A stretch of 64,000 bases of DNA from the NCBI GenBank assembly GCA_965223505.1, contig CBDCWP010000044.1, positions 1-64,000 on the forward strand, in the 5' to 3' direction. Source of the DNA: Planctomycetota bacterium. Its GTDB lineage: Bacteria; Planctomycetota; PLA2; JAEUHO01. The notes below the pieces were generated by a model. The model was not told the DNA's origin and did not search any database. It was given only the letters and a program-made list of their open reading frames with translations. Each line of letters opens with the position of its first letter. Within the stretch, counting starts at the first letter, position 1. Positions 1 to 64,000 of this stretch are shown here, piece after piece. The position numbers and the translations under genes are program-made.

Positions 1-398
1 GCGCGGTGGTGCGGAACGCGGTGCACGGGTGCGTCGAAGCCGGCGTCCCGCAAACGGGACTCGATGTTGATCATGTTCCGCAGATACGAGCGCCGATCGG
101 GCAGCAGCGTGTCGGGCGGCTCCCGCAGATACGCCATCGACCGCGGGAGGCCGCGGAGCATGTGCAGCATCTTCGACATCCGCCCCATGCCCTTCGACCA
201 CGGGAAGGCAATGGCGTCGAGCTCGGTCGCGTCGATGCCCGCGTGCTCGAGCGCCGCGTGAATCGCCTCAGCCGGAAAGGCCGCGCTGTGCTTCTTGCGA
301 TCGAAGCGCTCCTGCGAAGCGGCGAAGACGACCTTCCCTCGGTGAAGGAGGACGGCCGCGGCGTCGTGTCCGAACGCATTGAGACCCAAGACGTACAC
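1..398 (-). CDS. Carbamoyltransferase (NodU/CmcH family), N-terminal part; runs off the window edge
   Basis: Not in the ORF track. Manual minus-strand translation from GTG at 398 gives (M)YVLGLNAFGHDAAAVLLHRGKVVFAASQERFDRKKHSAAFP...HRVPHH, matching the GxxxxxHDxAA / ERFxRxKH / HH signature. Confidence 0.85.
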   Translation of the reverse strand, partial: MYVLGLNAFGHDAAAVLLHRGKVVFAASQERFDRKKHSAAFPAEAIHAALEHAGIDATELDAIAFPWSKGMGRMSKMLHMLRGLPRSMAYLREPPDTLLPDRRSYLRNMINIESRLRDAGFDAPVHRVPHHR

Positions 399-613
399 AG
401 CCGTGAATGCTAGCCCGATCCATCCGGGGCGGGCCGGTCATGCCGCATCGAACTGCGGCTGCAGCATGCAGTTGCGAGCGCTCCCCTCGCCGCCGGCAGA
501 GCGCGAGCGCACTGTGCCTCCGCTCCGCTCGGACGCTGTTCGGCGCCGGTTTGTACAGGACGACCTCCCCAGCTTCACAGGGTGCTGGCGGGCCGGTATC
601 GTACGCGCCGCTC

Positions 614-1051
614 ATGCCTGAAGGTCTACCCGCCGCATTCCAGATCTGCATTCCGACGGATCTCGTATTCGTGCGGCCGGTGCGCAAGATGCTCGAGGCG
701 CTGCTCGCCGCGCAGGGCTGGGTCGAGGACGACGTCGAGGACGCGGCGCTCGTCATCACAGAGATCGTGCAGAACGCGATCGAGCACGGCTCGCGAAGCG
801 ACGGCTCGGAGTCCGTCGAGATCACCTGTCAGCTGACGAGCGACGCGCTGGAGATGGAAGTCGAAGACCCCGGCAGTGGGAAGGACCCGAGTGAAGCACT
901 GGATCGCGACGTGACGCAGCCCGTACCTCTCGATGCGACGCGGGGACGCGGCTTGTTCCTCATCGACAGGCTCTGCGGACAATTCGACCGCAGCCTGAAC
1001 AAACACGGCGGTATGCGGATTCGCGTACGACGGGAAGCAAGCGCCTCATGA
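614..1051 (+). CDS. RsbW/SpoIIAB-like anti-sigma factor kinase (HATPase_c_2)
   Basis: EIVQNAIEHG (N box), VEDPGSG (G1) and RGRGLFLI (G2) motifs. ATG at 614 preferred over 407. Confidence 0.85.
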   Translation: MPEGLPAAFQICIPTDLVFVRPVRKMLEALLAAQGWVEDDVEDAALVITEIVQNAIEHGSRSDGSESVEITCQLTSDALEMEVEDPGSGKDPSEALDRDVTQPVPLDATRGRGLFLIDRLCGQFDRSLNKHGGMRIRVRREASAS

Positions 1052-2358
1052 CGATGGCTACGAGTCAAACGGGCGATCGATCGCCGTGGGACATCATCAC
1101 CGGCGACGCGGAGCGCGACCGCCGCAACGTCGTCGTCCTGCTTTCGTTGGTCGAGGAGCTGTACAGCCAACGGGAGCTCGAAGACGTCACGCGCGCGGCG
1201 CTCGACGGGGCGATCGAGGTGACGGGCGCGCAGCGGGCCATCCTCCTTCTGCCGAACGAGAACGGCGAGCTCGCGCCTCACATGGCGCGCGACGCGCGCG
1301 GAACCGACCTGCCGCTCAACATCCGGTACAGCCGGTCCGTCGTCGAAAAGGTCTGGACGACGGGCAAGGCCGATCTCACCGTCGACGCGGAAGACCAGAG
1401 CGCGGCGTCGCTCGGACAGTCCATTCTCGATCTGCGGTTGCTTTCGATCATGGGCACGCCGCTGCCGGTCGAGGACCGCAACCTCGGCGTGCTCTACGTC
1501 GACAGCACCGTCCAGGTGAAGGAGTTCACGAAGGCCGACCGCACCGTGTTCCGGGTGCTCGGCGGACTCGTGGCGCTGGCGCTCGAGAGCGGACGATTGC
1601 GCGCCGAAGAGGTTGAGCAAGCGCGACTCAAGCGCGAGATGGCGGTCGCGCGGGACATTCAGCAACGGCTGTTCCCCGCGGACATCCCGAGCCCCGACGG
1701 GTTCGACCTGGCCGCGATCGGCAAGCCGTGCGACGAGACGAGCGGGGACTACTACGACGTCATTCCGATCATGGACGACAACCTCGCCATGATCGTCGGT
1801 GACGTCAGCGGGCACGGACTCGGTCCGGCGCTGTATATGGTGTCGACCCGCGCACTGCTCCACTCGCTGCTGCACACGCACCCCGGCCCGCGGCAGGTGA
1901 TCGAGAGCCTGAACGCGTTCCTCGAGCGGGACATGCCCGAGAACAGCTTCATGTCGCTCTTCCTCGGCGTCTTGGACCCGGCCGGGCGCAGCTTGACCTA
2001 CGTCAGCGCCGGTCACAATCCGCCGTTGCTCGTGCGTCGCGACGGCAGCGTGCACGAGCTCGGCCGCACGGGCCCCGTGCTCGGCATCCTCGACAGTGCG
2101 ACGTACCACGTGTCGGAACCGCTCGCGTTCGAGAACGGCGACGTCCTGATGCTCTACACGGACGGCATCTTCGAGGCGAAGGGCGACGAGGACGACATGT
2201 ACGGGGAAGAACGCCTGCGTGCCTCGCTGCAGCGCCACGCCGCCAACGGATCCGACGCGCGCCAGATTCTCGAATCCGTGCTGAACGATCTGTTCGCGTT
2301 CTGCGGTGACCACCCGCTCGACGACGACGTCACCGCGCTCGTGTTGCGGGTGGTGTAG
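1048..2358 (+). CDS. GAF + SpoIIE/PP2C phosphatase (RsbU-like)
   Basis: N-terminal GAF (SRSVV...LSIMGTPL...GVLYVD); SGDYYD, GDVSGHG, YTDGI and DDVT PP2C motifs. ATGA overlap with the upstream gene. Confidence 0.92.
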   Translation: MTMATSQTGDRSPWDIITGDAERDRRNVVVLLSLVEELYSQRELEDVTRAALDGAIEVTGAQRAILLLPNENGELAPHMARDARGTDLPLNIRYSRSVVEKVWTTGKADLTVDAEDQSAASLGQSILDLRLLSIMGTPLPVEDRNLGVLYVDSTVQVKEFTKADRTVFRVLGGLVALALESGRLRAEEVEQARLKREMAVARDIQQRLFPADIPSPDGFDLAAIGKPCDETSGDYYDVIPIMDDNLAMIVGDVSGHGLGPALYMVSTRALLHSLLHTHPGPRQVIESLNAFLERDMPENSFMSLFLGVLDPAGRSLTYVSAGHNPPLLVRRDGSVHELGRTGPVLGILDSATYHVSEPLAFENGDVLMLYTDGIFEAKGDEDDMYGEERLRASLQRHAANGSDARQILESVLNDLFAFCGDHPLDDDVTALVLRVV

Positions 2359-2507
2359 CGCACGGGAACGGGCACGGGATCGCGCCCCCGGGCCGGAGGT
2401 CGGAGGGGGGAGAAGCGGCCGGGAACCCACGGGCGCGCTCGCGCGTTCTTCCACCGACCCGATCCCGTCCCGCAAGGGTTCCCGCACCGATTGGTATCCT
2501 GCGCTCC

Positions 2508-4148
2508 ATGCCTGAAGCCCCGACAGCCTCCGCCGGCGCCGTGACCCCGCTCCGGGTGCGGGCCGTTTGCGCGCTCGTCCTCGTCCTCGGGCTCGTCGGC
2601 GCCGGTGCGTGCGGAGATCCCGACGACGTACCGGCGCCGGCGCCGCACCCGGATCCGACCATTGCGAACGGCGAGCGCGCCGCGCCGCCGCCCGGCCCGA
2701 AGATCGACGAGAAGTGGTTCGCCGCCCGGCCTCGTTTCACGCTCGTCTTCGTGGGCGCGCAGCTCGGCAAGCACAAGCCCTGCGGCTGCTCGGAGCCCCA
2801 GCTCGGCGGCGTCGAGCGCCTCGCCGCGCTGCTCGACGCGCTGCGCAAGCGGGCGCTCAACGGCGTCGCGCCGCTCGCACTCGGTTGGACGCTGGCCGGG
2901 AACATGGAACCCCAGGAAGAGTACAAGGCCGCTTTCATCCGCCAGGTGTACGAGGACCTCGGCTTCAGCGGTCTGTTGCTCGGCACGACCGACCTGCGCG
3001 TGCCGGCGATGTGCCAGTCGCAGGGCATGCAGGGCATTCAGTCGCCGCGACCGCCGATCGACGTGCGGCTTTCGCCGTCCGTCCTGGCATCCGACAAGCA
3101 ACCGCTCTTCGACTTCCAGGTCGACGGCGTCGACTTTCGCGCCTTCAGCCTCATCGGCCCCGAAGACGGTGAAGCGCTGAAGGCGGAAGGGCTCGCGCTC
3201 GACTCGATCACGACGAGCGCGGTGTTCCAGTTCCTGAAGCCGCGCAAGGAGCTGATCTGGATCGCTTCCACGCGCATCGTCGACGAGGCGCAGGTCAAGC
3301 TCGTGCGCACGTCGATGCAACGCCTCGGGCCCTCGATCATCGTCAACATGACCGATGGCCTGGGTGAGACGTCGCTCGACGGCATCGAGCTGCGGCCGGA
3401 CATGAATCCGCTGTTGCTCAACATGCAGGACAAGGGCAAGTCGGTCGGCGTGCTCGACTTCTTCAAGGACCCCGGCGAGACGCGCTGGAGCGTCAGCTAC
3501 CGGTCCGTCGCCCTCACACCGGCGCTCGAGGCCTGGGAGAGCAAGAGTCGCGCGCAGGTGAAGGAGGTCCTGGGCTGGTACGTGAGCGACGTGCGAACGG
3601 ATCGCGTCCTCGATCTGTTCACGTCACGGCCCGACGAGGGGGCGCGTTACGTCGGCTCGCACGCGTGCAGAGCGTGCCACGAGCAGATCTACAACGACTG
3701 GAACGAGACGCCGCACGGCCACGCCATGGGCACGCTGCGCGACAACGGCCCCGGCTATCACTGGGACCCGGAGTGCGTCCGATGCCACGTCGTCGGCTGG
3801 ATGCGCTTTCCGAACGACCGCTGGGCCCGCTGGGACAGCGGCTTCGCCAACGTCGAGACGACGCCGCTGCTCACGAACGTCGGCTGCGAGAACTGTCACG
3901 GGCCGGGATCCGCGCACGTCGCCAACCCGTACGCCGACAGGCTGTTCCGCCCCGCCGGAGAGGGGGCCCTCGAGGCTTGGCGCAGACGCTGCACCGACTG
4001 CCACGATCCCGACAACAGCGTTCGTTTCAACCAGGACTACGAGCGCTACTACTACCCGCGCGTGGACCACCGCAGCGTGCCGACGGACAAGCGCACCGTC
4101 GTGCCCAAGACCTGGAAGCCGAAGAAGCCGGACAAAGGACCGAAGTAG
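2508..4148 (+). CDS. Exported multiheme cytochrome c (c554-like, 4 CxxCH) with N-terminal PCGC domain
   Basis: CRACH, CVRCH, CENCH and CTDCH motifs; YVGSxxC start of the c554 domain; lipobox-like GAGAC; KPCGCS...GGVER N-terminal motif. Confidence 0.85.
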   Translation: MPEAPTASAGAVTPLRVRAVCALVLVLGLVGAGACGDPDDVPAPAPHPDPTIANGERAAPPPGPKIDEKWFAARPRFTLVFVGAQLGKHKPCGCSEPQLGGVERLAALLDALRKRALNGVAPLALGWTLAGNMEPQEEYKAAFIRQVYEDLGFSGLLLGTTDLRVPAMCQSQGMQGIQSPRPPIDVRLSPSVLASDKQPLFDFQVDGVDFRAFSLIGPEDGEALKAEGLALDSITTSAVFQFLKPRKELIWIASTRIVDEAQVKLVRTSMQRLGPSIIVNMTDGLGETSLDGIELRPDMNPLLLNMQDKGKSVGVLDFFKDPGETRWSVSYRSVALTPALEAWESKSRAQVKEVLGWYVSDVRTDRVLDLFTSRPDEGARYVGSHACRACHEQIYNDWNETPHGHAMGTLRDNGPGYHWDPECVRCHVVGWMRFPNDRWARWDSGFANVETTPLLTNVGCENCHGPGSAHVANPYADRLFRPAGEGALEAWRRRCTDCHDPDNSVRFNQDYERYYYPRVDHRSVPTDKRTVVPKTWKPKKPDKGPK

Positions 4149-4150
4149 CC

Positions 4151-5386
4151 GTGAGCGCCGACCAATCGAGTCACCGGAATCGCTGGATCGCCGTGCTGTC
4201 GACGGTGGGCTGCCTCGCCGTCATGGGCGTCGTCGCGTTCGCCGCGCTGCAGGAGCGCGAGAAGGAGGAGCCCGGCGCCGACATCGGCACGGTGCCGCAC
4301 GACCCGTTCGAGTTCGATCCCGCGGGCCGTCGGGCGCCCGATCGTCCCTTGATGGCCGGGTGCGGCTCGCCCGATCCGTCGAAGCCGCCGGGCATCTCGT
4401 TCGACCTGCCGGGCCGCCGCTTCGACTTCGGACGCGTCAAGCAGGACATTCGGCGGGTGGAGGAGGTCGAGTTCACGAACTCCGGGACCGGGTTGTTGTG
4501 CGTGATGCGCGTCGACACGACGTGCGGGTGTCTGAAGGTGGGACTCTCCGATCCGCGCAAGAAGAAGTTCGCGCCCGGTGAGAAGGGGCGGCTGAAGCTG
4601 ACCCTCGACACCAAGGGGCGCCAGGGGACGATCAAGAAGAACGTCTCGCTCGTGACCAACCTCATCGACGAGCCGATCCAGAGCTTCGGCGTCGAGTGCA
4701 AGATCGACCGGGGCATCATCGTCTCTCCGCAGGCCATCAACTTCGGGCGCCTGGCGCGCGGTACGACCGTCACCGAGAAGATCCTCGTGAAGAGCCCCAA
4801 GGAAGAGTCCGGTTGGAGCGTCACCGACGTGATCGGAACGCGGGAGATCTCTCCGGGCCAACGCGCGAAGTACACCTGGACCCTCGCGGAGAAGATGGAC
4901 CCGAACTACCGGGTCTTCGAACTCGCGATCGAACAGTCGGGCTTGACCAACGCGGGGCCCTTCCGCGACGAGTTGATCATCAAGCTCGACAGCCCCGATC
5001 GGCCGGAGGTCGCCATCACGGCCTACACGCAGGTCGTAGACCGGATCCTGGCGGTGCCGCGCCGAGTGAGCGTCGGGTACGTCCGCAGCGGCGCGCCGAC
5101 CTTGGGGACGCGCGTACGAGTCATTCCCGGCGGGGAGGGCGTCGAGTTCGAGCTCACCTCCGTCGCGATCGAGGCGCCGCCCGGCCGCAAGCCGTCGCCG
5201 AACGGCGAGGGCTTCGAGGCGACGTTCGGCTTCGATGAGAAGTCCTCCCACTGGTGGATCGACGTGAAGTACGACGGCACGAGTCGCCAACCGGGCATTC
5301 TCGAGGCGGTCCTGGTGATCAAGACGACCGAGCCGCAGACGCCGGAGCTTCGTGTTCCCGTTCGGGCGACCGTTCGCAAGCGCTGA
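4151..5386 (+). CDS. DUF1573 (Ig-like) domain protein
   Basis: FDFGRV...FTNSGTGLL...VDTTCGCL...APGEKG is the DUF1573 pattern. N-terminal TM helix; GTG start 2 nt after the upstream stop. Confidence 0.8.
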   Translation: MSADQSSHRNRWIAVLSTVGCLAVMGVVAFAALQEREKEEPGADIGTVPHDPFEFDPAGRRAPDRPLMAGCGSPDPSKPPGISFDLPGRRFDFGRVKQDIRRVEEVEFTNSGTGLLCVMRVDTTCGCLKVGLSDPRKKKFAPGEKGRLKLTLDTKGRQGTIKKNVSLVTNLIDEPIQSFGVECKIDRGIIVSPQAINFGRLARGTTVTEKILVKSPKEESGWSVTDVIGTREISPGQRAKYTWTLAEKMDPNYRVFELAIEQSGLTNAGPFRDELIIKLDSPDRPEVAITAYTQVVDRILAVPRRVSVGYVRSGAPTLGTRVRVIPGGEGVEFELTSVAIEAPPGRKPSPNGEGFEATFGFDEKSSHWWIDVKYDGTSRQPGILEAVLVIKTTEPQTPELRVPVRATVRKR

Positions 5387-5533
5387 CGCCGCCTCTACCC
5401 GCGCCCACGTGACAATCCGCTGACCCCGAAACGCCTACCAAACGGCACGGATCGGCCTCCCGAGGCGACTTTCCCTCCCCGCGATCCCCGAGTGGAGCGA
5501 CCATGAACCGATCCCGAGGGAGCGACCGGCGGC

Positions 5534-7360
5534 ATGTGCGGAATCATCGGATACACAGGGCACTCCCAGGCCTTCCCGATCCTCGTCCAGGGCATCCGTC
5601 TGCTCTCCTACCGCGGCTACGACTCGGCGGGGGTGTGCATCGGGCACAACGGCAGCCTGCAGGTGCAAAAGGACAAGGGCCGCATCGCGGACCTCGCCCC
5701 GCAGTGGAGCCGGCTCGATCTACGCGGCGTCACGGGCATCGGTCACACGCGCTGGGCGACCCACGGTGAACCGAGTCAGCTGAACGCCCACCCCCAGTCC
5801 GACGCGTCCGCGCAGATCGCGGTCGTCCACAACGGGATCATCGAGAACGACCTCGCCCTGCGCGACGAGCTCGTCGCCGAAGGCGTCGCGTTCGCGTCGG
5901 ACACCGACACCGAGGTCTTCGTGCATCTCTTCGACCGGGCGTTCGACGGTGACCCCGTCGCGGCGGCGAAGGTGTTGCTGGATCGCTGCCGCGGCGCGTT
6001 CTCGCTCGCGATCCAGCACCGCGCGCTCGGTGACAAGTTGGTCGCCGTGCGCCGCGGCTCGCCGCTCCTGATCGGCATCGGCGTCGGCGAGAACTTGATC
6101 GCCAGCGATCTGCGCGCGCTCGCCGGACGCGCCGACTACGTCGTTTCGCTCGGTGAAGACCAGATCGCCACCATCACGCCCGACGACGTGGCCCTCTTCG
6201 ACAGGGACGGCAAGCCCGTGGCGTTCGAGCCGCAGCCGCTCAGCGACACGGACTACGGGACCGGCAAGGACGGCTATCCGCACTTCATGCTCAAGGAGAT
6301 CTTCGAGCAGCCGGACCGGTTGTACGAGCTCATCGGTTCGCGCGTACACCTCCACGACGACGGCGTCCAACTCGCCGAGATCGCGTTCTCCGACGAGACG
6401 TGGCGCAGCATCCAGCGCGTCGACTTCCTCGGGTGCGGCACGGCGTTCCACGCGTGCCTGTTCGGCGCGTACGCAATCGAGGCGCTCGCCGGCATTCCGT
6501 CGCGCGCCGTCATGGCACACGAGTACGACGCGCGCAACCCGCGGCTCGACGAGAACGTCCTGGTCGTCGCCGTGTCGCAATCCGGCGAGACGGCCGACAC
6601 GCGCGTCGCCATCGAGCTGGCGGTCGAGCGCGGCGCGCGCACGCTGGGCGTCTTGAACATGCGCGAGAGCGTGATCGGGCGCACGGTCGAGGCCGTGCTC
6701 GACATGCACGCCGGTCTCGAGGTCGGCGTCGCCTCGACGAAGGCCTATACCGCGATGCTGTGCGCGACGCTCATCCTCGCGCTGCGCGCCGCGCAGGCCC
6801 GCGGCGTGACGGACCCCGTCCTGGACGAGCTGGGCCGCGGGCTGCACGGTCTTCCCGATGCCATTCGCGAGGTGCTCGCGTCCGGCGCGAAAGTGGGGGA
6901 GATCGCACGCGAGATCCACCGCGCCAACAACATGCTCTATCTCGGCCGCGGCGCGGATGCCGCAACGGCGCTCGAAGGGGCGCTGAAGATGAAGGAGATC
7001 TCCTACATCCACGCCGAGGGCTATCCCGCCGGCGAGATGAAGCATGGTCCCATCGCGCTGGTGTCGTGGGAGGTCCCGACCGTCGCCGTCGCGACGGACG
7101 GCCCCTGGCGCGATCGCATGATGGGAAACGTGCGTGAGGTGCGCGCGCGCGAGGGGCTCGTGATCCTGCTCGCCTCCGAAGGCGACGAGGACGCGCCCAA
7201 GATCGCCGACTTCGTCCTGTCGGTGCCGCGCGTCCACCCGTGGCTCGCCCCGATTCTGAATGCCGTGCCGCTGCAGCTCCTGGCGTACGAGACCGCCAAG
7301 CGCCGCGGCTGCGACATCGACCAACCCCGCAACCTGGCCAAGACGGTGACGGTCCAATGA
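5534..7360 (+). CDS. glmS: Glutamine--fructose-6-phosphate transaminase (isomerizing)
   Basis: MCGIIG start, YRGYDSAG, GHTRWATHG, SQSGETADT, and C-terminal PRNLAKTVTV. Confidence 0.98.
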   Translation: MCGIIGYTGHSQAFPILVQGIRLLSYRGYDSAGVCIGHNGSLQVQKDKGRIADLAPQWSRLDLRGVTGIGHTRWATHGEPSQLNAHPQSDASAQIAVVHNGIIENDLALRDELVAEGVAFASDTDTEVFVHLFDRAFDGDPVAAAKVLLDRCRGAFSLAIQHRALGDKLVAVRRGSPLLIGIGVGENLIASDLRALAGRADYVVSLGEDQIATITPDDVALFDRDGKPVAFEPQPLSDTDYGTGKDGYPHFMLKEIFEQPDRLYELIGSRVHLHDDGVQLAEIAFSDETWRSIQRVDFLGCGTAFHACLFGAYAIEALAGIPSRAVMAHEYDARNPRLDENVLVVAVSQSGETADTRVAIELAVERGARTLGVLNMRESVIGRTVEAVLDMHAGLEVGVASTKAYTAMLCATLILALRAAQARGVTDPVLDELGRGLHGLPDAIREVLASGAKVGEIAREIHRANNMLYLGRGADAATALEGALKMKEISYIHAEGYPAGEMKHGPIALVSWEVPTVAVATDGPWRDRMMGNVREVRAREGLVILLASEGDEDAPKIADFVLSVPRVHPWLAPILNAVPLQLLAYETAKRRGCDIDQPRNLAKTVTVQ

Positions 7361-9567
7361 CCCCTCGGACGCAACATGCAGTGACGGAGCTTCGTGTCCC
7401 GATGAGAAGGCAACTACAGTTCTCCACCCGACTTGTGTTGATCGTGTTGTGCGGCGCCGCAGCCGCCGGATGTCAGTCCGACCTGACCGATCGCATGCCG
7501 GCGGGCATCGATCCGCTCGGCATGCTGGATGCCCAGATTCCGGACATGCCGGTTCCGCAGCTGCCGCCCGATCAACCGATCGCCGACGCGCAGCCGCCGG
7601 TCGATCCCCTCGCCAAGCCGCCTTCCGCGGACGACGTTCCGGACCTGCTGCCGGGCGCGAGCGATCCGATCGCCGACGCGACGCCGCCGGCGGGCGACGA
7701 CGGTCTCGGCCTTCCGCCGACGGGTCTTCCGCCCACGGGCGTGTTCCCGGACGATCCGGGCACCGCGCCGAACGAGAAGCCCGTGGCGAAGCCGCCGGCG
7801 AACGTGCCTTCCGCGAGCGAACCGGTGATCGACGTCGATCCGGACCTGCCGACGACCGTCGAGAAGCCGCCCGTCGAGAAACCGACGATTCTCGACGTAC
7901 CGGACACCCGTCCGACGCGGCGCGTCTCACCGCTGGCCAATCGCATCCTCCCCGGTCGCGGCCCGTCGAGAACGGGTGGCGGCATGCCGCCGCCGCCGCC
8001 GCCGCCGAACTGGGACGAGAGCCGCGACCGCGCCATCAACCGCACCGATCCCACGCCGGAGCGCGAACCGGAGCCCACGCCCGTACCGCCGCCCGCCGAC
8101 ACCGAGCGCCCGTGGGAGACGACGCCGGTCACGCCGCCGCGCGGCGCCGGAGGCGACGCCGGCGAGCTTCTCCCCGGTCTCCCCGCCGCGGAGCCGGACA
8201 AACCGACGACCACGCCGCCGGCAGGCGGCGACCTGTTGCCCGGCCTGCCGCCGACGGCCGCCGAGGCCGCGTCGACCGCCCCCGGCGTCGCCGACGAGCC
8301 GGCGCCGCCCGCAGGCGACGAGCCGTTCGACCCGTGGTCGGACGGACCGAAGCAGCCCGTGAAGCCGCCGTCGGACGTGCCCGCTCCCAAGCAGCCGGAC
8401 GCCGGCGCGGGCGATCTCCCGCCCCCGGCCGACGAGCCCGCCGCGGACAAACCGTCGTCCGACGAGCCGTTCGATCCCTGGAACGACGGTGGCGCCGCCA
8501 AGGCCGAGCCGTCCATCGATCTGCCGGGCACGCCGGGCGCCAAGCCGCGGGTCGGGTTCGTCTCGAAGACCGCCAACGGTCGCGCCATGGAGCAGGCCAC
8601 GCGCCTGATGGACAAGCCCGGCGACCCGTCGATCGAGGGGTATCCCGCCGAGGTCATTCCGCACGCGGCGGCCGACGTGGCGCTCGCGAACGGCGACAAG
8701 CCGGCCGTTCTGTTGTTCCACGACGACGGATCCAAGGAGTCGGACCTCCTGGCGGCGGAGCTCCTGCCGATCCTCGTGGCCTACATCGGCAAGGTCGACT
8801 TCATCCCGCTCGACATGTCCGTCGGCGCCCGGCGAACCCCCGCCGAAGAGCGCATCGTCGCGGACCGGTTGGGGAGGGATCGCCTGGCGCCCGTCACCGT
8901 CGTGGTGGGGCGTGAGCGCTCCGAGCTGCTGATGGCGCGCTTCGGCCGCTTCGGCGCGGCCGACCTCGATCGCGCGTTGCTGCGCGCGACGAAGCGCGAC
9001 GCCCCCGTGCTGCCGCCGGAGGGCACGACGGGCTCGCCGGACGGCGACGCCGCTGCCGGCAGTCCCGACGGCGTGGCGGCGGGCACGCCCGACGGCGAAC
9101 CCGATCTGAGCGATCGCGACACCGGTTTCACGTTCACGGCCCCGGATGCGCTGGAGGCGAACACGCACGCGGAGAAGCTGCGCGCGTCACCCGGCAAGGC
9201 CGACCTGCCCGGCTACCCGACCAACCTGGTCGAGCGCGCGGCGCCCAAGACCGCGCTCGAGCCCGGACATCGTCCTGTCGTGATCGTCTTCTACGACAAC
9301 AGTTCACGCGCGTCCGACCTGCAGGCCGCGGACATCCTGCCCGTACTCGTCGACCACAAGGAGGAGATCGACGTCGTGCTCATCGACATGAACCGCACGG
9401 CGGAGCGCTCCGACGAGGAGCAGCGCGTCGTGAAGCCGTACTACCCGGGCAGCGTCCCGGCGACGGTGGTGCTGTCGGCCCGGCGCGCGCCGGTGAAGCT
9501 GTGGTTCCAGCGCACGTCGGGGAACGCGCTCGAAGCAGCCATCCTCGACGCGAGCCGCAAGCGCTAG
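7357..9567 (+). CDS. Pro/Asp-rich putative lipoprotein with two C-terminal thioredoxin-like domains
   Basis: Hydrophobic signal ending AAAGC, then a long Pro-rich linker and a duplicated domain (VLLFHDDGSKESDL..LLPIL / VIVFYDNSSRASDL..ILPVL). The start could instead be 7402. Confidence 0.65.
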   Translation: MTPRTQHAVTELRVPMRRQLQFSTRLVLIVLCGAAAAGCQSDLTDRMPAGIDPLGMLDAQIPDMPVPQLPPDQPIADAQPPVDPLAKPPSADDVPDLLPGASDPIADATPPAGDDGLGLPPTGLPPTGVFPDDPGTAPNEKPVAKPPANVPSASEPVIDVDPDLPTTVEKPPVEKPTILDVPDTRPTRRVSPLANRILPGRGPSRTGGGMPPPPPPPNWDESRDRAINRTDPTPEREPEPTPVPPPADTERPWETTPVTPPRGAGGDAGELLPGLPAAEPDKPTTTPPAGGDLLPGLPPTAAEAASTAPGVADEPAPPAGDEPFDPWSDGPKQPVKPPSDVPAPKQPDAGAGDLPPPADEPAADKPSSDEPFDPWNDGGAAKAEPSIDLPGTPGAKPRVGFVSKTANGRAMEQATRLMDKPGDPSIEGYPAEVIPHAAADVALANGDKPAVLLFHDDGSKESDLLAAELLPILVAYIGKVDFIPLDMSVGARRTPAEERIVADRLGRDRLAPVTVVVGRERSELLMARFGRFGAADLDRALLRATKRDAPVLPPEGTTGSPDGDAAAGSPDGVAAGTPDGEPDLSDRDTGFTFTAPDALEANTHAEKLRASPGKADLPGYPTNLVERAAPKTALEPGHRPVVIVFYDNSSRASDLQAADILPVLVDHKEEIDVVLIDMNRTAERSDEEQRVVKPYYPGSVPATVVLSARRAPVKLWFQRTSGNALEAAILDASRKR

Positions 9568-9586
9568 CGGCGCTGGTCTGGCGACC

Positions 9587-10756
9587 CTAGTTGCGTCGAC
9601 CGAGCGTCGGCTCGAGCGTCAGGCGCCGGCCCTTGCGCAACACACCCAGCCGGATCTTGGTGCCTGGGCGGTAGGGCAAGAGCTGGTCTTGCAGCGACGC
9701 GCCGGCGCGCAGGTTCACACCGTCGATCGACACGATGATGTCGAGCTGCTGCATGCCGGCTTGGGCCGCCGCGCCGTTGGCGTGCACGAACTGGACGAGG
9801 TGCCCGCCGAGCCCGCCGCACACGTGCTCCTGCACCGCTTCGCTGACGTGCGCGTTGCGAATGCCCAGCCACGCGCGCTGTACGTGACGGTGCTTGATCA
9901 ACAACGGTAGGACGACGCGAATGACCGATGCCGGCACCGCGAGCGCGCGGGACGGCTCGAGGCGAACCTTCAGCCCCAGGTCGCGCGCCTCGGCTTCGCG
10001 CTGGGGCGACATACCGGAGACGCCGCCGACGGCCAGCCCCGCGACATCGCCGTTCTCGTCGAGCCACGGGGACCCGATGTCCGACGGCGTGATCGCCATG
10101 CTGGCTTCGATCAACCCCACGGTTCGCACGTTGCGTCGCGTACGCGGGTCCGTGTAGCGGATGTGCCGGTCCTGGTCCCGCAGCGCTCCGCCCGCGACGT
10201 GTCCTTCGCCGGTGAGCATCACGACGCGCATGCCGATGGGAAGCGCCTCGGGCGGCGTCGGACGCTGCGCGTCGTCGACTCCGACCGGTTGCTCGGTCGA
10301 GGTCTCGTTCTCGTTCGCGGGGGTTCGGTCTGCGGCCTTGATGCGCTTGGAGGGGTGCTTGGGCCGAATCTCGAGCGGCTGCAGGTCGCCGCCGGCGTTC
10401 ACCCACAGCAGTGTGAGCGTGCTCTCCGGGTCCGTGGCGATCGCCTGCGCCTTGACCGTGCGACCGTCCCACAGCGTCGCGGTCAGCGCGCCGAGCCGCG
10501 TGTCGACCGGTCGTCCCGCCATGAGCAACCAACCGGCGGCGCGCACGACCACGGCGTTGCGCTCCTGGAAGTGCGCCGGGTTCTTCGCGTTGCGCCAGCG
10601 GATGCGCACGACGCCCGGCCGCGCCTCCTTCATGCGCAGGAGCTCCTTGTCCTCCGCGTCGGCCTCGCGCGTTGCGAGCGAGCACACCCCGGCGAGGATC
10701 AGCGCCGCAGGTAGCATGAGAGCCGAGGCGCGCAGAACGCGGCGGCGCGAGGTCAA
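9587..10756 (-). CDS. HtrA/S1C-like trypsin-fold + PDZ protein, probably catalytically inactive
   Basis: DGRTVKAQAIATDP, LPIGMRVV, VQRAWLGI and PDZ (GAAAQAGMQQLDIIVSIDG). TTG start overlaps the upstream TGA. Confidence 0.8.
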   Translation of the reverse strand: MTSRRRVLRASALMLPAALILAGVCSLATREADAEDKELLRMKEARPGVVRIRWRNAKNPAHFQERNAVVVRAAGWLLMAGRPVDTRLGALTATLWDGRTVKAQAIATDPESTLTLLWVNAGGDLQPLEIRPKHPSKRIKAADRTPANENETSTEQPVGVDDAQRPTPPEALPIGMRVVMLTGEGHVAGGALRDQDRHIRYTDPRTRRNVRTVGLIEASMAITPSDIGSPWLDENGDVAGLAVGGVSGMSPQREAEARDLGLKVRLEPSRALAVPASVIRVVLPLLIKHRHVQRAWLGIRNAHVSEAVQEHVCGGLGGHLVQFVHANGAAAQAGMQQLDIIVSIDGVNLRAGASLQDQLLPYRPGTKIRLGVLRKGRRLTLEPTLGRRN

Positions 10757-11406
10757 TTCTCTTCCTGCCCGCCCTTGCGCTCGACCTGGATCGCGGCGCC
10801 GTTGCCGTTGCCGCGGCTGCTCCCGATTCGGAACCACACCCGTCCGCCGAACGGGCTGCGCGCGCGGCGCGGCTGGTCCAAGACCGGAACGGCGTCACCG
10901 CTCGCACCGGGCGCTTCCGGTTCGTCCACGCCGAACGTCTCCCGTTCGAGCATGTTGTTCAACGGATGGTCCGCGTCGTAGAGCGAACGTACGCCCGCGG
11001 TGTCGGCGACGTCGTCGTCGCCACGCAGGCTGTTCCAGCCGACGCCGGCGGCCAACAGGAGACACGCGGCCACGGCGGTGTACCGCCAGCGCTGCAGGGA
11101 GCGCGGCGCGTCCAGGAAGGCCAGGCTCATGCGTGCGCGGCCGTACGGTTCGCTGCTCGCCGCGTAGACGTCTTCGTACAGGCCGTCGAGCCAGCCCTCG
11201 GGCACCTCGCGCGCGCGCAGCTGCGCGAACGCGAACACGCGGGACAGTCGTTTCTGCAGTCGTTTGGCGCGCGCCGGGTCGGCGGCGGCGAGCTGCTCGA
11301 GCTCGTCGAGCGCGGTCTCGTCGGGACCGTGCCCCGTCCGCAGCGCACGCTCGGCCTCGGCGAGGGCCCGGTCGAGCGCGCGGCGTGTTGAGCGATCGTC
11401 GTTCAT
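10753..11406 (-). CDS. Putative membrane-anchored anti-sigma factor
   Basis: Directly downstream of and overlapping an ECF sigma gene; single TM segment (WRYTAVAACLLLAAGVGW). Confidence 0.65.
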   Translation of the reverse strand: MNDDRSTRRALDRALAEAERALRTGHGPDETALDELEQLAAADPARAKRLQKRLSRVFAFAQLRAREVPEGWLDGLYEDVYAASSEPYGRARMSLAFLDAPRSLQRWRYTAVAACLLLAAGVGWNSLRGDDDVADTAGVRSLYDADHPLNNMLERETFGVDEPEAPGASGDAVPVLDQPRRARSPFGGRVWFRIGSSRGNGNGAAIQVERKGGQEEN

Positions 11407-12059
11407 GCTTCGTTCCCCAGGATCGCCTCGCCGTAGCGTTTCTCCCAGGCCTTTCGAAAGAGACCGCGGGCGCGATGAAGCCGCCAACGGGCCGTCGGAT
11501 AGCTGCAGTCGGTGACCCGCGCGATCTCGCGCGGCGTCATGCCGTGGAACTCGCGCAGCGTGAGTGCGAGACGGTATTCCACGGGCAGCTCCGCGAGCAC
11601 CGACGCGACGCGCGAACCCAGCTCGGGGTCGACGTTGCGTGCGGGACTCTCCAACGGCAGGCTCGAAAGATCCTCGACCGGCAGCGCGCGGCGCTTGCGG
11701 CGCCGGAGGCTGTCGATGGCGAGATTGCGGGCGATGCGATAGAGCCAGTTCAGGAAATCACGGGAACGGTCGAAGCGCTCGAGCGCGGCGTGGACGCGAA
11801 TGAACGTCTCCTGCGCCACGTCTCGAGCTTCCTCGGCGTCCAGGACGACGTCGTAGGCGATCCAGTAAACCTGCTTCTGGTAGCGCTCGACGAGCTGCCG
11901 GAACGCGTCTTCGCTGCCGCCGAGGATCGCCTCGACCAGCGCGGCGTCCTCGATCCGGCGCCTGCGCCGGCGCTCTCGGTCGGCCTGCGAGCGCCGCGTG
12001 GTGCGCGGCTTGGCACTCGAGAGCTGCCTGCCTTCCAGTTGCGCCGAGACCGTCGTCAT
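11403..12059 (-). CDS. ECF (sigma-70 group 4) RNA polymerase sigma factor
   Basis: AFRQLVERYQ, ARDVAQETF, WLYRIARN (region 2) and LPVEYR...EIA...RLHRAR (region 4). Confidence 0.93.
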   Translation of the reverse strand: MTTVSAQLEGRQLSSAKPRTTRRSQADRERRRRRRIEDAALVEAILGGSEDAFRQLVERYQKQVYWIAYDVVLDAEEARDVAQETFIRVHAALERFDRSRDFLNWLYRIARNLAIDSLRRRKRRALPVEDLSSLPLESPARNVDPELGSRVASVLAELPVEYRLALTLREFHGMTPREIARVTDCSYPTARWRLHRARGLFRKAWEKRYGEAILGNEA

Positions 12060-12286
12060 GGGGGTTCCCGCTCGGAATGGGTGTCGCGGACGGGTCGCGA
12101 GTGTACAACCCGTCCGAGCACCCCTACGCAGCACCGGCGGCGGGTGTTGGCCTCGTTCCGCCGCGATTCCGGTCGGGACGAGTAGAATTCGAGGTTCGTG
12201 GACGCACTTCAGGCAGACCCTTTCAATTGGCAGACAGGGCGCGGGGCGGTCCCCCCCGCGCGCCGTGCGCCGGTCTGCGGGCGCGC

Positions 12287-12910
12287 ATGAGCTCGATCAA
12301 CGAACGCGAGGCCGCACTGGTCCGGCGCTGTGCCGACGGGGATCGCGGGGCCTGGGACGCCTTCGTCGAGGGCTACGGCGCCCTCCTGAACGCCCTCGTG
12401 CGCCGCATGCTGGCGCGCCGCTGCGGCCGGGCGCCCGACACCGACGTGGACGAGATCGTCGCGGAGGTCTTCCTGGCCCTGCTGCGGCGCGATCGGATCC
12501 TGCTCCACCGCTTCAACCCCCAGTACCGGCTCTCGACCTATCTCGGGGTCATCACGCGCACCGAGGTGCTGCGCTTCCTGCGGCGCGGCCGGCGCAAGCC
12601 CGGCGACCTCGAGGAGGCCGAGCGCATCGAGGACACCAGCGCCGCCGCGGGACCGCTTCAGGCGCTGGAGGCCTCCGAGCGCATCGAGGCCATCCGGGCG
12701 ATTCGGGAGGCGCTGGCGCAGCTGCCGGAGCGCGACCGGCTGCTCCTGACGCTCCGGTACCTCGACGGTCGGGACTACCGCTCGATCGGCGCCGCCCTGG
12801 GGGTGAACCCGGAATCGGTGGGGCAGTTCCTGCACCGCGCCAAGGCCAAGTTGGCGCGCGAGGTGCCCCACCTGAAGGCCTTCCTCGCCGAGGCCGAGGG
12901 GGGACGATGA
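12287..12910 (+). CDS. ECF RNA polymerase sigma factor
   Basis: GDRGAWDAFVEGY, DEIVAEVF, LSTYLGVI, and LPERDRLLLTLRYLDG..YRSIG...LHRAKAKL. Confidence 0.9.
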   Translation: MSSINEREAALVRRCADGDRGAWDAFVEGYGALLNALVRRMLARRCGRAPDTDVDEIVAEVFLALLRRDRILLHRFNPQYRLSTYLGVITRTEVLRFLRRGRRKPGDLEEAERIEDTSAAAGPLQALEASERIEAIRAIREALAQLPERDRLLLTLRYLDGRDYRSIGAALGVNPESVGQFLHRAKAKLAREVPHLKAFLAEAEGGR

Positions 12911-13059
12911 GGGCGGGGCTTGGGACCCGATCGCGGCGGGCGCGAGCCCGCATTTCCGGCGTCCGGGGCCCGTGCGGGGGGCGTATACCCAGCATCGGTC
13001 GCTTCGATTGGGCCTCTCACTGCTCGTTCGTATTTTCGTAGGTAGCTTTCTCGCCAAGC

Positions 13060-14595
13060 ATGGACGACGCCAACTCCCACACGCCTGACACCTCCGACAC
13101 GCCGCACGGCGAGGGTGACTTCGCTGCGTGGATGCGGGCCGCGCTCGATGACGGCGGCGCGGGGGGCGCGTTTGGTGACGAGGCGCTCATGGAGGCCGTG
13201 GAGAGCGACGACTGCGCCGCCCTGCTCGACGACGCCGAGCTGAGAGCGGACGTCGCCGACATTCGCGCGGCCCTGGCCGACGTCGACGAAGCGCCCGAAG
13301 GCCTCTCGCCGAGCGTGCGCACGGCGGCGTTGGCGGCCTTCGATCGCTCGGTCGCCGTCGAGTCGACCGCCACCGCGACCGTCCGGCCGCAGACGGCCGC
13401 GCCGCGTGTTCGTGAGCGCGTCTTGGTGACGAGCGCCGCGCGACCGCGCTTCACGCGGACGGCGTGGTACGCGGCCGCGGCGCTGATCATGGTCGCCGTC
13501 GGCATCGGCTATCTGGCCGGCGAAGGCGTCCTGTCTTCGGACCGCGGCGTGGAGTCGGCGCACGCCGGGCTGCGGCTCGACGCGCTCGAGCTTCGCCACC
13601 GCCACGAGAGCGGCGTCACGGTCGAAGAGGGCCGGGTGCTCAAGCTCGGCGAGACGTTCACGCCGGATCGCGAACAGCTCATCTCGTTCGGATTCGGCCG
13701 CACCTCCCGCGTCGTCGTCGGCGACAACGGCGCGGTCCGCGTCGGGTCGGATGACGAGATCCCGTCCGAGGTGCTCGCGCAGGTCGTCGCCGAGGTCGGC
13801 AAGCGTCCGTCGGCGCTGCTGCGCCTGCAGTCCGGCGAGGCCGAGCTGCGAACGCACAACGGCCCGATCTTGCTCGCCGTCGGCAACCACGGGGTGCTGA
13901 TGTTGCGCCGCGGCTCCTGCCATGTCGCCGTGACGAGCGGCGCCCCGGTCATCGAGCTCGACCGCGACGGCGCGGCACGCTACTTCCGCGCCGGCGAGAC
14001 GCCCGTCGACCTGGCCGGCGACGAGAGCGCGCGGCGTGTGTTCCGCGACCTCGACCTGTTCGGCGGCGAGATCGCGTTGCCGTCCGCGGCGAACGAGCGG
14101 CACGTCGACGCGGCGCTTTGGCGCATCCTCGACGGTCCGATTGCGCGCAGCGGCGGCCGCTTCCGCATCGACCTCCGCAAGGAAGGCGAGGCGCTGCTGG
14201 CGTGGACGCCGCCGGGTCTGCTCTCTCGCGCGCGCGCACTGCGCGTCGGACTGCGTGCTCCGCTCGGCTCGTCCGTGCACCTCGCACACCGCGTCACGTC
14301 GGGCGAGCTCGAGGATCTGGGCCGCGCGCGCGTGACGCTGACGGCCGACACCCGCGCGGACGAGCCGGGTCTGGCGACGATCGATTTGATGCTGCCCGCG
14401 GACTGGTACCACCGGTTGTCGGGTGGCGAGCTGGTTCTGGTGATCGAGGGGCCCGCGCAGGGCCCGGACAAGAACGATGGCGCGGTGGGTCCGGAGGAGG
14501 AAGGTCCTGGGGGCGGGACTTCTTCCAACGGTCGCTGGGCTTGGTTCGACGGGGTGTCGTTCGTGATGGACGACCTCGCAACGGACCGCAAGTAA
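13060..14595 (+). CDS. Putative anti-sigma / FecR-like membrane protein
   Basis: Follows the ECF sigma gene; one TM segment (WYAAAALIMVAVGIGYL) then a beta-rich FecR-like region (LRLQSGEA). Confidence 0.55.
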   Translation: MDDANSHTPDTSDTPHGEGDFAAWMRAALDDGGAGGAFGDEALMEAVESDDCAALLDDAELRADVADIRAALADVDEAPEGLSPSVRTAALAAFDRSVAVESTATATVRPQTAAPRVRERVLVTSAARPRFTRTAWYAAAALIMVAVGIGYLAGEGVLSSDRGVESAHAGLRLDALELRHRHESGVTVEEGRVLKLGETFTPDREQLISFGFGRTSRVVVGDNGAVRVGSDDEIPSEVLAQVVAEVGKRPSALLRLQSGEAELRTHNGPILLAVGNHGVLMLRRGSCHVAVTSGAPVIELDRDGAARYFRAGETPVDLAGDESARRVFRDLDLFGGEIALPSAANERHVDAALWRILDGPIARSGGRFRIDLRKEGEALLAWTPPGLLSRARALRVGLRAPLGSSVHLAHRVTSGELEDLGRARVTLTADTRADEPGLATIDLMLPADWYHRLSGGELVLVIEGPAQGPDKNDGAVGPEEEGPGGGTSSNGRWAWFDGVSFVMDDLATDRK

Positions 14596-14606
14596 GGAAC
14601 AAGACG

Positions 14607-17600
14607 ATGCATAGCTACGGACGCAAGACTTTCGGTCGGTCGAGTGAACGAGGCGTGGCGCTGTTGATGGTCATCACCGTGCTGGTCACCATGGTGATCA
14701 TCGCGGTGGCCTTCGCGCCGCAGATGGACCGCGGCCGTGCGCGCACGGAAGCCAACGCGGCGCGCACGCGCGCCGATTGGGAAGCGGACATCCTGGCCGG
14801 CATGGTCCGCCAGTTCCTCATCGCGACCCATCCCAAGCACGAGAACGACATGCGCGGCAAGGGCGAGGCCGGTCCGTACGCCACGCCCGACTGGGACACG
14901 CTCGAGGAGATCACGCCCGGAGACGGCTTCCGGGCCAAGATCGTCGACCAGATTCGCCAGGCGTGGACGAACGACAAGCGGCTCTCGGACCGCCTGCGGC
15001 GCCTCGAGGCGCGCGGGCTGTCGCCGTTGAACGACGACCGCGGCTCGATCTGGAGCGTGAACGTCAAGGACGCGAACGCGTGCATCAACGTCAACGGCTG
15101 CTCGCCGTACCTGGTCGGGGCCATGTTCGGCTCCGCGCTGCTGAGCGAAGAGGTGGACACCGGGGCCGGTGACATCTCCGTCGAGCACGTCGTGCAGAGC
15201 CAGATCCCCGGCGTGCCGGGCTTCAACCCGGACGGCGGGTACATCCGCATCGGCCGCGAGGTCATCAAGTACGAGCGGTTCGACGGCGACGGCTTCCGCA
15301 ACTGCACGCGCGGCGTGCTGCAGAATGTGCCGCTGGCCGACAACGGCGGCGCCACGGTGCACCTGAAGGGCACGCCGGTCATCGACTACACGGCGTACAA
15401 GCTCGCGACCCACATCATCGCGAAGGAGCCCGGCCAGCTCACCCGGTTCCGCAGTCTCGCCGATCTCACGACGATCGCGGGCTGGGGCGAAGGCGGCGAG
15501 CTGTCGCCCATTCGCCTGTCGGCGGTCGCGAAGTTCCTGACGGTGTTCAGCCGCCGCGAGACGGCCGAGGGCTTCCTGGCGTCGCAGCTCGTCACCAACG
15601 ACCTGCCGTCCAACGCCGAGGATCCGACGACCCCGGACGTCGTCTGGGTGCGCGATCAGCTCAACGAGACGGGCACGACCCGCTTCTTCAACGCCGGCAC
15701 CATCGCCCGGATCACCGACGGCGTGAACACCGTGTACCAGTGCATCGCGCAGCTGGGTGACGCGAAGGGCCGGCAGTTCGACCGCCAGCTCGAGCTGGCG
15801 GGGCCCGCAGGTGGTCCGCCCTCCGTGGACGGGACGTCGGCGATCGAGTTCGACGGAGGCAAGACGACCATCGCGGCGATGGCGCCGTATCCGATCAACA
15901 TCAACACGGCGCCGCGCGAGGTGCTGTACGCCGTGATGGCGAACCTGCGCATGCGCTTCGCCAAGGGCGACGATCACGTCGTCGATCCGAAGACGGCCTG
16001 GAAGATCGCCGGCCTGATCGTCGACAACCGCAAGGGCAAGCTGCAGGTGGACCTCACCTCGCGCAAGCGCAGCGGGGGCCCGTTCCGCAACGCCGAGGAC
16101 TTCGGGCGCTTCCTCGAGGATCTCGTGCGCAAGAGCGTCATCGGACGCCGGCAGCAGGAGGCGCTCTACACGAACGCGATCAACCCGCACAGCGCCACGC
16201 TGAACTTCGGCACGGCGCCGTGGTGCTACCGTACGCTCGACGTCTACCACATCGAGAGCCGCGTCGCGGTCAACAACCGCGCCGGCGAGCAGATCGCCGA
16301 CGCCGGCCTGTTCCAGGTCGTCGAGATCGGTTCCGACGAGGTCACGGCGTGGACGCTCGACTCGCAGGCGGACTTCGAGGCGCGCCTCGCCATGGGCAGC
16401 GGTTCGAAGTACACGGCCTCCTACCCGTACTACGTGCAGCTGCGCAACCGCCGCACGCGGCACATGCAGCCGGCGCCGCGTCCGGCGAAGCACCTGCAGT
16501 CGCGCATCTACCCGAACACGAGCTTCGAGGCCGAGAACGACGACGTCGGCGACGTCCGTCTCGAGCCGGTGCGCATGCGCCTGCCGGGCGCCGTGCTCGC
16601 CGACCACTTCGACGGCTCGGTCTACACCGACGGCCACTACACCGGCTACAGCGGCGCGTACACCGAGAAGACGAAGGGCGTGTTCCGCAGCGAGAAGCAG
16701 ACGTACGTCCAGCCGTTCGCCATGTCGTTCTGGTGGCGACCGTACTCGAGCGCCAACTGGACCGCGTTCGACTGCGGCATGGAGAAGTTCATGAACCGCT
16801 ACGCCGTCTTCGTGACGGACGGAGCGGAGGGGCAGGAGCTCGTGTTCCGCGTCTGCGCAGGCACGCGCGAGGATCGCGGCGCGGAGGTCTACGTCCCGTT
16901 CGAACGCCTCGACTACGAAGAGGGCAACTGGTACCACATCCAGATCTCGTGCACCGGCGAGGACCCGAGCACGATGCAGCTGCTCGTGGACGGCGTGGAC
17001 CTCTCGAAGCGCCGGGGCGTCTCGACGCTCGTCGCCGCGCTGAGCGAGGACAACACCGAGGTCCAGGTCAAGTCGGCTGAAGGCTTCCCGCGCATCGGCG
17101 CGCTGCAGGTCGGCACCGAGATCATCGAATACGACATCACGTCGGGCGACTCGTTCGAGGAGTGCGTGCGCGGCGCGCGCGGCACGGCGGCCCAGGCCTG
17201 GCCGGCAGGTACCCCGGTGCGCATGCTCGGCTACTCGCTTCCGATCCTGCAGGACATCATGCAGGGTGGCGCCGGTCTGACCGAGACGCTGCGCAAGTGG
17301 TCCGCAGGCCGGGTCTACGGCGAAGAGCCCGACTCACAGTGGGCCGACGACCTGACGGTCGGCGAGATCGCGCTCGGCGGCTACGCGCCCGACACCACCA
17401 GCATCACGTGCAAGCTCGAGCCGCTGTGGGGCCAGTCGCAGGACGAGTGCTACGAGGCGTTCGGCACGCGCGGCATCGCCGTGCTCGGCTGTCGTCCGAT
17501 CGAGTTCGAAGACACCGGCAGTGCGGGACCGGACGAGTTCCCGGCGCCGGGCGGCAGCGTGCCTCCGGGCGCGCGCCAGCCTTCCAACCCGAGCGGCGGC

Positions 17601-20492
17601 GGTGGCGGCAGCACGCCCGCGGGCGGTGGCGGCAGCACGCCGAGCACCGGCGGCGGCACCGGCGGCGCGACGGCGGGCATTCCCGAGGAACCGGTCGGTG
17701 GCTGGGAGCTCGTCTACTACGAGCGCTCCGACGACACCTTCACGATCACGCGCTACTACGAGAAGTCGCCGTGGCAGGAGCCCGCGGAGCCGCACTGGCT
17801 GATCACGCGCATCGTGTCGGCGCAGCAGGAGTGGCCCTGCTTCCTCGTTCCGATCTCCGTCCAGATCTCGGGCGGCGGCGGTACGCCGGGCTCGGACTAC
17901 CTCGACCCGGCCGTGGGGGAGGAGGAGGAGATCCTCCTGCGCTACGGCGGCGACGGCTGGGGCCGTGTCGCGATCGGCACCGACGCCGGCAGTCAGGCCG
18001 ATCCGAGTGGGACGCAAGATCAGGTCGAGGTCATTCGCTACAGCTCGATCGAGCGTGACCTGGGCGCGCCCGACCTCCTGTTGGTGGCGGACCGCGACCT
18101 CGTCGGCACGATCGGGCACTTCCGGATGGACGACACCCAGACCATGGATCCGAACACGCCGCCGGTGACGACGGATCCGGAGCCGACGCCCGAGCCGGAG
18201 CCGCCGGAGGATCCGCCCACGCCGGAGCCGCCGGGCGAGGATCCCGGCGACCAGCCGCCGAGTCCCGGCGGCGGTGTACCTCCGGGCTTGCGCGAGCCGT
18301 TCGATCCGCCGGACAGCGGCGACTCCCCGGACTCCGGTGGCGGTGGTGAGACGCCCGGCAGCATTCCCGGCGGCGGCGGCGAGACCCCCGACTCGGGTGG
18401 CGGCGGCGAGACGCCCGACTCCGGCGGTGGCGCCGGTGAGGACCCGAACGACGGCGGCGAAGAGCCCGGCACCGGCGACGAGGGTGGCGGCTCCGGCGGC
18501 GGCGGTCCCGCCGAAGGCGACGAAGGCGACAACGAAGAGCCGGATGACGGCGACACCGACGACGGCGGTGGAGGCGGCGAGCCGGTGACGCCCGACGAAG
18601 GCGACAGCGACGGCGGCGACGACGCACCGTCCGCGGGCGGCGGTGTGCCCCCCGGCCTGCGCGAGCCGTTCGACGACCCGAACTCGGGTGGTGGCGAGGA
18701 GCCCCCGCCGGAGACCGAGCCGGTGCCCGACGGTTCGGGTGGCGGTAGCGACGAAGGTGGCGAGGAGGACGGTGACGACGCCGAGCCGCTGCCCGCGCAG
18801 GATGAGGACGAGCTCGAGAACCGCACGGACGAGGTCGGCGATTTCGACTTCAACGTGGCGGGGCCGGAGACGGCGCGTCGCATCCTCAACCACCGCGGCG
18901 TGAACGGCACCTGGGACTGGGACCACATCGGCCCCGGCGGCCCGAGTGATCCGAACGGCCGCGCCGTGCCGTGCTTCCGCGTGTTCGAAGGCCACGGCGG
19001 CCTCGGACGCGCCGCGGGTCGCAACGACCAGATCACGATCGTGGACGGGACCGGCGAGGACGCGGTCCGTTACACGGGAACCGTGCGCTGGGGCGAAAAT
19101 GCCGTGGGCGGCTACTGGGTCTCGTTGACCGACTTCATCGACGCGCGCGTCGCGGCGCCGGAGGACGGCGCCGACGAGCATCGCCTCGATCTGCGCGGTC
19201 GTCCGCGCATCCTGAAGTTCCCTTGCGGCGAGCTTCCGGACGAGATGTCGGACGAGATGGAGTTCGGCCGCAGCACGATCTCCAACAGCGACGTCGTGAC
19301 CGCATTCCTGGACGAGCTCTTCGTCTGGCGTCACGCGATGGGCCCGGTCGGCATCGTGGTCAACTCGGAGGGCGTGACGGAGCAGACGGAGGAGATCGTT
19401 CTCTATCCGCAGGCACCGGCCGAGACCCTCGAGGACATCGCGGGCTACGACAAGGACTGCGGCGTCTTCCTGCTGGACGGCGAGATGATCGTCTACCGCG
19501 GGACGCGCACCGAGGGCGATCGCGCACTGGTCCTGGAACGCTGCATGCGCGGCATGTTCGGGACGAAGGCGACGCTGCACGGTCGCGGCGGCTACGGCCG
19601 GTTCATCACGGATGTGCCGGTGACGTACCTCGAAGGCGATGTGAAGCGCGATGCGAACACCATCCCGGTCGCCCACACGCGCCGTTGGCCGCGTGAGGGC
19701 TGCGCACGGATCGTCGGGCCGGAGACGGTCGAGGTGATCCACTACACGCGCATCTCCGAGCGCGACCTGGTCATGCCCGAGGCGTTGGACTCGGACGAGA
19801 GCAGCCGCGGACGCGGCTTGTTCCGCGGCCGGTTCGGCACCGACGTCATGGACCACGAGCAGGACTCGGTCGTGATCTTCCAGCCGTTCCGTTACTGGGA
19901 CCGGTACACGCCGCGGCGTACGGAAGACGACCAGGCCTTCTCGGGCGTGCACGACCATCCGGAGACGTCGTACCTGGAGCTGGGTACGAAGTACCGCGAC
20001 GCCTTCTGGCACAACGTGCGTTGGGAAGAGAACCTCGACGGCGCGTTGCGCGGCGAGGACCGGCGCGGCCGTTCCCGTCGCGGCGGCGGCGCCGAGACCG
20101 GTTTCCTGGACATGATCGTGCTGGCGCGCTTCAACCCGAACGTGCCGTGGGACACGCAGTACGTGACCGACATGCGCAAGAGCGCGAGTGTCACGTCGAG
20201 CACGGGCATGACGGGTCGTCCATCGGATCAGCTCTATGTGTTCGACGACCCGGAGGAGCTGAACAAGCTCGGCTTCGAGTCGAACACGGCGCAGTTCCGG
20301 ATCTACTACGTGTACAAGCCCAATGCGTTCGTCGGCGTGGACATGCCGCGCGGCAGCGAGGCGGGCTCGGCGGATGACGAGGAGCCGCTGCAGAACGCGT
20401 GGAAGAAGACGCCGTGGCTGCGTTCGTTCACGGTTTCCTACACCAACCGTACCCGTACGGTTGCGAGCTCGGAGGCGGGGCCGGGCCGGTAA
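14607..20492 (+). CDS. Giant (~1961 aa) GspK/PilX-like pseudopilin-anchored extracellular protein
   Basis: Class III signal ERG|VALLMVITVLVTMVIIAVAF; GspK-like VKDANACINVN and ININTAPREVL motifs; LamG-like segment (MSFWWRP...WYHIQISC...LLVDG); acidic Gly/Pro linker. AAGGA RBS upstream. Confidence 0.7.
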   Translation: MHSYGRKTFGRSSERGVALLMVITVLVTMVIIAVAFAPQMDRGRARTEANAARTRADWEADILAGMVRQFLIATHPKHENDMRGKGEAGPYATPDWDTLEEITPGDGFRAKIVDQIRQAWTNDKRLSDRLRRLEARGLSPLNDDRGSIWSVNVKDANACINVNGCSPYLVGAMFGSALLSEEVDTGAGDISVEHVVQSQIPGVPGFNPDGGYIRIGREVIKYERFDGDGFRNCTRGVLQNVPLADNGGATVHLKGTPVIDYTAYKLATHIIAKEPGQLTRFRSLADLTTIAGWGEGGELSPIRLSAVAKFLTVFSRRETAEGFLASQLVTNDLPSNAEDPTTPDVVWVRDQLNETGTTRFFNAGTIARITDGVNTVYQCIAQLGDAKGRQFDRQLELAGPAGGPPSVDGTSAIEFDGGKTTIAAMAPYPININTAPREVLYAVMANLRMRFAKGDDHVVDPKTAWKIAGLIVDNRKGKLQVDLTSRKRSGGPFRNAEDFGRFLEDLVRKSVIGRRQQEALYTNAINPHSATLNFGTAPWCYRTLDVYHIESRVAVNNRAGEQIADAGLFQVVEIGSDEVTAWTLDSQADFEARLAMGSGSKYTASYPYYVQLRNRRTRHMQPAPRPAKHLQSRIYPNTSFEAENDDVGDVRLEPVRMRLPGAVLADHFDGSVYTDGHYTGYSGAYTEKTKGVFRSEKQTYVQPFAMSFWWRPYSSANWTAFDCGMEKFMNRYAVFVTDGAEGQELVFRVCAGTREDRGAEVYVPFERLDYEEGNWYHIQISCTGEDPSTMQLLVDGVDLSKRRGVSTLVAALSEDNTEVQVKSAEGFPRIGALQVGTEIIEYDITSGDSFEECVRGARGTAAQAWPAGTPVRMLGYSLPILQDIMQGGAGLTETLRKWSAGRVYGEEPDSQWADDLTVGEIALGGYAPDTTSITCKLEPLWGQSQDECYEAFGTRGIAVLGCRPIEFEDTGSAGPDEFPAPGGSVPPGARQPSNPSGGGGGSTPAGGGGSTPSTGGGTGGATAGIPEEPVGGWELVYYERSDDTFTITRYYEKSPWQEPAEPHWLITRIVSAQQEWPCFLVPISVQISGGGGTPGSDYLDPAVGEEEEILLRYGGDGWGRVAIGTDAGSQADPSGTQDQVEVIRYSSIERDLGAPDLLLVADRDLVGTIGHFRMDDTQTMDPNTPPVTTDPEPTPEPEPPEDPPTPEPPGEDPGDQPPSPGGGVPPGLREPFDPPDSGDSPDSGGGGETPGSIPGGGGETPDSGGGGETPDSGGGAGEDPNDGGEEPGTGDEGGGSGGGGPAEGDEGDNEEPDDGDTDDGGGGGEPVTPDEGDSDGGDDAPSAGGGVPPGLREPFDDPNSGGGEEPPPETEPVPDGSGGGSDEGGEEDGDDAEPLPAQDEDELENRTDEVGDFDFNVAGPETARRILNHRGVNGTWDWDHIGPGGPSDPNGRAVPCFRVFEGHGGLGRAAGRNDQITIVDGTGEDAVRYTGTVRWGENAVGGYWVSLTDFIDARVAAPEDGADEHRLDLRGRPRILKFPCGELPDEMSDEMEFGRSTISNSDVVTAFLDELFVWRHAMGPVGIVVNSEGVTEQTEEIVLYPQAPAETLEDIAGYDKDCGVFLLDGEMIVYRGTRTEGDRALVLERCMRGMFGTKATLHGRGGYGRFITDVPVTYLEGDVKRDANTIPVAHTRRWPREGCARIVGPETVEVIHYTRISERDLVMPEALDSDESSRGRGLFRGRFGTDVMDHEQDSVVIFQPFRYWDRYTPRRTEDDQAFSGVHDHPETSYLELGTKYRDAFWHNVRWEENLDGALRGEDRRGRSRRGGGAETGFLDMIVLARFNPNVPWDTQYVTDMRKSASVTSSTGMTGRPSDQLYVFDDPEELNKLGFESNTAQFRIYYVYKPNAFVGVDMPRGSEAGSADDEEPLQNAWKKTPWLRSFTVSYTNRTRTVASSEAGPGR

Positions 20493-20526
20493 TTCCCACC
20501 TAACTGGTTCATTCCCGTCTTTCCTT

Positions 20527-20564
20527 CTGAGGGTTCCGGTTTCGGCCGGAACCCTCAGTTCTGT
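20527..20564 (+). terminator. Intrinsic terminator hairpin
   Basis: CTGAGGGTTCCGGT-TTCG-GCCGGAACCCTCAG, a 14-bp stem followed by TTCTGT, about 35 nt after the giant ORF. Confidence 0.75.
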
Positions 20565-20789
20565 GAAGGGGTGCATGGCACCCCTTCCGGGCTCGACTTG
20601 GCTTCGCCAAAATCTCCCCCTAACCCCTCGCGTGGCGTCCGCCTCCGGCGGCCGCGTCCCGCGTGGGCGTGACGGGGTGCATGGCACCTCGTCCTTTTGA
20701 AGGGGTGCATGGCACCCCCTCCGGGCTCGACTTGGCTCCGCCAAGGTCTCGTCCTACTCCCTTCTGTGGCGTCCGCCTGCGGCGTCCGC
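20564..20789. repeat. Two 92-bp direct repeats and three GGTGC-ATG-GCACC palindromes (REP-like)
   Basis: 20564-20655 and 20698-20789 align along their length. A third palindrome, GACGGGGTGCATGGCACCTCGTC, lies at 20671-20693. Confidence 0.85.
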
Positions 20790-20791
20790 AT

Positions 20792-21151
20792 TCAGCGGAA
20801 GCGTTGGATGAGTTTCTCGAGCATGCGGCAGACCTGTGCGGCGAGGTCGAGTGCGGACAGGACGGTTTCTGGTGATGCGAGGCGGCGGATTTCGATGAGT
20901 TCGAGGGCGGCGGCGCATTCGGTGCATTCGGCTTGGGCGATGGTGTAGCGATGGGCTTTGTCGCGGGGGCTGCGTCTTGCGGCGCCTTCGCCGATGTTGA
21001 GCAGCGTCGAGTCGGCGGCGCGTCGGAGTTGGTCGGCGAGTCTGGCGCGGCCGCGTGGAAGGTCGTCGGCGATGTGACCGGCTTCGATTGCGAAGTCGCG
21101 GGCGACTCGATAGACGTGCAGGAAGTGGAATGCGAAGGTGGGGCGGTTCAT
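20792..21151 (-). CDS. Four-helix-bundle protein (23S rRNA IVP / Avd-like family)
   Basis: 119 aa; F..LHVYRVA...LPRG...LADQLRRAADSTLLNIGEG...YTIA.AECTECAAAL family signature. Confidence 0.88.
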   Translation of the reverse strand: MNRPTFAFHFLHVYRVARDFAIEAGHIADDLPRGRARLADQLRRAADSTLLNIGEGAARRSPRDKAHRYTIAQAECTECAAALELIEIRRLASPETVLSALDLAAQVCRMLEKLIQRFR

Positions 21152-21175
21152 GGGGTAGGGGACTCCAGATCGTTT

Positions 21176-21289
21176 CCGCGTGGCGACATGCCGCGCGCGC
21201 CAGCTCTTTGGCGCGGCATGTCGCCACGCGGTTGGGGGGAGGGGCGTGCCGCGCGCGCCAGCTCTTTGGCGCGGCATGTCGCCACGCGG
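21176..21289. repeat. Perfect 21-bp inverted repeat plus a 43-bp tandem duplication
   Basis: CCGCGTGGCGACATGCCGCGC (21176-21196) pairs with 21211-21231. Segment 21189-21231 is repeated exactly at 21247-21289. Confidence 0.9.
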
Positions 21290-21320
21290 GGCGCGTGCCT
21301 CTCTCCCGCTGCACTCGTCC

Positions 21321-21460
21321 GCATCCCCAACCCTTTCCTCATCTCCAACCCCTTGTCCTGTCCTGGACCCCATCCCAATCCCAATCCCATCCCTTTTCCT
21401 GATCCCCACCCCAACCTCTTTCCCCTTCCCCATCCTCCTCCCCTCCCCTCACCCCCGCCT
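21321..21460. repeat. Degenerate hexamer C-rich low-complexity tract
   Basis: ATCCCC/AACCCT/ATCCCA-type units with almost no G on the + strand. Confidence 0.75.
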
Positions 21461-21502
21461 CAAACGCGAAAGAACACGCAGCGCCCGGTAAGATTCCTCC
21501 CC

Positions 21503-22066
21503 ATGGACGCAGTCAGCATTCGCAAAGGCACCGTTTTCAAGCACAAGGGCGACCTGTGGCAGGCCGTCGACGTCACGCATCGCACACCCGGCAACAAACG
21601 CGGGTTCGTGCAGATCAAGATGCGCAACATCGCCAACGGCACCCACATCACCGAGCGCTTCAGCTCCAATGAAGACGTCGAGAGCGCCTGGCTCGACGGT
21701 CGCAAAGCCCAATACCTGTACGACGATCCGACCACCGGGCCCGTCTTCATGGACAGCGAGAACTTCGAGCAGTTCGGTCTCGACCGCGAGCTCCTCGGCA
21801 ACGCCATGGACTTCATCAAGGAGAACGAAGAGGTCGAGGTCACATTCTACGAAGGCAAAGCCATCGGCGTCACCCTGCCCGCCAAGGTCGATCTCGTCAT
21901 CACCGAGACCGAGCCCGCCGTGAAGGGCGACACCGTCAACAGCGTCCAGAAGCCCGCCACCCTCGAGACCGGACTCGTCATCAAGGTTCCGTCCCACATC
22001 AAGGAAGGCGACAAGGTCCGCGTCAGCACGTCGAACGGCGAATTCCAGGAGCGCGTGAACGATTAG
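21503..22066 (+). CDS. efp: Elongation factor P
   Basis: 187 aa; HRTPGNKRGFVQ, QYLY, FMDSENFEQ, EPAVKGDT, KPATLETG motifs. Confidence 0.97.
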   Translation: MDAVSIRKGTVFKHKGDLWQAVDVTHRTPGNKRGFVQIKMRNIANGTHITERFSSNEDVESAWLDGRKAQYLYDDPTTGPVFMDSENFEQFGLDRELLGNAMDFIKENEEVEVTFYEGKAIGVTLPAKVDLVITETEPAVKGDTVNSVQKPATLETGLVIKVPSHIKEGDKVRVSTSNGEFQERVND

Positions 22067-24737
22067 CCAGAGCGCGCCGCTCCTCTCCCGCGGCGCCGCC
22101 GTTCGCACCGAACTCGCGCTGACGCTGCTGCTGCTCGTCTCGGGCGCGGCCGCGCTCATGCACCAGGCGGCTTGGTTCCGCATTCTCGTGCCGATCCTCG
22201 GCGCCGGCGTCCTGCCGGCCGCCGCCGTCTCCGCCGGCGCTCTCTTCGGTCTCGCACTCGGTTCGGTGTGGGGCGGCCGCCGGTCCGACCGCAACGAACG
22301 ACCCGCTCGCACGCTCGCTTCAGCCGAGCTGTTCGCCGCGCTCACGTGCGCCGCGTTCATTCCCGTCACGCGCGTCTTCACGGAGCGTCCGGCGGAGAGC
22401 TCGCTCGGCGCCGACGCCCTGTGGTTGTTGCTCGCCACCGGTGTGTGCGCCGCGGCCGCCGCGCCGATGGGGGCGACGCTGCCCGCCGCGCTGCGCGTAC
22501 GCAGTGCCGCGCCGCGCGCCACCGGCGCCGCGTTTCGACGACTGTACGGATGGAACACGATCGGCGCCGTCGCCGGCGTGCTCGTCGCCGTCGGCTGGCT
22601 GCTCGAGATGCTCGGCAACGTCGACCTGATCGTCGTCGCAGCGCTCATGCAGCTCGCCGTGGCCGTCGGTGCGTTCCTGCTGTTTCGAAGCGCGCGCCGT
22701 CCGGCGCGCAGGCAAGCCGAGCCCGCGCGTGTTCGACCGGGCCTGGCCTGGGCCGCCGCGGTCGCCGGCGCGGCCGGACTCGCCGTGCAGGTGGCCTGGG
22801 TGCGGCGTCTGACGCCGGTCGTCGGCAACACCACCTACGCCTTCGGCACCGTGCTCGGCACCTACCTGATCGCGCTCGCGCTCGGCGTTCTTCTCTTCGG
22901 TCCGCGGCGCGGACGGGGCGGGACGCACGGACCCCTGATCGTCTTGATGCTCGCGGCCGTACCCGTCGCCGTTCTTCCCGAGGCGATCGGTCGGATCGCC
23001 GCATGGACCGGTGGCTACGTGCGTGACAACAACCCTTCGGCAGCCGACCTGCTGTGGATCCGAACGGCGGCTGCCGGGTGCGTCCTCGTGCCGTCCACCT
23101 TGCTCGGGGCCGCTGCGCTGCCGTGGCTCTTGCGCGCGGCGGCGCCCGATCGAACGGAGGCCGGTGGCGAGTCCGGATGGCTGCTCGGCATGAACACGCT
23201 CGGCTCCGGCGTCTGTGCACTGTTGACAGGGCTCCTGTGGTTGCCGGCCGTCGGCTCCGCCGCCGTCCTGCGCGGCGCCGCCGGGTTGTATCTCCTGGCG
23301 GCGTTGCCGTTGATGGGGGGTAAGGAGCGCGTCGCGCTCGCCGCCATCGCGCTCGCCTTGCTCGTCCAACCCGTCGCCGTGCCCCTGGACGACACCGTCA
23401 TGTGGGACAGCGTTGGCGCGACGTTCTCCACGGAGTTCCATCCCGAGGACGCGCCGCGACGGTTTGCGCGCGAAGGGCGCGTCTCGACGGTCGTGGTTCG
23501 CGATCGCGAAGGGCGGCCGGAGCTTTGGGTCGACTCGAAGATCGTCGCGTCGGCGCAGCCGACTGACCGCTTGCACCTCGCCCTCCTCGGTCATCTGCCG
23601 ATGGCGCTGCATCCCGACCCGAAACGCGTCGCCGTGATCGGCCTCGGCACCGGCATCACCGCGCAGGGGGTCGCCTCGTGGCACCCCGACGTGCTCGACA
23701 TCTACGAGCTCGAACCGGCCGTCGAGGAGGCCGCGGCGTTGTTCGTTTCCGAGGGCGGCGGCGTGCCGCCGCGCGCGAACGTGATCCACGGCGACGGTCG
23801 GCGCGCGTTTGCTCGCGACGTGCCGTACGGCGACCTGTACGACGTCGTGACGACCGATCCGATCCACCCTGGTGTCGCCGGCAGCGCGGCCCTCTACTCG
23901 GCCGATCACTACGACGCGATGCGCGACCGTGCTCCAATCGTCTGTCAGTGGCTGCCGCTGTACCAGCTGATGCCGGACGACGTGCGCCTCATCGTGCGCA
24001 CGTTCATCGGCTCGTTCCGCTACGCCTATGCATTCCTGGCGGGCCCCGACGCGGTGTTGATCGGGACGCGCCAGCCGCTTGCGGTGGACGAGGCGGCGCT
24101 GCGCGAGCGCATGTCGTCCCCCGCCGGCGCGAAGCTCGCCGCGTTCGGTCTCGACGCCCCCGGCCGGCTTCTGGGGCTCCTGGTGCGCGGGCCCGAGCAG
24201 CTGCGTTCGTTTGCCGGCAACGGTCCGGTGAACACCGACGACCGGCTCATCCTGGAGTTCAGCGCCGGACGCCACTGGTACGTACAAGAGCAGAAGTTGA
24301 ACGCGAGGCTGCTGCGCATGGGCCGGGCCAACGCACCGTCGCTGCTTCGCGACACGCCGTCCGACGCGTTTCGAGCGGAGCTTCGGCAAGCCAAGCAGTT
24401 CCACGACGGGATGCGGGCGTGGTTGGCGTACGACCGCGAGCGCGCGCTCCACGAATTCGGCGCGCTCGCCCGCGCGCAGCCGCGGAACACGTTCGCGCGG
24501 GGCCTCGCCGACGAGATGACGATCGAGATCGCCGCCGGGATCGTCGAGCACCAGCGGCTCGAAGCGTTCGCGCTCCTCGACGAGCTGCTGCGGCGTCCCG
24601 ACCTCGAGCCGCGCCTGCGGCTCGACGTGGCGCAGATCCTGATCGATGCCGGCGAGACGGCCCGGGGCCAGGCGGTGGCGCGCGCGGTGGCCGCGGAGGC
24701 GGACTGGCCCCGCGCGAAACGACTCTCGGGCCGCTGA
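22062..24737 (+). CDS. Fused MFS-like membrane domain / spermidine synthase-like methyltransferase
   Basis: Multi-TM N-half (SGAAALMHQ, LYGWNTIGAV, AVQVAWVR) then VAVIGLGTGIT, ELEPAV, GDGR, DVVTTDP and NTDDRLILEF. The first ATG (22158) lies inside TM1, so the start is uncertain. Confidence 0.85.
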   Translation: MSQSAPLLSRGAAVRTELALTLLLLVSGAAALMHQAAWFRILVPILGAGVLPAAAVSAGALFGLALGSVWGGRRSDRNERPARTLASAELFAALTCAAFIPVTRVFTERPAESSLGADALWLLLATGVCAAAAAPMGATLPAALRVRSAAPRATGAAFRRLYGWNTIGAVAGVLVAVGWLLEMLGNVDLIVVAALMQLAVAVGAFLLFRSARRPARRQAEPARVRPGLAWAAAVAGAAGLAVQVAWVRRLTPVVGNTTYAFGTVLGTYLIALALGVLLFGPRRGRGGTHGPLIVLMLAAVPVAVLPEAIGRIAAWTGGYVRDNNPSAADLLWIRTAAAGCVLVPSTLLGAAALPWLLRAAAPDRTEAGGESGWLLGMNTLGSGVCALLTGLLWLPAVGSAAVLRGAAGLYLLAALPLMGGKERVALAAIALALLVQPVAVPLDDTVMWDSVGATFSTEFHPEDAPRRFAREGRVSTVVVRDREGRPELWVDSKIVASAQPTDRLHLALLGHLPMALHPDPKRVAVIGLGTGITAQGVASWHPDVLDIYELEPAVEEAAALFVSEGGGVPPRANVIHGDGRRAFARDVPYGDLYDVVTTDPIHPGVAGSAALYSADHYDAMRDRAPIVCQWLPLYQLMPDDVRLIVRTFIGSFRYAYAFLAGPDAVLIGTRQPLAVDEAALRERMSSPAGAKLAAFGLDAPGRLLGLLVRGPEQLRSFAGNGPVNTDDRLILEFSAGRHWYVQEQKLNARLLRMGRANAPSLLRDTPSDAFRAELRQAKQFHDGMRAWLAYDRERALHEFGALARAQPRNTFARGLADEMTIEIAAGIVEHQRLEAFALLDELLRRPDLEPRLRLDVAQILIDAGETARGQAVARAVAAEADWPRAKRLSGR

Positions 24738-24757
24738 GCTATCCTCACGCCGACGAC

Positions 24758-25450
24758 ATGTCCCTCACGAAGCAGCTCATGACCCGGCGCTCCACGCTGA
24801 CGCTCTTCACGGTGCTGCTGCGGCTGTACCGCAAGCTGATCTTCGGCGGGTTCCTCTTCGAGCACGATCGCCGTCTGCACCGCTTCATGCGCACGAGGGA
24901 GCCCGCGCTGTTCGCGGTCTGGCACCAGGACTTCCCGTTCACGCTCGGCTATCTGTCGCGCTGGAACGCACGCCGCAAGACGTACGCGCTGGCCAGCGCA
25001 AGCCGCGACGGCGGACTGGCGACCGCGGCGGCGGTGGGCGTCGGCTTCCAGCGCCCGGTTCGCGGCTCGTCGGCCCGCGGCGGCGCCAAGGCGCTGCTCG
25101 GACTCCACCGGTTGCTGAAGGACGAGCGCGACGCGTCGGTGGTCATCGTCTGCGACGGGCCGCGACCGCCGGCGCGCGAGATGAAGCCGGGCGTCGTGCA
25201 GCTCGCGCAAAAGACCGGCCGTCCGATCTGGTTGGTCCGGACGTCGTACCGGCGCAAGGACGTGCTGCACAAGTCGTGGGCGCGCTTCTTCATTCCGCGG
25301 CCCTGGTCGCGGGCGGTGTGTGTGGCGGACGGCCCGTTCTACGTCCCGCGCGAGCTCGATCGAGACGCGTTCGAGGCGACGCGCAAGGACCTGGAGGACC
25401 GTCTGAACGTGCTCGCCGACCGCGCCGACGCGCGCATCGAACGGATGTAA
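24758..25450 (+). CDS. DUF374 / lysophospholipid acyltransferase-family protein
   Basis: AVWHQ, ASASRDG, VRGSSARGG, DGPRPP and SWARFFIPRPW motifs. Confidence 0.88.
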   Translation: MSLTKQLMTRRSTLTLFTVLLRLYRKLIFGGFLFEHDRRLHRFMRTREPALFAVWHQDFPFTLGYLSRWNARRKTYALASASRDGGLATAAAVGVGFQRPVRGSSARGGAKALLGLHRLLKDERDASVVIVCDGPRPPAREMKPGVVQLAQKTGRPIWLVRTSYRRKDVLHKSWARFFIPRPWSRAVCVADGPFYVPRELDRDAFEATRKDLEDRLNVLADRADARIERM

Positions 25451-25534
25451 GGGCAGCACTTGTGGCTGCCCAATGGGGGCGTGTTGTAGGGGCAGCCCTT
25501 GTGGCTGCCCAATTGGGCGACCACATGGGTCGCC
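25447..25534. repeat. GTAG-type REP cluster (3 copies; third is interrupted by the IS)
   Basis: GTAAGGGCAGCACTTGTGGCTGCCC at 25447-25471; GTAGGGGCAGCCCTTGTGGCTGCCC at 25486-25510; inverted copy GGGCGACCACATGGGTCGCC at 25515-25534 completed by CCTAC at 26896-26900. Confidence 0.9.
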
Positions 25535-25559
25535 GGTTTAGGGAATGGCAAGCCCTTTT

Positions 25560-25765
25560 CTGTCGGCCGTGCGTCCTTTCCGCGTCGCCAGGGTCGGATC
25601 CGTCCACTCGGGTTTTCGAGCTCGCCTATTCGGGCGGCGTCATGAGGGGGAGTCGGACGCGCCTCTCAATCGCCTACACGAGCTGATGCGCTCAGCGGCC
25701 CGCCGGAGTACGCGCCCGTTGGTGTCCGATTCCTGGTTTCGCTTCCTCTCTCTCAGTGCGTTCGC
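25560..25765 (-). ncRNA. Predicted bridge/seek RNA in the IS non-coding end
   Basis: Non-coding end of ~230 nt downstream of the transposase with motifs GTAGG, CGCC, AAACC and ATCC matching target and donor flanks. AGCTCG/CGAGCT and TGAG/CTCA stems flank the target motifs. Transcript ends are unknown. Confidence 0.7.
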
Positions 25766-26812
25766 TCAGGCAGCCTGGCCTAGGCACCGACGCAGCGAGA
25801 ACACCTCGCCACGCGAGAACATCACCCACACGCCCACCAGTAGCCGGCGTGCAAGCGCCATTCGAACCTTGTTGCGGTGCATGCGCCTGAGCATCGGCTG
25901 TGCCCACGCCTTCACCTCTGGGTCGAAGGCCAGCAACCGAACCGCCCATTGCCCCAGCACCCAACGCAACTCGGCGTTTCCGCGTTTGGTCATGCGGCCG
26001 TGGTGCGCTCGATCCGCCGAGGCCGAAACGCGTGGAACGACACCCCCATAGCTCGAGATCTGTCGAGCACCGCGGAAGCGGGTTGCGTCACCCAACTCAG
26101 CTTGAAGCGTCAGAGCCGTCTGGGCTCCCGCCTGTGGCAGATTCCGAACGATCCAGCCTGAGACTTCGTCCTGCTCGGCCAACTCGCGGATTCGAGCGGT
26201 GAGCTTCTCGATGCGCTCCTGCAGAGCCGCAACGACATCCACCAGCGACTGCAGCGCCAGATCCTGGTTCTCATCACCCAGTCGCTGCTCGCGAAGCCAC
26301 TGGATCCCGCGCTTGGTGTACAGCTGCGTCACCGGCGCTCGCAGCAGGTACGCGTTGAGCATGCCGCGGATGTGCGCCAGCACGCTGGTTCGATGCTGAA
26401 CGAGCTGATGCCGAACCCGCAACACCTTGCGCTGGCCGAACTCGGCTTCGGTGGCGAAGTAGGTCAGTGCGTAGCGGTCCAGGTCGCCAAGGTACAGCCG
26501 GCGCGAGATCTCCTGGGCGTCGCGTCGATCCGTCTTCTTGCCCTGCTTCTTCAGATCGAGCTTCGTGGCGTCCACCACAAGCATCTCCAAACCCGCTTCG
26601 CGGCAGGCCAGCACGAACCAGCGGTTGCAGCCCAACGCTTCCACCGCGAAGCGCCCGCCGCCGTAGGTGCCAAGAAACGCAACCAGCGCCGCGGCCGCCT
26701 TTCGATCCGGCAGGCGCCACCGCCGCTCCTCTTCGATCTCGCCCTTCGCATCACGGACGCAGATTTGGGCGACACTCTTGTGCAGGTCGATTCCGACGTG
26801 GTACGCAGTCAT
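25766..26812 (-). CDS. IS110-family transposase/recombinase
   Basis: GIDLHK, VEALG and KTDRRDA (DEDD RuvC-like domain); C-terminal ELGDATRF...SSYGGVVP...SASA...GRMTKRGNAELRW. 348 aa, intact. Confidence 0.96.
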   Translation of the reverse strand: MTAYHVGIDLHKSVAQICVRDAKGEIEEERRWRLPDRKAAAALVAFLGTYGGGRFAVEALGCNRWFVLACREAGLEMLVVDATKLDLKKQGKKTDRRDAQEISRRLYLGDLDRYALTYFATEAEFGQRKVLRVRHQLVQHRTSVLAHIRGMLNAYLLRAPVTQLYTKRGIQWLREQRLGDENQDLALQSLVDVVAALQERIEKLTARIRELAEQDEVSGWIVRNLPQAGAQTALTLQAELGDATRFRGARQISSYGGVVPRVSASADRAHHGRMTKRGNAELRWVLGQWAVRLLAFDPEVKAWAQPMLRRMHRNKVRMALARRLLVGVWVMFSRGEVFSLRRCLGQAA

Positions 26813-26896
26813 GGGGTGGCAGTTCCTTCCTCGGCTGATGCCGTAAACACACTTGGCACGACCGAGGATCAGGGCTGCCACCCCCTATCCCATCCC

Positions 26897-27913
26897 CTAC
26901 GACCCGAACCGCTTCGCGCGGGCTTCGGTGTCCGGCTCCCACTTGCAGTACGGCGGATACCCCGCCATCTCCTGATGCGGCCGCGCCTTGAAACGCTTCA
27001 ACGTCCAGTTCCACGCCTCCGGCTGCGCGCGAATCACCTTGGCCAGCACGTCGTTGATGCGGGTCGTGAGCTCGATGACGCGTTCGTCGTCGCTGTCGCC
27101 GGTCAGGTCCCGCGCCAGATCGGGTCCGACCCACAGATCGAACCGACCGCCTTCCTTCGGCAGCATGAACAACGGGATCACCGGACGCCCGTAGCGCACG
27201 CCCAGCCAGCCGGGCAACGGCGTCGTTCGGCACGGCAAGCCCATGAACGGCGCGTAGATCCCGCCCTGGGTCGCCCGAACGCTGCGGTCGGCCAGGATCG
27301 CCGCGATGCCCCCCGACTTCACCGCCGCCGTCGCCGCGCGCGCGCCGCCCTTGCGGAACGTGCCGACCAGATCCCCGTGGCCGCGCAGCTTGGCCAGGAC
27401 GCGATTGACGGCCCGATGGGGGACGGCCTCGGCGACGAACGTCACCGGCGGGAAGTGCATGAAGAAGACCCGGATCCCGAGCAGCAGCTCCCAGTTGCCG
27501 ATGTGACCCGACACGAGAACGCCGCCCGACTCCCGGAAGCTGCGCACGTAGTTGCGCTCGGAGAGGTTCGCCGGCAGGTCAATCCAGCGATCCAGCTTCT
27601 CCCGCGTGAGCGGCTGGAGGTTGAGCAGCAGCAGGATCGAGCGCGTGTTCATCTGGAAGCTCGCCTTGACGATGCGCCGCTTCTCGGCCTTCGACTTGCC
27701 GTCGCCGAACACGACATCGAGATTCTGATAGGCGATGTTGCGGCCGCGGCCGTCGAGGTAGTAGATGACGATGCCGAGGCCGTTGGCGAACGCGATCACC
27801 CAGCGCGACGGCAGCGCGCTGAAGATCCTCACGACGCCGAGCATCACCGCGACCTGCACCTCCTCGTGGAGGCGCGCGAGAAACGAGCGCGGGCGTTGAT
27901 CGGCGGTCGCCAT
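26897..27913 (-). CDS. Lipid A lauroyl/late acyltransferase family (LpxL-like)
   Basis: NIAYQNL, SGHIGNWE, ILADR, PFMG and IRAQPEAWNWTLKRFK motifs. Confidence 0.9.
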   Translation of the reverse strand: MATADQRPRSFLARLHEEVQVAVMLGVVRIFSALPSRWVIAFANGLGIVIYYLDGRGRNIAYQNLDVVFGDGKSKAEKRRIVKASFQMNTRSILLLLNLQPLTREKLDRWIDLPANLSERNYVRSFRESGGVLVSGHIGNWELLLGIRVFFMHFPPVTFVAEAVPHRAVNRVLAKLRGHGDLVGTFRKGGARAATAAVKSGGIAAILADRSVRATQGGIYAPFMGLPCRTTPLPGWLGVRYGRPVIPLFMLPKEGGRFDLWVGPDLARDLTGDSDDERVIELTTRINDVLAKVIRAQPEAWNWTLKRFKARPHQEMAGYPPYCKWEPDTEARAKRFGS

Positions 27914-28020
27914 GTGCCGGAATCGTACGGCAGCCGCGGCCGGATTCACCGCGGCGCGCGAATCCTGTATGGGGTCGGCGCGGCACCGTGTAGGAAAGGG
28001 CGATTCCCCCGGACCTCTGC

Positions 28021-28869
28021 ATGGCCACCGAGCGATTGACCTTCGACGACCTGACGCCCCATCTGCTGCTGCAGAACGGGAACTTCCTCTACAAGGTCCC
28101 TTTCCGCGACGGATGGGCCGTGCTGAAGGTCTACTACGGAAGCCGTGGATTTTTCGGTCGTCTCTACAAGAGCCTTGCGAACGTCCTCGGCGGACAGACG
28201 TCCTACCTGCCCAGGACCCGGCTGAAGATCGAGCGCGAGTGCCTCGCGCTGTGGGCCGAGCACGGCTTTCGCACGTTCGGGGTCTACGACGTCGAGGTCG
28301 TCGCGCCGCGTTGCCCGCCCGGCGGCTATCTCCTGCTCGAGTACGTCGACGAGATCAAGCTGAACCAGTACCTGCACGACGAGACGATCGACGCCGATGA
28401 ACGCCGCGGGACGTTTCGCCGGTGGCTGAAGGAATGGTCGCGCCGGCACGACATCGCGATCCGGGACCGCGAGCCGAAGCTGGTCCACGAGAACGGCGAC
28501 GGCAAGCACGTCATGATCCTCGACGACGGCAGCTTCCTCTGGTTCGACTTCGAGATGGTCTATCGCTCGCGCCGGAAGGTGCGCTGGTCGGTGGCGCACG
28601 AGGTCGCGCAATACGTCTGGGAGATCCTGCGTTCGACGCCGGAGGCGGACCGCGAGCGCATCCTCGAGGAGTTCGTGCAGGGCTATCCGGATCGCGGACG
28701 CCTGTACGACGCGCACGACTACTTCTGGCGCGCGCCGAACCCGTTCATGCGCTTCCTGCGCCGCGCGGAGCGCAAGTTCAAGAAGCGCGCCAAGAAGCCG
28801 ACGAGCAAGTACCACGTCATGCGCCGGCTGCGCGAACGCCTCGACGCGACGGGCGGCCGGCCTGCATGA
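28021..28869 (+). CDS. Hypothetical protein-kinase-like fold protein (Kdo/WaaP-like?)
   Basis: VLKVY, LLLEY, HENGDGKHV and WFDFE resemble the VAIK, hinge, catalytic-loop and DFG positions. Confidence 0.55.
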   Translation: MATERLTFDDLTPHLLLQNGNFLYKVPFRDGWAVLKVYYGSRGFFGRLYKSLANVLGGQTSYLPRTRLKIERECLALWAEHGFRTFGVYDVEVVAPRCPPGGYLLLEYVDEIKLNQYLHDETIDADERRGTFRRWLKEWSRRHDIAIRDREPKLVHENGDGKHVMILDDGSFLWFDFEMVYRSRRKVRWSVAHEVAQYVWEILRSTPEADRERILEEFVQGYPDRGRLYDAHDYFWRAPNPFMRFLRRAERKFKKRAKKPTSKYHVMRRLRERLDATGGRPA

Positions 28870-29706
28870 CGGCTGCGCGAACGCCCCCCGCGATCCCAGG
28901 CGGCACGCTGCTGCAGGGACCGAGTCACCGGGGCGGCGGCAACCTGCTCTACGTCGTCGACACGGCCTTCGGCAAGCGCATCCTCAAGCTCTACCGGCGA
29001 CGGCGCGCGAAGTGGCGCGAGCCCTGGCGCAATCTCGGGCAGTGGATGGAAGGCAAACGCGGCGTACGCCCCGACGACCGGTGCCGCACCGAGCGCGAAG
29101 GCCTGGCGTTGTGGAGGCGCGAGGGCTTCGACGTGCCCGCTGTGTTCGACGACGCGCTGCCCGAAGGCGTCGAGCCGCCTGCGCTCTGGCTCGAGTACTG
29201 CCCGGGTCCTTCGCTGTTCGACCTCGTTCGCGATCCCGCCGTCGAGCCGCAGCGCAAGTGCGAGACCGTGTCCCGCTTCGCGTCCGAGCTGTCGCGACGT
29301 CAGGCACGCGCCGTGGAGCTCGGCCAGCCGCTGCTCAGTCACGAGCATCCGAGCGTGTTTTGCACGTGCTGGTGTTCGAGGATCGCCTGGTCTCCTTCGA
29401 TCTCGAAACGGCCTACAAGGCTTCGTACGACGTCGAGATGGCCGTGGAGCAGGAGCTGGCCGGCGTCGTCCGGTCCTTACACCGCGCGGCGCCGGACGAG
29501 GGGCGTTCGTTGACGGACGCGTTCGTGGAGGGGATACCGCGACGCGACCCGGCTGGAGCGGATTGCGCGGCGGGGCTTGGCGACGAGAGGATTCGCGCGA
29601 CGCTTCCGACGGCTGCGTTTCAGCTTGCGTCCGTGGCGCATGAGCAAGCTCGAGGGCCTGCGCGCCGTCGTGCGCGCGCTCGGAGCGCGGCGGCAGGCAG
29701 GGCTGA
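28866..29706 (+). CDS. Paralogous kinase-like protein, frameshifted in this sequence
   Basis: NLLY..ILKLY..TEREGLALW..LWLEY..HEHPSV, then LHVLV..SFDLE..QELA..FVEG in another frame, collinear with 28021-28869. Shifts near 29358 and 29533; the end is approximate. Confidence 0.55.
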
Positions 29707-29707
29707 G

Positions 29708-29800
29708 CTAGATGGCCAACGCCAGGACGATGCCCAGGGCCACCATGCCCATCGTCCACAGCTCGCTGCGTACGTTCGAGGCCGTCAGGTCGCGCAACAT
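29708..29800 (-). CDS. 30-aa single-TM small protein
   Basis: MLRDLTASNVRSELWTMGMVALGIVLALAI*, with a GGAGGAG Shine-Dalgarno 5 nt upstream and an AT-rich upstream region. Confidence 0.6.
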   Translation of the reverse strand: MLRDLTASNVRSELWTMGMVALGIVLALAI

Positions 29801-29899
29801 GAGAACTCCTCCCGAGTTGGGCATCAATTTACCCAAGGGGGGGGACATGCCTGTGGAAGGGGCGTCGTAAGTCAATTTAAAACATTGTGGTTACGGCGA

Positions 29900-30608
29900 T
29901 TACCTGCCCACCGTGAACTCGCCGATCTCGAGCACTTCGTCGGCCCTGAGCAGGATGCCGCGGTGGGTCCGACGGCTCTCGTCGGGGGTGCCCTCGTTCT
30001 GGATCACGGTGGGTCGTGGCACGTGTCGGCTTGCCGCCGCCGTAGAAGTGCACCTGAATGCGATACGTACCCCGGTTGGAGGCGCGCCTGCGTGTAGGTC
30101 TCGGGCCCGTAGCCGTCGGTGACGTCCACGTCGAGGGTGCCGCCCGCCTTGCCGCGTTGGTTCGAGTAGAAGACCTTCTCGCCGTCCGGGCCGGTCACCC
30201 ACAGATCCATGTCCGTGCCGGGCGTGTCCCACGTGAGCGTGACGCGCAGGGTCCTTGCGCGGTACGCGCGCGAACACCGCCACGTCGTCTTCGACGACCT
30301 TGCCGTTCTCGGTCGCCGCGACGCGGATGTGGTTCCAGCCGGGCGCCAGGACCTGCCTCGTGTTGAAGCTGCCGTCCCTGTGCGGGATCGTGAGTGTGAC
30401 GCCGTTCAAGACCAACGTCAGCCGTTTGGCCTCGATGCCGGCGATCGACGCCGCCGATGTCCATCTTGCGCTCGCGCGTCTGACCGCCCGCGGGCGTCAC
30501 GATCTTGATCGACGGCTCGACTGACGGGGCGGGCTCACCCGCGGGGGCGGGCGGCGTCGGGCATGCAAGCGCGGCGGCGGCCGCGACGAGCAACGCGAGG
30601 CGCCTCAC
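29900..30608 (-). CDS. YfaP / DUF2135-family protein (frameshifted in this sequence)
   Basis: Pieces across frames join to signal peptide..LVLNG..LAPGWNHI..LRVTLTWDTPGTDMDLWV..PDGE..LDVDVTDGYGPE..VHFYG. About 4 frameshifts. Confidence 0.8.
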
Positions 30609-33600
30609 TTCGCACCGCCTTTCCCGGTCGGGCCGGCCAAGGTGATCTGCAGCTGCTCTCCCTGCGAGTTGCCCCGCACCCGCGGGAAGTACATCAGCTC
30701 CGCCGACGCCGGTAGCGCGGTGTACGTGCCCACGTGCGTCGGCGCGCACGTAGTGGCGCACGATGGTCACCCCCGCGTTTCAGCCTCGTGATGAAGAAGA
30801 GCGTGCGGTCGTCGTACCGCTGGGTTTGCGTGTCGAGCGCCTTGGGTTGGTCCTCGAAGCGCATCCCGTAGTCGCGCGCGGGCTCGAAGCCGCCGGCGTG
30901 CCGGTCGACCACCATCACGTACTCGCGTTCGCGCGACGAGCGGATCGTGACCTCGCACTCGAGCAGCGTGCCCGTCGGGACGGTCTCCCTGACCGGTGCT
31001 CGCTTCCAGGTGACCGCGCCGTTCGCCTCGACGGGGTCGAGGCGGTAGTAGGTTCGGTCCACGTCGAGGTGGTTGCCGCCCTTCTCGATCGCCGGGCCCG
31101 TCGCCAGATACGTGATGACGACGGCGGCGATGCCCTTGCCGTTCTTCGATCGAAGGCGCAGGTTCAGCTCGCCGCCGGGGCGCAGCCGGTCTTGCGGCAC
31201 CGTGATCGTCGCCTCGTCGCCGAAGAGATCGTCGGCGTTCAGCGTGACCTCGCCGAGCACGTCCTCGCCGTCGAGCAGCGTGTACCGGTTCTCGCCGTCA
31301 AGCGGCCGTCCGTGGGCCACGTACGCGGACAGGAACCGCACCGCGGCGGCGGTGTCGCGACGTGCTCTGCCAGCGGTCGCCGCCGGCGCGATTCGACACG
31401 AGCCAGTGCGCGCCCGCGTCGATGAGCGCGCGATCGCCGCCGGTGAGCTGGAGCGCGTACAGCACCTCCGCCGTCGTCTGGACCGGATCCGTTCGCCAGG
31501 TCACGTCCTCCATTCCGGCATCGCCCAACTGCGCCGGGCCCCAGAACGCGAGGTCTCCGTTTCGCTGCGCCTGTTCCTCGAGTGCGGCGCGCAGCCGTTG
31601 CACCTGCGCCTCGTCGCGATACCGATGCGCGACGCGCAGGAACAGAGCGGCGGTCATGGGGGAGAGCCGGTGCGGCCACTTCGAGATGACCATGCGCGCA
31701 TCCTGTTGCGACATCGCGCCGGCCAGCATTGCCGCGGCCGCGGTCTCGAACTGCCCCGGCGACGGCTTCCGGTCCTTCGGGAAGGCGTGTTTCTGCAGCC
31801 ACGCGACGGCTCGGTTCCGGATTCCGATCGCGCGTTGGCCGTCGGGCGGTTCCTGCTCGAGGACGCGATTCAAGCCGCGCACGACGAGCGCCGTCATGTC
31901 CAGGCTGCTCTCGTCGCTCTCCCACCAGCCGAATCCTCCGTCGGCGTGCTGGAGCTCGCCGAGCCGCTTCAGGCCTGCGGCGAGCATCTCGGGCAGCTCT
32001 TCGACCCGGCCCTTGACCGGGATCCGCAATGCCGTGATCGCCTCCTGGGCGTCCAGCAGCGGCGTGAACCGGTTCATCGTCTGTTCCGTGCAGCCGTGGG
32101 GGTAGTCCATCAAGTACGGCAACGCGTTGACGATCGCGTGGACGTAGGTGGACTCGACTGTGACCCGACACTCGATCGATTCGGGATCGGCCTCTGTGGG
32201 AACACGGAACGACGTGGCCGGCACGCGGTTGGCTGCCACGACGCCGCCGCGCGCCGTCGAAATGCCTTGCGGGAGAATCGGAAACATCCGCTCCACGCGG
32301 TCACCGGCGCCGTCCGGGCCGACCGCCGTCGCGCGGGCGATGACGTCGCGCACACGGGCGGCTTCGATGTCCATCGACTTTGCGAGCGTGGCGCCCGGTT
32401 CGAGCGTGTCCTCGTTGTACGGCAGGTACTCGCCGAGGTCTTCGGACACCGACGAGGTCCAGCGGACCGGCATCGCCGCCTCGGTCAGGTTGCGCAGCAG
32501 CACGGGGATCGTGGCCACGTCGTTCTCGCGCAGGAAGCGCGGGGGCGTGACGCGCACGCTGAGCCGCTTGCGGGTGCGAATCGTCGCCTGCGCGGACCCG
32601 ACGCGCGTCGCTGCGTCGACCGTGCGCGTGCTGACGCGCCAGCGCGTCAACGAGTCGGCGAGCTTCAGCTTCTCGGACGCCCGGCCGTCGGCGTCGGTGC
32701 GCAGTCTCGGCGCCCACAGCGCCGAGGTGCGGAAGTCCTTGCGCACGGTCATGCCCTCCGACCGAGCGCTCATCTTGCCGTCGAGGTCGTTGTCCCCGTC
32801 ACCGGCGAATAGCGTGTATTCCTGCGCGTCGGGATCCATGGGCTCTTCGGCGTCCTCTTCCTCAGCGCCGAACAGGGGAGGCTCCTCGGCCGGGAGTCCG
32901 GGGGCGCCCACGTCGTCGTCACTCCCGGCGCCGCCGCATGCGGCGCCGCCGGCCGCGGTCGCCGGGGCCGCAGGCGACGTCACGGGCGCGGAGGGGTCCG
33001 GCGGCATCGCGTCCTTCTTCGGCGGCGGAATGCGCCGCATGTAGCCGACCGCGTCGTGATGGAGGAACGCGCCGGTCGAGACGTTGTTGCGCTTCGTGGC
33101 GTGGAAGAACGCGGCGATGTCCGCACCCGGATCGCCGTAGAGCGCGTGCAGCGCGTCGTCGACGACGGCCACGGCGACCTCGGCATTCGCGACCGGCTTG
33201 CCTTCCGCGTCCGTCACGCGTACGGCGACGTCGATCTCCTCGCCCGGTTCGAAGTCGGCGCCGCTGGGGTCGATGGTCGTGGTCAGCAGCTTGCGCGCGG
33301 GCGGAATGCGCAACATGCGCGTCTCGAGCAACAGCTCGCCCCGATATACGGTCACGAACGTCGCGTAGACGTTGGGAATGTGCGCGTCGGTCAGCGCGAC
33401 CTTCCAGACGCTCGTACCGGCGTCCGGCGTGAGCACCTCGTGGCGCATCAACGTCCCGCCCTCGAGCGCAGCGAGCACGGCGCGGCCGCCCTCCGGACCG
33501 CGAACGAGCAGCCGCGCGGTGTCGCCGACCGCGTAGTGGTCCTTGTCGGCAATGACGTCGAGTTCACCCGGGGTGATGCCGACCGTCGGTTGATCGCTCG

Positions 33601-35329
33601 CGGCCCAGACGTGGATGTGAGCACGGATGGGCGGCCCCGCCGGCTCGTCCTGCGTGCGCTGGACGGCGACGTCGAACCGATAGCGGCCTTCGAGGGGCAA
33701 GGAGACGTCGAGCCTCATCCGGCCCTGGGCGTTCGTGGTGACGGGCAGGTCGTCGACCTGGCTCTCGGTCGCGCCGGCGATGTGCGTGACGGTCAGGACC
33801 CCCGTCCGGCCCGCCGCGGGCTTCCCATCGGCCCGTTCGACCTTCACCACGACCCCGGCGATGTCCTCGAGGCCGTAGAGGTTGCCGTCGGCGTCGAGGC
33901 CGACGCGCACCGGCGCCGCGGCGACGGCGAGGCCGCCGCTGCCGTCGACGCCCATGTGGTCGGGCCCGGTCACGGTGGCCCGCAGCGTGAGGTAGCCGTC
34001 CATGCGCTCCGGCGGCGCCTCGACGTCCACCGTCAGCCGGCCCTTGCCGTCGAGACGGCCCTGCCCGGCGTTCAACGTCGTCGGTTGATACGCCTCCCGC
34101 TCCGACTCGAAAAACAGCTTCACGAGCTCGTCCGTGGGGAAGAGGTCGCGCTCGATGCGGTTGTGCGAGAGCGTCCACTGCACGTTCGCGCCGGCGAGCG
34201 CGCCGCCGTCGTAGTAGGAGGCGTCGATCGCGAACGTCGTCGTGCCGCCCGCCAGGATGCGCGCGTCCCGCGCCTTCACGCGCACCTCGAACGCGGGCTT
34301 GCGGTACGCCGCCAGGCGAAACGGCGCTTCGTAGAGATCGCCGCCGATGTCGACGACCAACGTGTAGTCACCGGTGGACGCGCTCTCCGGCGTCTCCCAG
34401 CTCGCGGCAAAGGTGCCCAGCGCCGCGTCGATCGACGCCGGCAGCTTCACCACCTCGGCGTCCGATCCGTCGAGAATCGTGAGGTTCGCCGACGTCGCGG
34501 TCGGATCGAGGGCGTACGCGCCGTTCTCGTACGCGCGGACGACGCCCTTGACGTGCACCGTCTCGCCGGGGCGATACGCCGGCTGGTTCGTGAACGCGTA
34601 GACGCGGCGGTCGTCGACCTCCGTCGGGAAATACGTCTCCGCGCCGAAGGCGAAGTGACCGTCGGCCATCGCCATTGGGGCGAGCGTGGGGGACAGCGCG
34701 TCGTCGATACTTGCCAGCCCCTGCGCGTCGGTGGTCACGGTGCGGCTGCGCACCTCGATCGCCACGTTCGGCCACGGCGCGCCGGTGCGCCGGTTCATCG
34801 CGAAGAACACGGCGCCGCGCGGATGGCGCTTGCTGACGAGCGCCATGTCGGACACGAGCGCGGTCGCGCGCGCCACCACGCGTCCGCGGCGCGCTTCGAG
34901 CAGATACAGGCCGGGCGTTGCGAGTCGGACGAAGAACGCCTCGCGCGCGCCCTTCTTGCCGTACCGGAGGCGAAACGTCTGCGGCGCCTCGGGGCCCGCC
35001 TTGGCCCGCAGCACACCGAGCGAGCGGTTCTTGCGAAGTGCCGCGGTGGAGCTTCGACCGGTGCCGAGCCACGCGAGGTCGTTGCCGGCGCCCAGATCGA
35101 TGCCGGCGCGCAGCAGCGCCTCGGGATGCGCCAGGCGGATCGCGCGCAGCTCGATCGCGCCGTTTCGATCCGACTGGATCTGAAGGTGAACGCGCTTCTG
35201 CGACGGCGTCGTTCGTTCGACGACGATGCCGAGCTCCTCCGCTGAAGCGGGGCCGGCCGTGACCACCCCGGCCAGCACGACGGCCGCGCACACCATGGAC
35301 AGGACGAGGGCCCGTTCGAGAGCGATCAT
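30605..35329 (-). CDS. Bacterial alpha-2-macroglobulin (C-terminus frameshifted in this sequence)
   Basis: TNQPAYRPGETV, YRKPAFEV, VRKDF, LADSLTRWR, YPHGCTEQT, LQHADGGFGWW and ELMYFP motifs. Shifts near 31360, 30772 and 30741. Confidence 0.92.
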
Positions 35330-35419
35330 CGGCGCCTCCTTCGAAGATCTCCCACCCCATTGGACTCCAAATCGAGCGGCGCGTGCGCGCGTTCGTGGCC
35401 CGAGGGCATACTGCGGCGC

Positions 35420-37276
35420 ATGAAACCGGCCGTCGTCCTCCTCCTGGTGCTCCTCTGCGCGCTGGCGGGCGGCGCGCCCGCCGAATCCGACGAACCGCAG
35501 CCGCTGTTCACCAATGTCGCGAAGGCGCTGGGGCTCGACGGCGTGCGGGCCAAGGACTGTGTCTTCACGGACGTGAACGGGGACGGATTCTGGGACCTGT
35601 GTCTGGACCGGCGGCGGCTGTACCTGAGTGAGGGCGGACGACGATTCGTGGCGCACGAGGCGTCCGGCATCGTCTTTCCCGAGATCCGGCGCGTGCCCGT
35701 CGGCCCGGACGGCGCGCCGCACGTCGAGAAGACGTCCACCGGCGCGTACGTCCCGCAGTACCTCTACTTCGCCGACGTGGACAACGACGGCGATCAGGAC
35801 GCGCTGTGGGGCGTCAAGTCGTGGTGGGAGGCGTTCGACGAGGCGGCGCAGACGTGGCGCTACGTGTGGTCGTGCGACCCGTTCGTGCGCAGCACCGTGT
35901 ACCTCAACGACGGCGCCGGGCGGTTCACGCCGGCCAGGCCGTCGAACTACAGCGCGCCGGCGTCGTGGGGACCGGTGATGGCCCTCGCGATCTGCGACGT
36001 GGACAACGACGGCAACCTCGACCTGTTCGAGGGGCGCGAGTACCGGCAGTACGGGCAGCTCTACGGCTGCGGCGTCGATCGTCTGTTTCGCGGCGACGGC
36101 GAGGGCGGCTTCACCGACGTGACCCGCGCGGCGGGCCTGTACACCGTGCCGGAGCCGGCCCGCGAGAACTCGTCGCGCCCGACGTACGGCGTGACGCACT
36201 GCGACTGGGACAACGACGGCGATCAGGACCTGCTGCAGCTCTCCTACGGACGGCAGTGGAACTACCTGTGGCGCAACGACGGCGACGGCACGTTCACCGA
36301 CGTCGGCAAGGCCACGAGCTTCGCGGCGGACGACATCACACACGGCCGGTACCCGGCAGCCGTCCAGCAGCTCATGAAGGAACGCGGCCTGCCGCCGCGC
36401 GAGGACGAGAAGCCGTTTCGCAGCAACGGCAACACGTTCGACTTCGCGATCGGCGACTTCGACAACGACGGCGACCTCGACGGGTTCATGGGGGAGATCG
36501 CACACTGGTGGGCGGGCGAGGCGTCGGACCTCCCGTCCATTCTCGTCAACGGCGGGAAGGCGAACGACTTCCGGTTCGCGCGCAGGACCGTCCGCGAGAT
36601 GTTGCCGGAGCGGACCTTCCGTAGCGAGCGCTGGAACTTCGGCGACCTGCACGCCGCCTGGCTCGACTACGACAACGACACGCGGCTCGACCTGTTGATC
36701 GGGTCCGGCGACTACCCCGACGGACAGTTCCTGCGGCTGTATCGCCAGACCGCCGACGGCACGTTCGACGAGGTGACGGAGATCGCCGGTTTCGACTGGG
36801 AGGGCTGCGGCAGCCTGAGCATCGGCGACTACGACCGCGACGGGGACGTGGACATCCTGGCGGGGCGTTCCTTCATGCGCCTGGACCAGGCGCATCGCGA
36901 CAAGTACATGGGCGGCATCGCGGTCAATGCGGTCGGGCTGTTTCGCAACGACGTGGCCGATCGCAACGGCAACCACTGGCTGAACGTGCGCTTGCGCGGC
37001 AAGGGCGCAGGCGGTTCGAACCGAAGCGGCCTGGGGGCGCGCGTCGAGGTGACGACGGGAGAGGTGACGCAGATCCGGGAGCTACGGGGCGGCAGCGGGC
37101 TTTCGAATCACCAGGATCCGCCCGAAGCGTGCTTCGGTCTCGGGACGGCGACGGTCGTGGATCGTCTGGTGGTGCGCTGGCCCCGCCGGGATCGAACGCC
37201 GCAGGTGTTCACGAACGTCCCGGCGGACCGGTTCGTCGTCGTCGTCGAAGACCGGGCGATGTTGGTGTTCCCGTAG
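35420..37276 (+). CDS. CRTAC1-like FG-GAP repeat protein with ASPIC/UnbV C-terminal domain
   Basis: Signal peptide; seven DxD/NxDGDxD-type repeats; NHWLNVRLRG..SNRSGLGARV..FGLG..VRWP. Confidence 0.92.
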   Translation: MKPAVVLLLVLLCALAGGAPAESDEPQPLFTNVAKALGLDGVRAKDCVFTDVNGDGFWDLCLDRRRLYLSEGGRRFVAHEASGIVFPEIRRVPVGPDGAPHVEKTSTGAYVPQYLYFADVDNDGDQDALWGVKSWWEAFDEAAQTWRYVWSCDPFVRSTVYLNDGAGRFTPARPSNYSAPASWGPVMALAICDVDNDGNLDLFEGREYRQYGQLYGCGVDRLFRGDGEGGFTDVTRAAGLYTVPEPARENSSRPTYGVTHCDWDNDGDQDLLQLSYGRQWNYLWRNDGDGTFTDVGKATSFAADDITHGRYPAAVQQLMKERGLPPREDEKPFRSNGNTFDFAIGDFDNDGDLDGFMGEIAHWWAGEASDLPSILVNGGKANDFRFARRTVREMLPERTFRSERWNFGDLHAAWLDYDNDTRLDLLIGSGDYPDGQFLRLYRQTADGTFDEVTEIAGFDWEGCGSLSIGDYDRDGDVDILAGRSFMRLDQAHRDKYMGGIAVNAVGLFRNDVADRNGNHWLNVRLRGKGAGGSNRSGLGARVEVTTGEVTQIRELRGGSGLSNHQDPPEACFGLGTATVVDRLVVRWPRRDRTPQVFTNVPADRFVVVVEDRAMLVFP

Positions 37277-37435
37277 GGGCGACCCTCGTGGTCGCCCAAT
37301 GAAGTGCGTTCAACCCCCGCTTGGGCAGCCACAAGGGCTGCCCCTACGTGCGAAAGGCCTGTAGGGGAGACCCTTGTGGTCGCCCAATGCAGTGCGTTCA
37401 ACCCCTGCTCGGGCAGCCACAAGGGCTGCCCCTAC
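37273..37435. repeat. Four GTAG-type REPs arranged as two tandem inverted doublets (REPIN-like)
   Basis: Copies at 37273-37297, 37323-37347 (inverted), 37361-37385 and 37411-37435 (inverted). 88-bp period with near-identical 25-nt spacers. Confidence 0.92.
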
Positions 37436-38691
37436 GTCGCTTCCCGCATGAGGTTGCGCGCCAACAACCGCACCGCGCCGCGCTCGTCGGCCTTGCGCAC
37501 GATCAACCGCAAGCCCGGCGGCAGCTCGACCTCGTCGTCCTTCACGGGGATGCGCGCCAAGCGCTCCTGCAACAACCCGTTGACTGTGGTGTTCTCTTCC
37601 TCGTGGCTCTCAAAGTCGACCGGGCACTGCAGGAACCGCGCGACGTCGCGCACGCGCGTGAGGCCGTGAATCAGCGCCGCCGTTCGCGACACCCGCTTCA
37701 CCAGTCCCTCGGAGACGTCGTTGTCGTCGATCGCCTCGCCGACGAGCTCCTCGACAAGGTCGTCCATCGTGATGATGCCCTCGGTCACGCCGTACTCGTC
37801 GATGACGACCGCCATCTTCCCGTGCCCGGCCTGCAGGTCGCACAGCACGTCGTCGACCTTCTTCGACATCGGCAGGAAGAGTGCCGGCTCCATCGTCTCC
37901 CCGACCGTCTTGCTCTCGTTGCCCTTGACCAGCTCGGCGAGCGCGCCATGGATCGGCAGCGTGCCCGTGACGGTGTCGAGGTCGTTCTCGTAGACGGGGA
38001 ATTGGCTGTGGTTCGAGGTCAACAGCTCGTCCCGGATCTCTCCGAGCGTCTGTCCCGCCTCGAACGCGTGCACCAGCTTGCGCGGCGTCATGACGTCGGC
38101 CGCCGTGATGTCGTCGAGGCGGAAGACGCGCCGGATCAGTTCGGCCTCCTCGGGATCGATGTGCCCTTCTTCCTGGCCGAGGCGGGCCAGCTCGCGAATC
38201 TCGTGCTCCTGACCCGAGGTCACGCGGCTGCGCGGGCGCGCCCAGGACACGACGAACTCCACCATCATCACGAGCGGCGTGAGGATGCGCCGCACCCACA
38301 CGAGCACCGGCGAGACCCGCCCGGCGATCAGCTCCGGGAGCGCCTCGCCCAGGACTTTCGGGACGATCTCGCCGAACGCGATGATCAGGAATGTCCACAG
38401 GCAGAGAAACCCCGACATCCATGCCGGGCTGTCGAGCGGGTGGACCGTGACGGCGACGGCGGAGATCGCGCCCGTGCCGCCGATCGCGAAGACGTTGTTG
38501 AGGAAGACGATCGAGGCCAGCGTGCGACCCGGGTCGCGGCGCAGCTGTAGCAGGCGCTTCGCCCAGCGGTCCCCGGCCTCGATACGAACGCGAATGCGCG
38601 CCTGGCTCGAGGAAAGCAACGCGGCTTCACTCAGCGAGCAGAAAAAGGATCCCGCCAGGGTGATGAGGCAATAGACGGCGAGTTCGATCAT
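37432..38691 (-). CDS. CNNM/hemolysin-family CBS-domain protein (DUF21-CBS-CorC)
   Basis: FFCSLSEAALLS, FGEIVPK, VMTPR, HSQFPV and VIDEYG...DLVEELVGE motifs. Confidence 0.93.
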   Translation of the reverse strand: MIELAVYCLITLAGSFFCSLSEAALLSSSQARIRVRIEAGDRWAKRLLQLRRDPGRTLASIVFLNNVFAIGGTGAISAVAVTVHPLDSPAWMSGFLCLWTFLIIAFGEIVPKVLGEALPELIAGRVSPVLVWVRRILTPLVMMVEFVVSWARPRSRVTSGQEHEIRELARLGQEEGHIDPEEAELIRRVFRLDDITAADVMTPRKLVHAFEAGQTLGEIRDELLTSNHSQFPVYENDLDTVTGTLPIHGALAELVKGNESKTVGETMEPALFLPMSKKVDDVLCDLQAGHGKMAVVIDEYGVTEGIITMDDLVEELVGEAIDDNDVSEGLVKRVSRTAALIHGLTRVRDVARFLQCPVDFESHEEENTTVNGLLQERLARIPVKDDEVELPPGLRLIVRKADERGAVRLLARNLMREAT

Positions 38692-38766
38692 CGGATGCCG
38701 ACGATGTCGGCCGGTCGCGCTCCCACGTAGGATGTCTGGCCGCGTACTTTATCAAGGAGCACACCC

Positions 38767-41040
38767 GTGGCCCGCATTCCGCGCATGGACGTCCTCAACA
38801 CGCCGATCAAGGCGTTGCTGGGGCTCGGGATCGGGTTGTTGATCGCGGCGGTCTTGTGGTGGTTGCGCGACACGAAGGCCCTGGAGATCGCCGAGCTCAA
38901 TCTCGTCGACGTCCGTACCCGGCACTTCGTCGGGACCCGCAATCCGGACTCGCGCATCATCCTCTCCGTGGTGAACGAAAACGACGTGCGGGACATGGCG
39001 GCGCTGCGCGGACACAAGTGGCCGTGGCCGCAGGGCGAGGTCCAGGCGGGCGCGCCCCAACTCCTCAAGGCGGCCGGCGCGAAGGCACTCCTTCTGGACT
39101 TCCTGTTCCTCGACAGCGGCAAGGACCCGAGCGAACTTGCCGAGGACATGCGCGGCATGTGGCTCGCCCAGACCCAGTTGGAAGCCGAGGAAGCGCAAGC
39201 GCTCGGCGCGTCGCTCCGCGACTTCGGCGGAGGCGTCGTCGGGTTCAACAATCCCAGGGACGCGATCTGGGAGACACCTCTGCGTCGTCCACTGGCTCTG
39301 GAGCGGCTGGCGTTCTCCAAGAGCGACGACGTGGACATCGTTTCCAGTCGGCGCCTGGAGCGCCCGAAAGCGAATCTGCCGGTTCCAGGTGTGTTGGCCG
39401 GCGCACGGCTGCTCGGTCTGGTCAACATGCTCACGGATGACGACGGCATCGTGCGGCAGTCGGCCATTGCCGGAACGTGGGGCGGGCGCAAGGTGCCGAC
39501 GGCGGGCGCGGCAGCGGCTTCGATCTTCGTCGACGGCGAGGTGGTGTTCGATGGCGGCAGCGTGCGTTTCGGCGACTTCGAGCAGCCGCTGTCGGAAGAC
39601 GGCACCTTCCTAGTCAACTTTCGAGACTGGACGGGCGACGGGTTCGATACGGTCTACGCATACGACCTCATGGACGCGTACTACTATCTCGACGAGACCA
39701 ACAAACCTGATACGCCGCAGGATCTGGCCGATTGGAACGAGAGTCGCAAGCACGCGCTCGCTCTCAAGGACAAGCTCGAGGGCAAGATCGTCATCTACGG
39801 GGTGAATTTCGGCGCCGCGGAAGACGTCGTGGCGACGCCCACGTCCGAGCAGTACCTGGGCCCCGCTTTCCACGCGACCGTGATCGACAACCTGCTGCAC
39901 GGTGACGGACGGGTACGCGTCGCCGCCAGCACCAACACGCTCGTCCTCTTCGGTTTGTGCGCGGTGCTCGGCGTGTTCGGCGCGACGACCCGTCGGCGTT
40001 GGTTGCCGCACGCGCTGCCGCCCGTCGTCGCGATCGGCCTCGGGTGGATCGCGTTCTGGATGTTCGAAGGCGGCCGCTCGATCGACCTGGTGACTCCCTG
40101 GATGGGCATTCTGTTCACGTGGGTCGCAACCAGCGCACTCCGTCTGGTCACCGAGGGCCGCCGCAACAAGTGGCTCGAGAACACGTTCGGGCGGTACCTG
40201 TCGCCCGAAGTCATCGCAGCGCTCAAGGACGACCCGACGCGGCTGGCGCTCGGCGGACGCCGGCGCGACCTGACGATCTTCTTCAGCGACGTCGCCGGGT
40301 TCACGTCGCTCTCCGAGAAGCTCATGGCCGAAGAGGTCGTGCTGCTGCTCAACCGGTACCTCACCGGACAGTCCGAAGAGGTCATGTCCCAGAACGGCGT
40401 CATCGACAAATTCGAGGGCGACGCGATCATGGCGTTCTTCGGCGACCCGCTGGACATGCCGGACCACGCCGTGCACGGCTGCCGCGCCGCCGTGCGCTGC
40501 ATGAACGCGCTGCCGAAGCTCGAGCCGCTGTGGCGCGAGTTCGGCCTCGAGGGATTCGCCATTCGCATCGGGCTCAACTCGGGCCACGCGCTGGTCGGCA
40601 ACATGGGCAGCGAGCGGCGCTTCGACTACACGTGCATGGGCGATCCCGTGAACCTCGCGGCGCGGCTCGAAGGCGCCAACAAGGCGTTCGGCTCGAAGAT
40701 CATGATCGGCCCGCAGACCTACGACGACGCCAAGGACCACATCCTCGCCAAGCGCCTGGCCGACCTCGTCGTGGTGGGCAAGAAGCAGGCGGTGGCTGTC
40801 TACGAGCTCGTCGCCATGGCCGACGACGCGACGGACGAGCAGCGGGCCCACGTCGAGGCGTTCAACCGGGCGCACGAGGCCGCCCGCGCGGGGGACCCTG
40901 CGGCCGCCCGGGCGGCGCTCGACGAGGCGGAGGCCCATGCGCCGGGTGACGGGCCGGTCGCCTGGCTGCGGGGACTCGTCGACGAGCTGGAGGCTGAAAA
41001 CAGGGCCTGGGACGGTTCGTACACTCTCGACCGCAAGTAA
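38767..41040 (+). CDS. CHASE2-domain class III adenylate/guanylate cyclase
   Basis: WPWP and DDDGIVR (CHASE2); 3 TM segments; FSDVAGFT, DKFEGDAIMAFFG, RIGLNSG and GDPVNLAARLE. Confidence 0.95.
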   Translation: MARIPRMDVLNTPIKALLGLGIGLLIAAVLWWLRDTKALEIAELNLVDVRTRHFVGTRNPDSRIILSVVNENDVRDMAALRGHKWPWPQGEVQAGAPQLLKAAGAKALLLDFLFLDSGKDPSELAEDMRGMWLAQTQLEAEEAQALGASLRDFGGGVVGFNNPRDAIWETPLRRPLALERLAFSKSDDVDIVSSRRLERPKANLPVPGVLAGARLLGLVNMLTDDDGIVRQSAIAGTWGGRKVPTAGAAAASIFVDGEVVFDGGSVRFGDFEQPLSEDGTFLVNFRDWTGDGFDTVYAYDLMDAYYYLDETNKPDTPQDLADWNESRKHALALKDKLEGKIVIYGVNFGAAEDVVATPTSEQYLGPAFHATVIDNLLHGDGRVRVAASTNTLVLFGLCAVLGVFGATTRRRWLPHALPPVVAIGLGWIAFWMFEGGRSIDLVTPWMGILFTWVATSALRLVTEGRRNKWLENTFGRYLSPEVIAALKDDPTRLALGGRRRDLTIFFSDVAGFTSLSEKLMAEEVVLLLNRYLTGQSEEVMSQNGVIDKFEGDAIMAFFGDPLDMPDHAVHGCRAAVRCMNALPKLEPLWREFGLEGFAIRIGLNSGHALVGNMGSERRFDYTCMGDPVNLAARLEGANKAFGSKIMIGPQTYDDAKDHILAKRLADLVVVGKKQAVAVYELVAMADDATDEQRAHVEAFNRAHEAARAGDPAAARAALDEAEAHAPGDGPVAWLRGLVDELEAENRAWDGSYTLDRK

Positions 41041-41115
41041 AGCGCTCGTTTGCGTCCAGTCATTGCCACGTGTGCGATGCCCCCGTAGCCTGACGGGGTT
41101 GAGGAGGACATTCTG

Positions 41116-41745
41116 ATGCGACTCGTAGCTGTTCTCGCGGTTGTGGCCGCGTCCGTCATCTGGCCGAACCTGGAGCCCGCGGCGGCGGATCCCGCCGACA
41201 TCGAGGTGGGCGCCCAGCGCGCGATCCTGTCACGCAACGGCACCCCGATCGTGGCGGAGCCCAAGATCCGGGCCAAGGCCGTCAAGGTCCTGCCTCACGG
41301 AACGCGCGTCCGCGTCGACGAGGTCCAGGGCGCCTGGCTGCGTGTGACCGTGTTCGAGAACGACACCCCCGGCGAGACGGGCTGGCTGCGCGCGAACAAG
41401 ACGGTCGAGCCCTTCGCGTTGACGCAGGGTGGCCAGTACCGACGGGGCGCACGTCCGCGCGGTACGCGTTCCATCAGCGCGCGGGATCGGACGGCCGCCG
41501 GACGGCAGCTCGACGAGTCCTCCGAGAAGACCCACAAGCAGGCGAGCAGCGCCGAGATTCGTCGTGCCTACGACCTGCTCGACAAGATCGAGGCGACCAA
41601 GCCGACGGTCGAAGAGATCAACGACTTCCGTGCGCAAGGCAGGCTCGGGCGGCCGTCCGTTGCGCGCGTCGTCAAGCAGCCCGTCGTCGAGCCGGAAGCG
41701 CCGGCCGAGGAAGCGCCGGCCGGTGAATCGGCAGGGGGGAAGTAG
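41116..41745 (+). CDS. Exported SH3b-domain protein
   Basis: Signal peptide; VKVLPHGTRVRVDEVQGAWLRV..TGWL. GAGGAGG RBS upstream. Confidence 0.8.
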   Translation: MRLVAVLAVVAASVIWPNLEPAAADPADIEVGAQRAILSRNGTPIVAEPKIRAKAVKVLPHGTRVRVDEVQGAWLRVTVFENDTPGETGWLRANKTVEPFALTQGGQYRRGARPRGTRSISARDRTAAGRQLDESSEKTHKQASSAEIRRAYDLLDKIEATKPTVEEINDFRAQGRLGRPSVARVVKQPVVEPEAPAEEAPAGESAGGK

Positions 41746-42750
41746 ATGCGAGCGATCGCTCTTCTCGCGCTGACGCTCAGCGCGTGCAGCGCCGGCGACG
41801 TCGCCGGCAACATCGTGGGTGGCGGTGTCGGTGGCCGGTGGGGCGACGTCGCGCGCGCGGCCGTCGGCGGCGCCGTCGACAGCGTGCAGCAACTCAACAC
41901 CAAGTACTCCCCTGAGCAGGAGTACTACCTCGGCCGTGCCGTCGCCGCGGCGGCGGTGGCCCGCTACGGCCTCGACCCGAACGAGCTGTACCAGCAGTAC
42001 GTGCGCAACGTCGGCGCCACGCTCGTCGCGACTTCGGAGCGCCTGAAGGGAACGTACGGCGGCTACCACTTCGCCGTGCTCGACACCGACGAGGCCAACG
42101 GCATCAGCGGACCGGGCGGATACGTCTTCGTCACCCGCGGCGCGTTCGAGCGCTGCCAGAGCGAGGACGAGCTGGCCGGCATCCTGGCGCACGAGCTCGC
42201 GCACGTGAGCCTGCAGCACGGCGAGGCCGTGATTCGCTCCGGCCGCACGCACCAGGCCGCCATGGCGACGCTGTTCCGCGTCGCGAGCGCGGCGGGCGGC
42301 GCGGACCAGTCCGCGCTGACCGGCGGCATGGCCAAGTACATGGGCGAGGTCGCGGGCGACCTGGTTCGTACGTTGGCGGAAGACGGCTACGGCCACGATC
42401 TCGAGTACGAGGCGGACTACGAGGGCACGCTGATCCTCTACGACGTCGGCTACGACGCGTCGTCCGTCCAGGACTACCTGAAGGCGACGCCGAAGCGCAA
42501 GCAGGGCACCTGGTCCACGCACCCGCCGGCGGCGGCGCGCATCGCGCGGTTGCAGGAGACCGTCGACACGTACGGCGGCCCCTTCGACGGCGGTGTCGGC
42601 AAGGCGGCGCGCACGGCGCGCTTCCGGAACATCCTCGCAGGCATCGTCACGGACACCGACGCGGGCGAGACGGCGCCGCCGACCGAAGAGGGGGAGGCCG
42701 GCATGCCGCCGCTTCCGCCGCCGCCGATTCCCTTGTCGCCGGACAACTAG
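41746..42750 (+). CDS. M48-family zinc metallopeptidase lipoprotein
   Basis: Lipobox LSAC; PGGYVFVTRG, EDELAGILAHELAHV, EYEAD and STHP motifs. Confidence 0.92.
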   Translation: MRAIALLALTLSACSAGDVAGNIVGGGVGGRWGDVARAAVGGAVDSVQQLNTKYSPEQEYYLGRAVAAAAVARYGLDPNELYQQYVRNVGATLVATSERLKGTYGGYHFAVLDTDEANGISGPGGYVFVTRGAFERCQSEDELAGILAHELAHVSLQHGEAVIRSGRTHQAAMATLFRVASAAGGADQSALTGGMAKYMGEVAGDLVRTLAEDGYGHDLEYEADYEGTLILYDVGYDASSVQDYLKATPKRKQGTWSTHPPAAARIARLQETVDTYGGPFDGGVGKAARTARFRNILAGIVTDTDAGETAPPTEEGEAGMPPLPPPPIPLSPDN

Positions 42751-42753
42751 CGT

Positions 42754-43542
42754 TCAGCTCGTCGTCACGCCCTCGGTGCCGACGTCCAACACCTCGTCTT
42801 GTTCGAGGATGCGGATGCGGTCGTCGCCGAACGTCTTCAGCGTCTCGATGATGCTCTCGCCGTAGCCCGGCTTGCGGTGCATCACGTAGACCGGAACGTC
42901 GACGGTCAGCTTCTCGAGGTCCGCACGCAGGAGCGAGGGCGTCATGTGCTTGCTCGCGAGCGCCAGCTCCGTCAGCTTGTCGGTGAAGCTGCACTCGACG
43001 AGGATGCCCTTCAGGTCCGGCTCCTCGTTCGCGAACGCCCAGATGGCGTCCGTCGTGCAGGTGTCCCCGCAGACGATCAACGACGCGCCGTCCGCGCGAA
43101 CGCGGTATCCCTGGCACGGGACCGTGTGGTTGAGCGGAATCGACTGGATGTCGTACCGGTCGAGCACGCGGGCGCTGTCGCCCGCTTCCACGTCGTGGAA
43201 GTCCACGAGATTGCGACCCTCGATCTTCGACGACGTGAAGTCCGGCCAGATGCGGTCGTTGAACAGATGGTCACGGATGGTGACCATCGTGTAGTTGTCG
43301 GCGTAGACGTGGCAGGTGGGCACGGCCGCGCCGAAGCGATTGGCCAGGAAGAGCGGGAAGCTCCAGACGTGGTCGAGATGTCCGTGCGTGAACGCGACGG
43401 CCTCGACGGCGCGCTGGCCGTCTACCGAGAGACCCGTCGTGAGCGCGCCCGCGTCGATGGCGAAGACGCCGTCGAAGAGATAGCAGGACAGGCGCCGATC
43501 CGGCGCGCTCCCGCCCGCACAACCAAGAACTCGAAGCCGCAT
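42754..43542 (-). CDS. Class II 3',5'-cyclic-nucleotide phosphodiesterase (MBL fold)
   Basis: VLGCAGG, IDAG, THGHLDHV, HLFNDRIWPDF, HTVP, ECSF and HMTP motifs. Confidence 0.88.
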   Translation of the reverse strand: MRLRVLGCAGGSAPDRRLSCYLFDGVFAIDAGALTTGLSVDGQRAVEAVAFTHGHLDHVWSFPLFLANRFGAAVPTCHVYADNYTMVTIRDHLFNDRIWPDFTSSKIEGRNLVDFHDVEAGDSARVLDRYDIQSIPLNHTVPCQGYRVRADGASLIVCGDTCTTDAIWAFANEEPDLKGILVECSFTDKLTELALASKHMTPSLLRADLEKLTVDVPVYVMHRKPGYGESIIETLKTFGDDRIRILEQDEVLDVGTEGVTTS

Positions 43543-43739
43543 CGGCGCAGAGCCTACCCGACGCGGCGTGTTCCAACAGGCGATTTGTGCCGGGCACGCA
43601 CCGTTCCGGTTGACCCGTTTGTCCTCTGATCGGTAGGATGGAAATGGGAGCGAGGCCGCAACCGAGCGGGTCGCTCCGCTTTCATGTCCGACGGGCGCCG
43701 CAGAACGCACCGGGCGCCCATCAGCGGGAGGGAACGGCG

Positions 43740-45839
43740 GTGTCGAATCCGATTCTCACGGTCTTCAAGATCGCCACGTTCGCGATCCTCGCATTCCTGG
43801 TCTGGATCACGTTCTGGCAGGGATTGCGTACGGAAGAGAACATCAAGGATCTCAAGCAGCGGGTCGCGCAGCTTCGGGAGAAGCACGACGGGGTCCAAGA
43901 CGCCGAGCGCAAGTACACCGACTCCGTCAACCAGTTGTCGGGCGAGGTGCGCGCGCTCAAGGACCTCATCGCGAGCGGCGCGGTCGGCGTGCGTCACGAG
44001 CCGCCGTCCAACGGAGGTAGCGCCCCGCCGTCGAATGGCGGCAGTGCCGCGTCGTCGCCGACGAAGCATGCGGACGGGGGACCGCCGGCCTACTTCAGCG
44101 ATCGCGCCAAGGCGCTGTGGGGCCGCTTCCCCAACTACCTCGAGCCCGATCCCAAGGACATCCAGTATCCGGATTGGAAGACGACGCCGAACCTCGATTC
44201 GAACGGCCGCATGAACTGCTGGTACGGCTCCACGCCGCCGGACATCAATCCCGTCACCGGCTCCAGCGGTCGGCTGGACAGCTACATCGAGGAGCCGTGC
44301 CTGCGCCGCCTGGCCGAGAAACACGTCGAGTTTCCGTCGAAGTTCAAGCCGGAGCTCGCCATTCGCGCCGAGCACACCCCGGACTATCTCGAGTGGGTGA
44401 TCTGGATGCGCAACGACGCGTACTGGCACACCCCGCAGCTCGACCTCGACGAGTACCCGCACTTGAAGGGGCGCCGCAAGGTCACGGCGCACGACGCCAA
44501 GCTGTTCCTCGACATGGTGCTGCACCCCAAGGTGAACTCGTCCCACAAGCGCAGCTACTACACGGGCTGTCTGGGGGCGGAGGTCGTCGACGACTTCTGC
44601 CTGATCATTCGTTGGTCCAAGCCGCAGTACCAGGGGATCGAGTACAGCCTGAACATCCGCCCGATTCCGAAGCACATTCTGGCGTTCGACGAGTCCGGCA
44701 ATCCGTACGACGAAGGTCAGCTGCCGCTCGCGATGAACGACCACTGGTTCTACCGCGCGCAGCAATACGTCGGCTGCGGCCCCTACTACGTGGCCAGCAT
44801 GGACCTGAAGGACCACATCCTCTTCCGCCGGTTCGACGACTACTTCGGCGAGAAGCCGCCGATTCGCGAGGTCTACCGCAAGATCTTCACGGAGCGCGCG
44901 ATCGACATCGTGAAGCTCGAGAAGGGCGAGCACGACTACGCAGGGGTCACGCCGGACATCTGGCACCAGAAGGTCAACGAGGGGGCGCCCGACTCGCCGT
45001 TCGTCGACGGGCGCATCCAGGCTCACTGGGGTTGGACGAACCAATACGGCTACATCGGCTGGAAGTGCACGCACCCGCTGTTCAACGACGTGCGCGTCCG
45101 CCGCGCGATGACCATGGCGTGCGACCGGTTTCGCATGAACGACACCCTGAACCTCGGCCGCGGCGTCGTCGTCACGGGGCCGCAGCACGTCAACTCGATG
45201 ATGTATCCGCCGGATCTGAAACCCCTGCCCTTCGACCTCGAAAGGGCCGCGCAGCTGCTCGCGGAAGCGGGATGGCGCGATAGCAACGACGACGGCGTGC
45301 TGGACAAGGTGATCGACGGGAACCGCCGCGACTTCGACTTCACCGCCACCATCCCGATCAATCAGCGGATCCTCGCGATGTTCGAGATCTTCAAGGAGGA
45401 TCTGATCAAGATCGGCGTGAAGCTCGACATCAAGACGATGGAGTGGAAGCAGTTCAAGCAGGAGGTGCTCGACTCGCGCAAGTTCGAGTGCACCTCGCTG
45501 CTGTGGGGGGGCGACGGCTGGGAGTCCGACCTGTCCCAGATCTTCCACGGGCGTCTGGTGAAGGAGGTTCCGTCGCACAACTTCGTCGAGTTCAGCGATC
45601 CGGTGGCCGACAAGCTCATGGACGACCTGCGGCTCGAGTTCGATCCGGACAAGCGCGTGAAGATGCAACGCGAGCTGCACACGCGCATCGCGGAGCTGCA
45701 GCCGTACACGTTCCTGTCGACGATCCAGATGCCGGCGATGTACTGGCAGGACCGGCTCGGCAACTGGGACGAGTGTAGCCGCTACCTGTCGAAGCCGTTC
45801 CGCAGGCTCTACCCGTTGGTGCGGTACCTCGCGAAGTGA
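43740..45839 (+). CDS. Peptide/nickel ABC transporter substrate-binding protein (family 5)
   Basis: VTAHD, VGCGPY, FNDVRVRRAM and FDLERAAQLLAEAGWRD motifs; N-terminal TM plus coiled coil. Confidence 0.9.
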   Translation: MSNPILTVFKIATFAILAFLVWITFWQGLRTEENIKDLKQRVAQLREKHDGVQDAERKYTDSVNQLSGEVRALKDLIASGAVGVRHEPPSNGGSAPPSNGGSAASSPTKHADGGPPAYFSDRAKALWGRFPNYLEPDPKDIQYPDWKTTPNLDSNGRMNCWYGSTPPDINPVTGSSGRLDSYIEEPCLRRLAEKHVEFPSKFKPELAIRAEHTPDYLEWVIWMRNDAYWHTPQLDLDEYPHLKGRRKVTAHDAKLFLDMVLHPKVNSSHKRSYYTGCLGAEVVDDFCLIIRWSKPQYQGIEYSLNIRPIPKHILAFDESGNPYDEGQLPLAMNDHWFYRAQQYVGCGPYYVASMDLKDHILFRRFDDYFGEKPPIREVYRKIFTERAIDIVKLEKGEHDYAGVTPDIWHQKVNEGAPDSPFVDGRIQAHWGWTNQYGYIGWKCTHPLFNDVRVRRAMTMACDRFRMNDTLNLGRGVVVTGPQHVNSMMYPPDLKPLPFDLERAAQLLAEAGWRDSNDDGVLDKVIDGNRRDFDFTATIPINQRILAMFEIFKEDLIKIGVKLDIKTMEWKQFKQEVLDSRKFECTSLLWGGDGWESDLSQIFHGRLVKEVPSHNFVEFSDPVADKLMDDLRLEFDPDKRVKMQRELHTRIAELQPYTFLSTIQMPAMYWQDRLGNWDECSRYLSKPFRRLYPLVRYLAK

Positions 45840-47305
45840 TCGACTACCTGATCAAGCGCATCTTGATCATGATCCCCACGTATCTGGGGGTCACGCTCAT
45901 GATCTGGCTCGTGATGACGCTCGCGCCGGGCGAGCCCGAGAGCACCTCGGATGCCGGCATGGGCTCGGCGGGCGGTCTCGGCAGCTTGAGCTCCCAGGAA
46001 TCGCAAGGCGAGAACGTGCGCATCTTCCGGCGCCAGTTCAACCTCGACCGTCCGCGCTTCATCAACACCTGGACCGGATTGGAGCCCGACGAGGTGCGGG
46101 AGGCGCTGGAGATCGTTCACGCCGGTGTCTCGGAGTCGAACCCGCCGGAGCGCGTCAAGAAAGCCAAGCGCAGGCTCGACGACTGGTCGCACTACGCCGT
46201 GCCGTCGCTGGTGACGCTGCTCGAGCGATTCGCCGACGACCCGCCGCTCCAGTTCCGGACGCTCGTCACGTTGCGCAACGCGGCGTATCAGTATCGCGCC
46301 GTCTATGCGGCAGGACACAAGCCGACCGCCGAGGAGAACGCGCGCGCCGACGAGATCGACGCCGAGAACAAGCTGCTCGAGTCCGACGCGCTCCGCTGGA
46401 TGCCGGACGCGGACGCGGAGACGCGGGCCGCGGGCGTTGCAGCGTGGCAACGGTGGTACGAGGAACGCAAGCACCGCTGGGACTACGACACGTGGGAGTC
46501 GATCAAGATCGGCCTCACCGACACGCAGTTCGGCAAGTACTGGGGCAACCTCTTCAAAGGTGATCTCGGTCTGAGCTCGACGACGAAAGAGCCGGTCCTG
46601 GGCATGATCACGAGCCGCCTCAAGTACTCGCTCTCGTTGGCGGTCCCGGCCTTCGTGATCGCCTGGGTGCTGGCGGTCTTTCTCGGCGTCTTCAGCGCGA
46701 CGCATCATCGCAGCGCGACCGATCAGACGATCGGCGTCGGGCTGTTCATGCTCTACAGCATTCCGACGTTCGTGGCCGCACTCGTGCTACGCCGCGTCTT
46801 CTCCGTCGAGCTGGACTGGTTCCCGACCGAGGGCTTCGAGAGCCCGAATGCGATCGAGCGATTCAACACCTGGGAGCACTTCAAGGACGTGCTCTACTCG
46901 ATCGCGCTCCCGCTCATCACGTACGTCTACGGCGGTCTCGCGTACATCTCCCGTCAAGCCCGCTCCGGCATGCTCGAGGTGCTCAAGTCGGACTTCGTCC
47001 GTACGGCGCGAGCCAAGGGGCTGCCCGAACGCACCGTGATCTGGAAGCACGGCGTGCGCAACGGGATGATGCCCATCGTCACGCTCCTGGGGACGGCCCT
47101 GCCGGTGTTGATCGCCGGCAGCGTCTTCATCGAGACGGTTTTCAACATCGACGGCTTCGGCAATCTGATGGTCACGTCGATTCGCGGCAAGGACTACAAC
47201 GTGGTCATGGGCATTCAGCTCATCGTCGCCGCCCTGACGCTGATCGGCTTGCTGCTCACCGACCTCATCTACGCCGCCATGGATCCGAGGATCTCCCTCA
47301 AGTGA
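45836..47305 (+). CDS. ABC permease, OppB/DppB-like, with large periplasmic insertion
   Basis: YLIKRIL..., GDLGLS, EAA loop DFVRTARAKGLPER, and DPRI C-terminus. Confidence 0.92.
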   Translation: MIDYLIKRILIMIPTYLGVTLMIWLVMTLAPGEPESTSDAGMGSAGGLGSLSSQESQGENVRIFRRQFNLDRPRFINTWTGLEPDEVREALEIVHAGVSESNPPERVKKAKRRLDDWSHYAVPSLVTLLERFADDPPLQFRTLVTLRNAAYQYRAVYAAGHKPTAEENARADEIDAENKLLESDALRWMPDADAETRAAGVAAWQRWYEERKHRWDYDTWESIKIGLTDTQFGKYWGNLFKGDLGLSSTTKEPVLGMITSRLKYSLSLAVPAFVIAWVLAVFLGVFSATHHRSATDQTIGVGLFMLYSIPTFVAALVLRRVFSVELDWFPTEGFESPNAIERFNTWEHFKDVLYSIALPLITYVYGGLAYISRQARSGMLEVLKSDFVRTARAKGLPERTVIWKHGVRNGMMPIVTLLGTALPVLIAGSVFIETVFNIDGFGNLMVTSIRGKDYNVVMGIQLIVAALTLIGLLLTDLIYAAMDPRISLK

Positions 47306-48795
47306 CCGAACCGAACGACAAGCGCGAGTTCGACGACCTCGTCGCCCACCTCGAGGGGGCCGCTGACGGCGATGCGGACACCGCCGCGCCGATCGACCTG
47401 CAGCCGCGTCAGACCCAGATGGACATCGTCAGGCGGCAGTTCCGCAAGAACCGCGCGGCGGTGTGGGGCATGCGCGTCACGATGACGCTCATCATCGTGG
47501 CGACGTTCGCGCCGGCGATCGCTTCGAGCCAGCCGTTCGTTTGGAAGAACGCGGCGAACGAGACCGAGTTTCCGTGGTTCACGAAGCTCTTCGACGTCAT
47601 CACGTGGCCGTACGTGCTCGACCGGGTCTTCAACCTGCTCATGCTGGTCTCGGTTCTCTACGGGATCTGCATGGCCTGCGTATGGCTCGTCGGGGTGGTG
47701 ACGAAGGCCGGCAAGGGACATACGGCAGGGGCCCGGCGCGTCCTACGACGCGGCGCGCTCGGGCTGTTCGTCGTCGGGATCATCCTCCTGATGACGGGGG
47801 TGCTGCGCACGAGCGAGAAGAAGATCGACTACCTCGAGAAGCGCAAGGCATGGCGCGAGGCCGAGCACAAGACGCGCACGCTCCCCGTTGCGATCGCGAA
47901 TACGCAAGCCGAGATCGACAAGGCGCTTGCGGCCGGCAAGAAGACGACCGACCTCGAGCTCGGGTTGGCCTACGACAGGTCGCAGCTGAAGACGTGGCAG
48001 GAAATCCTGCCGGAGGTGCGCAAGGCGTACGAAGACGAGTGGGCGATCTTCCCGCCCGTTCCGTACGGGTACGACGACAGCATTCCGCAGGACCAGCACC
48101 TGCCGATGGGGTCGTTCGACCACGGCGAGACGCACGTGTTGGGCACCGAACGCATCGGCCGCGACATCTTCTCCCGCATTCTGTACGGAACGCGGATCTC
48201 GCTCACGATCGGCATCTTCGCCGTGAGCATCTACATCACGATCGGCACGATCCTCGGGGCGCTCGCCGGCTACTTCGGCGGTCGCACGGACCTGGTGATC
48301 ATGCGCATCGTCGAGACCGTCATCTGCATCCCGGGCCTGTTCTTGATGCTCACGATCGTGGCGTTCTTCGAAAAGCGGTCGATCTGGCTGATCATGTTCG
48401 CGATCGGCGTCGTTGCGTGGACCGGCATCACTCGACTCGTGCGCGGCGAATTCATGCGCGAGCGCAACAAGGAGTACGTCGACGCGGCGCGCTCGATGGG
48501 GTACTCGACGCCGCGGATCATCTTCCGGCACGTGCTGCCGAACGCGCTGGGCCCCGTGCTCGTCGCGGCCGCGTTCGGCATCCCGGGAGCGATTCTCGCC
48601 GAGTCCGGGCTCTCGTTCCTCGGCCTGGGCGACCCGAGCGTGCCGTCCTGGGGGCGCCTGCTCTTCGACGCGCGCACGCAGGAGTACTGGGCGCTCATCG
48701 TGCCGCCGGCCGTCGCGATCTTCGTGACGGTCACCGCCCTCAATCTGGTCGGCGACGGCCTGCGCGACGCCCTGGACCCGAAGCTGCGCAACTAG
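47302..48795 (+). CDS. ABC permease, OppC/DppC-like
   Basis: LGTERIGRDIFSRILYGTRISL, EYVDAAR, HVLPN and GDGLRDALDPK motifs. Confidence 0.93.
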   Translation: MTEPNDKREFDDLVAHLEGAADGDADTAAPIDLQPRQTQMDIVRRQFRKNRAAVWGMRVTMTLIIVATFAPAIASSQPFVWKNAANETEFPWFTKLFDVITWPYVLDRVFNLLMLVSVLYGICMACVWLVGVVTKAGKGHTAGARRVLRRGALGLFVVGIILLMTGVLRTSEKKIDYLEKRKAWREAEHKTRTLPVAIANTQAEIDKALAAGKKTTDLELGLAYDRSQLKTWQEILPEVRKAYEDEWAIFPPVPYGYDDSIPQDQHLPMGSFDHGETHVLGTERIGRDIFSRILYGTRISLTIGIFAVSIYITIGTILGALAGYFGGRTDLVIMRIVETVICIPGLFLMLTIVAFFEKRSIWLIMFAIGVVAWTGITRLVRGEFMRERNKEYVDAARSMGYSTPRIIFRHVLPNALGPVLVAAAFGIPGAILAESGLSFLGLGDPSVPSWGRLLFDARTQEYWALIVPPAVAIFVTVTALNLVGDGLRDALDPKLRN

Positions 48796-48832
48796 TTCCC
48801 GTTGCAGGCCGATCTCCTGGGGGGGAGGCGCG

Positions 48833-50437
48833 GTGAGTCAGGACGAGGCCCCTACGACGGAACCCGAGGCGCGCGAACAGGTCGCGAAGCCCGCGGGGCT
48901 CGTGTCGCTCGCGACGATGTGCAGTCGCGTCACGGGGCTTCTGCGCGAGGCCGTGTTCGCCGCGTTGTTCGCGACCGGACCGCTCGCCGACGCGTTCAAC
49001 TTCGCGTTCCGCATCCCCAATCTCCTGCGCGACTTCTTCGCGGAGGGAGCGCTGTCGTCCGCCTTCGTCCCGACCTTCGCGGAGGTCAAGGCGAAGGAGG
49101 GCGAGGCGCGCGCCTTCGAGCTGGCGCGGCGCGTCTTCGGGACGCTCGGGACGGTCGCAGCGGTCATCGTGTTGCTCGGCATCCTCTTCGCACCCGCGAT
49201 CGTGTCCGTCGTCGCGGTGGATGCGCCGGCCGAGACGCGCGCGGTCACCGAGAAGCTCACGCGCATCATGTTCCCGTTCCTCGCGGTGATCGCCGTCGCC
49301 GCCGTCGCGATGGGGATCCTGAACACCTACCGCCGCTACTTCGTTCCCGCGTTGGCGCCGATGTTCTTCAACCTCGTCTCGGTCACCGGCGGCGTGGTGA
49401 TGCTCCTGGCCGGGCTCGGGGTCGACGTCGCCATCATGGTGTGGGCGGTGCTGGTCGTCGCCGGCGGGTTGATGCAGTTCCTCGTACAGGTTCCGCTGCT
49501 GCGGTCGATCGGGCTGCGCGGCGGCCCGCTCGTCGATCTGCGGTTCCGCGATCCGGCGCTGCGGCGCATCGTGCGCAAGATGGGACCGGTCGTCATCTCG
49601 CTCGCCGGCACCAACATCATGTTGGTCATCACGACGGCGCTGGCGTCGCGCGGCGAGGGCTGGGCCTCGACGCTCAACTACGCGTTCCGCCTCATTCACC
49701 TGCCCATCGGCATCGTCGGGGTGGCGGTCGGCACGATCGTGCTGACGGCCGGCGCTCGGCGCCGCGCGGCCGACGATCACGCCGGCGTGAACGACGTGGC
49801 GCGCAAGGGGCTGCGGCTCAACTGGTTCCTGGCGCTCCCGTCGGCGGTCGGGTTGTTCGTTCTCGCCGAGCCCCTGGTGCAGTTGATCTACGAGCGCGGA
49901 CGCTTCGGGGGCGCCGAGACCGAGAACGTCGCGGAGGCGCTGCGCTGGTACGCGTCGGGTGTCGTTTTCTACGCGGGGATCAAGGCGGCGGCGCCGCTGT
50001 TCATCGCTCACGGCGACACGCGCACGCCGATGTACTGCTCGTTGCTCGGCATCGGCGTGAACCTGATCGTCGCGCTCACGGCGATCGACGCGCTCGGCTT
50101 CCGCGCGCTGGCGCTCGCGGTGGCGGCCGGCACGGCCGCGAACTACCTCGCGGTGCGGTTCCTCGGCGTGCGCCGATTCGGGCCCGCGTCCGGACCGGGC
50201 TACGGCTTCCTCCTGAGGGTGGGGGTGGCCTCGGCCGTCATGGGGGGCGCCGGTTGGCTCCTGCAGGCGCACCTGCTGTCCGGTGACGAAGCGGTGGCGT
50301 CCGGATGGGCGTTGGGGGCGCTCACGCTGCTGGGCGTCGTGGTGCTGTCCGTGCTCTATTTCCTTGTGTGCGGGGCACTTAGGGTCGAAGAGGGGGCTTG
50401 GGTGCGGTCGTTCCTGCGGCGGCGGGGCAGGCCGTAG
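48833..50437 (+). CDS. murJ: Lipid II flippase MurJ (MviN)
   Basis: SRVTGLLRE, AFRIPNLLRDFFAEGALSSAFVP and YAFRLIHLP motifs. Confidence 0.96.
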   Translation: MSQDEAPTTEPEAREQVAKPAGLVSLATMCSRVTGLLREAVFAALFATGPLADAFNFAFRIPNLLRDFFAEGALSSAFVPTFAEVKAKEGEARAFELARRVFGTLGTVAAVIVLLGILFAPAIVSVVAVDAPAETRAVTEKLTRIMFPFLAVIAVAAVAMGILNTYRRYFVPALAPMFFNLVSVTGGVVMLLAGLGVDVAIMVWAVLVVAGGLMQFLVQVPLLRSIGLRGGPLVDLRFRDPALRRIVRKMGPVVISLAGTNIMLVITTALASRGEGWASTLNYAFRLIHLPIGIVGVAVGTIVLTAGARRRAADDHAGVNDVARKGLRLNWFLALPSAVGLFVLAEPLVQLIYERGRFGGAETENVAEALRWYASGVVFYAGIKAAAPLFIAHGDTRTPMYCSLLGIGVNLIVALTAIDALGFRALALAVAAGTAANYLAVRFLGVRRFGPASGPGYGFLLRVGVASAVMGGAGWLLQAHLLSGDEAVASGWALGALTLLGVVVLSVLYFLVCGALRVEEGAWVRSFLRRRGRP

Positions 50438-50486
50438 ATGGTCTGTGAACGGCTATCCTGACCCGTTCGGGGCGCCTGGGAGGGAC

Positions 50487-53468
50487 ATGAGGCCGCGGTC
50501 GTCGATCTACCTCGTGTTGGGCGCTCTGCTCGCGCTCGCACCGCTGAGCGCGCCGGCCGTCGCGGACGAGGAGCGCGCGAAGAAGAAGCGGTTGCCGCCG
50601 CCCGTCATTCGCAAGGGACCCCCCGTGCGCACCGACGGGCCGCCGGTCGCCCTGCCGCGGCAGCCCACCCCCGAGTCCCGGCCGCCGCCGACGCCGACGC
50701 CTCGAACGCCCGCGCCCCGTCCCCTGCCGCCGCCTCCTCCTCCGCCGCCGCCGCCGCCCCCGAGCGTGCCTGCGCCCAACGAACCCGCTCCGCGCACGCC
50801 GAAGGAGCCCGCTCCGCACACGCCGAAGGAGCCCGTCCCGAGTGCGCCGAAGGAGCTTGAGCCGGGCGCGTTGCGAGAGGCGCCGGACGATCCGTTGCTG
50901 CCGGGCCGGCAGCCGGTGACGCCAGGGGCGTTGCTTCGGCCGCCGCCGCGTCCCGACGCGCCGAGCCGCGCGCCGACGCGTCCCGCCGGGTCGAGCGTCG
51001 ACCGGGGCATTCCACGACGTCCTCCGAGCCGTCCGGAATCGGAGCCGATGGCGAGGCCGGGTGACTTCAGCTTCGAGACCGCCCGCGTCGGCGGGTTGAT
51101 CCACGTCGAGGAGGAGGGCGAGGGCAAGGCCGTCTTGCTGCTGACCGGGAACCCGCACATTCGCTGGATCGCGCACAACGACGCCAAAGGCGACTTCGTG
51201 CCCGAGCTGTCGATCAAGGCCAACACGATCGTGGCGTGGGTGAAGCGGGGCGGCTTTCGCGAGCTCGAAGCGTTCGGCGGCGTCAGCGCGTCCCTGACGC
51301 GCAGCGGCGCCGACGGACGCGCCGGCGCGGCGCCATCGGAGCCTGCGACGCCCGAGACCGGCTCCGAAATTCCGGACTTCATCGAGGGCGTCTACGCGGA
51401 GGGCGCGGTCAAGGTCACGTTCGGCGATCAGACGTTTCAATCGGACGTTCTCTACTTCGATCCGCAGAACTTCGTCGCGTTGCTCGTCGCGCCCCAGGTC
51501 GACACGAAGATCGACACGACGAAGGGCCGGCTGCCCTTGCACGTTCGCGCGCGCCGAGCGCGCGTCATCGGACGCGGCCTCACGGTGTTCGACGACGCGA
51601 CGGTCTCGACGAGCCGTGCCGGCGACCGGATCGAGCTGCGCGTCGAGGAGCTGACCGTCGAGGAGTTCGCGACCGGCGTACGGCCCGACGGTTCCTACCG
51701 GCCGCACTTCCTCGGCTACCAGGTCGACACCACCCAGCGCTTTCGCGGGCGCAGGATCTCGGCCGTGGGCGAACGCATTCCGCTCTTCTACTGGCCCGAG
51801 CTCGAGTTCGGCATCGGCAAGGAGGAGTTCCCGTCGGGGCTGCGCGGCCTGACCACCGGCAGCCGCAGCAACCTGGGGCGCTACGGATTCGTCGAGTTCG
51901 GCGGGGCGATTCGTCCGTTCCCGAACGAGCCGCCGATCGAGTGGATGGCGGAGGTGGGCGGGTACTCGAAGCGCGGGTTCGCCGGCGGCGGCGGCCTGCG
52001 CTGGAACCGCCTGGACGCGCCGCGCGGCATTCGTACGACGGGGCGGGTCTCGTCGCGCCTGATGTACGACAACCGCTCGTTCGATCGCAACGGCAGCACG
52101 GACTTCGACGAGTGGCGCGGGCGCATGGTCTCCGAGAGCCGCACCTACCTGACGGAAGACCTCATCCTCGATGCCGAGGTCAACGTGTTCTCGGACCGCG
52201 GCTACGACATCGAGTTCTTCGAACGCGAAGCGCTCGAACACAAGGACCGCGAGTCGTACGGTCGCTTGCGATGGGCGCCGTCCGCGATCGGGAACACCGT
52301 CGGCACGCTGACGGGCAAGTGGCATCAGCGCAACTGGTTCACGGAGACGACCCAGGAGCCCGTGGCCGGTCTGTGGGTCGCTTCGGCGCCGCTGCTGGCT
52401 CCGTCGACGCCGGGCGGGCTCGGGGTCGACGTGACGACGGTCTCCGACGTCGGGCGTCGCAGCCGCAAGTTCGACGAGGCGCTGCCGGACCCGGACTACG
52501 CCGCATGGCGGTCCAGCACCGACACGCGCGTCAACATGGCATTCGACCTGGGCGACGTGCGGCTGTCCGGATACGGGGGCGTCGCGGCCGATCGTTACGA
52601 CCAGCGCACGGACGGCGGTCGGGACCTTACGCGCACGGCCCTGTTGGCCGGCGCGCGTGCGAACCTGCAGCTTCACCGGGTGTACTTCGTGCAGGGCACC
52701 CGGTTCGGTCTCGACGGTCTGCGGCACGTCGTCGACCTGGACTGCGAGTACTACGGCCGGTTCTTCGACTCGAACGATCCGGCGGACGTGCCGTTCTTCG
52801 ACATGCGTGACATGCAGGAGGAGCGCAGCGAGCTCATCTTCCGCGTGCGCAATCGTCTGCAGACGCGCAGGCGGCCCCAGGCGCCCATCGGGTTCGACGA
52901 CTGGCACGGACCGCATGTCGCGCAGAGCGGTCCCCTGCGGACCGTCCTCGACTTCGACGTCGCGGTGCACACCTACGTGGACGGTGTCGGGCCGTACAAC
53001 CGGCGCTCCGACGGTCTCGTGGAGCTCGCGATGTGGGGCGAGCCGAGCGAGGGGTTGCGCGTCGCCGGCGAGATGGACATCGACTTCGCGCAAGGCATCC
53101 AGACCGGCTTGTTGGGCGCGGGGTTCGAAGGCCCGTCCCGGTTCGGGCTCTTCTCCGTGGGTGGGGCGTTTCGCTTTGCCCGGTCCCAGAGCCTGGCCCT
53201 GTCCGGGGACGTCGCGCTGCGCGTGAGCCCGCGGTACGGCTTCCACTGGCGCCAGATCCACGACTTCGACGACGGCGTCAACGTGTTCCAGATCCTGGCG
53301 CGGCGCTACAGCCAGGACCACGTGATCGAGTTCGGCGTCGGTTGGCGCGACTCGGACTTGGAGCTCGAGCTGCGCTTCGAGCCGGCCATCGGCGGCGTGT
53401 CGACCGAGCGCGGCTCGCTCTCGTTCCGCGACGTGCCCAGCCTGGATCCCCACAACTCGATTCGGTGA
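50487..53468 (+). CDS. lptD: LptD-like outer-membrane protein with Pro-rich N-terminus
   Basis: Signal peptide; jellyroll-like region (VYAEGAV, IPLFYWP) then a long beta-barrel (SDRGYDIEFFE, GLRHVV, RNRLQTRR). Lies next to murJ. Confidence 0.7.
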   Translation: MRPRSSIYLVLGALLALAPLSAPAVADEERAKKKRLPPPVIRKGPPVRTDGPPVALPRQPTPESRPPPTPTPRTPAPRPLPPPPPPPPPPPPSVPAPNEPAPRTPKEPAPHTPKEPVPSAPKELEPGALREAPDDPLLPGRQPVTPGALLRPPPRPDAPSRAPTRPAGSSVDRGIPRRPPSRPESEPMARPGDFSFETARVGGLIHVEEEGEGKAVLLLTGNPHIRWIAHNDAKGDFVPELSIKANTIVAWVKRGGFRELEAFGGVSASLTRSGADGRAGAAPSEPATPETGSEIPDFIEGVYAEGAVKVTFGDQTFQSDVLYFDPQNFVALLVAPQVDTKIDTTKGRLPLHVRARRARVIGRGLTVFDDATVSTSRAGDRIELRVEELTVEEFATGVRPDGSYRPHFLGYQVDTTQRFRGRRISAVGERIPLFYWPELEFGIGKEEFPSGLRGLTTGSRSNLGRYGFVEFGGAIRPFPNEPPIEWMAEVGGYSKRGFAGGGGLRWNRLDAPRGIRTTGRVSSRLMYDNRSFDRNGSTDFDEWRGRMVSESRTYLTEDLILDAEVNVFSDRGYDIEFFEREALEHKDRESYGRLRWAPSAIGNTVGTLTGKWHQRNWFTETTQEPVAGLWVASAPLLAPSTPGGLGVDVTTVSDVGRRSRKFDEALPDPDYAAWRSSTDTRVNMAFDLGDVRLSGYGGVAADRYDQRTDGGRDLTRTALLAGARANLQLHRVYFVQGTRFGLDGLRHVVDLDCEYYGRFFDSNDPADVPFFDMRDMQEERSELIFRVRNRLQTRRRPQAPIGFDDWHGPHVAQSGPLRTVLDFDVAVHTYVDGVGPYNRRSDGLVELAMWGEPSEGLRVAGEMDIDFAQGIQTGLLGAGFEGPSRFGLFSVGGAFRFARSQSLALSGDVALRVSPRYGFHWRQIHDFDDGVNVFQILARRYSQDHVIEFGVGWRDSDLELELRFEPAIGGVSTERGSLSFRDVPSLDPHNSIR

Positions 53469-53496
53469 ATCGGCGCTCGTGCCCCATACTGGTCGC

Positions 53497-53982
53497 GTGA
53501 GCAGCCCGTCCGCGATCTTCGCCGGCACCTTCGACCCCGTGACCAACGGCCACGTGGACGTCGTCGAGCGCGCGGCGGCGGTGTTCGGGCAGGTGATCGT
53601 GTCCGTGTCGCGCGGCGGCCGGTCCACCGTGTTCGACGTGGACGAGCGGGTCGCGTTGTTCGAGCGCGCGGTCGAGGGCCTCGAGAACGTGACGATCGAG
53701 CCGTTCGAGGGGCTGGTGATCGGGCAGGCCCGCAAGCACGACGCCCGGGTGCTGCTGCGCGGCATTCGTGAGGTGGGGGACTGGGACTACGAGATGCAGA
53801 TGGCGTTCGCGAACCGCGACATGGCGCCGGAGGTCGAGACGGTCTTCCTGGCGCCGTCGTCGGGCCTGGCGCGCATCTCCGCATCGCTGGTGCGGGAGGT
53901 GGCGTCGCTGGGCGGGGACGTGTCCGCGTGGGTGCCGGCGCACGTCAACGAGGCGCTGCGGGCGAAGTTCCCGCCGTCGTAG
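53497..53982 (+). CDS. coaD: Phosphopantetheine adenylyltransferase
   Basis: AIFAGTFDPVTNGHVD, RGIR..DWDYEMQMA, ETVFL and ISASLVREVA motifs. Confidence 0.97.
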   Translation: MSSPSAIFAGTFDPVTNGHVDVVERAAAVFGQVIVSVSRGGRSTVFDVDERVALFERAVEGLENVTIEPFEGLVIGQARKHDARVLLRGIREVGDWDYEMQMAFANRDMAPEVETVFLAPSSGLARISASLVREVASLGGDVSAWVPAHVNEALRAKFPPS

Positions 53983-54060
53983 GGGCGCCAAACGCCGGAA
54001 TCGGGCAGCGGGAGGCGGGCGCGCTGGTTAGGATTCCCCACCCGCCGACGGAGGGCGACG

Positions 54061-56148
54061 ATGTATCGAAATCTCTGGGGCCTCGTCGCCATCTTCGCCG
54101 GCGGTCTGGCGGTGGCCCTGCTCATCTTCGGCGCCACCTCGGCGCGCAACGAGCCGCCGGCGGACTTCACGTTCGTCAACGGCACCGAGCCCAAGTCGCT
54201 CGACCCGAACGTCATGACCGGGCAGCCCGAGGGCCGCATCGGCTGGGCCATCTTCGAGGGCCTCACGTATCACGACCCCGAGACCCTGCGCCCCATGCCG
54301 GGCGTGGCCGAGTCGTGGACCATCTCGGAAGACGGGCGTACCTACACGTTCAAGCTCCGCAAGGAAGCCAAGTGGAGCGACGGAGTGCCCATCACCGCCC
54401 ATGACTTCACGTGGTCGTGGCGCCGGCTGCAGGATCCCAAGCTCGGCTCGGAGTACCCGTACATCCAGCACATGATCAAGTACGCCGAGGAGTTCAACAC
54501 GTACGGCGGCCATGTGAAGAGGCTCGAGGGGAAGATCGCCGAGGCGCTCGGCAAGCTGATCAAGCAGACCAACGACGAGGGCGCCGACGGGATCGACGCC
54601 AAGACGTGGGAGGCGTTCGTCAAGGCCAACCACGTCAACGACACCGTGAAGGGCACGCCTGATGCGTGGTTACGCGAGGTGCTCGTGCGCAGGGAGGGCC
54701 GCCTCTCGAATGACGACCTGACCCGCATGCAGGCCGCGCTCGCGACGGAAGCCAAACGGCGAGCCGACGTTCTGCAGGAGGCGAACGAGAAATTCGGTCG
54801 CAGCGGCGGCGTTTTCGCGAAGGACGATCACACGCTGGTGGTCGAGCTGAAGGCGCCGACGCCGTACTTTCTCGAGATCACGACGTTCTACTCGTCGTGT
54901 CCCGTCCCGCGACACGTCGTCGAGAAGAAGGACGCCGACGGCAACGTCATCGAGGGCGAGTACGTCGAGGACTGGTTCACGCCCGGCAAGATCGTCTCCA
55001 ACGGCCCGTTCGTCCTGCACGAGTGGCGCGTCAACGAGAAGATCCGGCTGCACAAGAGCGAGACCTACTGGGGCAAGGACACCATCAAGGTCGACATCAT
55101 CGACGCGCTGCCGATCGAGAACGCGACGACGGGCATGAACCTCTACCTCGCGGGCACGGTGGACTGGATGCCGACGCCGCCGCCGCCGCTCGCGGGCGTG
55201 CTCGCCGAGCGTCCCGAGAAGGACTACTACCTGCGGCCCGGGATGATCGTCTACTACTACCGGCTCAACTGCACGCGCAAGGGACTCACGGACCCGCGCG
55301 TGCGCCTGGCCATCGCCATGTCGATCGACCGCAAGTCGATCGTCGAGAACATCCTCAAGCAGGGCCAGAAGGAGGCCTACCACGTCGTGCCGCCAGGCAT
55401 TCCCGGCTACGAGCCGCCGCCCAGCGCCATCAAGTACGATCCCGAAGCGGCGCGCAAGCTCCTCGCGGACGCCGGGTTCGCCGGGGGCGAGGGCCTCGGC
55501 ACGTTGCGCTTGCTGTTCAACACCAACGAGAGCCACAAGGCCATCGCCGAGGCCGTCACCGATCAGCTGCGGCGCAACCTCGGGATCAAGGTCAATGCCT
55601 ACAACCAGGAGTGGCAGGCGTACCAGGCGAACATGCTCGCGCTCGACTACGACATCGCGCGCGCGGGCTGGATCGGCGACTACCTGGATCCCAACACGTT
55701 CCTCGACATGTGGATCACCAACGGCGGCAACAACCAGACCGGGTGGTCCAACGCGACGTACGACGCGATCCTGCGCTACGCGGCAGACGTCGAGCTGCTC
55801 TTCAAGGAGGACATCGACGGCTTCCTGGCCGGGATGCAGGAGCAGGACCGCTTGCGCGGCTTGATGCAGGCGATGGAAAGCGCTCCCGACACACCGTCGC
55901 GACTGAAGGCCGGCGAGAAGCTGCGCATGCACCTCTTCCGCGAGGCCGAGGCGATCATGTTCGGCCAGGAGATACCGATCATCCCGATCTACTACTACGT
56001 GACCAGCAACCTCGTTCATCCGTACGTGAAGGGCTGGTACGCGGATCTCGAGACCGAGGCCGGCGGCAAGGTGCCGAATCTCCAGGACATTCACCCGCTG
56101 CGCGGCATCGAGATCGACCGCGAGCGCAAGCAGAGGCGCGCACGATGA
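54061..56148 (+). CDS. oppA: Oligopeptide ABC substrate-binding protein
   Basis: NGTEPKSLDP, FEGL, WSDGVPITAHDF, SNGPF and RAGWIGDYLDPNTFL motifs. Confidence 0.92.
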   Translation: MYRNLWGLVAIFAGGLAVALLIFGATSARNEPPADFTFVNGTEPKSLDPNVMTGQPEGRIGWAIFEGLTYHDPETLRPMPGVAESWTISEDGRTYTFKLRKEAKWSDGVPITAHDFTWSWRRLQDPKLGSEYPYIQHMIKYAEEFNTYGGHVKRLEGKIAEALGKLIKQTNDEGADGIDAKTWEAFVKANHVNDTVKGTPDAWLREVLVRREGRLSNDDLTRMQAALATEAKRRADVLQEANEKFGRSGGVFAKDDHTLVVELKAPTPYFLEITTFYSSCPVPRHVVEKKDADGNVIEGEYVEDWFTPGKIVSNGPFVLHEWRVNEKIRLHKSETYWGKDTIKVDIIDALPIENATTGMNLYLAGTVDWMPTPPPPLAGVLAERPEKDYYLRPGMIVYYYRLNCTRKGLTDPRVRLAIAMSIDRKSIVENILKQGQKEAYHVVPPGIPGYEPPPSAIKYDPEAARKLLADAGFAGGEGLGTLRLLFNTNESHKAIAEAVTDQLRRNLGIKVNAYNQEWQAYQANMLALDYDIARAGWIGDYLDPNTFLDMWITNGGNNQTGWSNATYDAILRYAADVELLFKEDIDGFLAGMQEQDRLRGLMQAMESAPDTPSRLKAGEKLRMHLFREAEAIMFGQEIPIIPIYYYVTSNLVHPYVKGWYADLETEAGGKVPNLQDIHPLRGIEIDRERKQRRAR

Positions 56149-57341
56149 CGGGCGCACAGCAGCGCGTTCTCTGGGGCGCGATCGTCGCCGTTCTGGTCTT
56201 CGTTCTGATCGGCGTCTTCATCGGCTGGACCGAGGCCATCCTCGTGACGTTCCTCATGGGGCTGTTGACCGCGACGGCGTGGATGCCGGCTCGCGTGGCG
56301 CGCATCGTCGGCTCGCTCTATCTGGCGTTCGTCGTCGGCATCTTCGGGCGCGTCGCCTGGGGCTTCGTCGGCGGGCTGATCTTCGGCCTCGCCGTCGGGC
56401 TGATCGCCTGGAGGTTCCTGCCGACACGCGTCCAACGGCGCGTCGCGTTCATGATCCCGTCGATGGTGCTGCTCATCTTCGTCACCTGCACGCTGATGTA
56501 CATGGCGCCCGGCTCGCCGTTCGCGCAGGAGCGCGTCACCACGCAGCAAGCGCTCGAGGCGCAGCAAGCACGCTTCAAGATCGAGGCCACGGCGACGGCG
56601 TTCTTCTTCTCCTACATGCACGGCATCGTGCAAGAGGGCACGATGGGACAGGCTGTCAAGGTCCAAGGCCGCACGGTCGAGGAGCTGCTCTTCGATGCGT
56701 TGCCCGTGAGCATGTCGCTGGGGGTGCTGGCGCTCACCATCGCCGTAGCGCTCGGCCTCTTCCTCGGGGTACGAGCCGGGCTGAAACCGAACTCGGTCGC
56801 CGACTACAGCAGCATGGGGCTGGCGATGATCGGCATCTCGCTGCCGAACTTCGTGATCGGCGCGGGCTTCATGATCCTGTTCGCGCTCTCGTGGGGTTGG
56901 CTGCCGGTGGCCGGATGGGGAACCTACGGTCATCTCTTGATGCCCGCGCTCACCCTGGCGCTGCCGTACGCCGCGTACATCGCGCGATTGGCCCGCGGCG
57001 GAACCATCGAGGTCATGCAGCAGGACTTCATCCGCACGGCGCGCGCGAAGGGCCTCTCCGAGCGCGCGGTGGTGCTGAAGCACGCGCTGAAGGGCTCGAT
57101 CCTCCCGGTCGTCTCGTTCCTCGGACCCGCCGCGGCGGGCATCTTCACCGGTTCCTTCGTCATCGAGACGATGTTCGGCATCCCCGGCATGGGGCAGTTC
57201 TTCGTCAAGAGCGCGATCGGCCGCGACTACTCCGTCGTGCTCGGCACCGCGATCATCTACTTCACCATCATCACGATGTTCAACCTGCTGGTCGACATCG
57301 CTTACGCCTGGCTCGACCCGCGCGTTCGGGAGGAGCTCTAA
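56145..57341 (+). CDS. oppB: Oligopeptide ABC permease
   Basis: APGSPF, DFIRTARAKGLS and DIAYAWLDPRV motifs; extra N-terminal TM helices. Confidence 0.9.
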   Translation: MTGAQQRVLWGAIVAVLVFVLIGVFIGWTEAILVTFLMGLLTATAWMPARVARIVGSLYLAFVVGIFGRVAWGFVGGLIFGLAVGLIAWRFLPTRVQRRVAFMIPSMVLLIFVTCTLMYMAPGSPFAQERVTTQQALEAQQARFKIEATATAFFFSYMHGIVQEGTMGQAVKVQGRTVEELLFDALPVSMSLGVLALTIAVALGLFLGVRAGLKPNSVADYSSMGLAMIGISLPNFVIGAGFMILFALSWGWLPVAGWGTYGHLLMPALTLALPYAAYIARLARGGTIEVMQQDFIRTARAKGLSERAVVLKHALKGSILPVVSFLGPAAAGIFTGSFVIETMFGIPGMGQFFVKSAIGRDYSVVLGTAIIYFTIITMFNLLVDIAYAWLDPRVREEL

Positions 57342-58237
57342 TGGCCGCGCCCGACATCATCAAGCAGGCGCCGAAGGGATCGAGCCTGTGGCAGGACGCG
57401 TGGAAGCGCTTGCGCCGCAACAAGCTCGCCATGGCCGGCGGCTTCGTGCTGATCGCGATGATCCTGTTCTGCTTCCTCGGGCCGATGCTGCTCGGGGGCG
57501 ACCACGAGCGGAACGATCTGGTCAACAACTATCAGCCGCCCGGCGAACATGGGGTGTTCGGAACGGACGCGTTGGGCCGTGACTTCTTCGTGCGCGTGCT
57601 GGTGGGCGGACAGACGTCGCTGCTCGTCGGTCTCGCGGCGACGCTCTCCAGCCTGATCATCGGCGTGCTCTACGGATGTATCGCCGGCTACTACGGCGGG
57701 CGTCTCGACGAGATCATGATGCGCATCGTCGACTTCCTGTTCGGCATCCCGTACATGTTCCTCGTCATCCTGCTGATGCTGATGTTCAGCGACGAGAGCC
57801 GCAAGACGAACCCGGTCCCGATCTTCTTCGCACTGGGACTCGTTCAATGGCTCACGATGGCGCGCATCGTGCGCGGCCAGGCGTTGACGATCCGCGGACA
57901 GGAGTACGTGCAGGCCGCGAAGGTGCTCGGCGCCAGCGACGCGCGCATCCTGCTGCGGCATGTGTTGCCGAACGTGATCAGCGTCGTCATCGTCTACGCG
58001 ACGCTGACGGTGCCCGCCGTCATCCTGCTGGAGTCGTTCCTCTCGTACCTCGGCCTCGGCGTGGATCTCTCGTGGGGTGTCCTCGTGTCGGAGGGCGTGC
58101 AGGTCGTCAACCCGATCAAGTCGTACTGGTGGCTGCTGTTCTTCCCCAGCCTGTTCCTCGCCATCACCCTGTTCAGCTTGAACTTCCTCGGCGACGGTCT
58201 GCGAGATGCGCTCGACCCCAAGACGAGAAAGGAGTAG
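57341..58237 (+). CDS. oppC: Oligopeptide ABC permease
   Basis: SLWQDAWKRLRRNKLA, FGTDALGRD and GDGLRDALDPK motifs. Confidence 0.93.
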   Translation: MAAPDIIKQAPKGSSLWQDAWKRLRRNKLAMAGGFVLIAMILFCFLGPMLLGGDHERNDLVNNYQPPGEHGVFGTDALGRDFFVRVLVGGQTSLLVGLAATLSSLIIGVLYGCIAGYYGGRLDEIMMRIVDFLFGIPYMFLVILLMLMFSDESRKTNPVPIFFALGLVQWLTMARIVRGQALTIRGQEYVQAAKVLGASDARILLRHVLPNVISVVIVYATLTVPAVILLESFLSYLGLGVDLSWGVLVSEGVQVVNPIKSYWWLLFFPSLFLAITLFSLNFLGDGLRDALDPKTRKE

Positions 58238-58241
58238 CTCG

Positions 58242-60037
<1,796 letters not shown>

Positions 60038-60041
<4 letters not shown>

Positions 60042-60433
60042 TGCGGCGGGTGGTGGCGACGGAGGGCGCGCCCGCCGCGATCGGTCCGTACAGCCAGGCG
60101 ATCGTCTACGGCGGCATTGTGTACACCGCGGGGCAGATCGCGCTGGACCCCGACGACCTCTCGGGCCCGCTCGTCGGCGCCGGCGACGTCGCCGCCGAGA
60201 CCGAGCAGGTCCTGCAGAACCTGACGAAGGTGCTCCATGCGGCGGGTACGGGCATGGGAAGCGTCCTGCGCTGCGACGTGTTCCTCGCGGACATGGGCGA
60301 CTTCGACGCGATGAACGCCGTGTACGCCCGACACATGCCCGAGGACCCGCCGGCGCGAACGACGGTGCAGGCGGCGGGGCTCCCCCGGGGTGCGCGCGTG
60401 GAGATCGCCGCAATCGCCGCGGTCCCGCAATGA
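60038..60433 (+). CDS. ridA: RidA/YjgF-family imine deaminase
   Basis: APAAIGPYSQA, GQI, MNAVY and PARTTV..LP..VEI motifs. Confidence 0.93.
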
Positions 60434-60473
60434 CCTTCATCCGGTCTTTGGGGGGCCGCGCTAGACTCGGAAC

Positions 60474-61211
60474 GTGACCGAGAGCGCGCCAACCCTGCAC
60501 GTCGTCCTGTTCGATCTCGACGACACGCTGTACAGCACGACGGAGTTCGCGCACCAGGCGCGCCGTAACGCCGTGAAGCAGATGATCGCCCAGGGCTTGC
60601 GAATCTCCGAAGACGAGGCGTTCGCCGAGCTGAGCGAGGTGGTCGCCGAGTTCTCGAGCAACTACGACCAGCACTTCGGGCGCTTGCTGGACCGTCTGGG
60701 GCCCGAGACGTACGAGGGCCGCAATCCCGCCGTGATCATGGCGGCGGGCGTCGTCGGCTATCACCGGACCAAGGCGGGAGGCTTGCGCATGCTGCCCGAC
60801 GTGCGCGAGACGCTCGAGGCGCTGCGCGAGGCCGGGGTGCGCGCGGGCGTGCTCAGCGCCGGGCTGCACGTGAAGCAGGCCGAAAAGCTGATTCGCTTGG
60901 ATGCGCTGCGCTACTTCGACGACGCGGCGATCTTCTTCTCCGACCAGATGGGGGTGAGCAAGCCGAACCCGAAGATCTACGCGAAGGCGTGCGCTGCGTT
61001 GGCGGTGGATCCGGCGTCTGCGATGTACGTGGGGGATCGGCCGACGCACGACATCGAGCCGGCGGCGGGCATCGGGATGAAGACGGTGCACTACACGGGC
61101 GCGTCGGGCGCGCACTGCCAGGCGACGGACGGCATCCGGCCGGACCACATGATCGACGACATGCGCGAGCTGTTGACGATCCTGCGCGACGAGTACGGGG
61201 TCGTCGTCTAA
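60474..61211 (+). CDS. HAD-superfamily hydrolase, subfamily IA
   Basis: FDLDDTL, SKPNP and YVGDRPTHDI motifs. Confidence 0.93.
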   Translation: MTESAPTLHVVLFDLDDTLYSTTEFAHQARRNAVKQMIAQGLRISEDEAFAELSEVVAEFSSNYDQHFGRLLDRLGPETYEGRNPAVIMAAGVVGYHRTKAGGLRMLPDVRETLEALREAGVRAGVLSAGLHVKQAEKLIRLDALRYFDDAAIFFSDQMGVSKPNPKIYAKACAALAVDPASAMYVGDRPTHDIEPAAGIGMKTVHYTGASGAHCQATDGIRPDHMIDDMRELLTILRDEYGVVV

Positions 61212-61292
61212 CGGGCGTGGCGTCGCGCGCAACCGATCTGTTCACGGCGCGCGCAACCCTCGGGCCCGCCCCTACGGGGTGCCGCCGAATTG

Positions 61293-61325
61293 AAAAGGGC
61301 CCGGCGGTCTGCGACCGCCGGGCCC
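61293..61325 (-). terminator. Intrinsic terminator of the secretin gene
   Basis: 13-bp stem GGGCCCGGCGGTC / GACCGCCGGGCCC followed by TTTT on the minus strand. Confidence 0.85.
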
Positions 61326-61344
61326 CGTGATTGTCCAGGCCGGT

Positions 61345-64000
61345 CTACCGACCCATCAGGCGCTCTTCCTGCTCGCTCAGGTCCGTGATGTGCGCGCGGA
61401 CGAGGATCATCAAGTGCGAGATCTCGTCGCTGCGGCCCTTGCGGCTGAACAGGAAGCTCAGCAGCGGAAGCTTGCCCAGGAAGGGCGACTCGCTCTGCCG
61501 GTCCACCGTCGTGATGTTCTTCAGACCACCGATCAGGATCGAGCCGCGGTCCGGGATGCGAACCGTGGTGCGAGCCTGCTGCAAGCGCAACTCGGGCAGC
61601 TGGATGATGACCGGCGCGAACGACGAAGCCAGCGTCGTGGCGAACGTCGGGATCGGCTCGATCAGGTCCGCAACCGTCGGCTGCAGTTCCAGCGTGATGT
61701 AGCGGCGGTCGTTGGAGACCGTCGGGCGCACGTCCAGCGTCAGGCCGTCCTGGATGATGCCGACGATCGGGTCCGCGATGAACGAGGTCTGCGCGACCTC
61801 GACGTCGAAGTCCTGGATGTACGACAGCTGGTTGACGACCGTGAGGTTCGCGCGCTGCGTGTTGTAGACGGTGATCGTCGGAGCGGTCAGCGTCCGCGCC
61901 TTGGCGCTCTTCTCGGTCGCCCGGACGACCATCGAGAACTCGGTGTCGTCGAGGTAGCTCAGCGTGAGCGTCGTGCCACCGACCGACGAGAGCACGTTGC
62001 CGAGCGGACGGTCGAAGATGCCCTCCGTGCGGCCGCGGAAGTCGCCGTCGGCGCCGTCGCCGAAGTAGACACCGGCCGACGGGTTCAGGGCGGCGCCCGT
62101 CGTCAGACCACCACCGTTGTTGTCACGGCCGGCCGACGAGTTGTCCTCGAGGCCGTTCGTCACGTCGTCGAGGTTGACGAGCTGACCCGGCGTCTGGTTG
62201 CCCAGGCCGCGGAAGTCGACGCCCACGTCGCGCAGGAAGTTGTCGCCGACCTCGAGGAAGCGGGTCTCGACCGTCACGACGATGCCGGCGAAACCGCGCA
62301 GGTCGTTCAGGAACTGGTCGACCTTCTCCTGCACCTCGGGGGTGGCCTTCACGACGAGCGCGTGATCGCCCTGGCCGCTGACCTCACCCTCGGAGTTCTC
62401 CCAGAACGCGGGATCGACCGCGCCCTTGATGAGCTCGATGAGCTCGTCGATCTGCCCGTAGGGGTAGATGGGCTCTTCACCCTCGGCGCCGAACAGCGGG
62501 TTCTCTTCGTCCGACACGTCGTCGGGGCTCACCAGCTGGATCTTCGGCGGGATGAAGTCCGTGAGACCGCTCGTCAGGTCGGCGACCGAGTGGATCTGCA
62601 CGACGAGGTTCTTCGCCAGCAGGTCCTTGCGCGTGAACTTGATCACGTTGCCCTGCGTCGTCCAGACGATCTCGTCGCCGGCGTACGCCTGCAGCAGGTT
62701 CAAGACGGTTCCCATCGCCACGTCCTGCATGTGCAGGCCCTGGACCGGGTTCTCGTTGATGTCCGCGGCGACGCGGTTGTCGATCATGATGTTGTAGCCG
62801 GTCTGGATCTGAAGGGTCTGCACGACCTGCTGGAACTCCTGGTTGTCCACCGAGATGTTCACCGAGGTGCCGTTGACCTTCTTCTTCAGCGCGGCGGCTT
62901 CCGCATCGACCTCGAAGTTCCCGAACTGCGGGCGGGTGCGCTTGCGGATTTCCGTGATGTCGTCCCAGAACTTCTGCGACGGCCAGACGAGGATCTTGTC
63001 CTGCGGGACGCGCGTGTTCGTGATGTCGTTCATCCACTCGCGGAACCGCAGCTTCTCCTCGCGGAGATAGTCGTTCTCGTACTGCGCGTGCGACGCGCGG
63101 TTCGAAGCGAGCTGGAGGTCCTTGGCCTTCGTGTTGTCAGGCTGCTCGTTGAGGACGAGACCGGCGTAGTAGCCGGCCTTCTCGAAGTCGTCGCGGCCGA
63201 AGGCCTCGACGCCGGCGCCCATCCAGCTCTCCAGACGACGCATCTGCGCCATCAGCTGCTCTTCCTCGGCCATCGCCTGGTCCTGCAGGCTGCCTTCGAT
63301 GGCGCGGCGGCGGGCGGCCGCCTCCTCCGCTTCCTTGAGCGACTGCGCGTTGCGCAGGCCGTTGGAGGTCTCCTGCTCGAGCTCGCCCCAGTCGATGTCG
63401 TAGGGCGAAGCCGTCATGATGAACAGCGACTGCTCGAAGTTCTCGATCGCGTCGTCGAAGCGACCGTTGGCCAGGTGCATGCGGCCGAGGTTGCTGAGCT
63501 GCGCGGCCTTGGTCTTCTGCTCGTCGATGCGCACCTTGGCGATCATGGCCTGCTGGTCGGCGTAGCCGAGCGCGCTGCTGCGGCGGCGACCCAAGAGGTC
63601 CTCGACGATGCGCAGCTCGTGGACGACGTCACGGTTGCCGGGCTGGAGCTTGCGCGCCTCGAGCAAGAGCTTCTCGGCCTTCGCGTACTCGTAGTTGTCG
63701 ACGTGGACGCGGGCGGCCTCGAGCTTCTGGCGAACGAGGAAGCGCGCGCGATCCTGCTCGACCGCGTTGCGGCGGCTGATCTCGTCGGCGAACCCCTCCG
63801 CATCCGGACCGGCGGGCGCGGCCGGCTCTTCGGCCGTCGGCTCGGCGGGCGCCGGCTCGGCAGGCACCGGCTCTTCTTCCGGCGCCGGTGCGGCCGGTTC
63901 CTCTTCCGGCATGGCGGCCGGCTCTTCGGCGACGGCCGGCGTCTCACCGGCGGGACCGTCGACGACGCGCGAGCTCACCACGTCGCCGGGCTTGTCGGCG
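61345..64000 (-). CDS. Secretin (GspD/PilQ-like) with TPR-like N-terminal region; 5' end is outside the window
   Basis: VTVETRFLEV, APTITVYNTQRA, GLTLDVRPTVS, TTVRIPDRGSILIGG and PFLGKLPLLSFLF motifs. The frame is open to the window edge. Confidence 0.92.
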   Translation of the reverse strand, partial: ADKPGDVVSSRVVDGPAGETPAVAEEPAAMPEEEPAAPAPEEEPVPAEPAPAEPTAEEPAAPAGPDAEGFADEISRRNAVEQDRARFLVRQKLEAARVHVDNYEYAKAEKLLLEARKLQPGNRDVVHELRIVEDLLGRRRSSALGYADQQAMIAKVRIDEQKTKAAQLSNLGRMHLANGRFDDAIENFEQSLFIMTASPYDIDWGELEQETSNGLRNAQSLKEAEEAAARRRAIEGSLQDQAMAEEEQLMAQMRRLESWMGAGVEAFGRDDFEKAGYYAGLVLNEQPDNTKAKDLQLASNRASHAQYENDYLREEKLRFREWMNDITNTRVPQDKILVWPSQKFWDDITEIRKRTRPQFGNFEVDAEAAALKKKVNGTSVNISVDNQEFQQVVQTLQIQTGYNIMIDNRVAADINENPVQGLHMQDVAMGTVLNLLQAYAGDEIVWTTQGNVIKFTRKDLLAKNLVVQIHSVADLTSGLTDFIPPKIQLVSPDDVSDEENPLFGAEGEEPIYPYGQIDELIELIKGAVDPAFWENSEGEVSGQGDHALVVKATPEVQEKVDQFLNDLRGFAGIVVTVETRFLEVGDNFLRDVGVDFRGLGNQTPGQLVNLDDVTNGLEDNSSAGRDNNGGGLTTGAALNPSAGVYFGDGADGDFRGRTEGIFDRPLGNVLSSVGGTTLTLSYLDDTEFSMVVRATEKSAKARTLTAPTITVYNTQRANLTVVNQLSYIQDFDVEVAQTSFIADPIVGIIQDGLTLDVRPTVSNDRRYITLELQPTVADLIEPIPTFATTLASSFAPVIIQLPELRLQQARTTVRIPDRGSILIGGLKNITTVDRQSESPFLGKLPLLSFLFSRKGRSDEISHLMILVRAHITDLSEQEERLMGR

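Follow-up and report, generated by a model that had tools for sequence, protein, structure and literature searches.

An IS1111-type element within a REP unit

The stretch of DNA analysed here, a window of 64,000 nucleotides, contains one copy of an insertion sequence that splits a REP unit. Its transposase gene lies on the minus strand, and left and right are given in the orientation of the element:

25535-26893, minus: whole insertion sequence, 1359 bp, neither copy of the core dinucleotide counted (junctions read directly)
25766-26812, minus: transposase gene, an open reading frame of 348 amino acids plus stop
26894-26900, minus: left target, GTAGG (26900-26896) plus core GG (26895-26894), the head of the split REP
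25515-25534, minus: right target, core GG (25534-25533) followed by CGACCCATGTGGTCGCCC, the remainder of the split REP
26871-26887, minus: left subterminal inverted repeat (sTIR), TAGGGGGTGGCAGCCCT, preceded by the 6-nt terminal extension ATGGGA (26893-26888)
25539-25556, minus: right sTIR, AGGGCTTGCCATTCCCTA, followed by the 4-nt tip AACC (25538-25535)
37273-37435, no strand: insertion-free array of four REP units belonging to the family of the split REP, with one exact GTAGGGGCGACCC candidate target at 37273

On the plus strand the junctions read GGGCGACCACATGGGTCGCC / GGTTTAGGG... at 25534/25535 and ...CCCATCC... / CCCCTAC at 26893/26894, and a duplicated GG flanks the element on both sides. 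A sequence-only reading of this DNA had proposed precise insertion into a REP at a GG core, which the junctions and two further REP copies bear out. Removal of 25535-26893 together with one CC restores the 25-mer REP that it had described, which recurs at 37273-37297 and 37361-37385, each time with 2 mismatches, where 0 matches were expected (100 shuffles). The window also holds 8 matches to GTAGGGGNNNCCC at no more than one mismatch against 2.88 expected, a number reached by 0 of 100 shuffles. REP units of this family are intergenic, imperfect palindromes with a GTAG head and stand in alternating orientation at 25450-25534 and 37273-37435. The locus is a further example of REP arrays as landing pads; REP-targeting IS110-family elements were reportedly described by Tobes and Pareja in 2006.

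The length of 1359 bp fits ends that were set independently, from the sTIRs of 18 relatives, which follow the pattern of core, 6-nt extension and sTIR at one end and sTIR, 4-nt tip and core at the other. The core itself varies among relatives, being GA in L018 and differing between the left (GG) and right (GC) sides of L005. In the present copy TAGGGGGTGGCAGCCCT and the complement of AGGGCTTGCCATTCCCTA agree at 7 of the first 9 positions (by eye, at about 15 of 18 with one indel). Non-coding DNA is unevenly distributed, with 231 nt downstream of the transposase gene (25535-25765) and 81 nt upstream (26813-26893).

The transposase carries domains PF01548 (E = 5e-11) and PF02371 (E = 2.8e-19) and scores 181.5 bits against NF033542, the IS110 family RNA-guided transposase model (cutoff 140). 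As in other IS110-family members, a DEDD RuvC-like N-terminal domain is combined with a C-terminal Transposase_20 domain, insertion is site-specific and there are no inverted repeats at the very ends; the sTIRs with short terminal extensions (6 nt and 4 nt) and the longer non-coding region downstream of the gene are those of the IS1111 group. The domain hits and end layout agree with the earlier IS1111-type assignment, and by its sequence the element belongs to the IS1111 branch of the IS110 family. It comes from a deep lineage, poorly characterised and mostly uncultured, that occurs in metagenome-assembled genomes of Planctomycetota, Gemmatimonadota, Myxococcota and Krumholzibacteria.

Residues D9, E58, D95, D98 and S265 are invariant across 38 aligned homologues and, by a comparison made without alignment, may correspond to D11, E60, D102, D105 and S241 of IS621 as named in PMC11208158. 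The serine motif reads G257-x-x-P260-x-x-x-x-S265-A266 and so ends in S-A, against GL-P----S(T)G in IS1111; residue 258 is V, and L is not conserved there among the homologues. An occasional T-A in place of S/T-G is mentioned for the IS1111-group motif in PMC11187229, where ISHvo10 is also counted as a more diverged element. The nearest named match to our transposase is an ISHvo10 family transposase (33% identity over 97% of the protein), and none of the PLSDB plasmid records exceeds 33% identity. Its closest protein relatives, at 79% and up to 70% identity, come from metagenome and viral contig sources and lie outside the flank comparison described below.

A predicted covarying RNA downstream of the transposase gene

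Recombinases of the IS110 and IS1111 groups use guide RNAs, and IS621 targets E. coli REPs. About 25 relatives sharing 44-62% protein identity were collected, and the alignment of 3' non-coding RNA covers 21 of them. Excluded from guide tests were elements with an unclear right end (L001, L022, L024), a left end cut by the contig (L007), differing upstream sequence in which no left end was found (L025), truncated or partial sequence (L004, L026, L027, L028, L030) or no RNA match in the covariance-model search (L023); the left end of L018 was set by hand. The shuffle tests ignore phylogeny, which was partly offset by repeating them on a single locus from each target group (n = 8-9). The features recognised in the RNA are as follows:

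25588-25725, minus: conserved bridge (seek) RNA core, 138 nt within the 231-nt non-coding right end (alignment A2, structure counts)
25694-25701, minus: right target guide GGGCCGCU, 5' strand of the target loop, complementary to the right target (G)CGACCC with one mismatch
25673-25677, minus: left target guide GUAGG, identical to the left target GTAGG
25665-25672, minus: invariant C, second core base G, then AU..., of which AU repeats the opening bases of the left end (handshake-like)
25643-25650, minus: candidate right donor guide CCCCCUCA, 5' strand of the donor loop, placed by symmetry with the target loop
25618-25641, minus: hairpin P3 of 7 pairs, 3 of them with compensatory changes; 93% of cells paired
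25609-25615, minus: left donor guide AAACC (25615-25611), then invariant C and second core base G (25610-25609)
25596-25599, minus: AUCC, the right donor guide of the sequence-only reading, outside the loop flanking P3

The RNAalifold consensus fold gave helices P1 and P2 alone; P3 was added by eye and tested afterwards. Across the 21 aligned sequences, 91.4% of cells in P1, P2 and P3 are paired, a figure reached by 0 of 500 shuffles, with compensatory changes in 12 of the 18 pairs, while slid controls were 30-46% paired. Covariance model R1 scores the RNA core at 107.3 bits, among the best of the family, and has no second match in the window. L029, held out of model building, scored 103.7 bits, and its guides match its own flanks at 6/8 (right target), 4/6 (left target) and 4/5 (left donor) positions. 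A scan of 25300-27100 against Rfam (E up to 10) returned three microRNA chance matches alone (E at least 2). Folding of the single non-coding end (25535-25765), which had been put forward as a check, gave a minimum free energy indistinguishable from shuffles (z = +0.56). The covarying helices, together with the guides described next, support the earlier proposal that a guide RNA would be encoded downstream of the transposase.

The two strands of the target loop match opposite target strands on either side of the core. In an unbiased scan over alignment columns, the complement of the right target peaked at column 32, where the mean match was 5.89/7 for cognate and 3.18 for non-cognate targets; 0 of 20000 shuffles reached this value, whether all 18 loci or 9 independent target groups were used. 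In a fixed register this 5' right target guide scores just 4.18/9 because four loci are shifted by one column, and we therefore allowed a tolerance of one column in either direction, applied equally to controls. The guide GGGCCGCU matches its own target at 6/8 positions, with one internal mismatch. By eye, right target guides of other relatives have a mismatch at the same internal position. GUAGG, already proposed as left target guide, was confirmed in the family (cognate 4.76/6, non-cognate 1.86, 0 of 20000 shuffles, likewise with one locus per group). Read 5' to 3', the right target guide comes before the left one, the reverse of the left-then-right, IS621-like order that had been assumed.

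The earlier observation that both left motifs are followed by CG extends to the family, with CG in 20 of 21 sequences, and these two positions are a family-invariant C and the second core base. The sole exception, L018, has a GA core and CA in both loops, an instance of core covariation. The two nucleotides past CG after the left target guide equal the first base of the left end in 16/17 and the second in 11/17 loci (0 of 20000 shuffles), and so resemble a handshake guide. No account of handshake bases in IS1111 bridge RNAs was found in the literature searched, though one may be in print elsewhere; PMC13626964 names IS1111 in its reference list alone.

AAACC, proposed earlier as left donor guide, likewise covaries with the DNA that it matches (cognate 4.74/5, non-cognate 3.01, 0 of 20000 shuffles, also with one locus per group). 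Opposite it in the donor loop, CCCCCUCA probably reads the left end; this site has a cognate match of 4.53/7, which was reached by 8 of 20000 shuffles with all loci and by 43 of 20000 with 9 groups. AUCC, which had been given this role, matches the left end at 4/4 positions here and has a weak family signal (mean 2.42/4 against 2.00; as 7-mers 3.63/7, reached by 2 of 20000 shuffles with all loci and 81 of 20000 with 9 groups), no better than that of CCCCCUCA. The two sites are rival candidates for the right donor guide with similar scores, the left end being highly conserved and giving little power to separate them. No convincing outer closing helix of the donor loop was found. A handshake-type match between the bases after the left donor guide and the right target was weak (9/16 and 4/16, 114 of 20000 shuffles) and is not claimed.

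Comparison with known elements

The IS1111 seekRNA elements ISEc11, ISPa11 and ISKpn4, as presented by Siddiquee et al. (2024, PMC11187229), share with this element a long non-coding region downstream of the gene, sTIRs with short terminal extensions, a transposase of 330-350 amino acids, site-specific insertion and an RNA in which, from 5' to 3', the complement of the top strand comes before the complement of the bottom strand. The protein described here is very distant from theirs, its serine motif ends in S-A and not S-G, and the likeness of the RNAs is one of published description; our alignment has no Rfam counterpart. Bridge RNAs are also predicted in the right end of IS1111 elements in PMC11208160.

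With IS621, as described by Durrant et al. (2024, PMC11208160) and Hiraizumi et al. (2024, PMC11208158), the element shares two loops that read both sides of the core on opposite strands, a REP target, handshake-type bases beside a guide and a DEDD plus serine active site. In contrast to IS621, the element carries its RNA at the opposite end, with the guides in inverted order, and has GG and not CT as its core; protein similarity is confined to the C-terminal domain (E = 2.3e-5). Two differences concern the pairing itself. At the first core position an invariant C stands opposite C in both left guides, whereas the base-pairing interactions of IS621 each include the core (PMC11208160), and, unlike in IS621, it is the left target guide that is followed by handshake-like bases, which match the left end. 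ISPpu9 and ISPpu10 (Pares-Guillen et al. 2025, PMC12288879) likewise insert into REP/BIME sequences at a fixed dinucleotide and form a circle joined there, but their host lineage and REP family differ from those found here. The core of ISPpu9 is AG, compared with GG in our element, and a junction promoter is reported absent in ISPpu9 (PMC12288879), whereas -35 and -10 boxes are conserved across the junction in the family studied here.

Proposed mechanism and alternative explanations

We consider it highly likely, on the strength of these comparisons, that the locus holds an IS1111-type element with a downstream guide RNA and with the guide assignments described above. A 348-amino-acid DEDD/serine recombinase would act with a bridge (seek) RNA of about 138 nt that begins about 45 nt past the stop codon and has two guide-bearing internal loops, the target loop between P1 and P2 and the donor loop around P3. 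After the left guide, the target loop would present the invariant C, the second core base and two bases copying the left end; in the donor loop, AAACC followed by C-G would read the right tip of the element. The element would be excised as a circle with the junction ...TAAACC-GG-ATGGGA... (in longer form ...CCCTAAACC-GG-ATGGGATAGGG...), which would also assemble a -35/-10 promoter, and the circle would then recombine at the GG of a GTAGG-GG-CGACCC-type REP. By analogy with IS621 and ISEc11, the RNA would be produced and bound by the recombinase, strand exchange would follow the same chemistry and the element may be active at present.

All 19 of the 19 reconstructed circle junctions carry a TTGACA-17-TATAGN-like pair with at least 8 of 12 positions matched. 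The -35-like TTGCCA (25551-25546) lies inside the right sTIR, and the -10 of this copy is weak (GATAGG, 8/12 overall), most relatives having TATAGN. No sigma-70-like promoter was found inside the element.

The core mismatch and the handshake on the other guide could mean that the bridge-RNA rules of this lineage differ from those of IS621, a tentative reading that we regard as possible but not probable. The first core base would then be left unpaired by design, with the invariant C opposite C in both left guides, and the handshake bases would adjoin the guide that pairs with the bottom strand; therefore the bottom strands, named by the direction of the transposase gene, would be exchanged first. 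Put another way, compared with IS621 the module of gene plus RNA would be turned around as a whole with respect to the recombination site.

The sequence-only reading had called the recombinase intact and programmed against a REP family, and we infer the same from the preserved features. A well-preserved inactive fossil, with its features in place but no longer mobile in its host, is unlikely. In its favour are the single copy in 64 kb despite an empty exact candidate target at 37273, the GATAGG junction -10 and the lack of an internal promoter-like site, and either a weak junction promoter or the guide mismatch could be the cause. Against this, the frame is open, all five catalytic residues are kept and the RNA score is among the best of the family; the guide mismatch recurs at the same position in other relatives (by eye), and GATAGG is shared by L002.

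Very little credence can be given to the layout as first written, with IS621 order, CGCC and AUCC as right guides and two closing stems. Its four motifs are all present where it placed them and match perfectly in this one element; across relatives, covariation upheld both left motifs, gave AUCC its weak signal and failed for CGCC. As a 4-mer, CGCC (25639-25636) matches cognate targets at 1.89/4 and non-cognate ones at 1.60; as a 7-mer its cognate score of 2.56/7 is reached by 2319 of 20000 shuffles, and with independent groups by 10703 of 20000. Rather than acting like a right target guide, whose signal peaks at column 32, CGCC forms the 5' arm of P3, a hairpin that covaries. The closing stems AGCTCG/CGAGCT and TGAG/CTCA exist in this sequence but are 51.3% paired in the family against a shuffled mean of 52.0%, equalled by 362 of 500 shuffles. 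That layout is largely refuted by these comparisons.

It is also most improbable that the 3' region is a protein-binding or transcript-stability element whose flank matches are target sequence carried along with the ends: the guides are short (5-8 nt) and the RNA is a prediction, but the words that match are located 60-165 nt within the element and not at its ends, vary together with the target from one independent lineage to the next, and are sense to the target on one loop strand and antisense on the other, as dual-strand RNA pairing predicts and as experiments on IS1111 members have demonstrated (PMC11187229).

The assignment of an IS1111-type element with a downstream guide RNA bears on annotation, as carrying the IS621 guide order over to IS1111-type elements would misplace the right-hand guides. 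RNA-guided IS110/IS1111 recombinases are under development for programmable genome editing; the IS1111 branch has been characterised far less than IS621. Together with its roughly 25 relatives, the locus offers a worked guide code for a distant lineage, comprising fixed bases and the readers of both target sides and of the element's right end, and the element is a candidate for testing. If rules differing from those of IS621 do apply, they would explain at the sequence level the reported reversal of guide order between the IS1111 and IS110 groups and would supply a short set of rules by which a GC-rich orthologue could be programmed.

Insertion of the element into a REP array

The sequence-only reading placed an IS1111-type element precisely within a REP palindrome, and its element coordinates were reproduced exactly.

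25535-26893, minus strand: insertion sequence of 1359 bp, set from the junction reading and the end layout of relatives
25766-26812, minus strand: transposase ORF of 348 aa, with domains PF01548 and PF02371

Given on the plus strand, the junctions are GGGCGACCACATGGGTCGCC / GGTTTAGGG on the left and ...CCCATCC... / CCCCTAC on the right. Taking out the element together with one CC restores the proposed 25-mer, which is present again at 37273-37297 and 37361-37385 with 2 mismatches each (none in 100 shuffles), confirming the precise insertion. The REP family, GTAGGGG-NNN-CCC, has 8 matches in the window against 2.88 expected, and alternating arrays lie at 25450-25534, adjoining the element, and at 37273-37435. 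In both arrays two REP subtypes, with stems CGACC...GGTCG and CAGCC...GGCTG, alternate in inverted orientation in a BIME-like manner; the occupied unit is of the CGACC type, and an exact GTAGGGGCGACCC REP unit at 37273 is unoccupied. No further copy of the element was found in the window. The TAG in the REP head GTAGGGG (26897-26899) is the stop codon of a 350-aa minus-strand ORF (26897-27949), so the insertion lies three bases past the gene end and leaves the gene untouched.

The transposase scores 181.5 bits (cutoff 140) with NCBIfam NF033542, "IS110 family RNA-guided transposase". An alignment with 37 homologues (54-79% identity) shows no variation at D9, E58, D95, D98 or S265, which are probably the counterparts of the IS621 catalytic residues. 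Judged by the IS1111-group criteria as excerpted from PMC11187229, the element has subterminal repeats, its non-coding region downstream of the gene is long and its transposase falls within 330-350 aa, whereas the serine motif is slightly off, with S-A for the expected S-G. Likeness to the solved IS621 and ISCro4 proteins is confined to the C-terminal domain (E ~2e-5), and the best identity among PLSDB plasmids is at most 33%, the top named match being an ISHvo10-family transposase; together these point to a lineage distant from the studied elements.

A single genome-collection scan yielded 71 loci (L001-L071), the window's own genome being absent from them. About 30 encode relatives at 44-62% identity, from Planctomycetota, Gemmatimonadota, Myxococcota, Krumholzibacteria and other MAGs. 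Both ends could be set from subterminal inverted repeats in 18 loci and the window, and all share one layout: on the left, flank, core dinucleotide, a 6-nt extension NNGGNA and a repeat opening TAG; on the right, a repeat closing CTA, a 4-nt tip, core dinucleotide and flank. Most loci have a GG core and L018 has GA; the two core copies of L005 differ, being GG at the left end and GC at the right. The right junctions of L005 and L007 both carry GC in place of the expected GG, and the sequences that come next, ATTTCTCAC and ATTATTCAC, are alike.

Relatives also occupy repeated or palindromic targets. These include CTTGCGCC-GG-CGCAAG in L020 and L021, a CCCCCCGG-GG-GG run for L011-L019, the Krumholzibacteria group, and the similar flanks of L009 and L010, two copies on one Myxococcota chromosome. 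Additional copies on one Myxococcota chromosome are L025, whose left end is not recognisable (the sequence differs upstream of 2501), and L027, where only residues 149-347, the C-terminal half, are covered by the protein match although the RNA is retained. L023 and L029 look like broken copies, since a stop interrupts the transposase frame long before the protein match ends.

A predicted conserved RNA downstream of the transposase

The region 3' of the stop codon was aligned for 21 elements. The RNAalifold consensus comprises a long helix (P1) and a hairpin (P2), to which we added a further hairpin (P3). Over the 18 pairs of P1, P2 and P3, 91.4% are paired and 12 show changes on both sides; none of 500 shuffles attained the observed values, and in slid controls the paired share drops to 30-46%. 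The two stems originally drawn show no conservation, with 51.3% pairing where shuffles average 52.0%. A covariance model of the alignment has exactly one match in the window (25588-25725, 107.3 bits). Matches elsewhere all fall within L001-L029, on the gene's strand and 3' of the gene, except a weak second match just downstream of the L009 element (3871-3991, 18.2 bits, E = 0.0077), which may be a remnant or chance. None was found in L023 or in the 41 distant IS110 loci (L031-L071). Training sequences match by construction, and the informative cases are L029 and the extra copies L010, L015, L025 and L027; L029 scores a full 103.7 bits despite its broken-looking transposase frame.

Guides for target and donor

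Flank and end words were compared with the RNA of each locus, with non-cognate pairings and 20000 locus-to-word shuffles as controls. Two of the four proposed guide motifs stand: as left target guide, the six bases up to and including GUAGG agree with the left flank (4.76/6 versus 1.86), and as left donor guide, the five up to and including AAACC agree with the right tip (4.74/5 versus 3.01), each attained by 0/20000 shuffles. The other two were revised, as were the stems. CGCC, proposed as right target guide, reaches 2.56/7, attained by 2319/20000 shuffles (10703/20000 with independent groups), and is located within the 5' arm of P3. An unbiased scan of all alignment columns instead placed the right-target complement at column 32, in the 5' strand of the loop between P1 and P2 (5.89/7 versus 3.18), with 0 shuffles attaining it either for all 18 loci or when each of 9 target groups contributes a single locus.

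25701-25694, minus strand: right target guide GGGCCGCU, complementing (G)CGACCC with one internal mismatch

The guide order is therefore right target, then left target, as reported for IS1111 seekRNAs, the reverse of IS110-type elements (excerpts of PMC11187229). In the held-out L029, guides match its own flanks at 6/8, 4/6 and 4/5 (right target, left target, left donor).

For the right donor guide the test has little power, since members of the family share a conserved left-end extension. The proposed AUCC site retains some signal (3.63/7; 2/20000 shuffles for all loci, 81/20000 for 9 groups), and a rival 5' site, CCCCCUCA (25650-25643) in the loop around P3, reaches 4.53/7 (8/20000 and 43/20000). 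As a matter of judgement we favour the 5' site as the candidate, because it adjoins P3 in an arrangement that mirrors the target loop; AUCC, by contrast, is found past a conserved UGGAC.

The CG noted after both left motifs holds in 20/21 sequences, while L018, which alone has a GA core, shows CA in each position. The second base thus reads position two of the core, and the first is an invariant C that faces a C. The two bases following the CG of the left target guide equal the first base of the left end in 16/17 elements and its second base in 11/17 (0/20000 shuffles). These bases resemble the IS621 handshake guides described in excerpts of PMC11208158, but adjoin the other guide. The donor-loop analogue of this signal is weak (114/20000 shuffles).

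A predicted junction promoter and significance

Joining right and left ends brings together TTGACA-like and TATAGN-like hexamers, matching at least 8/12 in 19/19 reconstructed junctions (the window and loci among L002-L021). The hexamers are separated by 17 nt except in L003, where the gap is 18 nt. A search of the linear element detected no promoter-like site. Such a junction promoter is reportedly known in ISEc11.

25546-25551 and 26884-26889: window junction -35/-10, TTGCCA-17-GATAGG, 8/12; as a -10, GATAGG is weaker than the TATAGN of the family

The element identified by the sequence-only reading is real and its general interpretation is right. The literature already covers RNA guidance of IS110/IS1111 recombination, the placement of the RNA at the 3' side of IS1111 elements, and the targeting of REPs. 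This element comes from a deep, uncharacterised lineage, and the conserved core mismatch and handshake-like bases lend it moderate added interest.
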